Positions 1 through 62,559 are shown, counted from the first letter of the whole stretch. The stretch is DNA of 62,559 nt, filler included, from Basidiobolus ranarum (GCA_040143965.1; 23 parts of 23 records of this genome joined end to end with filler, not necessarily neighbours in it); one strand, 5' to 3'. The notes: a model not told the origin generated them from the letters alone. Program-made: numbers and translations.

Positions 1-129
1 TTTAACTTCAACTTTTATTGTTAGCATATTATGCTACATTGGCTTATTTGTTTAATAGTAGTTTATCTAGTTATTAAATAAATATTACACCCTGTGGTGT
101 TTATCATCCCCTCTAACCCTAACCCACTC

Positions 130-292
130 CACTTGATAGTGTCTTAGACTCTACAGACTTAACTATTCTACTTTGCAACATGCATACCAATACTCCAGAA
201 CTTCATACTTTAATTAAGAAACTACAGAAGTAGTTATGGCTTCTTTGTTTTGTTTGAAATAAAGATTTCACCTGTTGGTGACTGTCTCCCCG
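130..292 (+). repeat. Dispersed repeat, second copy at ~47480-47642 (probable 3' end of a degenerate element)
   Basis: Near-identical ...TTAAGAAACTACAGAAGTAGTTATGGCTTCTTTGTTTTGTTTGAAATAAAGATTTC...TTGGTGACTGTCTCCCC in two contigs. Confidence 0.7.
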
Positions 293-838
293 AAGTGCTA
301 TTTTGAAAAGCTAACTTCACCTTGACCCTAGCCTTGTTATACCAACCTTACTTTCCATTTTGCTTTACAATCAAACAACTGTAGAAAGTACTAGCCATTA
401 GGCACTACATAAAGATACTGCCACACAGCAATACAAGCTGGCATGGTAGGAATCTTGAATGGTAGTTCGCGTCTTATCTCTAGTTGGTATGAATCGAGGC
501 GTCAAATCCTGGAACTTGTTAAGACTGGACAAAATGGTTGCATTTGATACTCGAAGTCAAAGAGAAGCATTCATTGCTGATGATAGATATGATGGATTAA
601 CCGTTGCGTAATGAGACATGAGCGTATGTATGGTTTTTCACTTTGACTGTTTCGATTCTTTTCGTCCATAGTCAAGTAATACATGACTAAAGTTGTATGT
701 AGTCAAAAAACAATAGATTGGAAAGGCCACTTGAGACCATTGTTAAGCAACATTTTGGTAAGTGTTAACATCACACAAAATGCTCAAGTAAAGTTGAATT
801 GACATTTATTACTACGCTAATAGTAGCCCATAAAATAC

Positions 839-1225
839 TTATTTACAACTTGGGTTATCCATGCAATTTTCACCAACATCATTGCATATAGTTTTACTAC
901 CTGCCACGACACAGTTTAGTCCATGATTTCTCTTGTAGGTGCATCCACATTGGTTGAAGTAGTAAGTTGTTCCAAGATGCTTCAATGCTGATTCGACAGC
1001 AACTGCTCTATTATTGGCATCATCACATTCTTTGCCAGCACTAACGCAATTCAATACCCAAGCAAAGTAAGAACCTCCGCTATCGTTCTGGATTCCTTTA
1101 TAGCAATGCATCCCCTTGGCGCTAAGCTGCTGAAAGCACTTTCGTGGCTGATCGGCACTGGCGGTTACTGTTCCGGTAAGGGCAACGGCAAAGAAAGCAA
1201 GAGTAGCAAAGTTAAGGCCAAGCAT
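839..1225 (-). CDS. Small secreted cysteine-rich protein, 128 aa, 10 Cys
   Basis: ATG start, hydrophobic signal peptide (MLGLNFATLAFFAVALTGTVTA), even Cys count, TATAAAA about 70 nt upstream (1296-1302, minus strand). Confidence 0.85.
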   Translation of the reverse strand: MLGLNFATLAFFAVALTGTVTASADQPRKCFQQLSAKGMHCYKGIQNDSGGSYFAWVLNCVSAGKECDDANNRAVAVESALKHLGTTYYFNQCGCTYKRNHGLNCVVAGSKTICNDVGENCMDNPSCK

Positions 1226-1683
1226 AGAGATTTAAGATGTGTTAACCTAAAGGAAAGGCGTAAGGTGATAAGTTTTTTGACGAAGTGGAACGGGCTTTTA
1301 TAGATTTTCTGTCGAATGACACAGAGAGTCCAAAGAATCGTCAAGACACCCGCAGATATTACCTAACCAAATACAGATGGGAGCACAGCAAAAAATCCAA
1401 AATGTTCATAAAGAGCCACGATGCACTAAATGTAATACAGTCAGCAATGTGCAATATGATGTCCCAAGCTCTTTATGTGCAGTCCAGTATCTAACTGGGG
1501 CATGAAGGTACTATAGAAATATAGAGCTCTGATTCATAGATTGATTACTAGATTCAAAGGCAATTTTTAGTAACAACAGGTTGGGAAGTAGCTTGTTCTA
1601 CGGCTACCATCGTAAGATATTGTTTCGGAATGTTTATTTTCATTTTTAAGCTCCTACTAGGCAATTAGATTCTGAGCTGTTTT

Positions 1684-1741
1684 TGTTAAAGTATTTGGGA
1701 GCCTGTTGGAAGTGGTTTGGAGAATTAGAGGAATTGGTGGT
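1684..1741 (-). mobile_element. Copia LTR fragment (3' end)
   Basis: TGTTAAAGTATTTGGGAGCCTGTTGGAAGTGGTTTGGAGAATTAGAGG matches the LTR family end seen at 30063 and 10721. Confidence 0.85.
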
Positions 1742-1978
1742 CGACCCTTCAACTTACCTAATATATGATGCGTAGTATGGCGCTAAGTACGTGACACAGT
1801 ATTTCAAAGAAAGGAAGACGTATCATTATAGCAAATAGTATCCGGTAATCAATGCCTTAGCGATAGCCAATGTGCAACACATGGTTAGTAAGCATGAGGA
1901 TCTAGAATAGCGTAGCTAGAATAGTAAAAAGCACATGGGATAGCATAATATTTGGTGTAACAACATCAGTTTTACTAT

Positions 1979-2118
1979 TTCTATACAATACTAATTCTAT
2001 ACAATACTAATTAATTCTATACAATACTAATTCTATACAATACTAATTAATTCTATACAATACTAATTCTATACAATACTAATTAATTCTATACAATACT
2101 AATTCTATACAATACTAA
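1979..2118. repeat. Minisatellite: 8 x TTCTATACAATACTAA in a 36-bp higher-order unit (16+16+TTAA)
   Basis: Perfect copies read directly; TTAA inserted after copies 2, 4 and 6. Confidence 0.95.
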
Positions 2119-2365
2119 TTCTGAGCGATAATATATATGTGCTAGTCCTAATATAGCTAGTAAAACTAATCTGTAGCACCATCAATCCCATATTTCTTGT
2201 TCAGGATTGGGAGGAGATGAATACCGTGATGTGCAACATTAAGTGAATGGATAGTATATCCAATGGAGTGGAGGTACTCTGGTGTTGTAATTTAGATGGA
2301 GAATCAATTATCTGATATGGTCAGCATAGTTTGGATGGGGGCTGAACGAGCTTACTGGTTTGGTT

Positions 2366-2422
2366 ATCACCATTAGGACAATCACCATTAGGATAATCAC
2401 TATTAGGACAATCACCATTAGG
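2366..2422. repeat. 15-bp tandem repeat ATCACCATTAGGACA, about 4 copies
   Basis: Read directly, with single mismatches. Confidence 0.85.
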
Positions 2423-2633
2423 GTATGGAAAGCGCTGAAGACAAAATTGAGAAGTTTAAATGGGCCATAGAGAGCCTGGGATAGATTTCATAAATTTGTG
2501 CAAAAGAGAAAAGTATCCTATTATATATCATAATGGCCTTTCAAGGTAAACGCTTCTCACATGCAAGTAAAAAATTCAAACCTAATATCTGCTCAGGTGC
2601 AAAAACCAACAGTGTTTAAAGGTCGTGACCAAT

Positions 2634-2733
2634 NNNNNNNNNNNNNNNNNNNNNNNNNNNNNNNNNNNNNNNNNNNNTTAATTAATTAANNNNNNNNNNN
2701 NNNNNNNNNNNNNNNNNNNNNNNNNNNNNNNNN
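2634..2733. other. Artificial contig spacer (first of 22)
   Basis: N44-TTAATTAATTAA-N44, with stops in all six frames. It recurs at 5367, 8099, 10829, 13557, 16285, 19012, 21738, 24464, 27189, 29913, 32636, 35359, 38082, 40805, 43527, 46248, 48968, 51688, 54407, 57125 and 59843. The contigs between spacers never increase in size. Confidence 0.99.
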
Positions 2734-5366
2734 CATCAGGAGAACGGTAAGAGTACGCTTATTTTGCCCCAAGTAAAGAATGGGGGTAAGTCCAAAAAGG
2801 CGTTAAAAAAATTTTTGTCTGATGCCGTGAGCCAGTTAAAGTTCCTGACAGAATTCAGGCCAGCAATATTCTGATGATCCTCAGATGGTTTTGTGCTCCA
2901 GAAGGGTGGATCTAATCTGGAGCAAATTGATTGCATCTTTGTTATGGTAACTGAAGACTAGTTGCTTCTGATTCTTGCATTAATTTCAATATTCCTGTAA
3001 CATTGTCTGTCATGGCCTTTGTAGCAAATTGTATTTACTTATGATCTAACACAAATAATTACTTTCTTTTGCCTCAGAATCCCTTGCTGTGATGTTACAT
3101 TCAACTTTCCTATGGTAGGTTGTTCAATAGTTGGTGGAGCAGGCATTTTGGAAGTTGATGGTCTTGATGGTTTTCTATCAAACTTTGTTCAACTATTGAT
3201 TTATTGCATAATTGGAAATTGTAATCTCTTCACTTGCACTATTGCTAGAAAGGAGTACATGTGATATATTGAATAATGCTTTATTGTTACTAGAGGAAGT
3301 TCTTACCATGTTAATGTCTTTAACTGTGGATAATGGATGGTTAGACTACTCATCATTTATGTTCAATAGTTGGTGAAGTAGGCATTTTGGAAGCTGATGA
3401 TCTTGATAATACTTCTATTAAGCTTTTGTAAACTAGTGATTTACCATATAATTGGGGCATTATGATTTGTCACTTGCACCATTGCTAGAAGGGAATACAC
3501 CTGGTGAATTGAGCAATACTTCATTGTTACTTGAGGCAATTCTTGCTGTGTTAATCCACTTTAGAGTGAAGAGTGGATTATTAGACTGCTCATCAATTGA
3601 GTCATTGGATTGTGCTGGTTTTTTTTATTACCTGCTAGCAGGCTTTTGCTTGGAAGCTATATTTGATATTAATTGGGGACATTATTTCAATAGTTCTGAG
3701 ATATTCTGATGTTGATTAGGTGCAATGAAATTGCTCAGAAATGAGTGATATAAAGCTGCAATTGCCTTTCATTAACACACTTAGCTTGTAAAACCCATGA
3801 TGATTCATCTGTGACACCATATCAAAATCAGCTAATGATACAAATATTTAAAGAAGCCCTATCATGATTGTCACAAATGATTGTGCTATAAAAGCTAGAG
3901 GAACTCTCTTGGGCCAAGTGTTTACTTACTGCTATAAATTGTCAAATTATATTTGATTTGAATTAATTTTTTCAAAAACCAGAGTGATATTCAAGGATCC
4001 AGAAACACAGTTATAATCAATTGGCTCCAATATCAGAAAGCTGTGGATAAACACATGTGTGAAAAATGTAACCCATATTTTACACATTTACTACTTTAAT
4101 GCTAATTTGTCACCTTCAAAATACTTTGATTCTTTGATACATTCTCTTGAATATTTTTGAAGAGTTCTGCTTCCTCAAGGTTTACCTCATATCCAACACA
4201 AGCTTGTATCAATATCTCCATCATAGCCCACCATTGTATTAAAGTTGCTGAACAAAGTTATTCTGGCCATCTAGTGGAGACTCAGCAACATTGTACTACT
4301 CTGTATCAAGTTCTTCCCAGATATCTACATAGTCAACTCCAGCCTGAATGTCAAGTGAAATGTTCTTTTTTTATAGCCACCTGCCTCATACTTACACTGT
4401 TTTTTTCTCTTTATTTTTTTGAAAATAAACCTTGAGCACTTTTTCAAACTTTTTACATCCTTGTAGTGTGACACTACTCAGCATGCTTTGCAATGTTTGG
4501 GTGGCTTTGTGATTGCCTTCAAGTCAGGGGAAAATTTGAACACTTTGAAAAGACCAGTTGAGATCAAAGAGCCATGAGTTTCATTTGCTGGAACTTTAGC
4601 TTGCTGAGAGATGCCAGGCATTGGATAGACTTCTGACTTTCAAGCTCTTTTAACAGGTGTTCTTGGTTTCACAGTAAAGCTAAGACTTTTTAACAGTATA
4701 TCTGCTGGTATAGATAACCCAGGTAATACAGGTCTTTGTAATGGTGTGAATATATTGGTGAGTGAGATAGCAGAGCCAAATATTACTTGTGTATTCACCT
4801 TCCACTTGGGTTTACAAACTTCCTATGCCTTGAGTACATCTTTTGCAGCCTATCTTTCTTTTCCAAGTTGAATATTGCATCTATATTTGACATGTTTCAC
4901 AAATAAACCTATACTAGCCCAATTACCATTGGCTTGCAAAAACCTAGGATTTATGACCTGAAATAATTCAAAATCTGCTGAATAACACCTGGTCTTTGAT
5001 TTTTCCACATTTGGCTCAAATCAAGTGATTTGGGCAAAACTCTGCACAGTTTTCAAAATGTTGAACCATTTGCTAACAAAACAAGTGACAGTTGCTCTAA
5101 CTTTCAAAGTGTCTTGGATTACTATTTTTACTATAATATTTCTACTTCTGTCTCCCTAGCAGTTTTGGATTATTATGTAGACTTGAGGGTCTTATACATA
5201 TTCTACTCTGCTAGGTTGTCACAGTAACATTCATATATTTAGGGTTGATTGAATTCTGGTACATGAATGAACAAAGGGAGCAGTATTGGGAAAATATGGG
5301 CTGCTTGATGGAACTTTGAAAAGTGGAGTTGTCAATAGCTTTATGAGATAACTATTTATTGTCCAG
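2734..5366 (-). mobile_element. Degenerate repeat associated with the CMC/EnSpm family; stop-riddled minus-strand ORF
   Basis: ~2880-3900 matches ~14200-15100, which follows the transposase 3' region. ~3940-4400 matches the reverse complement of ~41050-41520, which leads to the CCCT terminus. Contains an internal ~239-bp tandem duplication (3121-3600). Confidence 0.55.
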
Positions 5367-5466
5367 NNNNNNNNNNNNNNNNNNNNNNNNNNNNNNNNNN
5401 NNNNNNNNNNTTAATTAATTAANNNNNNNNNNNNNNNNNNNNNNNNNNNNNNNNNNNNNNNNNNNN

Positions 5467-7275
5467 TTAATATTTTATTAAAGCTATTATCTTTGTATGT
5501 ATTTGTGATACTCCTGCCATCTGTAAACTTGGAGGTTTTTGCGGGCCCAATGCACTTTCTTGCTGTAGATTTTGTCAAATCAATGGTGTTTACTCTATCA
5601 GGCATATGCATTACTACTATCTATATACAACACTAAACTCCATGATTTTACTATCAAGAGCCCAGTCAGATTTAAACATGATCACTGATATCAACTCACC
5701 AAATAGTCAGTCTAACATCAAAATTGGTATTAGCCGTAAGCCTAAGATTATATTGCTAAAGGTGATCAGCTGGAGCTAGAGCTTCCTATTAGGCACTATG
5801 CACTTACTTCTCAACAACATTCCAATACTACTTACTCAGCAATATAGTGGAAAATTCAATATGAATGAGGCATTTGAGATAGGATCAAAGTTTGAATCAA
5901 TAGAGAAGATGCTTGAAAACATCAAGATACAATCATATTTTACCAGGACTAACCTCAATATTCACTCATCTAGGTGTTTATTCAAATGCAAAGACTGGAA
6001 GTATTGGATTTGCATATTATCAAGTGGAATTTTGAAAAGATTTCTGCCTGATAAGTATTGGCAACATTTAGAGTTGTTTGTCAATATTGTTAATATACTC
6101 TTACAGCATCAACTCACATTGGCAGATCTCAGGCCGATACAGCAACTGTGCGAAGATTTTGTAATTGGATATGAAAAACTTTATTACAGGCTTAAAGAAG
6201 ATAGACTGAATCTAGTCCAGTATTCAATACATTCCCTGCTACATTTTTCACAATGCTTAGAGATTATAGGGCCTTGATATACAATCTGAGAGTTCCCAAT
6301 GGAGCGTACCTACGGTGAAATGATGCTTTGTGTGAAATTTTCAGTATTACCATATGTTAATCTGATTAACAATGTATCAGCTAAATCAATGATGGATGTA
6401 ATGTGATGGGTTAAGGAGACTCCAGGGTATATTCACCTGCCAACAAAGGGCTCTTTTCAATGTGCTCATGGATTTTTGAATTTTTGAGCACAATAACAGC
6501 CACAAAGCCCAATCCATGGACACAGAGGATGTACCTCTACAATTGGACTAATTTGCTTGGGTGATAATATGATGGTATTTTTAGGAAAGCTGCAAGACAG
6601 ATTCTTAGTGAGAGAGATCAAGACATGCATTATTGTTGTTTTAGCCATGGGGTAATCTATTCCAGCAGTAACATATCGACTTGTGGCAGGACATTTGTTG
6701 ACTACAAGTCAAGGATATATTGACTGATGCTTTATGAAAATTTGCCAAAATCCAAGAGCTTATTCTCATTGTGAATGGTAACAAGAGTCAGCTCTTTGCC
6801 AAGTGTGAGTGCTATTCAAAATTTCAGATGCTTAGCAATTTTTCCACAGTTAGTTTGCTGGTACAGCATGTTGATGTTGTTGAGTTATGTCTAATCAGTC
6901 AAGTATGTGCATATGTAGACACTAAACACAACAAGATTCTTGTATTTTTTGATTCACATTATGGCTGGAATACAAAACCCAAAATATCTAAATAAAGGCA
7001 TGCAAATTAATTTGAATTCCTACAGCAGTAAACCCAGTAATTTGCCATTTGACAACTATATTTTTGCAAAAATTGCCAGATATTGAATAACACATGCCAA
7101 ATTTGAGGATCAATATTTCAACATGTATAAATACCATCAAAATACTGTCAAGAAACCACTGTCACACCATCAAAATCCCTGGCAGAATGCAAGCAACTAA
7201 TATTGTGACTACTCAGTGATAGTTTTGCTCTTATGGCCGGTGGATCAGATCCAGATCAAATCAATTTTATTTTTG
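5467..7275 (+). mobile_element. CMC/EnSpm (CACTA-type, Transposase_21-like) transposase relic and 3' region
   Basis: Motifs FKCKDWKYW, LPDKYWQHLELFV, FVIGYEKLYY, IHSLLHF..CLEIIGP and EFPMER; in-frame stops. Confidence 0.8.
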
Positions 7276-7282
7276 TTAAGCT

Positions 7283-7364
7283 ATAGTGAAGCAGCCATAT
7301 CTTGGATTAGCAAGAAACAACTCACCATAGTACTTTCAACAACTGAAGCAGAATATATGGCAGC
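7283..7364 (+). mobile_element. Copia RNase H fragment
   Basis: AAISWISKKQLTIVLSTTEAEYMAA, truncated by the adjacent gypsy LTR. Confidence 0.8.
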
Positions 7365-8098
7365 AGTCACAATAAGGAACTGGACAAGGACTGGAAACAA
7401 CAACAAGAGGCTACAAGGCAGGGGAGTGCTTGGGTGTAGACCACAAGACAAGACAAGACAAGACTGGACAGTGAAGATACTTAGGCAAGAATCTTGATTG
7501 ATAACTGGCATTGATCAGACTGAGGTCTGATCAAGGAATAAATGGGGCTTATATAGATATTGCATGGTGAAACATAATATGCTGGATAGGGAATATACTG
7601 TGGCAAGTTCAAGTATTGGGGCGTTGGGGACTACATGGAGTAATACAAAGAGGGAGGATGTAAGAAAGATGTAAGCAAGATTTGGTGACCTTCCATGGAA
7701 GGTCTTGGCAGAAATACACTATGTGTAGGTTTACATGATTGGGCAGGTTTCATGGAATGTTCCAAAGAACATGACTTCCATATAAGGCAGCCTGGATGAA
7801 CTAACAAAAGATTGCCAAGAAGGGATGGTGCAACAGATATGAAGTCATAATCTGATAATAGAAGAGTTCTATTTGCAGTGGATGAGTATGCCAAGATCAG
7901 AATCATGACAGTATCCCCTCCTTTAGTGATGGCTTCCAGACATCATAGGGCCAGGTTTTTCTGCATAGGCTTCATGAAACTCCTGACAAAGTTCCTTTGA
8001 ATTGGAAAGATTTGTTGCTGGCTCCCATGATTGGTCATTGGTTGAGTATATATTCCAGTCTACTAAATGTTGCATTTAACAACAATAAATTCTCGAGT
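7365..8098 (-). mobile_element. Ty3/gypsy chromovirus 3' end: chromodomain, PPT and LTR (7365-7910)
   Basis: Minus strand reads HLVDWNIYSTNDQSWEPATNLSNSKELCQEFH..PGP, then the purine tract AAAGGAGGGGATAC, then an LTR starting TGTCATGA; homologous to 30411-31137. Confidence 0.85.
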
Positions 8099-8774
8099 NN
8101 NNNNNNNNNNNNNNNNNNNNNNNNNNNNNNNNNNNNNNNNNNTTAATTAATTAANNNNNNNNNNNNNNNNNNNNNNNNNNNNNNNNNNNNNNNNNNNNGA
8201 GTCAGCGTCCTTGGCTATGCTCCAACTGTTAGGCTGAACGTTCCATCGTCCACCGAGATAATGTGGCGAAATTAATACTACTTCTCGATGACCCAATCAA
8301 GAGCTTTGCCCAGCTATCATGCTTATCTGAATGCTTATCTGAATGCTTACCATTTTATCCTTGCCAAAGATCATTGCAAACAACCAAAAAGCTTCATGCA
8401 ACCCCGATCGTCCTCAGCCTCATCACGAATTCATTTTGGATCTTAATATTTCAATGACAGCTTCATGTTGGGTTTCATGATGATCAAGGTTCCACACGAT
8501 CGTCGACCAGAGTTCATTGCGGCCCTATTCCTTGGCGTAAGTATTAAAAGGCCTGGTTAGTTGAGACCTGTCAACATTCATTTTCACTCCCTTCCCAACC
8601 ATAACCACACCCACAACCCTAACCCTACTGACTTCACTTCCAAACAGAATCCTTATTTAGCACCGAGAATTCAATTCGTGATCTTTGCCAATAATCGCTT
8701 CATCACTCAACCAATCAAAGGTTACTCGGGTGCTCATCTGAATCCTATTTATCAGTTGAATCTATAAATCCCCC

Positions 8775-9881
8775 ATGAACAACCCTATGCTGAGCGCTGT
8801 TTCATCGCATATGATTACTAAACCATTACCTACTCCTATCCACACATTGATGGAGCAGTTTGCCAACGGTAAGAACAACACCGCCAACGACGCACACGAG
8901 TTTGCTCAGGTATTCCCCACCGACTATCTCAGCAACAGCGATAACGACGCCGAACACGTCCACAACGGCCACTACGACAACTCTAACATCTCTGACACCC
9001 ACAATAGCGTCAGTGAGGACGAGTTTCTGATGAACTACAGTTTTGGCTCCAATGTCCCCACCCAACCTACCTTTACTCATGACATGATAGCTCAAGCCCC
9101 TCCTTATGCTTTCGATAGCCGCTTGGCCTCTAATAAGTTCGATTGGGGCAACTTCCATGACGGTCAGATGCCCATGAATTCTATGCCGATGCTGGTCCAT
9201 AATACTCCCGATGCCACTTCGCAACGACGCTCAAGTCTTCCGGGGAACGGGGAAACCACCGATTTCCCTGCTATTACCGATTTAAATCCCTCACGAAGAC
9301 GAGTATTCTCCTGGGCGGATATGAACCACTCGAACTACTTCGATTCAGATATGGACTTTTCCCAATCTGTACGTAGATCCTCAGTGAGTATTCCATTACA
9401 GAATATGCGTAATCAAGCCTATCTGGACACCTACACAGCGAAGGATTCGGATCATTTGACTGTTAGCCAACCAAGCCCCAGCCGCAACTCTTTCCCACTA
9501 GATGATGATCTATCAAACTCACCCTCCTTTCCATCCGAGGATGCATTCAAGAACAAACCCAAAAATAAGAAATTCCGAGGGACTGATGGTAGCACTCCGG
9601 TTAAAAAGGGTATAAACGGTCACAACGAAGGAGAGGAGCCAGAGGTACAAACCGTAGTCGAACGTCGTCTAAATCGAAGACGTGAAAGGAACCGATTGGC
9701 TGCTCGTCGAAGTCGCGAAAAACGTACTCAATTTTTGCATGATCTAGAGGGGTTAAATGATTCACTTCGTAGTGAGAATAATGCGTTGAAGGGGAAGCTT
9801 TGCGAAGTATTGCGCGAGTTGGAGGTACTACGGAGTGGTGTAGTTGGTGTTACCGCTGAGAGTGACTCAAGTCGTCGATAA
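8775..9881 (+). CDS. bZIP transcription factor, 368 aa
   Basis: C-terminal basic region RRERNRLAARRSREKR followed by Leu heptads; intronless ORF with ATG start. Confidence 0.93.
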   Translation: MNNPMLSAVSSHMITKPLPTPIHTLMEQFANGKNNTANDAHEFAQVFPTDYLSNSDNDAEHVHNGHYDNSNISDTHNSVSEDEFLMNYSFGSNVPTQPTFTHDMIAQAPPYAFDSRLASNKFDWGNFHDGQMPMNSMPMLVHNTPDATSQRRSSLPGNGETTDFPAITDLNPSRRRVFSWADMNHSNYFDSDMDFSQSVRRSSVSIPLQNMRNQAYLDTYTAKDSDHLTVSQPSPSRNSFPLDDDLSNSPSFPSEDAFKNKPKNKKFRGTDGSTPVKKGINGHNEGEEPEVQTVVERRLNRRRERNRLAARRSREKRTQFLHDLEGLNDSLRSENNALKGKLCEVLRELEVLRSGVVGVTAESDSSRR

Positions 9882-10140
9882 ATTCATGGTATAAAAGGTT
9901 ACTTACCAGATAGCTCTACCCCCCACCCTTCCCTACTCTCTACTGCTACACCCCGCGCTACCACCCATCCGTTCATTCTTCCGTTTGTCTAGACTACTAC
10001 TACTAAACTCTGTAAAGATCATGGTTGTGTAGGTCATTTTTTGCGTGATCATCACTTCATTTATTTAATGTAATATAGATATTTTTCTACTTCATTCATA
10101 ATAAATAACTTCTTATTCATTTCCAAATCATGTTTATATT

Positions 10141-10700
10141 TGTTGAAATATGCATTGCCTAAATACCTATATAGTCATATATAGCTTAGTATTTAGTTGT
10201 CCTATATTGAACTAAGATAGTACCCATTATTCTCAATTGGAATTTACTTAGAATATTTTTACAAACTTGGAAGTTCTCAGATATATAGATTTTTTCAAAC
10301 TTGTGCTCCCAAATACTTTAATAGGTTATGAGCTCCAAACTTGCACTCTCCATAATATCTACTTCTCAAATTTATGGAACTTTTCCCTCTTCTGAAAATT
10401 TGGATGGAATCAATTATCAAGTATAGAAAATTAAAATGAAAATACTGCTACAAGAAAAAGGATTTTTGGACACTGATTTCAGAAAGTTTTGCATTGTTTT
10501 CTTCTCCTATAACAAAGTTTTACTCCAGGTTAAAAATGAATAAAGTGTCTTTAACATAATTTATCTTAATATTAAAGATATATTGCTAATTCAATGTTCA
10601 AGAGCTAAAACTGTCAAGGAGATACAGAAAGCCTTGGAAGATACCTATCAAACATATTCTGCTGCTAACACAATGTTTCTAAGAAGGAAATTCTTTTATT
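10141..10700 (+). mobile_element. Copia 5' end: internally deleted LTR (10141-10323), PBS and gag relic
   Basis: TGTTGAAA start; GGTTATGAGC at 10324; then SENLDGINYQV*KIKMKILLQEKGFLD and ANTMFLRRKFF. Confidence 0.85.
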
Positions 10701-10720
10701 GAGATACTTAGGCAGGCAAA

Positions 10721-10828
10721 TGTTAAAGTATTTGGGAGCCTGTTGGAAGTGGTTTGGAGAATTAGAGGAATTGGTGGTTTTCACTTATTGATTTATTGAG
10801 TAGAAAGTTGACATTTATAGTTTTGTCA
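10721..10828 (-). mobile_element. Copia LTR (partial) in opposite orientation next to the gag relic
   Basis: Same LTR family end; cut by the contig end. Confidence 0.85.
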
Positions 10829-10931
10829 NNNNNNNNNNNNNNNNNNNNNNNNNNNNNNNNNNNNNNNNNNNNTTAATTAATTAANNNNNNNNNNNNNNNN
10901 NNNNNNNNNNNNNNNNNNNNNNNNNNNNATT

Positions 10932-11850
10932 TGTAAAAGTATTTGGGTGCCTGTTAGTAGTGGTTTGGAGAATTAGAGAAATTGGTGGTTTTTTACTTAT
11001 TGATTTATTGAGTTGAAAGTTGACATTTATAGTTTTGTCCAGATGCAAGCAAAATAACATGTAGCATATGTTTAGGAAGGTCCAGGAGCAAGTGTGCAAA
11101 GATTGGGGCCTTTGAAAAATCTATATATTTGAGAACTTCTGAGTTGGTAAAAATATTTTAGGCAAATTCCAATTGAGAATAATAGGTAATATCTAAGTGA
11201 AATATAAGTTAACCAAGTACTAAGATATATTTGACTATATAGGTGTTTAGGCAATGCTAATTTCAACAGTATTCAGCTATTCCCTATTTACCATAATTTT
11301 ACTTGCCATTCTCAATTGCAATATACTTAGAATATTTTCACCCACTCTGAAGCTCAAAGATATGTGGAATTTCAATCTAATCTTAGATGCAGCAAACCTT
11401 GCACATAATAAATGCTCTTGGGACCTTCCCTAATACACTCTGTTTCTTTTTTTGTTTACCCTTCAACAAAGCTATAAATGTTGATCTTCAACTAAATAAA
11501 TCATTAAGTGAAGATCATCAATTCCCCTAGTTCTCCAAACAGCTTCCAACAAACTCCCTAAATACTTCAACAATACATGACTCCAAACTCATTAAATAAT
11601 TATTTAGTAATAATTAAGAAGCAGACATATAGGTGCATTATATATTTCTGATCCCAACCTATATTAGGAAGTATTACTGTTAAAATTAGCATTGCCTAAT
11701 CATTTATAAAGTGATATATAGCTTAGTATTTAGTTATCTAATATTTCACTAAGATTTTACCCATTATTCTCAATTGGAATTTACTTAGAATATTGACACC
11801 AACTTAAAAGTTCTCAGATATATGGATTTTTCAAACTTGTGCTAGAAGCC
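10932..11850. mobile_element. Cluster of three copia LTRs (10932-11268 minus; ~11290-11572 plus; 11678-~11850 plus)
   Basis: Shared LTR sequence with TG...CAACA termini. Confidence 0.85.
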
Positions 11851-11965
11851 ACCAAGCATTATTAGGGCAAAAGATAGTATAGCAATTAGATATTAAACTT
11901 GGTGAATATCATATGGGTGAGACGCCTGTAGAAAACAATAATGACCTGTCTGAGAGCCCACTTTC

Positions 11966-12766
11966 TCAAGAATTTGAGGCAATAGGAGTTTGTAAAGATA
12001 ATAGCCTATCATATACTAGAGTATGTAATGACACTAATTTGTTTACTATAGATATGTAATACTCAATCTGTTTACTCATCATTTTCACCTCTTGGCGAAG
12101 TATACTGCAATTCAAGCATTGATTCGCTAGTTTTTTTGTGCATGCCAGTTCCTGTTCATCTTGAGATATTGGTTGTGCACAGATAGGTGGATATAAGGAT
12201 ATTGCTAGTGAGAGCGATGGCTCAGGCGGTTTAGTAATTGTACTGGCCTCTAACTCGGGTATTGGAAATGCTACCATGGCTCGGGAATATGGATTCTTCA
12301 AACGTTGAACAAGGTAATACTCATTTGGCTGATCTCTTCTGAAATAACGATGCAAGTGGATTGCCATCAATGAATGATTACTTGTTTTAGTTCTCGGATC
12401 AGGAACTTGGTAAAAGCCATGTATCTATTCAAAGGATTAACCGTAAATCATGAGAAATAAGATTAAGATTTATGCTATTACACCATACATTTAATTGACG
12501 TGTGAATGATGCAAGTTTGTCAGTCTCATAGAACTGGGGAAGAACTTCAGAAGCAAATTTGACTGGGTCTTTGATGACAAATCTATTACCCGAGGGCTCC
12601 CAGGCTATCACATCAAAGTATTTTGATTCCGAGAGCATACTAGAAGGAGCAAAAATCTTCTTTAGCGTTATACTCAAGAAAAAGTTTACAATGTAATTTA
12701 CTTGGAAAGGCTCCGCACAAGGGGAGTCATACAAGCACAAAAGCGAATACCTTTCATTCCCAACAT
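11966..12766 (-). CDS. Divergent HSF-type DNA-binding protein, ~224 aa; exons 12766-12702, 12639-12489, 12424-11966
   Basis: Two GT-AG introns (62 and 64 nt) restore TPLVRSLSNML..VIAWEPSGNRFVIKDPVKFASEVLPQFY..KLASFTRQLNIHGFYQV..HRYFRRD; TATA-like element ~35 nt upstream. The start codon is uncertain. Confidence 0.8.
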
Positions 12767-13656
12767 TTCTGAAATCCAAAGGGGAATGTGACAGCACCTG
12801 CCTATATATGGATACCAGTACACATATCTAACCGGGCAGGAGCGATGTAAGGCTGGACCGCTCTTTCCGCCGAGTTGGTCAGTCAATAGACCCTTGTGTC
12901 TGAAACAATTTCTTTATATTTTGATTTGAAGAGCTGTCAAATATTGCTATATTCCAGATGATATTACTTCATCTATTCTTGTTTGATGGGCTAGTATTCG
13001 TTTAAACTTACCCAAGTCATCTGTTTAAATGTATTGAATCCCACCGCTGGGCTCTACCGAATTGTACAGCTGAATCATTTTGTAGTTATTTTCATTTTAG
13101 GTGCTAAAAAGGAGATTCAATAGAGCGACCTAGCCTTATTGTTGAAATAGTCAATCATAACTTCAAACTATAATTTTGTACCAATTCTCACCGTCAATGT
13201 CTCTTTCCCACGGATTAGTCCAGTTGGTGAAACCGTTCACAGTCAATGAAGTTATTTTTAATTTATGCTGTATACTTTCTAAATAAGCAACTAGTTTCTT
13301 GCTTGGAATGATTTTATTACATTACTATAATTAGTTAGTGCTCATTTGCACACTAATGGTATGCTAAAACGAATTTCATATCAGCAAACTTATCATCTGC
13401 GAGAATCATTGTTTTTCAAAATGCTTACATGAAATTTCACAAATCAATGAAAGTTTCCACATTGAAGAATGTGAATACAACATTGACTGACATTTCTCTT
13501 AAACATTGCTCAGTTATAAATGTGGGCGTGACGGAACTTGTGTAGGTCAGCATTAANNNNNNNNNNNNNNNNNNNNNNNNNNNNNNNNNNNNNNNNNNNN
13601 TTAATTAATTAANNNNNNNNNNNNNNNNNNNNNNNNNNNNNNNNNNNNNNNNNNNN

Positions 13657-15915
13657 ATCCAAGAGCTTATTCTCATTGTGAATGGTAACAAGAGTCAGCT
13701 ATTTGCCAAGTGTCAGTGCTATTCAAAATTTCAGATGTTTGGCAATTTTTCCACCATTAGTTTGCTGTTGAAGTATATTGATGTTGTTGAGTTATGTTTA
13801 ATCAGTCAAATAGGTGCATATATAGACACTCAACACAGCAAGATTCTTGTATTTTTTGATTCTCATTATGGCTGGAATACAAAGTCCAAAATATCTAGAT
13901 AAAGGCATGCATATTAATTCAAATACCTACAGCAGTAAACCCAGTAATTTGCCATTTGAAAATTATAGTTTAGCAAAAATTTCTGGATATTGAATAACCC
14001 ATGCCAAATTTGAGGATCAATATTTTAACATGTTTGAATACCATCAATATACCATCCAGAAACCACTGTCATGCTATCAAAATCCCTGGCAGAATGTAAG
14101 CCACCAATATTGTGATGGGTCTCTGATGGTTTTGCTCTTTTGGAGGGTGGATCTGATCCAGATTAAATTGATTTTATTTTTCTTAGGGTATGGCTTATAT
14201 GCATTGTATGAGATTGATTGAGATCCCATATGAGAGTGGACAAAGGGAGCAGCATATTGTTGTAGCTTAAGTACAGCTTTCTGAAGGTCTTATAACATTG
14301 TTGAATTACTCTCTAACTGCTTACAAGTAGCTACCAAATGCTGCATCAATTGCAATATTGCAGCATTATTGCTTATCATGGCCTGTGTAGCAGCTTTGTA
14401 ACTTTATTCATGTTTGCACACAAATCATTATAGTGTTGTGCCTGCAATTCCCTTGTTATAGTAATTCTATCCAAATTCTCAACATATGGTAGTTCAATAG
14501 TTCGCAAAGTAGCCATTTAGAAATCAATAGTCTTGATGGTGTTTCTGTTGAACTTTGCTTGACCATTGCTGTATTATGTAATTGGGGGATTACAATCTCT
14601 TAACTTGCACCATTATTGGAAAGAGACAAATCTGGTAAATTGATGCATGCTTCATCATTACTTAAATTAGTTTTCAACATGTTGATGCCTTCCAAAATGG
14701 ATAGTGTTTAGCTAGACTCCTCATTGGTGGTTTTTGACTATTATGCCAGCAGGTTTTGGTTAGAAGCCAATTTTGATTTGTAGTTTGGATGCTTGTTGTA
14801 TGGCATCAAAATATTAAGATAGCTAACTTGATGTATTGAAATTGCTTACAAACAGCATATGATAAACCAGCTTATAATAAACCAAAATTGCCATCCAATA
14901 CCGCAAATATGTTGTAGATCCCCTGATGACTCATCTGTGACACTGTCTCAGAATCAGCTGCTGATATTGATGGGCTATACTTGAAATACCACCCTTACAA
15001 GGGAGGTGTTTCTTTTTCTACAATATCCTTCTCATGCCACAACATAAACATTCAAAGAAGCTCTGTTATTATTGCCACAAATTCTTGTGCTAAGAACGCT
15101 TGAGGCTTCACAGATAAAATAATTGCAAGCATGGTTACTGTACAAAGCCACCAGCTGTACAATACCTGGTAAATATCAACAGTAATAAGTGTACAAAATT
15201 GATTTTTTGAGCACAATAACAGCAACAAAACTCAATACATGGACTCAGAGTGGATTCTTCTACAGTTTGGACTATTGTGTTTGTGTGATACTATGATGGT
15301 ATTTCAGGAAAGATGCAAGACAGACTTCTTAGAAAGATAGATCAAGATATGCAGTGTCATAGTTTTGCCATGGGTAATCTATTAAAGCATTGACACATCT
15401 ACTTGTAACAGGACATTTGTTGACTGCAAGTTGGGTATATCTTTGTTTAATTCTTTATGGTAATTTGCCAAAATCCAAGAGCTTATTCTCATTGTGTTTG
15501 GTAACAAGTATCAGCTATTTGCCAAGTGTTAGTGCTGTTCAAAATTTTGGATGTTTAGCAATTTTTCCACTATAAGTTTGCTGCTAAAGCTTATTGAAGT
15601 TGCTTAGTATTGTGTGATCAGTCAAATATGTGCATACATAGAGACTAAGCATAATGTGATTCTTCTATTTCTTGAATCCCATTATGGCTGGAATATAAGA
15701 CATAAAATATCCAAATAAAGGCATGCACATCAATTAGAAAGCCTATAGCAGTAAATGCCATAATTTGCCATTCAAATATTTTTTTTGCATAATTTTTTGA
15801 AAATATATAATGCATGCCAAAGATTACGATGAATATTTTACCATGTTTGAATACCATCAAAATACTGTCAAAAAGCTGCCATCTCACCTTCAAAACCCTT
15901 AGCAGAATTCAAGCC
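13657..15915 (+). mobile_element. CMC/EnSpm family fragments (3' region at 13657-14180 and again at ~15190-15915)
   Basis: High similarity to 6480-7275 (for example the near-identical MNGNKSQLFAKC ORFs). Confidence 0.8.
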
Positions 15916-16384
15916 TGCTAGTACACCATCTGGTGTGATCTGTCAATTACCATGGCTGGGTCCTATAACACTCGATTGCACACTATAAGGAACAATTTGG
16001 CACTATCCCACCACAATCGGACACGATGATTTGTTTGGAGATATCATGCCAGTCCGTACTAAGTTACCCGATTTGGTATTGCCAAATTACGATTTTGGGT
16101 AACTGACAAAGTAAATTCATCCCCTAGTTTGTAACTTATGAATTACTGAATGTGTAACAATAAACAATTTATGCTGTAACTTACCCAATCAAATGTATAA
16201 CCAAGACATTCACATGTTTTTAGGCCAATCATTTGTCCCTCACTAACACAGTATCCTGCTTTTCAATTGGGCACAACAGCTCCTNNNNNNNNNNNNNNNN
16301 NNNNNNNNNNNNNNNNNNNNNNNNNNNNTTAATTAATTAANNNNNNNNNNNNNNNNNNNNNNNNNNNNNNNNNNNNNNNNNNNN

Positions 16385-16675
16385 CAATCTCAAACTCCCG
16401 CACTAGCTAGAGCCTCAGCCACCATCAGCCAAGAACAGCAAACTCCTGCTCCTACTAAGCCAGTTGATGAGAAGTCATCCGACATCTTAGCTAACACTAT
16501 GCAGAACTCTCAAGTGTCTGCCTCAACCAACCCAACTAGCCAAAGCTCCTCAACACCTAATAAACCTGTAGAGACTAAGACACCACAGAATACCGCAAAC
16601 TCTGTTGTTACTCTATACACTAGTGGTATGATCGTTGCAGCTAGTTTCTTGGTAGCCGCTCTTACTCAATGTTAA
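16385..16675 (+). CDS. C-terminus of a Ser/Thr/Pro-rich, probably GPI-anchored surface protein (5' truncated)
   Basis: Open frame QSQTPALA...TPQNTANSVVTLYTSGMIVAASFLVAALTQC*; small residues followed by a hydrophobic tail. Confidence 0.75.
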   Translation, partial: QSQTPALARASATISQEQQTPAPTKPVDEKSSDILANTMQNSQVSASTNPTSQSSSTPNKPVETKTPQNTANSVVTLYTSGMIVAASFLVAALTQC

Positions 16676-16820
16676 AATGATACCCGTATTGTGCACATTA
16701 TATTAAACAGCCTTTATTGAATTACACTACCTATTTTTTTACATTCACTCGTCTCAAAGTTTTTTTGCAATCGTCCCATATATTTTATGAGGCCTCTAAT
16801 TTTTTTTAAATTGCCTCATT

Positions 16821-17063
16821 TTAGGCTAAAATACTGTACGAAACACAGTCACTAGCATCAGCAACTTGAACATCAAGATTATTAGGAACACTACAGAACT
16901 GGGTATAGACATTGCTGATTCGAGCTACGAAAGGTGAAGCACAAGTTGCAGAGGCTTCCACTTCCGATACACAATACTTGTTGTTTTTACAGGTAAAACC
17001 ATGAATTCCACAGTTTTTCTGGTCATTACAGTAGTAGGCATCGGCAGAGGGAGCGAGGTACAT
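16821..17063 (-). CDS. Small Cys-rich protein, 80 aa, 7 Cys, no clear signal peptide
   Basis: AAAATG start context, TATA-like element ~95 nt upstream, motif C-x5-C-x6-C-x5-C. Confidence 0.5.
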   Translation of the reverse strand: MYLAPSADAYYCNDQKNCGIHGFTCKNNKYCVSEVEASATCASPFVARISNVYTQFCSVPNNLDVQVADASDCVSYSILA

Positions 17064-19744
17064 TTTTGTATCAAGTTTTAGTTGTTCGGTAACCCGTTAG
17101 AGTGATAAAATTCAAAGTATGAACTGTGAATTGGAATTTCTGTTGCCTAACAACCTTATATAGATCAGCATATTTCACCCACATCTCTCCTTTTGCAGTT
17201 AGCATAAGTGTTGAAGAGACATTTCACCCCAAGTTGTAATAAAATTTGTTTCGGATAAAAACTACGCTTTGGCGAAATAATAGCAACCATGTAAAGTCAC
17301 CAGGAGTTAGCTGGTCCATCTAAGATTGACCAGGGATGAAAGTCCACAGATCTCTAGAAGACTCACCTCATGAACACGTGTTTATTTGAATGCAAGGTTA
17401 CTTTTCCTACATCTAATACTCTGCATTTGTAGCGATGGGAAATACAAATTCATCATTAGTTTGGTGTGCTTATTAACCAATAAGCGCCGGTTGAAATACC
17501 AACATGAGTTGGAAATGCCGGTAATTTGGACTGGAAATTCTATTTCCTTGATTCACACGAGTATCATAGGATTATTTATTTTACACTGAGCTATTGTGAC
17601 TATTTCCGCAATAATCAAGTTGTCATTTTCATCTCAAATTAATCTGCTAATTAGACACGCGCTATATAGCGATGAGTTGTAATAACCAGTCATATATTTT
17701 TGCATTCAAGGACACTCTGTATCAACACTAAATAGCAATTCTAATTCAAAGAACCGTACCATTCAACCAATGATGAATATTGATGTAATTACTGGGATCA
17801 TTAGAAGCCATTTTAGCCGTACATTGAATCTGACAACCTGAGCCTTAAATTGCTACGGGGATTGCCTTCAACTGCGCAAGGGTCGTTTTAGAGCTTTACC
17901 AATTTTGGACCACTCCAAGCAGTCCTACACTGTATAGGTCACTCATAATCCATGCACAAGACATGGCATGGCATAGCACCTAAAGGAGAAATCTGTTTTT
18001 GTATTGATTTCACCGACGGTGATTGCTTCCCTTGTTTGTGCCTCTGCAGGTATAACCTTGATCATCTGATAACTCCATTTTATTCACAAAAGCATCAGAT
18101 AAGAATGGGGGTTTGTGATGTCCTTGTGCAACGGGACACAGCCAACATACTTCTTGTTTACTATATCAAATATATGAATTCTACCAGGGTAAGATTGAGA
18201 AAAATGGTAAACATCAGAGATTGCAAATCTTTATTCATAGCACTGGTTTGATATCCATCCATTAACTTCTATTTACGAGCTACTCCCGGGACTCATTTTC
18301 AAACAAACAGCCTTCCTTCTATTTTATTACGCGAAAATTTTTCCTTATTGAGAACTCGAAGCAATTTAGTCTATTTACATTTGCCTGGTTATAATCTTAC
18401 TACCAATAATGTTCTTACATCTAAGTCGTAAAGTGTGCTAATGAAGGCTTTTATTTGTACCTGAACTTGCGATCATTTTTGTTGGCATATTATCAGCACT
18501 CGCTTTGACAATGTCATGCTTCTACCAATACCCAAGAGGTTTATTTTGGCTAGACTTGAGCTTGTCAGCAAAGTCTGTTTAGTAATATTGTGAAAATATG
18601 GAATTTCTAGGAGTATTTTAAGGGGCAATTGTAAGCTTAAGTTATGTTTATTTATCAACAAGAAATCGTATATTTAATTAAACAATGAGATTGTGTTCTG
18701 AACATCTGTGAGGAGTGGGCAATCTGAGAGTGAATTTGAAAATATTGAATTTTCAATATCAACTGGTCAATTCAGGGACATTCTTGTAGCTTTTGATTTT
18801 CAACTAGTTAATATTTCCTATTAAGTGATGAGTATCCCAAGTGTGGTAGAGGGATCAATTTGTGTTGGATAATTAATCTTTATTCAACATCATAGTTAAG
18901 TTTAGTTATGATACATATATCAGAAACAGAAAGCAACATATCTATAGCCCCTATATTCTAAATAGGAATATCTCTATATCTATATAACAAGTATGTCTTA
19001 TTACCCCCACTNNNNNNNNNNNNNNNNNNNNNNNNNNNNNNNNNNNNNNNNNNNNTTAATTAATTAANNNNNNNNNNNNNNNNNNNNNNNNNNNNNNNNN
19101 NNNNNNNNNNNAAATTACTAAATAGCACCGAACCATCTCCGATTCATCTCTATTGCTCATTAGTTCCTAATGGCGGATAGTGGATGTATTTATATCACCA
19201 AGGGCTGTGCATTGTTGTACTCCTCATGTTTCATAATGGAATACTTGTGCTATATATAGTGTGCATGAACTAATTCTTACATACCTTAATTCTTTCTATA
19301 TCATTACTTTTATTTATGCTATATTTAGCTATTAATGGGAAAGTCGATTCCATATTCATTGATATAATCCAAATTTCAATATCTTGGTTGATTTCGAATA
19401 GGAGACTGTTAGTTGCATAAGTAAACTTTAAGGCCAATATAGCTTTGGTTGTCTGTATGTGGGAAGCTTTGGAAATGGTATGATTTGAACAAAACTTAGT
19501 AAAGTTGTTTAGGTCAGCTCCAGAATTGCTCATTTAACATAAATATTCTAAGAGTAACTTTATTATATATTACATTATCTCTAAAGAAGTATGTAGTGTA
19601 ATTTTTTCATTTTATAATCATCTCTCTGACCTCCTGTTCCTTCATACCTTAATGCCTGAAGTGTGGGTCCCTAGCTTTCATGTTAAAGATGACTCACTTT
19701 GATATTATTTCAAATAATTCTATGTTCACAAGGTAATGTATTAT

Positions 19745-20075
19745 TGAAGCATTTTGGGAGTTGGTTGGAAGTGGCTTGGAGAACTAAAAGAATTGGTGGT
19801 TTTCACTAACTCTCCAAACCACTTCCAACAGGCTCCCAAAATACTTTCACCCTTAGAAGTACTCAGATATACACATCTTTTTCAACCTTGTGCTAGAAGT
19901 CCCAAACTCTTCATACATGCTCCTGAACATCCCTTAACACATTCTACATGTTTTTTGCTTCTAATCATTACAAAACTATAAATGTGAACTTGGAAGTCAA
20001 GAAATCAATAAGTGAAAAACCATCAATTCTTCTAGTTCTCCTAGCCACTTGCAATGAGCTCCAAGCATACTAACA
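19745..20075. mobile_element. Rearranged copia LTR fragments including a fold-back of the LTR end
   Basis: 19745-19782 is the imperfect reverse complement of 19811-19849; a further partial LTR follows. Confidence 0.75.
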
Positions 20076-20514
20076 CTCATTTCTTGAAATATATATCTCT
20101 CAGACCCTCCTGACAATAATCCCATATACTAATAATAGCTCTATTAATTAAACTCATTTTTTAAGCCTAGAAGTCTCTTTCAATGAACAAACCTTGCCCA
20201 TGCTTATGTCTCAATTCAGAATAATAATCCACATGCTCTATATGGATCCAATACTTCAACTCCACTACACTTATCCCATTGGAACTAAGATTTTCAAGAG
20301 ACAGGGACATAGCAATGCACTTCACTTTCTACTGAATATCAAATACTGGTTACAAATCTATATTTCTGCCAATGCTTCTCCACTGCCATCAATAGATATT
20401 ACCAATATAGTAATTCACTAGAGAATATTGATATTCCTGAAACTAGCATTGCCTGAGCACCTGTATAGTCATATATAGCTTAGTATTTGGTTACACTGGA
20501 ATTCACTAAGATAA

Positions 20515-21737
20515 TGTTCAAGTATTTGGGAGCCTATCAGAAGTGGTTTGGAGAATTAGAAAAATTAGTGGTTTTCACTTATTGATTTATTGAGTTTAAA
20601 GTCAACATTTATAGTTTGCCAAAATGTAAGCAAACTAACATGTAAAACATGTTTAGGAAAGTCTCTGAAACATATGTGCAAGGTTTGGGGCTTCTGGCAC
20701 AAGGTTGAAAAATCTATATATCTGAGAGATTTCAAGTTGGTAAAAATATTCTAAGTGAATTCCAATCAAGAATAACAGGTAAGGTATTATTAAAACATAG
20801 AATGAACAAGTACTAAGCCATATATGACTATATAGATATTTAGGCAATGCTAATTTCAACACTTTCCCTCAATTAAATAATAATATAAAAATAATCATAA
20901 GAGAGGTCTACCTTTCTCAAATTTCTGTCAAGCTAATGGCTTGGTTGATAAATCAGCAATCATGTTTTCTGTAGAGCAATAAGTGAAGTCAACAAACTTG
21001 TTTTCTGTGGCCTCTCTATTGAAATGAGGTCTAATATCAGATTTGTTAATATATCAGCAATCATGTCTTCTGTAGAGCAATATGTTAAGTAAATACACTT
21101 ATTTTCTATAGCCTCCCTAATGAAATAAAGTCTATTATCTGTATGCTTGCTTCTGTTATGAAACATGGGATTTATAGCTAATTTAATACATCTTTGATAA
21201 TCTTCAAATATTACAGTTGATGAATTTTGAGAATAGCCCAAATCTGTTACAAGTTTCTTTACCCTATTGCTTCTTTTGTTGCTTCACAGGCAGCCATATA
21301 TGCTGCTTCTGTTGTTGAAAGTGCTATGGTAGGTTGTTTCATTCAATTCCAAGAAATAGCTCCATTACAGCAAGGAATAAGTATCCTGTTGTAGATAACT
21401 TGTCTTCAAAATCATTTCCCCAATTTGCATCTAAATATCTCATCAGATCAAAGTTTGATCCAGAATATGTGTACTTGAAGCACCAATCTACAATACCTTT
21501 CAATATCCAAAAATCCACCAAACTGCTATCATTTGATCAGATCCATAATTGTAAACAGATTGGAACATAACTCCCACAGAATGTGCAATATCTGGATGTG
21601 TTCCATCCATGGTGTACATCAAACCAAAAACCATAGATTGATAAGGAAACTTCTGGCTTTCATTTGAACCCAAGAACTTCTCATTTGAGTCACTTTTGGT
21701 CAAGTTATATATCTCCATTGGGGTAGAAACTGGATTG
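20515..21737 (-). mobile_element. Copia 3' end: RT/RNase H relic, PPT (20862-20870) and 3' LTR (20515-20861)
   Basis: Motifs FPYQSMVFGLMY..THPDIAHSVG, DANWGND..STTGYLF, NPMFHNRSKH and STEDMIADILT; GAGGGAAAG directly before TGTTGAAA. The LTR abuts a truncated, inverted LTR at ~20438-20514. Confidence 0.9.
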
Positions 21738-21837
21738 NNNNNNNNNNNNNNNNNNNNNNNNNNNNNNNNNNNNNNNNNNNNTTAATTAATTAANNNNNNN
21801 NNNNNNNNNNNNNNNNNNNNNNNNNNNNNNNNNNNNN

Positions 21838-22527
21838 GTTGAGGCTTGTATGAGTTAATGGGTTGATCAATAGATCCGCATTGCTTTTGTTATTATGTGT
21901 AATGGAAGGTCTCGAGATATCAACGTTCCTTTGCTCTTGTTGAAGGTTGTTGGGAAGATAATCCGGAAGGCGATGTTGAGAAGGATGAATTGAGGGCGTT
22001 GGGACGGGGTGGCCGTATTTGTTATATCCATTGTGAAGAGGAATTCCAGGAGACATGGATGCATTTGGATCGAGTTGTGGTGACTCTTTGTGAAGAGGAG
22101 GGGATGGAAGACTTGGTGAAATTATACTTGAGGATATGCCAGATGGTGACTGGGTAGGCATAGAGACTGTTGCACTAGACTTGGGTGATGGATGATGGTT
22201 TTCAATGATGGTTAAATTGATGGTACTACTTGGTTGCACCGAAGATGTGGTTGCATATACTGGCTCTGTCATGGTTGAAGAGGCCGAGGTAGCATTGTAA
22301 ACAGCGGTTGAATTTTGTATCTCACTAGCCATACTTTCCAAGGGTTCAACAGCCGAGGCTATATCCTCAGTGAACTCAGATGTACTCATATCTTCGTCTC
22401 CTTCTCCATCACCACTTTCAGCGTCTTCAGGATCATCAAAGTATACCTTTGCATACCAACCTTTAGCTACGTTGGATAACATTAACAGTAGTAATATACT
22501 GAGAGTTAGACTAAAGGGGCCGCGCAT
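21838..22527 (-). CDS. Secreted or membrane Ser/Pro/Thr-rich protein (3' truncated)
   Basis: ATG at 22527 gives a signal peptide MRGPFSLTLSILLLLMLSNVAKG, an acidic patch, then mucin-like low complexity to the contig end. Confidence 0.7.
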
Positions 22528-22803
22528 TGAAAGGGATGAATGGAGAAAGTCTTCACACAAGTCAAGAGGGTTATCCAAGAGTATTGAGTACTTAAACTTA
22601 TTTCGAAACTTCATTCGGATTTTTAGAGTTACAAATATGTGACTAGTTTCAACATCCAAGAAATTCTAGATAGTTGAAACACAGATGATGATTTCATTGT
22701 TCAATTGTCTATAGTAAGCTTAAACATGTTTCGAAATAATCTTTATTTCATACACACATAATGAATAGATGCAAGAAAAAGTAAATGAAATCGACTAGGC
22801 CAC

Positions 22804-23244
22804 TTATTGACAGTCGTTTTGGGCTTCAGTAAAAGCAGCGCATCCAAAATCTTGAGCTTGAGCAACTCGACGACCAACCATACCTGGACCATCCCATGAC
22901 CAGCCAGTCGTACATCGTCGTTTAATGAAGTAGGTAGCTTTAGGATTACTGTTGATACAGGCATTGACCATACATTGCTGGAAATCCTGATCACAATTCG
23001 TTTTGAGTGAGTTGCAAGTGCCATAGCACTCCTCCTTAATACTGCAACAACCATCCATTATGCTTTTCTCTTTTCCTTCAAGATTGGGAGCTCCACATGC
23101 TTGAGCAGTACTAACAAGTTCAGATGGGTCACCGGAGGTGTCGCATGTAGGTGGAGGAGATCCCTCTGGTATCTCTTGTGACTGAGCGGAAATGCTGAAT
23201 AGCGCAAGGGCTCCGAACATGAGAAGAAACTTGTACTGTTGCAT
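22804..23244 (-). CDS. Secreted group XII phospholipase A2-like protein, 146 aa, catalytic HD replaced by KE
   Basis: Signal peptide; CG..CCSIKEECYGTC..KTNCDQDFQQCMVNAC..C..FGCAAFTEAQNDC follows the PLA2G12 Cys pattern CCxxHDxCYxTC..K..CD..F..C...C..GC..Y..SQ..AC. Confidence 0.8.
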   Translation of the reverse strand: MQQYKFLLMFGALALFSISAQSQEIPEGSPPPTCDTSGDPSELVSTAQACGAPNLEGKEKSIMDGCCSIKEECYGTCNSLKTNCDQDFQQCMVNACINSNPKATYFIKRRCTTGWSWDGPGMVGRRVAQAQDFGCAAFTEAQNDCQ

Positions 23245-25157
23245 GATAGAATTGAGGATGATGTTTTTGATTTGAAAGATGTACAGGATGGATTGTTTTA
23301 TATGTTTGAAACGAATGAAGCATTTACCAATAAGGCAGAGAAAAGCCTTATATATTTTTGTATGGCAATCTTACGCTTGGTTCAGAGATGGCTTACATCT
23401 AGCTTTAGTAAATCCTAAGCCGAATTGTGAGAACAGCTGATTAAATATGTTTACGAATAACGAGTACATGTCTGACCTAAACAGTGCATGATTTCGAGGC
23501 TAATTGGAATAAACGCTGCAAATTATCAAGTTAAATGGGGCTCAACAAAACTCGTTGTTCCATTGAAAATTTGATGAAAACCCCTATTTTTACCGTGAGC
23601 TTCACATATTGCTTGACTATAAAAAGATGAATTTAACCCAACTAATTTCTTGGAGTGACTGAAGGAACCGTCTGATCCATTGGCCCAAGTTTCTCAAGCT
23701 GTTATGTCATCCTATTCTGTTCAGAGGCTTAGTGAGGCCAAACACCAATAGGATGTGGTGTATTAAACTCGCGTGATGCATTCCGAGTGACTAGATTGAG
23801 ACTTACGTCTGCCAGCAAACCAGGTTGAGATCAAGATTCTCTGGGAGGGGAGCTCTGAGTCAATGACACAGTAAATTGATGAGTTCCTGGAAAGAGGAGT
23901 TCGATGATGGACCAGCATCATTGATACGGTCATTGGTTTATGATCGGAGCCTTTAAATGCTCACACTTATTCTATGTAATAGCAGTTTCAAAACTGAGGC
24001 AACCTAAAAAATATGGTCTTCAATCAACTCATGAACATGATCTATGGCTGGACAAGTGCAACTAGGCTTGGCCAATAAGCTACATTCAATTTATGTTAGC
24101 TACTCAAGTGTGAAAAGTACTCAGCAGTTAAGAGTATATCACTAGCAGGCATTATGGAACACACTAGCTGAACATTGATTGACCATGATCATGGTCACGC
24201 CACCCAGCATCCTTTGTGCTTCTAGTCTTCGCTCAGTAGAATGCGAGATAAAATCATGTATCTTGGTCTGGAGTTATACTGGAGAACATCCTCATTACTT
24301 GTCAGTTGAACAGCGTGGTGGAAAGTCAGCGTATAGAATAGCGAGGTACAGCCAATCCTATCGTTGTCTTTGGTTAAATCATGAGTCCTCATACATACTA
24401 ATGTTATAAGCATATGGACCCGCCCCATTAAGACCCGGTCAAAAGAAGTTTGTGCGCTGCACANNNNNNNNNNNNNNNNNNNNNNNNNNNNNNNNNNNNN
24501 NNNNNNNTTAATTAATTAANNNNNNNNNNNNNNNNNNNNNNNNNNNNNNNNNNNNNNNNNNNNGTCTAGCACCCAGAAGCATCCAAGGACCGCACCAACA
24601 CAATAGGCAATGGTGATATATAGAAGGCCAAAGATTTAGCAATTATTACTTGATACAGCCTGATCATATTAGGCTATATAAATGTCTGTTGGCCAATTAG
24701 CTAGCTACCAGCATGAATCTTGATTAGAACAATCTTGTGAAATATCAGCAATGTAGACAGACGAAATGAGAAGCAGGCCACTGATAGATTGTTATCAAGC
24801 AGAGCTCAGAGGCCTCTAGCAAGTTTTTAATATACTCCGGTCATGTTAGTGTTCATTAAATGATCATAGATTTGGCTGATTCTGATTTTTAATTCCAGTA
24901 TCACAAGGTCACGGCCACTCTTGCTGAGTAAAGCTAGTTAAATTATCGGACCAGAGGATGTGCAATTGGATTAATAATCGTGATTTTAAAATATAGATTT
25001 TCTAGAAAGAGAAATGTATTTTCGCCTGATCCCGACTCTGCTCCCTTCAAAGTATAAATAGTTGCTACTCAGCCTCCGTATTCCGTTTAAACATCTCTTC
25101 ACTCTTTCCACATTCTGTTCACCCACCTCACTTTCCTTGACCTTCTTACCTATAGCG

Positions 25158-25385
25158 ATGGCAAAAATTCAGGGAAAGAAAGTAGCTAAATGTACCGCCA
25201 ACGGTTGCTATAATCGCGCTGTTCGTATTGTTGGTGATTGCCGTTATTGCCAACAAAAGTTTTGCGGGCAACATAGACTTCCCGAAACACACACCTGTCC
25301 CAATCTTACTACCTGCAAGCAGAACTCCTTCAAGACCTACGCCGATCGTCTGCTAAGTGAAAAATGTGTCGCAAGTAAAGTATGA
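25158..25385 (+). CDS. AN1-type zinc finger protein, 75 aa
   Basis: C-x4-C..CRYC..FCGQHRLPETHTC; ATG at 25158; TATAAATA at 25053. Confidence 0.88.
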   Translation: MAKIQGKKVAKCTANGCYNRAVRIVGDCRYCQQKFCGQHRLPETHTCPNLTTCKQNSFKTYADRLLSEKCVASKV

Positions 25386-27288
25386 AGTACGTAGTGTACC
25401 AAACTTCCCTCTGCCGACCTTGGCTTTCCCCTCAAAGCCAGTCAGCAATTCAAAGCCTCTTCAGTAGCAGTATGTTGCTATCACAAATAGAACCATAGCA
25501 TTAGATTCAGTATAATCTCGCAAACCTCTGTACTATATATAATATTGTATATTAATACTACTATTAAAGGCTTGGATAGACCACGTTCAGCTTATCCTCA
25601 TCTAACGCTTCATTGATTTCTCTCTAAACGAATGTTTTCCAATTTGTCAACGCAACAATAGAATAAAACTTGAAGTGACCTTGGGAAGCACTGGATTCTC
25701 TTTAGTTAAAGGCTCATTTCTTTATCAGCAAAGCTCGCAATAGAGAATTTGCGATATCCTTGACGCAACACTCTCCAAAAGCATACAGGTGGAAGAATAT
25801 TCCATAAATAGCCGAGCCTGCTAATAATCACTTGACGCTTGAAAGTATAAGAAACAGTTGCCAAATTTGGTGATTACAGTCCACAGCCAGAATAAAAAGC
25901 CTCCCATCGTCACCACAGACACATGTTGACCATCTATGTAGGCCTGATGATACCAATCTTGAAGATTCAACAAATAAAGGAGCAGTTATATTTAATTTAG
26001 ACTATTGCTCATGCTAGCCTAAAAACCGACCGAATTAAATGAGCAGAATCGATTTGCTCTTTACTTGGACATCCCTTATCCCGTATATATCGTTCTTTCA
26101 AACCATCTGATCTAAAGTGAGCGAATTTTCCGATGTCCAAATCAATGATCCGTATCGTGCCTTGGATGGTAGCTAATCCATCGATACAGGGAATCAGGGC
26201 TGCAAGAAAAGGCCCAAGATGTATTCCCCCGGTTGTATGGCGATGCTATGGATTATTGGAGAGTGCAGATGATGTGAGGGGACCTTTGTGGAAAACACAC
26301 TGAGACACCCCTATCTATATTTGATCACACGTAAGCGGAGTTCCTTTAAACATTGTTCCGATGGCCTCCTGGAAAGTGGTGCATCGTTAAAAAGGTTTGA
26401 GTTGTTTATGGCAGTTCATTACATCAAAGTCTTAGTGTATAGATTGTCAATAACCATAGTTGTATTTAAGAACATTGACGCCTACTTTAGACACACGGTT
26501 GCCCCTTAGATACTTCGTGAGCAGTAGGGAGTGTATCTAGTGCTCATCCCTTGAATTGCGACAAGCACCCACCTCGAGATCGTAATCTCTACCTGATTCC
26601 ATGGAGACAATACTAGCCGTCTTCAACCAAATCGCAGCTCAAGACCTAACTGATGCAGCGGGCAATTGGTCTTTTTTACTCGTCACTTAGCTCAATAGAT
26701 ATCTGATTGAAGGTGAAACAGCCCCACTGCATGTTGTACAAGTTTGAAATGGGCTATTCAATATTCCCGTTTCACAATCCCAACAGAGTTGTCAGTTGTA
26801 CCTTGTAACAAACGAACAGCGTACAATGGAGTTTGCTGAGTGCTCATTCGAGAATTAGGAATCTGGTTTAAGAGCTACATATTGCTCTTCAGATGGTTCC
26901 AAAACCGAAACCAGATTCCGGGGTTCTCCTGATTGGGTCTCAGGCCTTTGCCCCGCACTCTAACTACCCTTACTGGATCGTGTCCTAACAGAGAAGATTC
27001 TGGGCCAATATTGGCTTCAGATGCCCAGCATCCGCAAATAAATCAACTCAATCGCCCTCAGCGACAGAAGGGGTTACACCAATTACTGAGTGGAACATGG
27101 ATCTCACAGACTCGTAGATTGCTGCAGACTCTTTGAATGTGTTAATAAGCGACTTTTATTATTAATGTATCATAGTCAAATCCCACCCNNNNNNNNNNNN
27201 NNNNNNNNNNNNNNNNNNNNNNNNNNNNNNNNTTAATTAATTAANNNNNNNNNNNNNNNNNNNNNNNNNNNNNNNNNNNNNNNNNNNN

Positions 27289-27417
27289 ACGGTCAAAATG
27301 AGAAAGTTTATCTAGTAAATGAAAGTCTTGGAGTAAGATAGGTCCATTGGGTCCAGCGGTGATAGAAGTTTGATTATTTTCAACGGGGTTACCGTTAGTG
27401 GTGGTGAGGTTGGCCAT
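27289..27417 (-). CDS. Catalase N-terminus (3' truncated)
   Basis: [43 protein letters not shown]; absent from the supplied ORF track. Confidence 0.92.
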
Positions 27418-28036
27418 GATGATGCTAAGGTCAGGTTAGTGAAGAGAGCTGTCAAGATAGGTGGGAGTTTGTTGAGTCTATATACTCCTCTGTGAAAATA
27501 ACTTTGACGCAATCACCAGAGAATTACTGCCTGTCCCACCTAACGGCTTTGTGTACTTTGAAGCTTATTTCCTAATATGTGGGTATGTCTTGCAGAGTGT
27601 ATATACCTGTAATCTTTTCTATTGGTTTCGAATGAACAAATCAGTAGAATCTTAATCACGGGAGAAAGTAATATTTGTTGGTAATTCTTTATGAATTTGG
27701 AGAGTGATATTAGTAAGGCCAAATAATTTTACTGGCCCATGTGACTGATTGTGGTTACCATTGTTTAACATGTCTATTTGTTTATAGTGGAGCTCCAACT
27801 ATGCTGATCCATGATTCTAAGATAATATATTCTAGAATCAGATGACACGATATTACCCATCATCTGGCAGAACTTATGTGAGAAGAGGATATACCTAAGT
27901 AAATTTCATGAGGAAACCTAGACCCATTCAGACGGCTAAATGACTATTTTGGGTGGCGTCTATGGAAAAATAAGCATGAATTGAGTGAAAGGGTTTTTTT
28001 AGTTAATACTACCACAAGTTCAACTCTGAATCACTT

Positions 28037-29587
28037 ATGACAGTTCATAAACCAAGAGTTGTTTCTTTGCTCCCTTCAGCTACCGAAATTCTTGGCTCTT
28101 TACCAGGTATTATTCGATATACAAGTGAAACCTTTCACCTTATAAAATAATAATTCGGGAAATAAATTTGGTTATTTAGGTGGGGTAGAACTTTTGGTTG
28201 GAAGAAGTCACGAAGGTAAATAAAGCATATACTTTCGAATACACCTATTCTAACTGTTTGTATCTTAGATGATTATCCAGAGTTAGTATATACATTAAGA
28301 ATGTTCAACTAAAAACGTTGATTTTATATTAACAAATATTAGAACCATTATGGATAGGCCTTGTTTAACTAAACAAAAGACCAAATTTACTGTAAGTTCA
28401 GTTCAATATCTTAGTTACTTTGGAAACCGAGGACTATCTTAAACAGTGACCCTTTTAGAATCCCGCCGATGTGGATCGTCAAGTATCAGAGGCACTTGCT
28501 TTGGGTCAAAGTTTGTATACTTTGGAAGTAGATCTGTTAAAAAAGCTTCAACCAGAAGTGATCTTAGCACAGGTTAATAGAAAACACTTTGCTTTGTTAT
28601 TCGACTATGAATTCTTATACCCTTCCTCATCCCAAATAGTCGCTTTGTAAGGTCTGTGCTATTGACATGGTTTCAGTAGAAAGAGTAGCAGCATCAATGG
28701 AAGTCAGTCCATTTATTTTGGATTTGAACCCACATAGCTTGGGTGATATGTTGGATAATATCACAAGTGTTGGTAATGCGGTTAGATTAGAAGAAGAAGC
28801 CAAGATATTTCGAGAACAATTAGAAAGTAGAATTGAGAAGATTTCGAAGATCGTACAACAAACAAATCCCTTGGTTAAGCCGAAATGCTTGTTGATTGAA
28901 TGGACAGATCCAGTAAGTCCAATTTCAGCTGGCACTTCAATATGAAATATTAACATAGGGGTTTTAGATTTATATCGGCGGTCACTGGTAATTTAAATCA
29001 GATTATAGGTCCAAAATAAGTTATTAATAGTTTTGTCGTTCAAAGGATACCACAGATCATAGAGTTAGGTGAGTAACAAATATCTTTACTAGCCCAACCC
29101 TAGTCCATTATGTTCAGTAACTCATATCTCTTTCTTTCGCTCAATTATTGCAGCTGGAGGACTTCATCCATTAAATCCATGCATCAAAACGAACGAGAAA
29201 GGGGAAGCATTTGCGAGATATGGCAAACGATTTACTCCGGAGTCAATTGTAGAAGCCCAAGCCGATATCATCATAATCGCGCCATGTGGATTGGACTTGA
29301 AGGAGACCGAAATTCAAACCAAATTGATCTCTGAGAACCCTTGGTGGAGGGAAGCCACCAAAAATACAAAAAAAATCTACTTAGTTGATGGATCTCAGGT
29401 ACTCTTTTATCCCACAACACTTCGCCAAAAGTATTCTATATAATCCAACTTATGCCTATTCTCTTGGTAGATGTTTAATCGCCCCGGTCCAAGACTTGTG
29501 GACGCACTGGAATTTTGCGCGGGGGTTATCTTGGATCAACCAAATTTGATTCCTGAAGGATTTCCTTGTAAAGAATGGAAATTCTAG
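28037..29587 (+). CDS. BtuF/TroA-like (cobalamin/iron-chelate) substrate-binding protein, ~319 aa, 10 exons
   Basis: Exons 28037-28106, 28180-28215, 28269-28281, 28343-28391, 28459-28572, 28640-28912, 28968-28987, 29046-29068, 29154-29398 and 29471-29587, all with GT-AG introns, sum to 960 nt in frame. Motifs RVVSLLPSATEI, VGRSHE, QSLCKVCAI, IEWTDP..GGHWIP, IAPCGLD and FNRPGPRLVD. Confidence 0.88.
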
Positions 29588-29773
29588 AGATACAAATTTC
29601 ATCAAAATCATCTAAACTTTAAACGTCACCACCGCTAGATTAATGTTGATCAATCTCTTCTGCTAGCTCGTTCAAGTCTCACCCCTTGTTAATCAATATA
29701 TATATAAACATATATATAATCAATGTTCTATATTCTTTATTGTGCGTCAATAAATAATCCATAAATGCAAAAT

Positions 29774-29912
29774 CTAGGCCTTTGACGAAGCTGCCTTAAG
29801 ACCTGCTTCAATACGACGACCATATTCCTTATCTGCTCGCTTGAAGTGTCCAACTTGACGTGCTTGAATCTCCTTCTTGGCATTCTTCAAGTGTCCAACA
29901 ATATTCGACACA
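29774..29912 (-). CDS. Catalase C-terminus (5' truncated)
   Basis: VSNIVGHLKNAKKEIQARQVGHFKRADKEYGRRIEAGLKAASSKA*, a typical small-subunit catalase C-terminal helix region. Confidence 0.85.
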
Positions 29913-30012
29913 NNNNNNNNNNNNNNNNNNNNNNNNNNNNNNNNNNNNNNNNNNNNTTAATTAATTAANNNNNNNNNNNNNNNNNNNNNNNNNNNNNNNN
30001 NNNNNNNNNNNN

Positions 30013-30410
30013 AAATTTGATAACTAGACAATACAGAGAGTGCAAGCTTGGGGCTCATAACCTGTTGAAGTATTTGGGAGCCTGTTGGAAGTGGTTTGGA
30101 GAATTAGAGGAATTGGTGGTTTTCACTTAATGATTTGTTGAGTAGAAAGTTGACATTTATAGTTTTGTCAAGATATAAACAAACTAACATGTAGAATATG
30201 TCAAGGAAGGTCCCAGGAACATGTGTGCAAAGTTTGGGGCTTCTAGCACAAGTTTGAATAATATATATATCTGAGAACTTCTAAATTGGTAAAAATATTC
30301 CAAGTAAATTCCAATTGAGAATAATTGCTAATATCTTAGTGAATTATAAGATAACTAAGTACTAAGCTATATATGACTATATAGGTGTTTAGGCAATGCT
30401 AATTTCAACA
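30013..30410 (-). mobile_element. Copia 5' LTR (30063-30410, 348 bp) with PBS (30051-30062)
   Basis: TGTTGAA...TTCAACA termini; GGTTATGAGCCC immediately follows on the minus strand. Confidence 0.92.
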
Positions 30411-31137
30411 ATATTTAGTGGACTGAGAGAGATACTCAACAAATGATCAATCATGGGAGCCAGAAACAAATCATTCCAACTCTAAGGAACTTTTTCAGGA
30501 GTTTCATAAATCCTACCCAGAAAAACCTGGCCCTATGATATCTGGAAGCCATCACTAAAGGAGGGATACTGTCATGATTCTGATCTTGACATGCTTATCC
30601 ACTGTAAATGGAACTCTGCTATTATTAGATTATGACATCTCATCTGCTATGCCATCCTTTGTCAGCAATCTTGTGCTAGTTCATCCAGGTAACCTTATAT
30701 GGAAGTTATGTTCTTTGTAATGTTCCATGAAATCTAACAAATCATGTCTTCCCACATATAGTATATTTCTGCCAATACCTTCCATGGAAGGTCACCTGAT
30801 TATCCTTACATCATCCCTCTTTGTATTGGTCTTTGTAGTCCCCAACACCCCAACACTTGAACTTGCCACAGTATATTCCCTGTTCAGTATTTTAGGTTTC
30901 ACCCTGCAATATCTATAAAAGCCCCCTGTTCTCCTTGATTAGACCTTAGTCTGATCATTGCAGTTATTAATAAATACCTAAGTCTGATCAATTCCAGTGA
31001 TCAATAAAAATTCTTGCCTATGTATCTTCCGTGTCTAGTCTTGTCTTTTCTTGCCTTACGGTCTACACCCAAGTACCCTTCTGCATTCTAGCCTCTTGTC
31101 TCTGTTTCCAGTTCCTGTCCAGTTCCTTATTGTGACA
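30411..31137 (+). mobile_element. Chromovirus 3' end: chromodomain, PPT and LTR (30570-31137)
   Basis: YLVD*ERYSTNDQSWEPETN..FQEFHKSYPEKPGP; AAAGGAGGGATAC; TGTCA...TGACA termini. Confidence 0.88.
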
Positions 31138-31142
31138 GAGAG

Positions 31143-31488
31143 TGTTGAAGTCAGCATTGCCTACACATCTATATAGTCATATATAGCTTAGAACTTAGTC
31201 ATCTTATATTTCACTAAGATATTACCCATTATTCTCATTAGAATTTGCTTAGAATGTTTTTACCAACTTAGAAGTTCTTAGATATATATTTTTTTCAAAC
31301 TTGTGTTAGAAACACCAAATTTTGCATATATGTTCCCGGGACCTTCCCTAACACATTCTATATATTAGTATGTCATATCTTGACAAAACTATAAAGGTCA
31401 TTTTTCAACTCAATAAATCAATAAGGGAAAACCATCAATTTCTCTGATTATCCAAACCCCTTCTAACAGTCTCCCAAATACTTTAACA
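31143..31488 (+). mobile_element. Copia LTR, full length
   Basis: TGTTGAA...TTTAACA; same family as 30063-30410. Confidence 0.9.
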
Positions 31489-31489
31489 G

Positions 31490-32040
31490 ATATATGGTAA
31501 GTCCTACAATGGGACACTGCTATCTGATAGGAGCAAGTTCTCATGGAATTAAATTAGTAAGCAATACAACATTTCACTCATTTTGGAAGGATATGCTGAT
31601 ATGTACTGGGCTAACAATACAGAAGACCATAAGTCAAGAACCAGATATGTGTTTAAGCTAGCTGGTGGACCAATAGGCTAGACTCATAAGAAACAACAAA
31701 CTATGGTATTGTCAACTACAGAAGCAGAATATTTGGCAGCTCTATGGCTGCTCAAGAAGCTATATGGCTAAGGAGTCTTCTCATGGAATTAGGATATGGA
31801 AAAGTTAATCCTACCACAATATATCAAGATAATATTTGTTGTATTTAGATCACCAAACATCCTGAGTTTCACTCATGGCTGAAATATATTGACTTCAAAC
31901 ATCCTTTTATATGAGAGAAAGTTTAAGACAAAGAAGTGAACTTTATTTATTGTAATAATGAAAATGTGCTGGCAGATATACTAACAAAAGCACTGAAAAC
32001 TTCAGCTTTTTCAACATGACTTTCAAAGTTTTATAATTAG
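31490..32040 (+). mobile_element. Copia RNase H relic
   Basis: LEGYADMYWA..KSRTRYVFKLAGGPI..KKQQTMVLSTTEAEYLA..ENVLADILTKAL with stops and frameshifts. Confidence 0.85.
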
Positions 32041-32110
32041 TTCAAAGTAATTTTCAGAAGAAGGAAAATTTCTAGCAACTTAAGATAAAGACATTACCAA
32101 GATCACAATT

Positions 32111-32450
32111 GCAGGGCTCATAACCTTTTGTTTTACTGTGAGAGCTTGTTGGAAATGTGTTGGAGAACTTGAAGAAGTGGTGATTTCACTTGAGGTTTTA
32201 TTTATTGGCAGGTTAATATTTTTGTTTAGCCAAAGATGATAGGAGACCATATACAATGTGATGAGAAAGGTCTCAGAAGCATGTGTGTAGAGTTTGGTGC
32301 CTCCAGAACAAGTCTGACAAATCTGTATATTTGGGCACTTCTATGTTAGTAACTGTATTCCAAGTAAGTTCTGATTGATAATGGTGAGTAATATCTTAGT
32401 TCAAGATGGAGTAACCAAACACTAAGCTATATATGACTATATAGATATTT
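32111..32450 (-). mobile_element. Diverged copia LTR with PBS GGTTATGAGCCCTGC (32111-32125)
   Basis: Recognisable but older copy of the LTR family. Confidence 0.7.
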
Positions 32451-32527
32451 TGTCTCTGTGTTGGATCTTTATTAAGCATCATAGTTAACTTTAGTTATGA
32501 TACATATTTCAGAATCAGAAAGTAACA

Positions 32528-32635
32528 CCCTAACAGAAATTTGAGGATTGTTATCGTAGGAAAACCGTCACAATTTTAATCCATTTGGGATTGACCGTTT
32601 ACTTACCGTCATAAAATCGTCAAGTTAGATTTGAT
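32528..32635 (+). mobile_element. Putative CMC transposon terminus (5'-CCCTAACAG); other copies at 38182-38321, 40646-40804 and ~41470-41608
   Basis: Four copies share the same sharp boundary; CCCTA fits the CMCWR terminal consensus of the CMC superfamily. Confidence 0.7.
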
Positions 32636-32735
32636 NNNNNNNNNNNNNNNNNNNNNNNNNNNNNNNNNNNNNNNNNNNNTTAATTAATTAANNNNNNNNN
32701 NNNNNNNNNNNNNNNNNNNNNNNNNNNNNNNNNNN

Positions 32736-35358
32736 TAATACTGCATATCTCCATCTATCTCACCAAGAAGTCTGTCTTGCAGCTTTCCTAAAAATACCAT
32801 CAGATTATCACACAAGCAAATTAGTCCAATTATAAAGGTACTTACTTTGTGTCCATGGATTGGGCTTTGTTGCTCTTATTCTATTCAAACAATGCAAAAA
32901 TCCATGAGCACATTGAAAAAAGCCCTTTGTTGGAAGGTTAATATAGTCTGTAGTCTCCTTAACCCATTCCATTACATCAATCACTGATTTTGCTGATACA
33001 TTGTTAATCAGATTAGCATATGGTAATACTGACAATTTCACACAGAGCATCATTTCACCATAGGTGCACTCCATTGGGAACTAACAACATCAATATGTTT
33101 TACATGCAAACCAAGGGTGGAACTATTGCTAAACATTGGAGATTGGAATAGCACTGATGCTTGGCAAAGAGCTGACTCTTTTTACCATTTGCAATGAGAA
33201 TAAGCTCTTGGATTTTGGCAAATTTCTATAAAGAATTCAGCCAACATATCCTCAACTTGCAGTCAAGATATTTCTAGCCACAAGTAGATATATCATTACC
33301 TAGATAGATTACTCCATGGCTAAAACAATAACAATGCATATTTTGATCTATCTCACTAAGAAGTCTCTCTTGATGCTTTTCTAGAAATACCATCAGATCA
33401 TGACACAAACCAATTAGTCTAAATTATATAGGTACTTACTCTATGTCCATGCATTGGGTTTTGTTACTGTTATTGTACTCAAACAATGCAAAAACTCATG
33501 AGAACATTGAAAAGAGCCCTTCATTGGAAGCTTAAACCAGTCTGAGTCATCATAAATCATTTCATTACATCCATCACTAATGTTGCTGATACATTGCTAA
33601 TCAGATTAGCATGTAGTGATACTGACAATTTCTTGTGGAACATCATTTCACTGCAAGTGCACTCCATTGGCAACTCCCAAAATGTATAGCAAGGGCCTAT
33701 ATTCTCAAAGCATTGTGAAAAATGCAGAAGGGAATGTATTAAATGCCAGCATAGATTCAGTCTATCTTCTTTGAACCAGTGATCATGTCTTTCATATTCA
33801 AATACAGAATCTTTGCCCAGTATCTGTGTCTACCGGAGATCTACCAGTGTGAGTTGATGCCATGAGAAAGTATTAACAATATTTACAAACAACTCTCAAT
33901 GTTGCCAGTATTTATCAGGCAGATAACCTTTCAAGATTCCGGTGGAATACAAACAAATCCAATACTTCCAGACTTTGTATTTGAAAAACACCTAGATGAG
34001 AGGATACTGATGGGAGTGCTGGTAAAATATGATGGAATCTTGATGTTTTCAAGCATATTCCCAATTGATTCAAACTTTGATCCTATCTCAAATGGCTCAT
34101 TCAGATTCAATTTCCACTATACAGCGGCATAAGTAGTATTAGTATGTTATTAAATAGTAAGTGCACAGTACCTAATGGGAAGCTCCAGCTCCAGCTGATC
34201 CCCTTTAGCAATACAATCTTATGCTTACAGCTAATCCCAAGTTTGATGTTACACTGACTATTTGGTGAATTGTTATCAGTGAGCATGTTGCACTCTGAGT
34301 GTGCTCTTGACAGTAAGATGAAGGAGCTAAGTGTTGTAGCTGAATAGTAGTAATGTTTATTCCTGATAGAGTAAACTCCATTAAATTGACAAAACCTAGA
34401 GTAAAATAATGCATTGGGCATATGGTAACCTCCAAGTTTACTGATGGCAAGAGTGTCACCAATACACACAATTATAATAGATTGAAAAGCTATTCACCTT
34501 CTGAACCCCATTAGACAACCACTCAAATACTGCAGTCAAAGGCTCCAAGAAGCTATCTATAAGCACTGGTGTTTTAAGCCCAGATATTATAGATAGTGTC
34601 ACTATATTATGACTCTTTTACCATTCAGAATAAGGGAGAATCAAGTTAATTAAAATAATGGCCAGCAAGCCTTTCCAATGGTATACTTCTTTAGTGAGGA
34701 ATCATCCAGAGCATATGCAAATGTGTGATTGTATGTGCTCTGAAAGAAACCTTGCCTTTCAGATTCTGGTGGTGATATTGATCAAGTATTTTGGTAATAC
34801 CATCAGCTTTACAGTAAGTGCTTTGGTAAGGATCAATAAACTATATTTAGGTGATTGCATTCGAACTATAAGACAGGGTATCAATGGTATGTATGCTAAA
34901 TATGAGCAATATTTACCTGATTCCATGATTGCCTATTGTATGCAAACAGTGCATGACTTCAGGTTTTTCAGATCTGTGGTGAAAGCAAATACAACCACTA
35001 GGACATGAATGTAGTTCAATTACCAAATAATTATAAGTCACATAATTGACAAGTGTTTTCCTCTTATACCAGGTCTGTGGCAAGCAACAGTTGCCAATCA
35101 ACTGTGGTTAAAGTGTAAGAAAACAATAAACATCCGGATGCTAAGATATAATTGAACTCTCCAATACTCAATTATCCAAGCTGCTTCCTTTACCATAAGT
35201 GCAATGAGTGGACTAATGCTTGTGCATAACAAAACCATTGTCTTCTTATTCATCTTCAGATACACTAACATCAGTACTGGAATTACCCAGGTCAACATCT
35301 AGCAGCATTTCCTCAACATTGTCTGTTCTTACTGGTTTGACCAAAGTTGCATTTCTAC
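32736..35358 (-). mobile_element. CMC/EnSpm transposase relic
   Basis: IGDTLAISKLGGYH.PNA..SRFCQFNG, GTVHLLFNNI and FPMEC motifs; reverse complement of the 5467-6800 type sequence. Confidence 0.8.
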
Positions 35359-35458
35359 NNNNNNNNNNNNNNNNNNNNNNNNNNNNNNNNNNNNNNNNNN
35401 NNTTAATTAATTAANNNNNNNNNNNNNNNNNNNNNNNNNNNNNNNNNNNNNNNNNNNN

Positions 35459-35689
35459 TTTGTAGTACGATGGCAAGGTCCAAGTTGAGGAAATCACAGG
35501 CTGGTTCAGCAGATCATATATATTATAGCATGCGCCCTGTGCTGCAATCTCCAAATTTTGATTATAGCCGGAGTAATCACGCTTGGAAAAGACAGTCAAG
35601 TAGTCACCAGGTGCCTCCACTTTTTTCCCACTACAAGTATGTACAAGGAGCATGCATACCACAGCAACGTAGAATTGAATAGCTGGCAT
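35459..35689 (-). CDS. Small secreted protein, possibly beta/gamma-crystallin-like (3' truncated)
   Basis: Signal peptide MPAIQFYVAVVCMLLVHTCSG; TVFSKRDYSG..GACYNI..ISS resembles the F/YxxxxYxG Greek-key motif. Confidence 0.6.
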
Positions 35690-35994
35690 TTGTAGTAGAA
35701 ATTGTTGTAGAAAATATGTCTGAGTAAAGAGCTTCTCATTTTGCTCTTTATAAGCAATTATTCTTATTTACCAAGATATTTACCTTAGTATGAGAATATA
35801 TACTATTCTCATTAGAAATGAGTATCCGATATTGATATTTTATTGATTGATAAAGCGGTTTGCACAGTTGTATATACGATTGATGCTTCCTAAGTGAAGT
35901 TTGAATGCAAATTCGTGAAGTTAGACAGTCCTTAGTTCAATAGATACATCTCTGAATATGGCCATTGGGCTATAGATATTTGTTAATGAGCTTA

Positions 35995-36160
35995 CTGAAT
36001 AACTTAATTTAATAACCGCTTAATAACTTTACTTAATAAGCTCTTAATCTCTTAATAACAACTTAATAACTTTACTTAATAACCGTTTAACAACCGTGTT
36101 TAATAAACGCTCAATAACCTTACTTAATAAGCACTTAATAACTCTATTTAATAACCACTT
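35995..36160. repeat. Degenerate array of TTAATAA(C) motifs at 11-13-nt spacing
   Basis: More than ten copies of (C/T)TTAATAA(C/G) with variable short spacers. Confidence 0.8.
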
Positions 36161-37147
36161 TTTCAATTTTGCTCTCTAGCAACAAGATCATCGCGCTTGT
36201 CCACCTTCTTGTCTAGGGGTGAGAGTTTCTTCTATGGAACAGCCTTCAAAGTAGATAGGAAATCATCACCACACTCTGGATCATTTTCGTACATTTCTCA
36301 CTTTCACTGGATTGCTTATGCATTCAATTTCAAGTGATTTTGGCTCTTTTCGATTGAGCCCTCTTTGCTGGAATATTGTCCCCTTCCAGGTGCAGTCACA
36401 TGCTGGTTTTCAGGTAGTTCTTCAGGTGTAGCCATGGGCTAATCTGTAAATGATTCATCTGGTGTTAGCTCTCTTCCGACCAAATTCTTATCCTCTTTAC
36501 TAGAATACTGTTTCCAGTAGTAGCCAATCACCAACATGAAGCAAATACAGAGATGACTGGTTGAATGTTATAATTGAATGGTATGGCTAAGTGTTGTGCA
36601 GCAAAGGGTACTTTTGTGTTAGTTACATGCAAAAGCTATGTGATGAGCTAGCTAAACAAGTTAGCTAAATGGTCTAGAAATGTAGAATTATTGTTAGCCA
36701 CTCTTATAGCTAATCATTACAATCTCTACATCACATGCAATTTTCTTCCTTGCTACTCATTAAGGGTTAGAGTTAGTTCAAACCTTATCCTTGCTTACTA
36801 GATGTTTTATTGATTGATAATCAAAAGTTTGCCAGTATCAATCAACCCCAATATTCAAAGCAAATTGTGATAAATCCCCCTAACACTTGGGGGATAGAAA
36901 GCACCAGGTGGTGTGGATTTTATTCAGCCTATATACTGATTTAAACAAAGTGACAATCAAGACAATACTCCTCTAAGAGATTGAGACAAAACTGGATCAT
37001 ATCCATGCTTAACTTGGTGACCAATGTAATCCAGTTCTGTGGCTGTAAATATAGTGTTAAGGGGCACAGATGGTAAGCAGAAAGGAAGATACTCAATACA
37101 AACCAAATGAGCCATAGGACAAAAACCTGAAATAATGAGAATTAAAC

Positions 37148-37735
37148 TGTTGAAATCAGCATTGCCTATACACTTATATAGTCATGTATAGCTTAGTACT
37201 TAGTTGTTGTATATTCTACTAAAATATTATCCATTATACTCAATTGGAATTTACTTAGAGTATTTTTATAAACTCAGAAGTTCTCATATAAAAAGATTTT
37301 TTAAACTTGTGCTAGAAGCCCCTGACTTTGCACACATGTTCCTGGGACCATTCTTGAAGCATTCTACATGTTAGGTTATTTAGATCTTGACAACACTATA
37401 AATGTCAACTTTCTCCTCAATAAATCAACAAGTGAAACCACCAATTTCTCCAATTCTCCAAACCACTTCCAACAGGCTCCCAAATACTTTAACAGGCTAT
37501 GAACCCCAAGCTTGCACTCTCTGTAAGTACTACTTCTCAAATTTATTAAACTTTTCCCTCTTCTGAAAAATTGGATGCAACCAATTATCAAGTTTGTAAA
37601 ACCAAAATGAAAATGCTGCTGCAAGAAAAAGGACTTTGGGACACTGTTGCAGGAAAAGAAATCAATGTAAAACTATCCAGAACCAAAGTTTACTCCAGAT
37701 CAAAAAAGAACAAAGTGCCTTATTGCAATACCACA
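37148..37735 (+). mobile_element. Copia 5' end: LTR (37148-37494), degenerate PBS and gag start
   Basis: GGCTATGAACCCC after the LTR; EKLDATNYQVCKTKMKMLLQEKGLWDTV. Confidence 0.9.
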
Positions 37736-38081
37736 GAGAACTGTCACAATATTGGTGGCTTGCATTCTGCCAGGGATTTTGATGGTGTGATGGTGGCTTC
37801 TTGATGGTATCTTGATGGTATTCATACATGTTAAGATATTGATCTTCATATTTGGCATGCATAATTTAATTATTGGCAACTTTCACAAAATATAATTTTC
37901 AAATGGCAAATTACTGGGTTTACTGCTGTAGAAATTTGAATTAATATGCATGCCATTATTTAGATACATTAGGCTTTGTATTCCAGCCATAATGAGAATC
38001 AAAAAATAGAAGAATCCTGTTGTGTTTAGTCTCTACATATGCATATACTTGACTGATCAGACATAACTCAACAACATCAAT
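37736..38081 (-). mobile_element. CMC family 3'-region fragment
   Basis: Reverse complement of ~6870-7210. Confidence 0.75.
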
Positions 38082-38181
38082 NNNNNNNNNNNNNNNNNNN
38101 NNNNNNNNNNNNNNNNNNNNNNNNNTTAATTAATTAANNNNNNNNNNNNNNNNNNNNNNNNNNNNNNNNNNNNNNNNNNNN

Positions 38182-40804
38182 TTTCACTCCTGAAACTGAA
38201 AAAATTGATTAAAATCAAATCTAACTTGACAATTTTATGATGGTAAGTAAACAGTCAATCCCAAATGGATTAAAATTGTGATGGTTTTCTTACAATAACA
38301 ATCCTCAAATTTCTGTTAGGGATGTCAGTATTACTGTGAGCTAATTTGATTAAGAATGTATCAGCAAAATCAGTGATGGATGGAATGCAATGGGCTAAGG
38401 AAACTGCAGAGTATATTAACCTTCCAACAAAGGGCTCTTTTTAATGTGCTTGTAGGTTTTTGAATTGTGTTAGCACAACAAAAGCCACAAAGCACATTCC
38501 ATGGACACAGAGTTAGTACCACTATAATTTGGACCAATTTGTTTGTGTGATAATCTGATGGTATTTCTAGGAAAGCTGCAAGACAGACTTCTTTGTGACA
38601 TAGATCAAGATTTGCAGTATTATTGTTTTAGCCATGGGGCAATCTATTCAAGCAATGACACATATACTTGTGGCAGGACATTTGCTGCCTGCAAGTTGGG
38701 GATATTTTAGCTGTACTCTTTATGGAAATTTGCCAAAATCCAAGAGCTTATTCTGATAGTGAATAGTAACAAGAGTCAGCTATTTGCCAAGTGTTAGTAT
38801 TGTTCAAAATTTCAAATGTTTAGCAATTTTTCAACTGTTGGTTTGCTAGTAATACATATTAATGTTGTTGAGTTAAGTCTGATCAGTCAAGTATGTGCAT
38901 ATGTAGAGATTAAACACAAGATGATTCTTGTATTTTTTGATTCTCATTATGGCTGAAATACAATGCCAAAAATATCTACATAAAGGCATGCATATTAATT
39001 CTAATTCCTAGAGCAGTAAACCCAGTCATTTGCCATTCAAAAATTTGATTTTTGCAAAAAGGGCCGGAAATTAAATAACACATGCCAAATATGGGGATCA
39101 ATATTTTAACATGTTTGATGAACATCAAAATACTATGAAGAAGCTGGCATCACACCATCAAAATCCCTGGCAGAATGCAAGCTACCAGTGTTGTGATGGT
39201 TCTCTGCTAGTTTTGCAATCCAGATCAAATCAATTTTCCTTTGGGTAAGGCTGTATGAGTGGATACTGATGCAAGTTCTGGTAAATTTCATGGTATCTTA
39301 ATGTTACCAAGCATTTAGTTAATTGGTTTAAACTTTGTTCTTAACTCAAATGGCTCATTCTGGTTAAATTTTCAACTATACAGCTGAGCAAGTAGTAGTG
39401 GAATGTTGTAGAATAGTTAGTTCATAGGGCCCAATGGTAAGCTCTGGTGCCACTTAATCTCCTTTAGAAATACAATCTTAGGCTTAAGGCTGATCCTAAG
39501 TTTGAAGTTAGAATGACTTTATGGTTTATTGATATCAGCAAGCATGTTGAAATCTGAGCAGCCTCTTAGTGGTAAAGTCATGGAGTTAAGTATTGTATTT
39601 GCATAGTAGTGATGTATATGCCTGGTGGAGTAAACTCCATTGACTTGATCAAAACTACAACATGATAATATATTGTGCCCACAAAAACCACCAAGCTTAC
39701 TAATGGCACAAGTGTCACCCATATTTATAATGATATCAGCTTTAAAGAAATACCCACCCATTTGAACTGATGAGATAATCATTTAAATTCTGAAATCAAA
39801 GGCTCCAAGAAACTATCTATAAGCACTGGTGACTTAGGGCCAGAAATGATGGATGGTATCAAAAAAATGAACTTTTATGCAGTTCAGAAGGAGTAAGATT
39901 TAGTTATTTTTAATTATTGGCCAGCAAGCCTTTCCAATGGTATATTTATTGAGTGAGAAACCATACAGAGCTAATGCAAATGCATGATCGTACCTGTTCT
40001 CAAAGAAAGCTGCACTTTCCAGATTCTGGTAGTGATATTCATTATGTATATTGCTAATGCCATCGGCTTTATGGTCAGTATGTTGGTAACAGATCAATGA
40101 TGTATATTTGGGTGTTTTCCAAACTCAAAGACAGGCTACTAATTGTGTTTGTCAAACATGAACTATATAAATCTGATTCAGTGATTACCAATTGTATGCA
40201 AACAGTACTTGACTTCAGCTTTTCAGATCACTGGTAAAAGCCACACAACTTTTGGAATGTGATTACTGTATAATTACTGAAGTATCATAAGTCATAGGAT
40301 TGACAAGTGTTGTCCCCTTGTATCAGGTCTGTGACAAGCAACAGTTGACAATTGGCAGTTGTAAAAGTGTATGAGACCAATAAACACCAGGTTTCTAAGA
40401 CTGGATTGAACTCTCTACCCATCAACAATCAAAGCTGCTTCCTTTACTGCAACTATTATAAGTGGACAAATGCTGACAATAACAAAGAGACCATAATACA
40501 ACTGTTGTCTTCTTCTCATCTTCTGATCTATTACCATTGGCACTGGAATAACTGAGGTCAACATCTAACAGCTTGTCCTCTAAACAGTCTTGACTACTTG
40601 TTCAACTTAGGTTGCATTTCTATCCACATTGATCTGTTTGTGCAACCCTATCAGAAATTGAAGGATTGTTATCTTAGGAAAACCATCACAATTTTAATCC
40701 ATTTGAGATTGACCATTTACTCACCATTATAAAATCATCAAGTTAGATTTGATTTTAATCAACATTTTCAGCTTCAGGAGTGAAATACCAAGATCTAACA
40801 AAAT
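38182..40804. mobile_element. Nested CMC fragments (38323-39240 plus; ~39320-40640 minus) between two element termini
   Basis: GDTCAISKLGGFCGHNILSCC and ALALYGF..ACWP motifs; termini at both contig ends. Confidence 0.8.
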
Positions 40805-41619
40805 NNNNNNNNNNNNNNNNNNNNNNNNNNNNNNNNNNNNNNNNNNNNTTAATTAATTAANNNNNNNNNNNNNNNNNNNNNNNNNNNNNNNNNNNNNNNN
40901 NNNNATTCAAGGTCAAAAGGGAAACAGCCCAGAACCCCCAATTAAGGTCCCTAAAACTTACTAAGTGAAATAAAGAAAGTGAACCGAAAAGACAACCAGA
41001 AAGTGGGCTTGGAAGATTATTGACTTGGAAAAGAAAGAGAAGCAGTATGAAGGGGAAACTCAATGCAAGTATGCAGAAAGTGGCTTCAGAAGAAGAAAAT
41101 CAACTTGACATTCAGTCTGGTATTGACCAAGTAGATATCTGGGAAGAACTTAATACAGAGTGGCACATTATTGCAAGGTATCTGCCAGATAGCTGGAAGA
41201 GTGTTGATTCAGCAACGTTAATACAATGGTGGGCTTTGATGGAGATATTGATAGAGACTTTTATTGGATAAGAGCTAAACATTGGGTATGAAGAACTCTA
41301 TAAAAATATTCAGGAGAATATATCAAAGAAACTAGGAATTTCAAGGTGACAAATTAGGGTTCATATGGTAAATGTGTCAAATTTGAGTTACATTTTTTGC
41401 ACATGTGTTGATCCATAGTTCTCTGAGATTGTAGCCAATCATGTCAACTATTTTGAAAGATCTTGAAGTTTCACTCCTGAAACTGAAAAAATTGGTTAAA
41501 ATCAAATCTAAGTTGATGATTTTAAAACAGTAAGTAAATGGGCAATCCCAAATGGACTAAAATTATGATGGTTTTCCTACAATAACAATCCTCAAATTCC
41601 TGTAAGGGATAACATTGAT

Positions 41620-42878
41620 AAGTTTTGTTGAAACCACCCAAATATAGATTATTGATCCAATACCAAAGTACTCAGGGAAAAGCTGATGGTATTACCAATG
41701 TACTCAATGGATATCACTATCAAAATTTGAAAAATTCAAGCCTTCTTTGAGAACACATATGATTATGCATTAGCATTGGCTCTGGATGGTTTCTTACCGC
41801 ACAAATATAGTGCTGTAATGGCTTGCCAGCCAATAGTTTCAGTTAACATAAATCTTGCTCCTTCTGAAGGGTATTAGACTCCTAATATTTTGATACTATC
41901 CATCATATCTGGACCTAAATCACCAGTGCTTATAGGTAGCTTCTTGGAGCATTTGATTGTGGAATTTGAATGCTTATCTCATTGGGTTCAGATGGGTGAA
42001 TATTTTATTAAAGCTGATATCATTGTATGTATTAGTGACACACCTGCCATCAGTAAGCTTGGAGGTTTTCATGGGCACAATGCACTATCTTGCTGTAGAT
42101 TTTGTCAAATCAATGGTGTTTACTCAATCAGGCATACACAATACTACTATCCAAATACAATACTAAACTCCATGATTTTACCACCAAGAGCCCATCAGAT
42201 TTCAACATGCTCACTGATGTCAATTCACCAAATAGTCAGTCTAACATCAAACTTAGTATTAGCAGTAAGCCTACGATCATATTGCTAAAGGGGATCAGAT
42301 GGAGCCAAAGCTTCCAATTTGGTACTATGCACTTACTAGTTAATAACATTCCAATAATCATAAGTATTGGCAACATTAGGAGTTGTTTGTAAATATTGTT
42401 GATATATTCCTGTTATATCAACTCACATTGGCAGTTCTCATGCAGATAAAGTAACTGTGCAAAGACTTTATAGTTGGATATGAAAAAGTTTATTACAGGT
42501 TTCAAGAAGATAAATAGATTCTATGCCAGTATTCAAGACATTCTCTGCTACCTCTTACACAATGCTGGGAGATTATAGGCCCTTGCTCTATATTCTGTGA
42601 GTTCCCAATGGAGTGCACCTGCAGTGAAATGATGCTCCATGTGAAATAGTCAGTATTACTGTATGTTAATCTGATTACCAATGTATCAGCATAATCAGTG
42701 ATGGATGTAATGCACTGGGTGAAGAAGACTGTAGTTTATATTAACCTTCCAACAAAGAGCTCTTTTCAATGTGCTCATGGGTCTTTTCATTGTTTGAGCA
42801 CAATAACAGTAACAAAGCCCAATCTATGGACACAGAGTAAGTATCTCTATAATTGGGACTAATTTGTGTGTGTGATAA
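41620..42878 (+). mobile_element. CMC/EnSpm transposase relic
   Basis: ALALDGF, IISGPKSP..SFLE, DTPAISKLGGFHGHNALSCCRFCQING and EFPMEC motifs. Confidence 0.85.
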
Positions 42879-43626
42879 GCTTGTTGAAGTTTAACACCTT
42901 TATCATATTTGTTATCTCTATCCTTATGCACCTAACCATTATGTATTTCACTTATCAGTTGGTTACATTCTATATTGAAATACCATTACACTGAAAATTG
43001 GAACATATATTATTTGTATATGTGGATAATATGAGAATTAGCAATTCAATGTTGGAAATTTCAAACTTGTCCAAACTGCCCCAAATATAGCTCATTTTAC
43101 TCCTACATATGTTCTGGGTACAACTCCAGTGTTAGTTTTCTGTATTTCCATCAAAATGTATAAATGCTTTATTTCTGAACGATAAATAATTATTTCTCAA
43201 AGTGATTCACAACTCCACTTTTCTATGTTGAAATTAGGTAAATAGCAACTCATTATTTAGTAGTTAGCTAATTCATATTCTGACTATTTAGTACTCATTT
43301 CTGTCATTCAAAAACATGTGTTTATTGCTCTAATTGATAGAAATATCAATTAGATCACTTTTACCAATTTTCACCATTTTCTCAAAACTTCTCCTAATCA
43401 CCTCAAATTTTCACCCATGCTTAACAGGCATGTTTTCTATGTTCTAAGCATGTCCAATAATCCTACTTTATAGTAAACTATAAATAGGACATATTCAATT
43501 CAATAAAACTTATGTGTCTAATTCACNNNNNNNNNNNNNNNNNNNNNNNNNNNNNNNNNNNNNNNNNNNNTTAATTAATTAANNNNNNNNNNNNNNNNNN
43601 NNNNNNNNNNNNNNNNNNNNNNNNNN

Positions 43627-43946
43627 AGCTCACCCAGTCGTCGGCCAAATGCCACTTCATCTTCTTGACTGAACTCCTGCTCACGGAAAAATACAACACC
43701 ACGCTCAGCAGCTAGAGCTAAGAGATCCTCAAGCTGGGCATCGGTCAGCTTAGCCAACTGTAGGCCTTCAATTTCAGTTCCAATGGAAGGAGTCAGGTCC
43801 GTACGCTTGGTCGCCACATCCAACAAGTTCTTATATTCAGGGTGAGCATTAAATCCTTGAATATATTTAGGGTTGCGATACTTATTGACAGAGTTATTGG
43901 AGATGTTGTCGTTGGAAGTAGTGTGCTCTTGGTTAGTAACAGTCAT
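43627..43946 (-). CDS. TauD/TfdA-family alpha-ketoglutarate-dependent dioxygenase, N-terminus (3' truncated)
   Basis: DLTPSIGTEIEGLQL..L..LAAERGVVFFREQ, as in fungal sulfonate dioxygenases. Confidence 0.9.
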
Positions 43947-44636
43947 ATTACTTAAAAATTGGATATTAAAGCTTGAGTGATAGTAGGAAACTTAACACAT
44001 GCTTGCATATATACTTGGTCATGGAATAGCAATTGTACCTTTGAGAGAATGACTTTAATTAACCACATTTAACTAATAAACGCATTTTGTATGCTAATTT
44101 TTGCCATTATGTTGCAGCTTTCTCGTGTAAATATTGTTTCAATAATTTATATTAAAATGAATTTTTTGAAAATCTTGCAAATCTCGTAGCCCACACATTT
44201 AGCATAAGTACAACTATCTTGAGTTAAAAGCACTTTACTTGTCGCAGCCTGATCTCTTTTTCCACTCTTTCCAGCATCGTGGGCACCAGCTCCATTACTG
44301 CTATTCATTTCTGGTCTTATCATTTCCCCCATTCCATTTTCACTCACTTGTATACACTATCTTTTAGTAATAGAGTACCATTATATTCAGTCCTTCGTCA
44401 TAGTTGGTCAAATATTAACTTTTAGAGGATAAATAATCAATGGCTATCTTTTCACTTCTGAGTATAGTGCATGTGACAGCAAATGTTATTACTTCTAAGC
44501 GATGATTCAAAAAACACTTGTCACTTCACAGTCCGAATTTGCGGATTTCTGACTCACGAGTGATATATATCTGAGACATTTATTTTCCTTGCCTAAACAA
44601 GGCTTCATCAATATTGTGCTTATCCTTGGTGATCTA

Positions 44637-45883
44637 CTAATTAGAGTTGTAAACTAAAAGATTAGGAGTATTTCCTCTCAACCCGGTAATAACATTCTTG
44701 GTAGCCCTGGCTGAAAGAGCGTCATAGAGAGCCTGTGGTGAGTTAAATCCTCCCTGTGCCAAATAGAGAGCGGCAACTCCGGCAACATGAGGGCTAGCCA
44801 TACTGGTACCCGAGATCTTCTTGGTAGAAGTGGTACCTCCAATCCACGCAGATGTGATATCCTGACCGGGAGCAGCAATTGTAACGCATTCACCATAGTT
44901 GGTAAAGCTAGCAGCAGTATCAGAGATTGTAGTGGCGGCTACAGTATAAGCACCTGCAGCATTGGCCGGTGATACATTACAAGCATCTTGACTCTCATTA
45001 CCAGCTGCTACAATGAAGCTGACACCCGCTTGTACGGCGGAATCTACAGCCTGTTTTAGTGCCTCACTGTTGCCACCTCCAAGTGACATATTAGCCACAC
45101 TCTTCCTGCCTGAACTTCTAGCTCTTTGAGCTACCCAGTTAATACCAGAAATAATTCCAGAAGTACTACCACTACCAGCACCACTTAGCACCTTAACACC
45201 GATAAGATTGACTCTCTTGGCAACACCATAAGTGTTACCTCCGACAGTACCAGCCACATGGGTACCATGACCGTTAAGATCATCAGTAGCTTCACCACTG
45301 ATAAAGCTTACAGGGAGAGTAGCTCTTCCACCGAAGTCTGAATGTCTAACATTAATTCCAGTATCAATGATGTAGACATCCACACCTGCGCCTGCATTGT
45401 CAGGATAGTTATATGGAGCATTAGGATTTCTGGTCCTTTGAGAGATTCTGGGTAAGCCCCAACTGGGTGGACTATTTTGAGTACCAGAAATAGTGAAAAT
45501 TTGTTCAGCTTCAATATATTCAACATCCGCGTTTCCTTTAAGATCCTTAACCAAAGACTCACTCAGTACACCAGCGTAGGCATTAAAGCTAGCTAGTGAG
45601 AATCTACTCTTTATTTCATTCTTGAGAGTATTGTTTCCACTTCGACCACGGTTATACTGATCCAATTTAGTCTTCAATAGCTGGTCAACTTGCAACAGGG
45701 TAGATGTTAGTAGATGAATTTGAAAGTAGTCTACATGAATGAAATACCTTTGTTCGCATCGGCAGTGTTTTTAATCTTAACAATATAGCGATTGGCAACC
45801 TCTGGTGCTTGAGCTTCTGAGAATGGAATGGCAAGAGCAATAGCGAGCAAGGATCCTAGAGCAAAGTTGCGAATACTAACCAT
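44637..45883 (-). CDS. Secreted subtilisin (S8A, proteinase K-like) with I9 propeptide, ~395 aa; exons 45883-45748 and 45688-44637
   Basis: Signal MVSIRNFALGSLLAIALA; 59-nt GT-AG intron with a CTAAC branch site; catalytic motifs IIDTG, HGTH and GTSMASPH. Confidence 0.96.
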
Positions 45884-46347
45884 TTGTAAATAAGAAGACT
45901 GTAAATATAAGTTTCTTGTGAGATCCGATAGATTGGCCTGGCATATATATAGCAGTCATATTCCCAAGGATTTGGTTGATATCAAAGTATGAGTTAACTG
46001 ACTTCCATACAAGTAATGAAACTTTGTAACGATAACATTATGAGACACTCACTTTGTGAGAATAAATTGGAAGGAACTCACCTCAACTGGTTGGTTTTAT
46101 TAATTCATACATATACGGAGAGTTGGGACCTAGTTCATTAAGGTATAGATGGCCATTTCCAATAAACAAGAAGCACACTTAAGCTAATGTTAGAGTTAAG
46201 GTATTTACGGAAAATGATCAGCACTACTCCATCAATAGAATTCACGCNNNNNNNNNNNNNNNNNNNNNNNNNNNNNNNNNNNNNNNNNNNNTTAATTAAT
46301 TAANNNNNNNNNNNNNNNNNNNNNNNNNNNNNNNNNNNNNNNNNNNN

Positions 46348-46455
46348 AGTAAATTCCAATTGAGAATAATTGATAATATCTTAGTGAATTATAAGATAAC
46401 TAAGTACTAAGCTATATATGACTATATAGGTGTTTAGGCAATGCTAATTTCAACA
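46348..46455 (-). mobile_element. Copia LTR partial
   Basis: Matches 30303-30410, ending AATTTCAACA. Confidence 0.9.
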
Positions 46456-47759
46456 AATTTCAGCTACTGCCAATCAGTTCTCCCAACTTAAAACACTGAT
46501 AACAAAAGATTGGGTTGATGGATTAGTATGAAACTTGGTACAATTATTAAACATTGTTTGCTGAACAAAATACTGATTTTTCATTTTGATTCATTGATGA
46601 CAGCAAGCACAGTGTGTACCTCTCTACTAACAATGTGTAATAAAAAAATTAAAAAATATTTGATAGCACCCTTTGTAGTGTGTGGCATATATAACCCAAA
46701 GTTTCATTTTACTGACTATTTTGCTGCTTGCATACATACAAGCAAATATAGAAAAACACAACCAATATATAAGTATTATAAAAGTCAAACTATCAAACAA
46801 AACAGCAGGACTTTTATTTACAAACAGATTGTGCCTGAATATGAAGTTATGCTTTTTCACATTTGTCTAATTCTTTGCTTCTTTCCTACATATTGAGGTC
46901 TCAGCAATCTTTCTTGTTGTTGAAGTTATCAATTTCTTGTTTACCTTCTTTATTTTATGTTTCAATCTTTTTCAATATTTTGCATTAAACACAATTTTCT
47001 AGAAAAGAAGGAAGCCAAACATTTGGATATTGTTAATCATGAGAATTATAAGTTATCACATTGGTAGGCATCAACTATCAATAAATAAAAGCTTAGAAAT
47101 TAGAATTTTAATTCCAAGTGTATAGGCCTTCTTAAGAAACTGTTGGAAGTGAAACAAATGGACATTCCAAGAAGATCAACTGTTGGTATGTAATATATTA
47201 ATAATACTTACAAAATTTTGACAATTCATAAATTGTGTGAAGACTTGATAGAAGTTTTGGGAATAGTTTCTTGTCAAGATTTCATGCAAAGATCAGTAAT
47301 CTGGCCTTTGGAAAATTTGGGCAAGCTCAATTCTTCCCATATACTAGTGACTTGAGTATATTGTGAGAAGGGTGTACACGGGGGATTGCATCCCTCATAC
47401 CCCCTGCTTTTTTTTTATACTGGGAGGACTGCATCCCCCAGACCCTCTCTTTTCATCCTTACCAGAACATCTATACCCTCCCCTTAATAGTGTCCTAGAT
47501 CCTACTGACTTGACTTTTCTTCTTTGCAACATTCATACCAATACTTCTGATCTCCATACATTAGTTAAGAAACTACAAAAGTAGTTATGGCTTCTTTGTT
47601 TTGTTTGAAATAAAGATTTCTCCTATTGGTGACTGTCTCCCCCCTAACCCTAAATTTGAATAATGTTGATAGATAGTTTCAGATTCCAAATTTGGCCTAA
47701 TTCCCATATCTATTGCCAATGTATCATTTTCCAAGTTGGTTTCATTACTTGTTAGCTCA

Positions 47760-48967
47760 AGATTGGTTTCAGAACTTGTTTACTCAGAATTTGAGTTATT
47801 GCGGAATTGATTTTCAGCCAAAATCAAATTCCTTTGATTAGAAGATTTGAGATTTTCTTCAATGAATATAATATCTCCAGAGTTGATGATTTGATTTGTG
47901 CAAGTAATTAGGAGAAAATAGCCTTTATTGTGATATCCTAATAGGATACATTTTATTGCCTTTTTGTCCAGTTTCCCATGCTGAGGTTTAGGAATATGAG
48001 CATACACTATTGATCTAAACATTCTGAGATGATTCAGATTAGGCTAGTTTCCAGTCATGTTTTCAAAAGGAGTTTTAGAGTCATGGTTGCTATGTGTTGG
48101 ACTTCTATTTTGGAGATATGTGGCTGATAAAATAGCTTCATGCCAATAGGTCTTAGACAGATCTGAATCAATCAGCATTGTATGTGCTTTCTCTACTAAA
48201 GTCTTATTCATCCTTTCTGCAATTCCATTTTATTCTGCACTATATGTAATAGTAATTTGCTGCTGAATTGCCTTTTCTTGACAAAAGCTAGTCCTGTCTT
48301 CATTGCTACATTCAATTCCATTAACATTGCACAGGTATTTGATTGTTCTTCCTGTTATGGTTGTGACCATTGCTTCATATATCTTTAAATATTGAAACAC
48401 ATCTCCTGTGCTTGACAGAAGATATGAAACCCTGAAGTGAGATTTATCATCAATAGATATGAGTAAATATTGTGGCTTACTTGATGTCAGAGCTTGCATT
48501 GGGCCATATAAGTCTGCTTGAATAAGATCCAATAAATATTTGGCTTTGCTAGCTCCTTCTTTTGGAAATGGTTTTCTGGTGATTTTCCCTTAAATATAGC
48601 TTTCACATTTAGTAATATCTGAGGGCTTAAAATCCATTCCAGTACATAGGCTATTTTTGTATAATGGTTTCACACTATTATAGTTTGGATGACCCAAGCA
48701 CTGATGCCAAGTAATCAAGTTTCCAGAAGTAATTGTTGCAAAGTTTGAAACAGTCTCAGTTATCAATGCAATATCCAGGTGAAGTAGATACCCAATTCTT
48801 GCTCCAGTTGCTACTATCTGCTAAAGTATTTGGGAGCCTGTTGGAAGTGGTTTGGGGAATTAGAGGAATTGGTGGTTTTCACTTATTGATTTATTGAGTA
48901 GAAAGTTGACATTTATAGTTTTGTCAAGATGTAAACAAACTAACGTGTAGAATATGTTAAGGAAGGT
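47760..48967 (-). mobile_element. Copia GAG-pre-integrase/integrase relic with an LTR fragment at 48819-48967
   Basis: TWHQCLGHP, LDLIQADLYGPM, NGIAERMNKTLVEKA and KLDKKAIKCILLGY motifs. Confidence 0.9.
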
Positions 48968-49067
48968 NNNNNNNNNNNNNNNNNNNNNNNNNNNNNNNNN
49001 NNNNNNNNNNNTTAATTAATTAANNNNNNNNNNNNNNNNNNNNNNNNNNNNNNNNNNNNNNNNNNNN

Positions 49068-51600
49068 CATTTGCATTGGGTCATCTGCTTGAGCTGTATT
49101 TTGCGTTTGATGGAAGGGAGGTCCAAAAGTAGATGAGGAAGGAGAGAAGAAAGGAACAATATTTCTTTGTTGTTGTCTTTCAAACAACCGGTTGTTACAT
49201 TTAACTGCCTAATGGATATCATCAGTTGAAATCACTGGTTCAGCTGTAGTGAGTAGAAGATCTTTAATATTTCTTTGAGTTGTTATTGGAAATGTTTGAT
49301 CAGGACAGATTTTCCCCAACGGAGATCACAGGCAAGAAGGCAGAATTCTGCAGCGTGAGTTGATGTAGGCTTTGACCCTTGTTTAAGTGCATGGAGCTAG
49401 GTGGCTGAAGTTCTTTCCTCATCTGCATTTGCAAACATAGCTTCCAGTTCAGTAAGAAAGATTAGGCCTACTTTTGTTTGGTTGGAGATATAACAATGGG
49501 GATCTAACTAGATGATGAGTTTTACTTAGTTGATAATGCCACAATAGTTTTGGTGCGTGCCATCAAATGTATATGGTAAGGAGATCTTGGGTTCAGTAGT
49601 TGTATTTGCAGGAAACTTGGGTGGATCTGGATTCTGTATTTGAGCAAGAGAAGCACAAAATTCTTGCTTTTCTTGCTGAAGCTAAGTATGAGCTTGTCTG
49701 ATGTCTTCCATTGTGTGGGGCTGGTGTAGACATACATTGTGATTCTATCTGCAGTGGATGAGTATGACAAGATCAGAATCATACCAACTATTGGGCAGGT
49801 TTTGCTCATACCAAATTTACCTGGAAAGCATTGTGAAAACTTTGATGATATGAAGAAGTGTTGAGTAGACAGTGCAATATGATGTAACTATCAATTAGAC
49901 CAATATACACACATTTTTAAACATCTTAATTGCTTGCTAAATCATGATAATATGAATGACATAATTAATAAGTAACAAGTTGCTATTCACCTAATTTGAA
50001 CACCAGCTATTTTTGCAAAATTAATGCAGAATATCTTGGCCAAGTACTTAAGCCTATTGGTTATTTTCTAATTGGATGATGTCCTCATCCAAGGTAAGAT
50101 CCAGGAAGAATATGTGCATCAAGAAAGGAAAGTTTTGTGGAAATTAAAGCAAATCAACTCTTTGAAAAATGAGTAAGGTAGCACCTAAAAAGTGCTAACA
50201 AGAAGCATGACATGATGGAATCAGTACCTGCTTGTTAGATATGCTATCTCTCAATGCCCTGGAAAAGTTCATGTTGTAACAGATGCTTTGTCTCTTGTCA
50301 ACCAGCCAAAGGAAATTAATGGCATTAAAGAATCAGATTGGGCTACACTAATATCACAATTTTTGGCAGAACAAACATTCTTGGAAGAAGTAAGGAGCAA
50401 ATATAATAATTAATTTTTCTCAACACAGAGAAATTTGCTATACAGGAAGAAACACTCTACTGTAGTTGTTGATGACTAGCCAATACCTTACAGCCCCTAT
50501 ATCAACCAATGCAACTGTTTATTAGCTACACAATTCCTATGGTCAACTAGGACTTTGAGTAACATTCAGCCTTTTGAAGACCAGAGCCTGGTGGCCTAAG
50601 ATGGAAAGTGACATAAACAATCAGTCACAACCTGCTATAGTTGTTAAATTAATCAGAGTCTACCCAGATATATGCAGAATTTCCCCCTTTAGAGACAGTA
50701 GCACCATTGGAAAGATGGGGAAATGATTTCAAAGGAAGACAACCCACAACTATAAGAACCAATCAATGAATTCTTGATGCCATTGAATGTGCAGCTGAGT
50801 GGTTAGTTGCCAAATGAGTACCAATTGCCGGCAAAGAAGTCACAAGTCTCATATATCATGATATTTTGATGAAGTTTGGAGGCCCTGTTGAGACTCTGTA
50901 ATGCAGAGGAACTGACTTTGTGGCAAAAGCACTTAGAGCTCATGTAGAATTCCAAAGCATCAAACATTTGAAGGCCTCTTACTATTATTCAATGGCTAAT
51001 GCAGTCACTCATAGATTCAATGGACCTCTTTGCAAGATACAATACATGTATGCCAATGGAACAACTCACAAGTAGGATGAATAAATAGATCAAGCCTTAT
51101 TTGTCTGTCATAGAAGAGTACATAGTACTACTCTGAAGTCCCATTGATACTTAGACTATGGATGTTGCACAAAGATTCTGAGAGAAACATTAAAACCAAA
51201 ACCTACCAACTTTTGGGAAGATGGACTTGGCCAAACCATAGCAAATGAGAAGTTGCTCAGTATAGAAATTCAGCAATGCTCAGAGCTGAAGCCACTACCT
51301 CAAAAGTGAAGACTAGTTTCAACAATATTGTAGATACAACCAATTGCTGATGAAACCTTTGTGCTGTTAAGAAATAACATCAAAAAGAAATATGAACTTC
51401 TTTGCACAGGACCTTTGAAAGTTATCAGCAAATGCCATTCCGGACATATATACAGGTGGATAAGCAAAGAGTCACCCAATAAAACATTGTCCATCAGGAC
51501 AGACTTAAAGTTACTAGACTTCAAGTAGATGATCCAACCAGCAATAGTAGTATCATAAAAAGTAAGATTAAATAGAGTCTTCTCACTCTTAGTTTGAGAG
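49068..51600. mobile_element. Ty3/gypsy relics: possible gag piece (minus) and RT/integrase remnants (~49960-51540, plus)
   Basis: LDDVLI, VVTDALS, RAWWPKMESDI, PLERWGNDF and GPLKVI motifs with many stops; a chromovirus LTR end at ~49745-49781. Confidence 0.7.
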
Positions 51601-51787
51601 AATGCTATGATTTGGTAGGCATAGCAGCTTAAGTATAAGCCAGGTTTTCAAAATTCAGTATTATCATAGTATCCATACAACCAGTATNNNNNNNNNNNNN
51701 NNNNNNNNNNNNNNNNNNNNNNNNNNNNNNNTTAATTAATTAANNNNNNNNNNNNNNNNNNNNNNNNNNNNNNNNNNNNNNNNNNNN

Positions 51788-51948
<161 letters not shown>

Positions 51949-53597
51949 TCAACTATTTATATTTCAGACTAAACTGAATTCTATCACATAAATAGGAATT
52001 TCTAGAATAAGAACTAATTGGTTGACTTCCCAAGAACAAACTGATTGAAATCTACACAGATATCGTTAAATAGAGAATGGCATTAAATGTGTCACCGGTG
52101 AATGGGTTGAATATATATTAAGGAATAAAGGGTCCGAGTAAATTAAAGAGCCAAGCGAGATACAGCTCGCCCTTTTGGTTGGCCTTGATATCTAGCTCTG
52201 ACAGATCTGGAACGTAAAGCCAATAAAATTCTACACTGTATGGGTTTATGACAAATGACGCATCCTAGCCAAGTTACATTGGGGTGAGTCTGAGAGTATG
52301 ATACTCTTTTGTCCAAAACTAACTCTTTTCCATTTGAAATTTAATATATATAAATATATTCATTGAATCTCACGACTGTATCTTGAACCAAAGATGATTT
52401 ATTTATCGGATTTCTAGAGTGCAGTTGTTTATACGCTCCAGTGGAAGATCATTGGAACAGGAGCAACTTGTCGTGCAGCGTCCATGCCAATTCCTCATTT
52501 GATGTTATCAAAGCATTACTTGATTTGACTGTAAAATGGGCCATTCAACCCCACCGGAAGTCACAGTGACTCTGTTTCGGCTTTGTAGTTGGTTGAATCC
52601 TCTAAAGATGCTGCTTTCGTATGTACTTACCAAAACAATGCTAGCAAAAGTATTCCTTGTAGGAGCTAGGGTTGGTCGCTACAAACGCAACTTAAATTTC
52701 ATAGTGAAGGTAAACAAACTGCGGAAGGAATATACCGCGGCAATGGAGTACTCAATACAGCCAAACCATCACATGATTTTACTGCAGAAGCTTCGGCCGA
52801 GGATCATTGGATTTGTAAAGAATCTAGAGGGGTTATGGTTGGATTCGATGGAGCACTAGTACGTTTGATAGGACCAAATATGCATACTCTTTCCGATAGC
52901 CCCTCTAAATTGTGTGAAAACATGCGTACAGACCTTCATAGCACTTTAGCTAGCGGATTTTCTCTTGGGGATGAATGTAGAATTCAATCGGGTCAATATG
53001 TACTACCTTTGCTATCACAGACACAATCCCATCATTAGACAGAAGCTAGAATTCAATGAATTAGCCAAACCCAATGCTAAGCATGGATATATGTTCGGCA
53101 ATATTCGGCAACTACATGCCCCGTAATTACACACACAAATACAAGCCGCTTGCGGTTTATAACTATCAAGGTCATGACTTGGCTGGGAATGAAATTATCA
53201 CATGAAAAGATCGTTCAAAATCTAGTCATAAATCAAGCCTCACAAAATGTCAAAAAATCAATGAGTGCAAATACATCTCGGACAATTGATTCCATCTCAT
53301 AATAACTAAAGCATAAGTCGATTGCCCATATAGTAACTCCACGCGTTAAATCCGCTTACAAAGACAAGTTGACCTTAAAACAATTCACGTACCTCATGTT
53401 TAAGGTTCTCTCGTAATATATATACGCACCAATAACACAGTGTAGGCTGACATACTATAGTTGAGTGTTGATTTTGCCTTGCTTTCAGGTTCGTCGATTC
53501 ACAAATCATTGTTCTTAGAGATAGCATCTGCCATGTATGACATAACCCGAGTCCATTTTAATTAAGTGAAGCTCAATGCCGAGACTGGATTTTCATC

Positions 53598-53607
53598 ATC
53601 ACGTGAT
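53598..53607. promoter_or_regulatory. Palindromic E-box ATCACGTGAT (Cbf1/bHLH-type site) upstream of PWP1
   Basis: Perfect 10-bp palindrome ~220 nt before the ATG; function is inferred only. Confidence 0.3.
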
Positions 53608-53823
53608 ATGGTTTTTTTGACCAAGAATTTGAGTGCCAATATGAAAAAAAAATAAAAAAAGGTCGTTAGAAATTATATTTTTATGGATGATCAATCAAAA
53701 AAAAAGCGACCTGATTAAAGCACTGAAGAAAAGCCAGCTTTTGTTCTAGTTAGAAAGAGCTTGCAAGCAGTCGTTTTCAACACTCTTTCTTTCCTTCTTC
53801 ACTTTTTTTATAATCACTTCACT

Positions 53824-54406
53824 ATGATTTCCGCTTTATGTTGGATTAGAAGGGGAGTTGCCAGTCAGAACCCAAAGAAGTACGATATCGATGAGAAGGA
53901 ATACGAGAGAATCCAAGCCCTAGCTGCTGAAGAGTTGGCACGTGCTCAAGGTGAGCTCGATGAGGCTCAAGAAGAATCTGGTTCTCAGGAGGAAGACGCT
54001 GAGAAGGATGCTGTCGTTGACCCAGAATTAGCAGAATATGATCTTGAGAATTATGATACCCCTGCCCCCGAGGAAGAGGAGGGAGAGGAGCAAGATGTCT
54101 CCATTTTTGGTAAAGTTAAGGGATTAACTTACTACAATTCCAACAAGGAGGACCCTTATATTACCATTAACGATGACGAAGATTCGGAGAAGGAAGAATT
54201 AGAGATTTTGGCCAGTGATAACCTTTTGCTCGCTGCTAAGACTGAAGATGATATCAGTCATATGGAGGTATATGTTTATGAAGAGGACGAAGACAACCTT
54301 TACGTTCATCATGATATCATGCTACCCTCCTTCCCTTTGTGTTTGGAGTGGCTTGACTTCAAGGTAGGTAAGCAACCTGGTGAAGGTTCTGGTAACTTTC
54401 TTGCCG
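53824..54406 (+). CDS. PWP1: Periodic tryptophan protein 1 (ribosome biogenesis WD40 protein), 3' truncated
   Basis: MISALCWIRRG..DPYIT..DNLLLAAKTEDDISHMEVYVYE..NLYVHHDIMLPSFPLCLEWL. Confidence 0.95.
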
Positions 54407-54506
54407 NNNNNNNNNNNNNNNNNNNNNNNNNNNNNNNNNNNNNNNNNNNNTTAATTAATTAANNNNNNNNNNNNNNNNNNNNNNNNNNNNNNNNNNNNNN
54501 NNNNNN

Positions 54507-54620
54507 GGAAGAAGGGGTGGAAGAGGAGGTGCAAAGAAGCCTAGTGGTGGTGGTGGTTTCTTCAGTAACCTCTTTGCAGGTGACCCAATTGTGCCCTACC
54601 TAAGCAGCCCCCACACATAG
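54507..54620 (+). CDS. C-terminus of a Gly-rich protein, probable upstream paralogue of the tandem family (5' truncated)
   Basis: GRRGGRGGAKKPSGGGGFFSNLFAGDPIVPYLSSPHT*; it and its 3' flank are homologous to 55945-56220. Confidence 0.65.
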   Translation, partial: GRRGGRGGAKKPSGGGGFFSNLFAGDPIVPYLSSPHT

Positions 54621-55278
54621 TCATATAGACCCAGATGGCAATTCAGAAACTTCCACTTTAATTCCATATATTGTTTCCTTTTGATGATAAATAAATTGGA
54701 ATCAATATTTAAGATTTATCGTATAGGAAAGAAAATATTAAATCCATCATTCTTGTAGATTCAGGTTTTTCGTGATCTACTTCTTCAATAGGATATATCC
54801 TACAATTATTGAAAATTTAAGTGGTATATGCTGATGATTGAAACCCACGATTAGTAGCTTACTCAAGGGCTATGATCATCTAACGAAACTATGTAACTTA
54901 TGAACACAAGTGTGGATGCCAACAAATCAATTCACCCGGCTATAAAGTAGAAAGTGTTAGGTAAGTACATATTCATGTATTACTATCAGTATTTGAAGAT
55001 CTTTACATATTTGCGTCCTAAATTTCTGATATTCGTATACAAGATAGGTTCATTAAAGCGTTTCACCCTTATATCCATCAGTGTTTACGAAACAATGTGG
55101 CAGATGCTTGTATATATGATACCCTAAGCGAGCCAATACTCAGCATAATTTTCATGACATTCCAGCCTACATGGTTGCTTATAAATAGAGATATCTGCGC
55201 ACAGAGCTATTCAGCTATTGTGGAATTACCATTAGCCATCCATCACCCTACTGTCACTCCCATCCCTCTCACACTATA

Positions 55279-55782
55279 ATGAAGAACCTCATCTGCTTGG
55301 TACTTAGTGTTGCTGCTTTGAAAATTGTCTCGGCTGCGCCCAATCCCGAGCCAATTTACTTTGATGGGGATGGTAGCGGTGGTGACCTTCTAGGACATGA
55401 CGACTGGAACGGTGATCGCAACTGGAATGGTAAAAGGCCTCTTCTTATTAGTCATGGCGATTGGAGCGGTGGCCGCGATTGGAATGGTAAAAGGCCTCTT
55501 CTTCTCAGTCATGGTGATTGGAATGGAGGTCGTGACTGGAATGGTAAAAGACCTGACGGCCCTCTTGGTCTTGGTGATTGGAACGGTGGCGACGACTGGA
55601 ATGGTAAAAGGCCCATTCTTATCAGTCATGACAATTGGAGAGATAATCGCGACTGGAATGGAAAAAGACCTGCTCTTATTAGTCATGATCGTTGGAACGA
55701 CGATGATGACTGGAATGGTAAAAGACCTGCTCCTATTGACCTTAGTGATCATGACAATTGGGATGAGAGTGATAGCGATTAA
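55279..55782 (+). CDS. Secreted repeat protein, candidate KEX2-processed multi-peptide precursor, 167 aa
   Basis: Signal peptide, AP-NP-EP dipeptides, six units of 19-20 aa ending WNGKR, acidic tail. Confidence 0.88.
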   Translation: MKNLICLVLSVAALKIVSAAPNPEPIYFDGDGSGGDLLGHDDWNGDRNWNGKRPLLISHGDWSGGRDWNGKRPLLLSHGDWNGGRDWNGKRPDGPLGLGDWNGGDDWNGKRPILISHDNWRDNRDWNGKRPALISHDRWNDDDDWNGKRPAPIDLSDHDNWDESDSD

Positions 55783-55944
55783 TGTGTTGCAGTTATCAGA
55801 GAAATTGGTCCATCTTGATAAAATGAAGACATGTGGTAATAAAAAACTTCAATTATTCAGGAATAAGGTTAATGTCGTATTGTTATTTTGCTCAGCATGA
55901 TATCAGCCTTTAAGCTCGCTGAAGAGTTAGTATAATTGGCACCG

Positions 55945-56067
55945 ATGTTTATTTACGGTGGAGGTGGAGGTGGTGGTGAAAGAAGAGTGGTAGCAGCGGC
56001 GGCAGTTACTGGTGTAACCTCTTTACATGTGGGATCATTTTTACCCTACCTTAGTACACTCCCATAA
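55945..56067 (+). pseudogene. Frameshifted relic of the family's Gly-rich C-terminal tail
   Basis: KKSGSSGGSYWCNLF in one frame and PYLSTLP* in another match KKPSGGGGFFSNLF..PYLSSPHT* at 54507-54620. Confidence 0.65.
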
Positions 56068-56779
56068 TTAGCCATGCAAAACCAGATGGTATTTCAGAAA
56101 CTGCTCTTAATTCCATTAACTGATCCCTTCTGATGATAAATAAACTGGAATCAATACTTTAATTTCATCACATAGTAATACATATACTAAATCCAACATT
56201 CTCATGTAGGTGATTTTTTTATCTACTTCTTTAATCTCTCTTAATAGGATTGTGATTATAGGGGAATTTTGTTAATGTTTGGAATACATGATCACTAATC
56301 TACCCAAGGACTTCAATCATCAAACACAACGGTATAGCTGATAGATTCGTCATATGTCTTCAGTATGAGCCAGATCGCCTCCATATGACCATATCCCAAA
56401 TTTCAGTGAGGGAGATTAGGTTACAAACCAATAAATTCATCTGATTACGAAATAAAAATAATTTAAAGTACATATTTATGTATTACTACAAGTACTTGAA
56501 GATCTCTACGTAATTGTATCCTAAAATCCTGACATTTGTACACGAGATTGGTTAACTAAGGCGTTTCACCCTTATAGCCATGAGTGTTTACGAAACAATG
56601 TGGCAGATGATTGTATCTATCATACTCCAAGTGAGCCTATTCAGCATAATCTTCTTGGCATTCGAATCTACATGGTTGTTGATAAATAGAAAGATTTGCG
56701 TATAGGGCTGTTTAGCTGTTGTGGAATTACCATTAGCCATCTATCACTTTACTTTAGCTTCCATCCCTTTCACACTGTA

Positions 56780-57124
56780 ATGAAGAACCTCATCTGCTTG
56801 GTACTTAGTGTTACTGCCTTGAAAATTGTCTCGGCTGCCCCCAATCCCGAGCCAATTTTCTTTGGCGGTGGTAAAGGTGGTTTACTTGGGGGACTGCTAG
56901 GTGGTGGTGGTGGTAGCGATGGCGGAAGTGGTAACGATGGCGGAGGTGATAATGGTAGTAACACAGATGGAGGCAATGGTCAAACTATAGTTGTACTTGG
57001 AGGCGGTCTTGGTGGTCCCGGTAGTTGGAATGGCAAAGGTCCTGGTGGTCCCGGTGGTTGGAATGGTAAAGGGCCTGGTGGTCCCGGTGGTTGGAATGGT
57101 AAAGGGCCTGGAGGTCCCGGTGGT
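56780..57124 (+). CDS. Secreted Gly-rich paralogue with (WNGKGPGGPGG)n repeats (3' truncated)
   Basis: First 26 aa nearly identical to the 55279 gene; three 33-nt repeats at 57026-57124; upstream region duplicated. Confidence 0.88.
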
Positions 57125-57224
57125 NNNNNNNNNNNNNNNNNNNNNNNNNNNNNNNNNNNNNNNNNNNNTTAATTAATTAANNNNNNNNNNNNNNNNNNNN
57201 NNNNNNNNNNNNNNNNNNNNNNNN

Positions 57225-57468
57225 CGCTTTGGCCAAATGTATTGAAGAGGGAGTGAACCATATGTGGACTGTGTCAGCCATTCAACTTCACCGTTCAGCC
57301 CTTATTGTCTGTGACGAGGATGCTACTCATGAGCTCCACGTCAAGACAGTGAAGTACTTCAAGTCTATTGAACAAGTTCACGAGCAACTCATCGGTAAAG
57401 AGAATATCGACCTTAAGGGTTCTGTTAAACACTTTGACGCCGCTAGCTTCCAAGCCAAGGCTCTCTAA
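57225..57468 (+). CDS. NAG1: Glucosamine-6-phosphate deaminase, C-terminus (5' truncated)
   Basis: [45 protein letters not shown]. Confidence 0.93.
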
Positions 57469-57928
57469 ATAATTACCTATCCGATTGTTCTTACTCTATT
57501 TAAATAGAAAAGGTGGACCTTGATCAACGGTAAATGTTAACGTTGTTCTGTCAGGTGGAAAAGGAAAAATTCTACTTGTTTATGTATATTTCAACCATCT
57601 CCTTCATTCCTTGTTTACTTTTAATGAGAAATAAATAATGAAAACCACTTCATTTGAATTTATATTTATATAACGTTCATAAAGTTTAATGAGGTTAATT
57701 TTTACTGGTACTCTAGATACCCTTTATGGGAGAAACTCCGAAGGATATTTAGGCAATTTGAGGTAGTAATATACATCACAATGGGTGAGACGTATCCATT
57801 CAAAGCTTGTACGAATAAAGGGTGTATTTTCAACCAAAAAATAGCAGAGATGATTAAATTGGTGGCTATTATTACATTAAATTAGTTGATTGGTAACTGT
57901 TAGGGGAGGGGGGGAGCAACAACCTAAC

Positions 57929-58866
57929 CTAACGAGTTTGGGAAAACCAAGAAGGGTGGAAGTTCTTAACAGAACCTTTGATATCAATAAATTGTGGTCC
58001 TATCAATTTATGTTGAACTTCTTCAATACTATTAAAATATTTGACTGTCTTGACGTGCAATTCTTGAGTGGCGTCTTCATCGCAGACTATCAAAGCAGAA
58101 GGATGAAGTTGAATACATGATACCGTCCACATATGATTCACTCCTTCTTCAATACATTTGGCCAACGCAAGGGCCTTATGTTGTCCAGTAATGATAAGAC
58201 AAACCTCACGTGCTGACATGACAGTAGCAACACCAACTGTTAAGGCAAGCTTGGGAACTTTATGAAGGTCGCCATCAAAGAACCGTACGTTAGCAAGGAT
58301 TGTCTCGTAAGCAAGTGTTTTAACACGAGTGCCAGAGTGAAGTGAAGAGCCGGGTTCATTAAAAGCTATATGTCCATCTGGACCAACACCACCCAAAAAC
58401 AATTCGATTCCACCCACTGCTTGGATTTTATCCTCATAACGTTGACATTCTTCGTGAGGATTACTAGCATTTCCGTCTAGCATATTTACATTCTCGGGTT
58501 TGATGTTAATGTGTTTGAAGAAATGAACCCACATAAACGTATGATAACTTTCTGAGTGCTCTTTAGGTAAGCCAACATATTCGTCCATATTGAAAGTAAT
58601 AACATGCTCAAAAGAAAGCTCCCCTTTTCGATTGAACTCTATAAGGTAACAGTAGACCCCTATAGGACTAGACCCTGCTGGGAGTCCCAATACAAAGGGT
58701 CGGTCGAGACTAGGTTTAAACAGATTTATACGCTGTTTAATATAATTCGCTAGATGAGGTTATGAACAATTAGGAATGCAGAAAAGTATATGACTCGATA
58801 TAGGAAAGGAAACTTACCGACATAATAGCTCACTTTGTCGAAGTCTTTACGGATGACAAGTCTCAT
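57929..58866 (-). CDS. NAG1: Glucosamine-6-phosphate deaminase, second copy, 289 aa; exons 58866-58818 and 58749-57929
   Basis: MRLVIR start; GT-AG intron at 58817-58750; FNMDEY and [12 protein letters not shown] motifs. Confidence 0.95.
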
Positions 58867-59605
58867 GGTTGAAAATAACCAAATAGAAAGATGAAAAAAT
58901 TCAATTAGTGGTGGATGAATAGGTGGGTGGTAAATAGTAGCTTGAATATTACAGAAAATTTGAATTCTTGACTTGATTGTACAATGATAGTCATTGAATA
59001 ATCCGGTAACTTAACTATAAGACTTGAATAATTGTGACAGTAATTTATCCAATTATGTACAATCTCATCGAATAAAATTACCCGACCTCTCGAACCAGTT
59101 CATGAAGAGCATTACTTGTTTTCGTAAGATTATCCAATCATAATCGAGTACGGTAACGTGGACTCAACAAGCCATATGCATTATTAAATAAGGGACTTCC
59201 TTTTAGCGCTAATATTTTACAGTGGAGTATCAATGGTTTCCGGAATACAGTTGAGCCCACCAATGAAGACTCATTACGGTTGCCAATAAGATTGCCAGAG
59301 AAATGGTAAGAATGAGCCAGGTGTGATGACATATATGGAAGAAGCTTTGTCACCATTAATAAAGAGTGAATAGGGTAATCCCCGGTATTATTTCGGTCTG
59401 AAAAGTGAAGGAAATATACTGGGTCAATATTGGACCTCCGACGAAGACACATCGAGGGTATACAATTAATTATTGAATAAAATGATCAATTTATTCACTA
59501 TGATATTAATATAATTACAATGAGAGTTGGGAGGTGAAATCTAAGGGTATTTTGCTATGTACTGATAACGATAAGAAAAAGTTAAACTTTTTTTGAGGAT
59601 AAACT

Positions 59606-59842
59606 CTAGTTTGTCACGACTTCTTCACCGGCAACAAAGACACGCTTGACATTCAGATCGTCATCAAGGAACAAGAAATCAGCATCAGCACCAGCATTGA
59701 ATGTTCCCTTCTTATGTGTGATGTTAAGTGCCTCAGCTGGGCGGAGGGTGGCCGCTTCAATAGCCTCGACAATCGAACATCCTGTAAACTTACGGAAGTT
59801 CTTGACGCACTCATCCATCGTGATCACAGACCCAGCGAGGAT
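59606..59842 (-). CDS. DAC1: N-acetylglucosamine-6-phosphate deacetylase, C-terminus (5' truncated)
   Basis: LAGSVITMDECVKNF..AATLRPAEALNI..KGTFNAGADADFLFLD. Confidence 0.9.
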   Translation of the reverse strand: MLAGSVITMDECVKNFRKFTGCSIVEAIEAATLRPAEALNITHKKGTFNAGADADFLFLDDDLNVKRVFVAGEEVVTN

Positions 59843-60105
59843 NNNNNNNNNNNNNNNNNNNNNNNNNNNNNNNNNNNNNNNNNNNNTTAATTAATTAANN
59901 NNNNNNNNNNNNNNNNNNNNNNNNNNNNNNNNNNNNNNNNNNAACTGATGTTTCTAATTTCTTACACAAGGGTGAAGGGCGGAAGGGGGAAGAAAGGGGT
60001 AAAAATTGAACCAAGTTTAAATAAGAATAGAAGACTACTATATACACTACATGTACTGTGCCAAGTGTTTAAAACACTGGGACAACACTTTCCAAAGTAT
60101 GTAAC

Positions 60106-60761
60106 TCAGAATTCGTTGGTGTGCTGTTGGTAGGTTGTCTGACCTGTATAGTAGTTTGGTGGGTACTGAGCATGTTGAAGATGTTGTTGCGTTGGATCTT
60201 GGGTTTGCTGGAAGAGTACGTTGGAAGGCTCACCACCTTCATCTTCCTTGTAACCACCACTGGTTTTATCCACTTTGATGGTCTATAAGGGATGAATAGA
60301 ACCAAATTAAATAATCATGATAACAAAGATCTTAAGTCAACCAAATAGTATTTGCTTACTTCACGATATTTGCCCAAATATATCTTCAATACTTCAGCGT
60401 AGTTTTCAAAACCGAGTGACTGCATCGCCCAAAGGATATCCTCACCGTTGATAGTTTTCCTTTTTTCTTGTATACAACGGTCGCTAGCTGTTCAAAAGAG
60501 TCATAAAGTTAAGGATTTTGAGATGGGTTAGGGTTTGGATAAATTGGTCTTCTCTTTCTAAGGTATAATAAAAGGATATTCGCTAGTGATGAAGGAAATG
60601 AACTCTGATACACACTCTTGAATAGTTTCCTTCGCTTCTTTGGCAATCTTTGCGTTATCTGGGAGACTACGCTTCATGATGCGCGCAACGTTTGCAATAG
60701 GTAAGAGACGATCTTGCTCTCTAATATCTTCAAGATCGTCAAGTTGATTATCTCCGGACAT
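60106..60761 (-). CDS. HAP3: CCAAT-binding factor subunit HAP3/NF-YB, 162 aa; exons 60761-60580, 60489-60360, 60282-60106
   Basis: [57 protein letters not shown]; intron 1 is AT-AC, intron 2 is GT-AG. Confidence 0.95.
60490..60579 (-). other. U12-type (minor spliceosome) AT-AC intron, 90 nt
   Basis: 5' site ATATCCTTT, branch TCCTTAAC (60515-60508), 3' end AC; splicing restores the conserved ITSEASD. Confidence 0.92.
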
Positions 60762-62559
60762 GATAAGGAAAAGGACTTTTAAACGGGACTTATAGAGTGG
60801 ATGAGATGTAGAGTGAAACTAAAAGATAATACTACACGAACGCGTACTAGTTGAAGTTAACTCTTTTGACAAGTTGAGTAGAATGGAAAGAGACGCGCTT
60901 ATTGAACAATCTAGATCCTGAATAAAAGTGATTTATGAGAATCATCAATCTAATCAGGTGGTCAACTAACTTAAACAATCCCATACTGATCTTAAATAGA
61001 TCTTAACTCAGTCAACCAACCATCTATCATGAAATGTTTATGATGAATAAATTGATTCCCAAAAATAAGCACACCACCCGAGATAAAAATAGTTCTTGCT
61101 AATATGAAAATTAGGGTTTTCCATTGAAGTAGCTATATTCCCTTCACTTGTGATGACTATCGAGCTATCACCCAACTGTTGACCAGATATACGTGTCATG
61201 CAGGATGTTTCTTGGTCGACTACGTGCCTGTACGAAAAGTAACTCTAAATAGACCAAATATCATCCTAATTACGAAAGAGTTCAAAGGATACAAGTGCAG
61301 ATACAACTGACCACTGACTGTTTACTTAGTGCTTCAATTAAAAAGTAGTGGCGAAACAAAAGGCCACACAGTAGTTGCGTATCTTGATAACTTTCTACTC
61401 TTCGCTCCATGTACATATGTAATTATCCAGAATGGAAATCATCGTAATGCAAGTGGCTAAGACAATTAGGAGAGAATTTCCATAAGGAATGTGCTACGTT
61501 CTCTATAGTTTCTACTCTCTTTGCCCATATCAAAAGTAGATTCCACCCCAAAGGTGACTATGAGCGGTGTACTAGTTCTAGTTCCCCTGTAAGAACTTTA
61601 GTTTGGCAAGTGATTTGAAATACAATCAGAGTCAGAGAAAACCTCGTATTTCTGTAGAATGTAACTTTAACTAGAACATCCCTATATTGGTTGCTAAAGG
61701 AGGCGTATTCTGTAAAGGACCAATCTACGGAATACATCTTCCTCGCCTCCAAATTAAACAGTGCCACTATCAAGGTTATGAGCTACATAAATCTCAACGG
61801 TAGCAATGAAAAAGAAAGCTTTTGCACTATTGGTTAGTTACAGTACTATGACGCGAGGATGCTGGAGATTCTCTCGAGTATTTGCAGAAGTTACTCTGTC
61901 GATCACAATCATAGTTCCAGTTGATGTATGGACAATGTCATGTCCGATTACTAGGCTACGATTGGACTAATGGACTAGTCAAATGACGGTTCATTTATTG
62001 TTTGCGTTGTCACTTTCCACAATAGAAATGTTATTGCACGGGGCAATATTTACAAATTCCGATCGCCTTCCTTGTGCTTGGCACTAGTCTGTAGAGATTA
62101 ATATATGCGTAGTCGGTTTCAAAGGTAGGAACTAACCGCTTGGTATTACATGTGAGGTCACTGCCTTCGCATCTGTGAATCTCACCATAGTTGGCTCAAT
62201 AATGAGCTCACCATTCAGGCCTTCATGTGGTTATCATTCACGGTGTTACAAACACTTCTATCTCGACATCACTAAGCGTAGGCATTCGCTCCCAACAACC
62301 CCCAGCTATTCGACCATCTCTGTCATGAACCAGCCAAGACTTTGGCATCGACTCGGCCTCACACGGGGTGGTTTCAACAGTTAAACTGCTGCAAAGTTGC
62401 ACGGATGCTTATACTCGGTTTCTAATTCTGTTGCCTCATGTTTTTGAGGCGCAGAGCCCAACATCGGTTTAATCATATCCTCTCTCTAACCATCGCAGAT
62501 CACAGATTCAATCGACAATGATTCTTCATTCCTTATCAATATCAGGGATTGACGCTAGC

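Follow-up and report, generated by a model that had tools for sequence, protein, structure and literature searches.

As judged from its sequence, gene A (positions 55279–55782, plus strand) is a real, lineage-restricted orphan gene for a putatively secreted, cysteine-free, acidic, low-complexity protein rich in Trp, Asp, Gly and Asn, and it belongs to a small, tandemly duplicated gene family. By its architecture the predicted product is a candidate KEX2-processed repeat protein (KEP), a known kind of precursor; the new features are a Pro after every Lys-Arg (KR) pair, a paralogue without KR, designated gene B, and the lack of a sequence relative among annotated proteins.

The window, i.e. the whole stretch of DNA that was analysed (62,559 nt), was composed of 23 contigs, each of approximately 2.6–2.7 kb, joined by 22 spacers. 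The sole true genomic context of gene A is its own contig of 2618 nt, whose ends at 54507 and 57124 are assembly breaks, each bordered by a 100-nt N/TTAATTAATTAA/N spacer. Genes A and B alone were detected on this contig; no DUF3328 (UstYa) gene or other tailoring gene was visible there, no Rfam match was obtained, and none of its genes was informative for taxonomy. The fungal origin proposed in the first-pass annotation was supported indirectly, by a glucosamine-6-phosphate deaminase (NAG1) fragment on the adjoining contig, which showed 92% identity to Basidiobolus meristosporus CBS 931.73, with next-best matches at 77–79% and other early-diverging fungi at 70–77%. On this evidence the assembly comes from a Basidiobolus-like fungus other than CBS 931.73. 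The features of the contig, with their coordinates in the window, are as follows:

54507–57124, strand not applicable: contig bearing gene A, 2618 nt, broken at both ends.
54507–54620, plus strand: Gly-rich frame that runs in from the contig edge and ends at a stop codon (stop-to-stop ORF 54459–54620), with RR and KK-Pro inside.
54963–55363, plus strand: promoter, 5' UTR and leader block of gene A, duplicated at 56466–56864, before and into gene B.
55180–55187, plus strand: TATA-like box, of putative function.
55279–55782, plus strand: coding sequence of gene A.
55279–55335, plus strand: signal-peptide-like leader, residues 1–19.
55336–55353, plus strand: AP-NP-EP, three X-Pro dipeptides, identical in gene B.
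55381–55725, plus strand: six tandem units of 19, 19, 19, 20, 19 and 19 residues (Tandem Repeats Finder, unit alignment and repeat finder).
55726–55779, plus strand: acidic tail of 18 residues, resembling a decayed half-unit, with the first Trp kept and without WNGKR.
55838–55843, plus strand: AATAAA, of putative function.
55936–56067, plus strand: Gly-rich frame of 43 codons 3' of gene A, with stop codons between, resembling the frame at the left contig end.
56780–57124, plus strand: gene B, tandem paralogue, truncated at the contig end, with 115 codons visible.
57005–57124, plus strand: G-P-G-G-W-N-G-K-G-P-G repeats of gene B, with a 33-nt period and at least three copies.

Gene A comprises 167 codons and a TAA stop codon in the standard code and was read as a single exon; its translation is the 167-residue protein previously written for this frame. 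The order of its parts is a signal-peptide-like start, AP-NP-EP, a short Gly/Asp stretch, the six units and the acidic tail. The leader consists of Met-Lys, a 14-residue hydrophobic core (mean Kyte-Doolittle value of 2.73) and V-S-A, after which cleavage is proposed by inspection and hydropathy. By composition, the mature part is without any hydrophobic stretch; 86 of its 148 residues are Asp, Gly, Asn, Pro or Ser, and all six of its Lys are located in WNGKR. Cys residues, N-glycosylation sequons, a GPI-type hydrophobic C-terminus and Pfam domains were all absent from gene A.

The putative expression signals are a TATAAA sequence at 55180, about 95 nt 5' of the ATG, an A at position -3 and the AATAAA, 56 nt past the stop codon. 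An intron within gene A was considered and dropped: canonical donors were not found (no GTAAGT, GTATGT or GTGAGT). GTAAAA occurs five times in gene A, each time within a different G-K codon pair out of the six; the sole intron seen in the assembly starts with GTAAGT. Over the repeat region two further frames are open, of 167 codons on the plus strand and of 120–152 codons on the minus strand, and the reported frame alone begins with a signal-peptide-like leader shared by the paralogue.

Tandem Repeats Finder reported a period of 57, 5.8 copies, 74% matches and a score of 306 for the repeat region, and the spacings given by the repeat finder were 57, 57, 60, 57 and 57 nt. The unit consensus is P-L-L-I-S-H-D-D-W-N-G-G-R-D-W-N-G-K-R. 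Each unit contains two D-W-N-G-x-R half-motifs, D-W-N-G-G-R followed by D-W-N-G-K-R, and this internal doubling explains the W-x5-W spacing. Cuts after each WNGKR yield pieces of 53, 19, 19, 20, 19 and 19 residues and the 18-residue tail, and the repeat strings listed in the first-pass annotation correspond to the pieces of this splitting. When the units were aligned from their C-termini, six of the 19 columns were invariant (W9, W15, N16, G17, K18 and R19), the same six columns that had been described earlier as an invariant W-x5-WNGKR; Pro directly follows KR in all six units.

The 12 columns besides the two Trp and NGKR were all variable, several of them with charge changes. Within the invariant block, codons differed only synonymously, Arg being encoded by AGG in three units and by AGA in three, and Gly by GGT in five and by GGA in one. 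In a permutation in which the 28 departures from the unit consensus were put at random columns (100,000 trials), an invariant run of at least five columns was obtained in 0.046% of the trials (0.00046). The synonymous-only variation of the block, its variable flanks and the result of the permutation together indicate that, at the level of this sequence comparison, WNGKR-P is under constraint as protein. The uniformity of the repeats could also be due to recent expansion and not to selection; against this, the mean pairwise nucleotide difference among units is roughly 28%. Differences between units amount to 22%, 27% and 35% at first, second and third codon positions, respectively, so the units are not fresh copies.

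Gene B starts 1501 nt 3' of the start of gene A and was recovered by tblastn with 45% identity (E value of 2.6e-22). It has the leader and AP-NP-EP as in gene A, followed by a Gly-rich region. The duplication takes in approximately 800 nt of upstream sequence at 78–86% identity, including two blocks, D3 (175 nt, 84%) and D2 (227 nt, 86%), at a spacing of 1501–1503 nt. Genes A and B are identical at 80 of 84 nt over the first 28 codons (55 of 57 nt over leader residues 1–19) and at 97 of 120 nt just upstream, and past codon 28 their identity is about 31–35%, no better than random. A conserved leader in front of an exchanged body, as here, is what would be expected of a family of secreted-peptide genes. 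In a six-frame scan of the whole window the leader sequence was confined to genes A and B, and ten WNGK strings were found, six in gene A, three in gene B and one isolated beside stop codons.

Tandem Repeats Finder gave a period of 33, 3.5 copies and 95% matches for the repeats of gene B. Lys-Gly-Pro is present in all three visible repeats at the place of Lys-Arg-Pro in gene A, and no dibasic site was found in the 115 visible residues. From the occurrence of W-N-G-K-G-P in these three repeats, the conserved core of the family is WNGK-x-P, and not KR. The Arg codons of gene A (AGG/AGA) and the Gly codons of gene B (GGG/GGT) are a single base apart.

Other parts of the contig may belong to the same family. 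The right-hand part of the Gly-rich frame at 54507–54620 aligns with 56000–56067, 3' of gene A, and this frame, if it is coding, probably forms the 3' end of a third member that lies upstream. The frame at 55936–56067 may represent a relic of the ancestral 3' coding part.

Searches for relatives of the gene A protein were largely negative. None of 2441 candidates reached an E value of ≤0.1 in a word-indexed search of 5.8 billion proteins, and a full HMMER search of 1.84 billion representatives gave four matches at E ≤0.001 and none at 1e-10. Two of these were long bacterial Cna-B-like proteins, whose E values of 4.5e-6 and 5e-5 result from summed short stretches, and another was the Lymnaea stagnalis protein CAL1531214.1 (E value of 4.8e-4, 29% identity), which matches in a short repeat pattern only; all three were rejected as motif-level convergence. 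The fourth was a 151-residue 'hypothetical protein' from a metagenome contig of 1056 nt, with 18-residue R-L-W-N-G-N-P-P-E-L-V-T-H-G-G units and 37% identity by BLASTP; it could be genuinely, if remotely, related, with Asn-Pro in the place of Lys-Arg, or else a translated satellite. Against Pfam, gene A was assigned to no family: Cna-B was absent at E values up to 10 and the sole row, ROKNT (E value of 0.44), was below the cutoff. None of 4853 candidates in the protein search with gene B reached E ≤1. Since the annotated proteome of B. meristosporus is within the collections searched, no detectable homologue is annotated in that species.

A metagenome scan with the gene A protein gave 179 pattern matches, none of them confirmed. 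A second scan with a degenerate DNA pattern of three WNGK gave 94 loci, most of them with stop codons in that frame and none with Arg/Gly-Pro after WNGK in an open frame; the most similar-looking of them, locus L060, was rejected because its WNGK is out of frame with the real ORF. The exact gene A protein was absent from a collection of 15 billion sequences. An identical protein is contained in the ESM Atlas, an occurrence which may derive from the same assembly and is not independent proof.

Structure prediction with AF2 from the single sequence of gene A resulted in a pLDDT of 45.5, with none of the 167 residues at ≥70 and no confident fold, a result compatible with a disordered precursor. 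Short strands were placed with low confidence on L-L-I-S and D-W-S-G. The Atlas model (pLDDT of 0.54) aligned to beta-helix proteins with TM scores of 0.60–0.64 by query, neither of the two models being reliable. On the language-model features of the Atlas, the nearest named cluster was that of insect apidaecin multi-peptide precursors, with a score of 0.77, below the bar of the tool and hence a weak lead.

The pipeline for KEPs in PMC6339444 calls for a signal peptide and at least three similar repeats between KR, RR or KK sites, with 15% or more of the length in repeats, and further for no transmembrane segment and four or more fragments when the protein is cut in silico at KR/RR. By inspection and hydropathy, gene A has a signal peptide and no transmembrane segment; its six KR pairs give seven fragments with six W-x5-WNGKR units, and the repeats occupy residues 35–149 (115 of 167). 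The architecture claimed in the first-pass annotation, a signal peptide followed by KR-delimited repeats, was thus confirmed on every sequence criterion of PMC6339444. Dibasic sites are not conserved in the sole relative, the paralogue gene B, with Lys-Gly in three of three visible repeats. The absence of KR from orthologues had been named beforehand as evidence against processing; KR is missing in gene B, which is a paralogue and not an orthologue.

Gene A may encode a KEP-type precursor cleaved to short peptides, which is the reading that we favour, if still short of probable. Signal peptidase would cut after V-S-A, and a Ste13-type dipeptidyl aminopeptidase would trim AP-NP-EP. Kexin, or another basic-residue-specific protease of the late secretory pathway, would then cleave behind the Lys-Arg pairs, at all six or at only some of them, and a Kex1-type carboxypeptidase would take off Lys-Arg. 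The predicted products are five peptides of 17–18 residues, with a net charge of -1 to -4, a Pro start and two Trp each, ending in W-N-G with a free carboxylate and not an amide, besides a longer N-terminal piece and the acidic tail. The anionic character of these predicted peptides makes a classical cationic antimicrobial role unlikely.

X-Pro and X-Ala are given as the Ste13 signature in PMC6339444. The proposal of X-Pro trimming made earlier fits the N-terminal AP-NP-EP and does not fit the junctions, which start with Pro-Leu, Pro-Ile, Pro-Asp or Pro-Ala: after the successive KR they are P-L, P-L, P-D, P-I, P-A and P-A, that is, X-Ala in two of six and X-Pro in none. Gene A therefore lacks the Ste13 signature that an alpha-factor-like pheromone precursor has immediately behind every KR. 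According to the review in PMC6624476 (section 5.2.1), Kex2 processing appears to suffer from a Pro at P1', and the caveat on Pro that accompanied the KEP proposal was well founded, as Pro is at P1' in all six KR sites.

Compared with fungal KEPs (yeast alpha-factor, Ustilago Rep1, Candida Ece1/candidalysin and the predicted KEPs of B. meristosporus), gene A has in common with them, as they are described in PMC6339444, PMC7329392 and PMC9769878, the signal peptide, the tandem KR-ending units, the dominance of the repeats and X-Pro suited to Ste13. According to PMC9769878, validated Agaricomycete KEP peptides have a Trp at or near the C-terminus. B. meristosporus CBS 931.73, the closest relative identified for the assembly, had the highest number of predicted KEPs, 43, among the 1461 strains surveyed in PMC7329392. 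Gene A differs from the classical design, KR-X-Ala or KR-X-Pro, in the Pro after every KR, and from KEPs in general in that no sequence relative was found among annotated proteins and in its tandem paralogue without dibasic sites. Assignment to the S-3 KEP family of B. meristosporus was rejected: S-3, the one multi-copy Basidiobolus KEP type set out in the text of PMC7329392, is described there as Tyr/Asp-rich (section 6) and gene A is Trp-rich, so the two are probably different families, set apart by description.

Resemblances to other systems are partial. Insect apidaecin precursors (Pfam PF00807) resemble the predicted product of gene A as secreted arrays of short peptides with X-Pro/X-Ala spacers, which a dipeptidyl aminopeptidase removes, without a Pfam match and with the score below the bar given above. 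Apidaecins themselves are cationic peptides rich in Pro, whereas the predicted peptides of gene A are anionic. Bacterial Cna-B repeats show a local similarity to unit 6 of gene A, in the string W-x-D-x-x-[ND]-x-[DN]-G-K-R-P, but Cna-B domains have about 90 residues and the gene A unit has 19. The units of gene B and the Gly-rich frames at 54507–54620 and 55936–56067 are similar to G-P-G-G-X structural repeat proteins, a class that includes silk-, elastin- and plant GRP-like proteins; the homology search with gene B gave no support for membership in it. Gene A departs from this class, its Gly being mostly replaced by Asp, Arg, His and Leu and Lys-Arg having been gained.

The main alternative to cleavage is an intact secreted, acidic, beta-turn-rich repeat protein, with a role in the wall, the surface, adhesion or metal binding, in which W-N-G-K-x-P would be a structural turn and KR would be incidental and shielded from kexin by Pro. 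We regard this as a serious possibility, only somewhat less likely than cleavage. It accords with gene B, where W-N-G-K and Pro are kept with Gly for Arg in all three repeats and the repeats lie in a G-P-G-G context, typical of structural glycine-rich proteins, and with the P1' Pro of all six KR sites of gene A, a residue reported to disturb Kex2 (PMC6624476). These two facts, the P1' Pro and the lack of a dibasic site in gene B, also weigh against a cleaved KEP. The pattern of variation also resembles that of a repeat fold, since conservation falls on hydrophobic residues (Leu3, Ile/Leu4, Trp9, Trp15) and on the turn-forming Asn-Gly, and variation on polar positions. Asn-Gly is a classic strong type I' beta-turn, and His-Gly...Trp is the copper site of the prion octarepeat. 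A receptor ligand such as alpha-factor has near-identical copies, and the variation in charge and sequence among the units of gene A is far above this, a further point against cleavage to peptides. The strands of the AF2 model and the beta-helix alignment of the Atlas model point, at the low confidence of both, to an intact protein, although neither pLDDT value indicates a confident fold. The intact protein accounts poorly for an Arg that is invariant in six of six units with AGG/AGA variation while its neighbours change freely. It would also be a protein without Cys, sequon, GPI-type C-terminus or Pfam domain, with the biased composition of the mature part described above.

The remaining readings are less probable. 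That gene A is a non-functional ORF, untranscribed or decaying and kept open by a coding-like minisatellite, is very unlikely: only the reported frame has the leader kept in the paralogue, the TATA-like box, the A at -3 and AATAAA are present, and the invariant block varies synonymously; the exact protein in the ESM Atlas agrees with this, not as independent proof. In its favour are the lack of a relative in the databases searched, the two other open frames and the relic-like downstream frame, which suggests a recent rearrangement. Still less credible is a modified (RiPP-type) peptide precursor with the invariant Trp, Asn, Gly and Lys as cross-link or tailoring sites, as in dikaritins. The KEP architecture and the two Trp and the Lys at fixed spacing would suit it, and Basidiobolus is rich in secondary-metabolite genes. 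Dikaritin precursors such as that of ustiloxin combine, according to PMC7329392, a signal peptide with repeated cores delimited by Kex2 sites, a comparable layout. Against it, no tailoring gene is visible, on a contig of 2618 nt only, the units of gene A are long (17–18 residues) and variable, and the seven type S-3 KEPs of Basidiobolus in Table 2 of PMC7329392 have no DUF3328 gene within 15 genes. The least probable reading, and to us a far-fetched one, is the animal-style neuropeptide-like precursor of the first-pass annotation, in which Gly-Lys-Arg would direct C-terminal amidation and give W-N-amide peptides, possibly as host mimicry. Gly precedes Lys-Arg in all six units, as in amidated precursors, and Basidiobolus is associated with vertebrate guts. 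The L. stagnalis protein shows a like surface pattern in an animal, as a multi-copy precursor-like protein with S-W-S-G-K-R units, Trp-x-Gly-Lys-Arg unit ends and Pro after Lys-Arg; its match to gene A is weak and limited to the motif. The amidating enzyme PAM, as reviewed in PMC6529398, is missing throughout fungi, and gene B retains this Gly where no dibasic site follows, so the residue need not be an amide donor. The claim of amidation was therefore not upheld.

If gene A does encode a cleaved precursor, its origin may be read from the family, in a proposal that we consider unlikely as a whole. In the ancestor, a Gly-rich structural repeat of a secreted protein, with W-N-G-K-G-P as in gene B, would have gained a kexin site by one GGG-to-AGG change, and the unit would have multiplied and diverged while promoter and leader stayed as they were. 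Gene A would then exemplify the recent birth of a peptide precursor and provide a fungus of vertebrate guts with a library of protease-protected 17–18-mers, with a Pro start and two Trp, acting on the host or on neighbouring microbes.

The significance of gene A depends on the fate of its product. An intact protein would be one further orphan secreted repeat protein, of local interest only, and an animal-like amidated neuropeptide in a fungus is a claim that should not be maintained unless an amidating enzyme comes to light. Should the peptides be produced, gene A would represent a new type of KEP, from a fungal lineage that diverged early; the validated examples in the available text of PMC6339444, PMC7329392 and PMC9769878 include none from these fungi. 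It would also constitute a natural test of kexin cutting at Lys-Arg before Pro. The K-R-P and K-G-P paralogues, with their common leader, offer a built-in comparison for the origin of peptide precursors from structural repeat genes.

The window was composed of 23 contigs, each of about 2.6-2.7 kb and with sizes slowly falling in order, and of 22 identical 100-nt spacers, each made up of N's around TTAATTAATTAA. Gene neighbourhoods spanning these spacers are not real. The spacers and the features other than gene A, which encodes the repeat-containing putative precursor, were as follows:

2634-2733, 5367-5466 ... 59843-59942: spacers between contigs
839-1225 and 22804-23244, both minus strand: two small Cys-rich ORFs with signal-peptide-like N-termini
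5798-6277 (plus), 34107-34421 (minus) and 41992-42288 (plus): ORFs on three separate contigs, with common strings such as FCQ-NGVYSIR
8775-9881, plus strand: bZIP transcription factor (E 3.2e-7)
43575-43946, minus strand: N-terminus of a TauD-family dioxygenase (E 2.9e-9)
44637-45089, minus strand: S8 subtilase fragment (E 1.8e-19)
57225-57468, plus strand: glucosamine-6-phosphate deaminase C-terminal fragment (76% identity to the B. meristosporus protein)
exons ~58866-58810 and ~58756-57935, minus strand: near-complete glucosamine-6-phosphate deaminase gene (91% identical)

The bZIP, dioxygenase and subtilase genes were ordinary genes, located on contigs other than that of gene A. The two glucosamine-6-phosphate deaminase genes were placed tail to tail on a single contig (57225-59842), and the near-complete one contained an intron of roughly 68 nt starting with GTAAGT. 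The three ORFs sharing FCQ-NGVYSIR-type strings are probably pieces of one repeated mobile element; one of them gave a weak match to a tnp2-type transposase (E 0.0055, 16.4 bits), under the cutoff of 28.6 bits. The Cys-rich ORF at 22804-23244 scored 26.4 bits against group XII secretory phospholipase A2, short of the cutoff of 34.

With respect to gene A, nine Asn-Gly dipeptides were counted from the unit sequences (55381-55725) in the 148 residues of the mature protein. Asn-Gly is the dipeptide most liable to spontaneous deamidation. Shifts of +0.98 Da should be permitted in any search by mass spectrometry. The snail protein Lymnaea stagnalis CAL1531214.1 (P0005), a weak match to gene A in the HMMER search of protein representatives, was 1238 residues long; over 20 of its units follow the pattern E-K-R-P-S-F-H-S-W-S-G-K-R, with Pro directly after Lys-Arg. 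This protein looks like an unannotated multi-copy precursor of amidated neuropeptides in which Lys-Arg precedes Pro.
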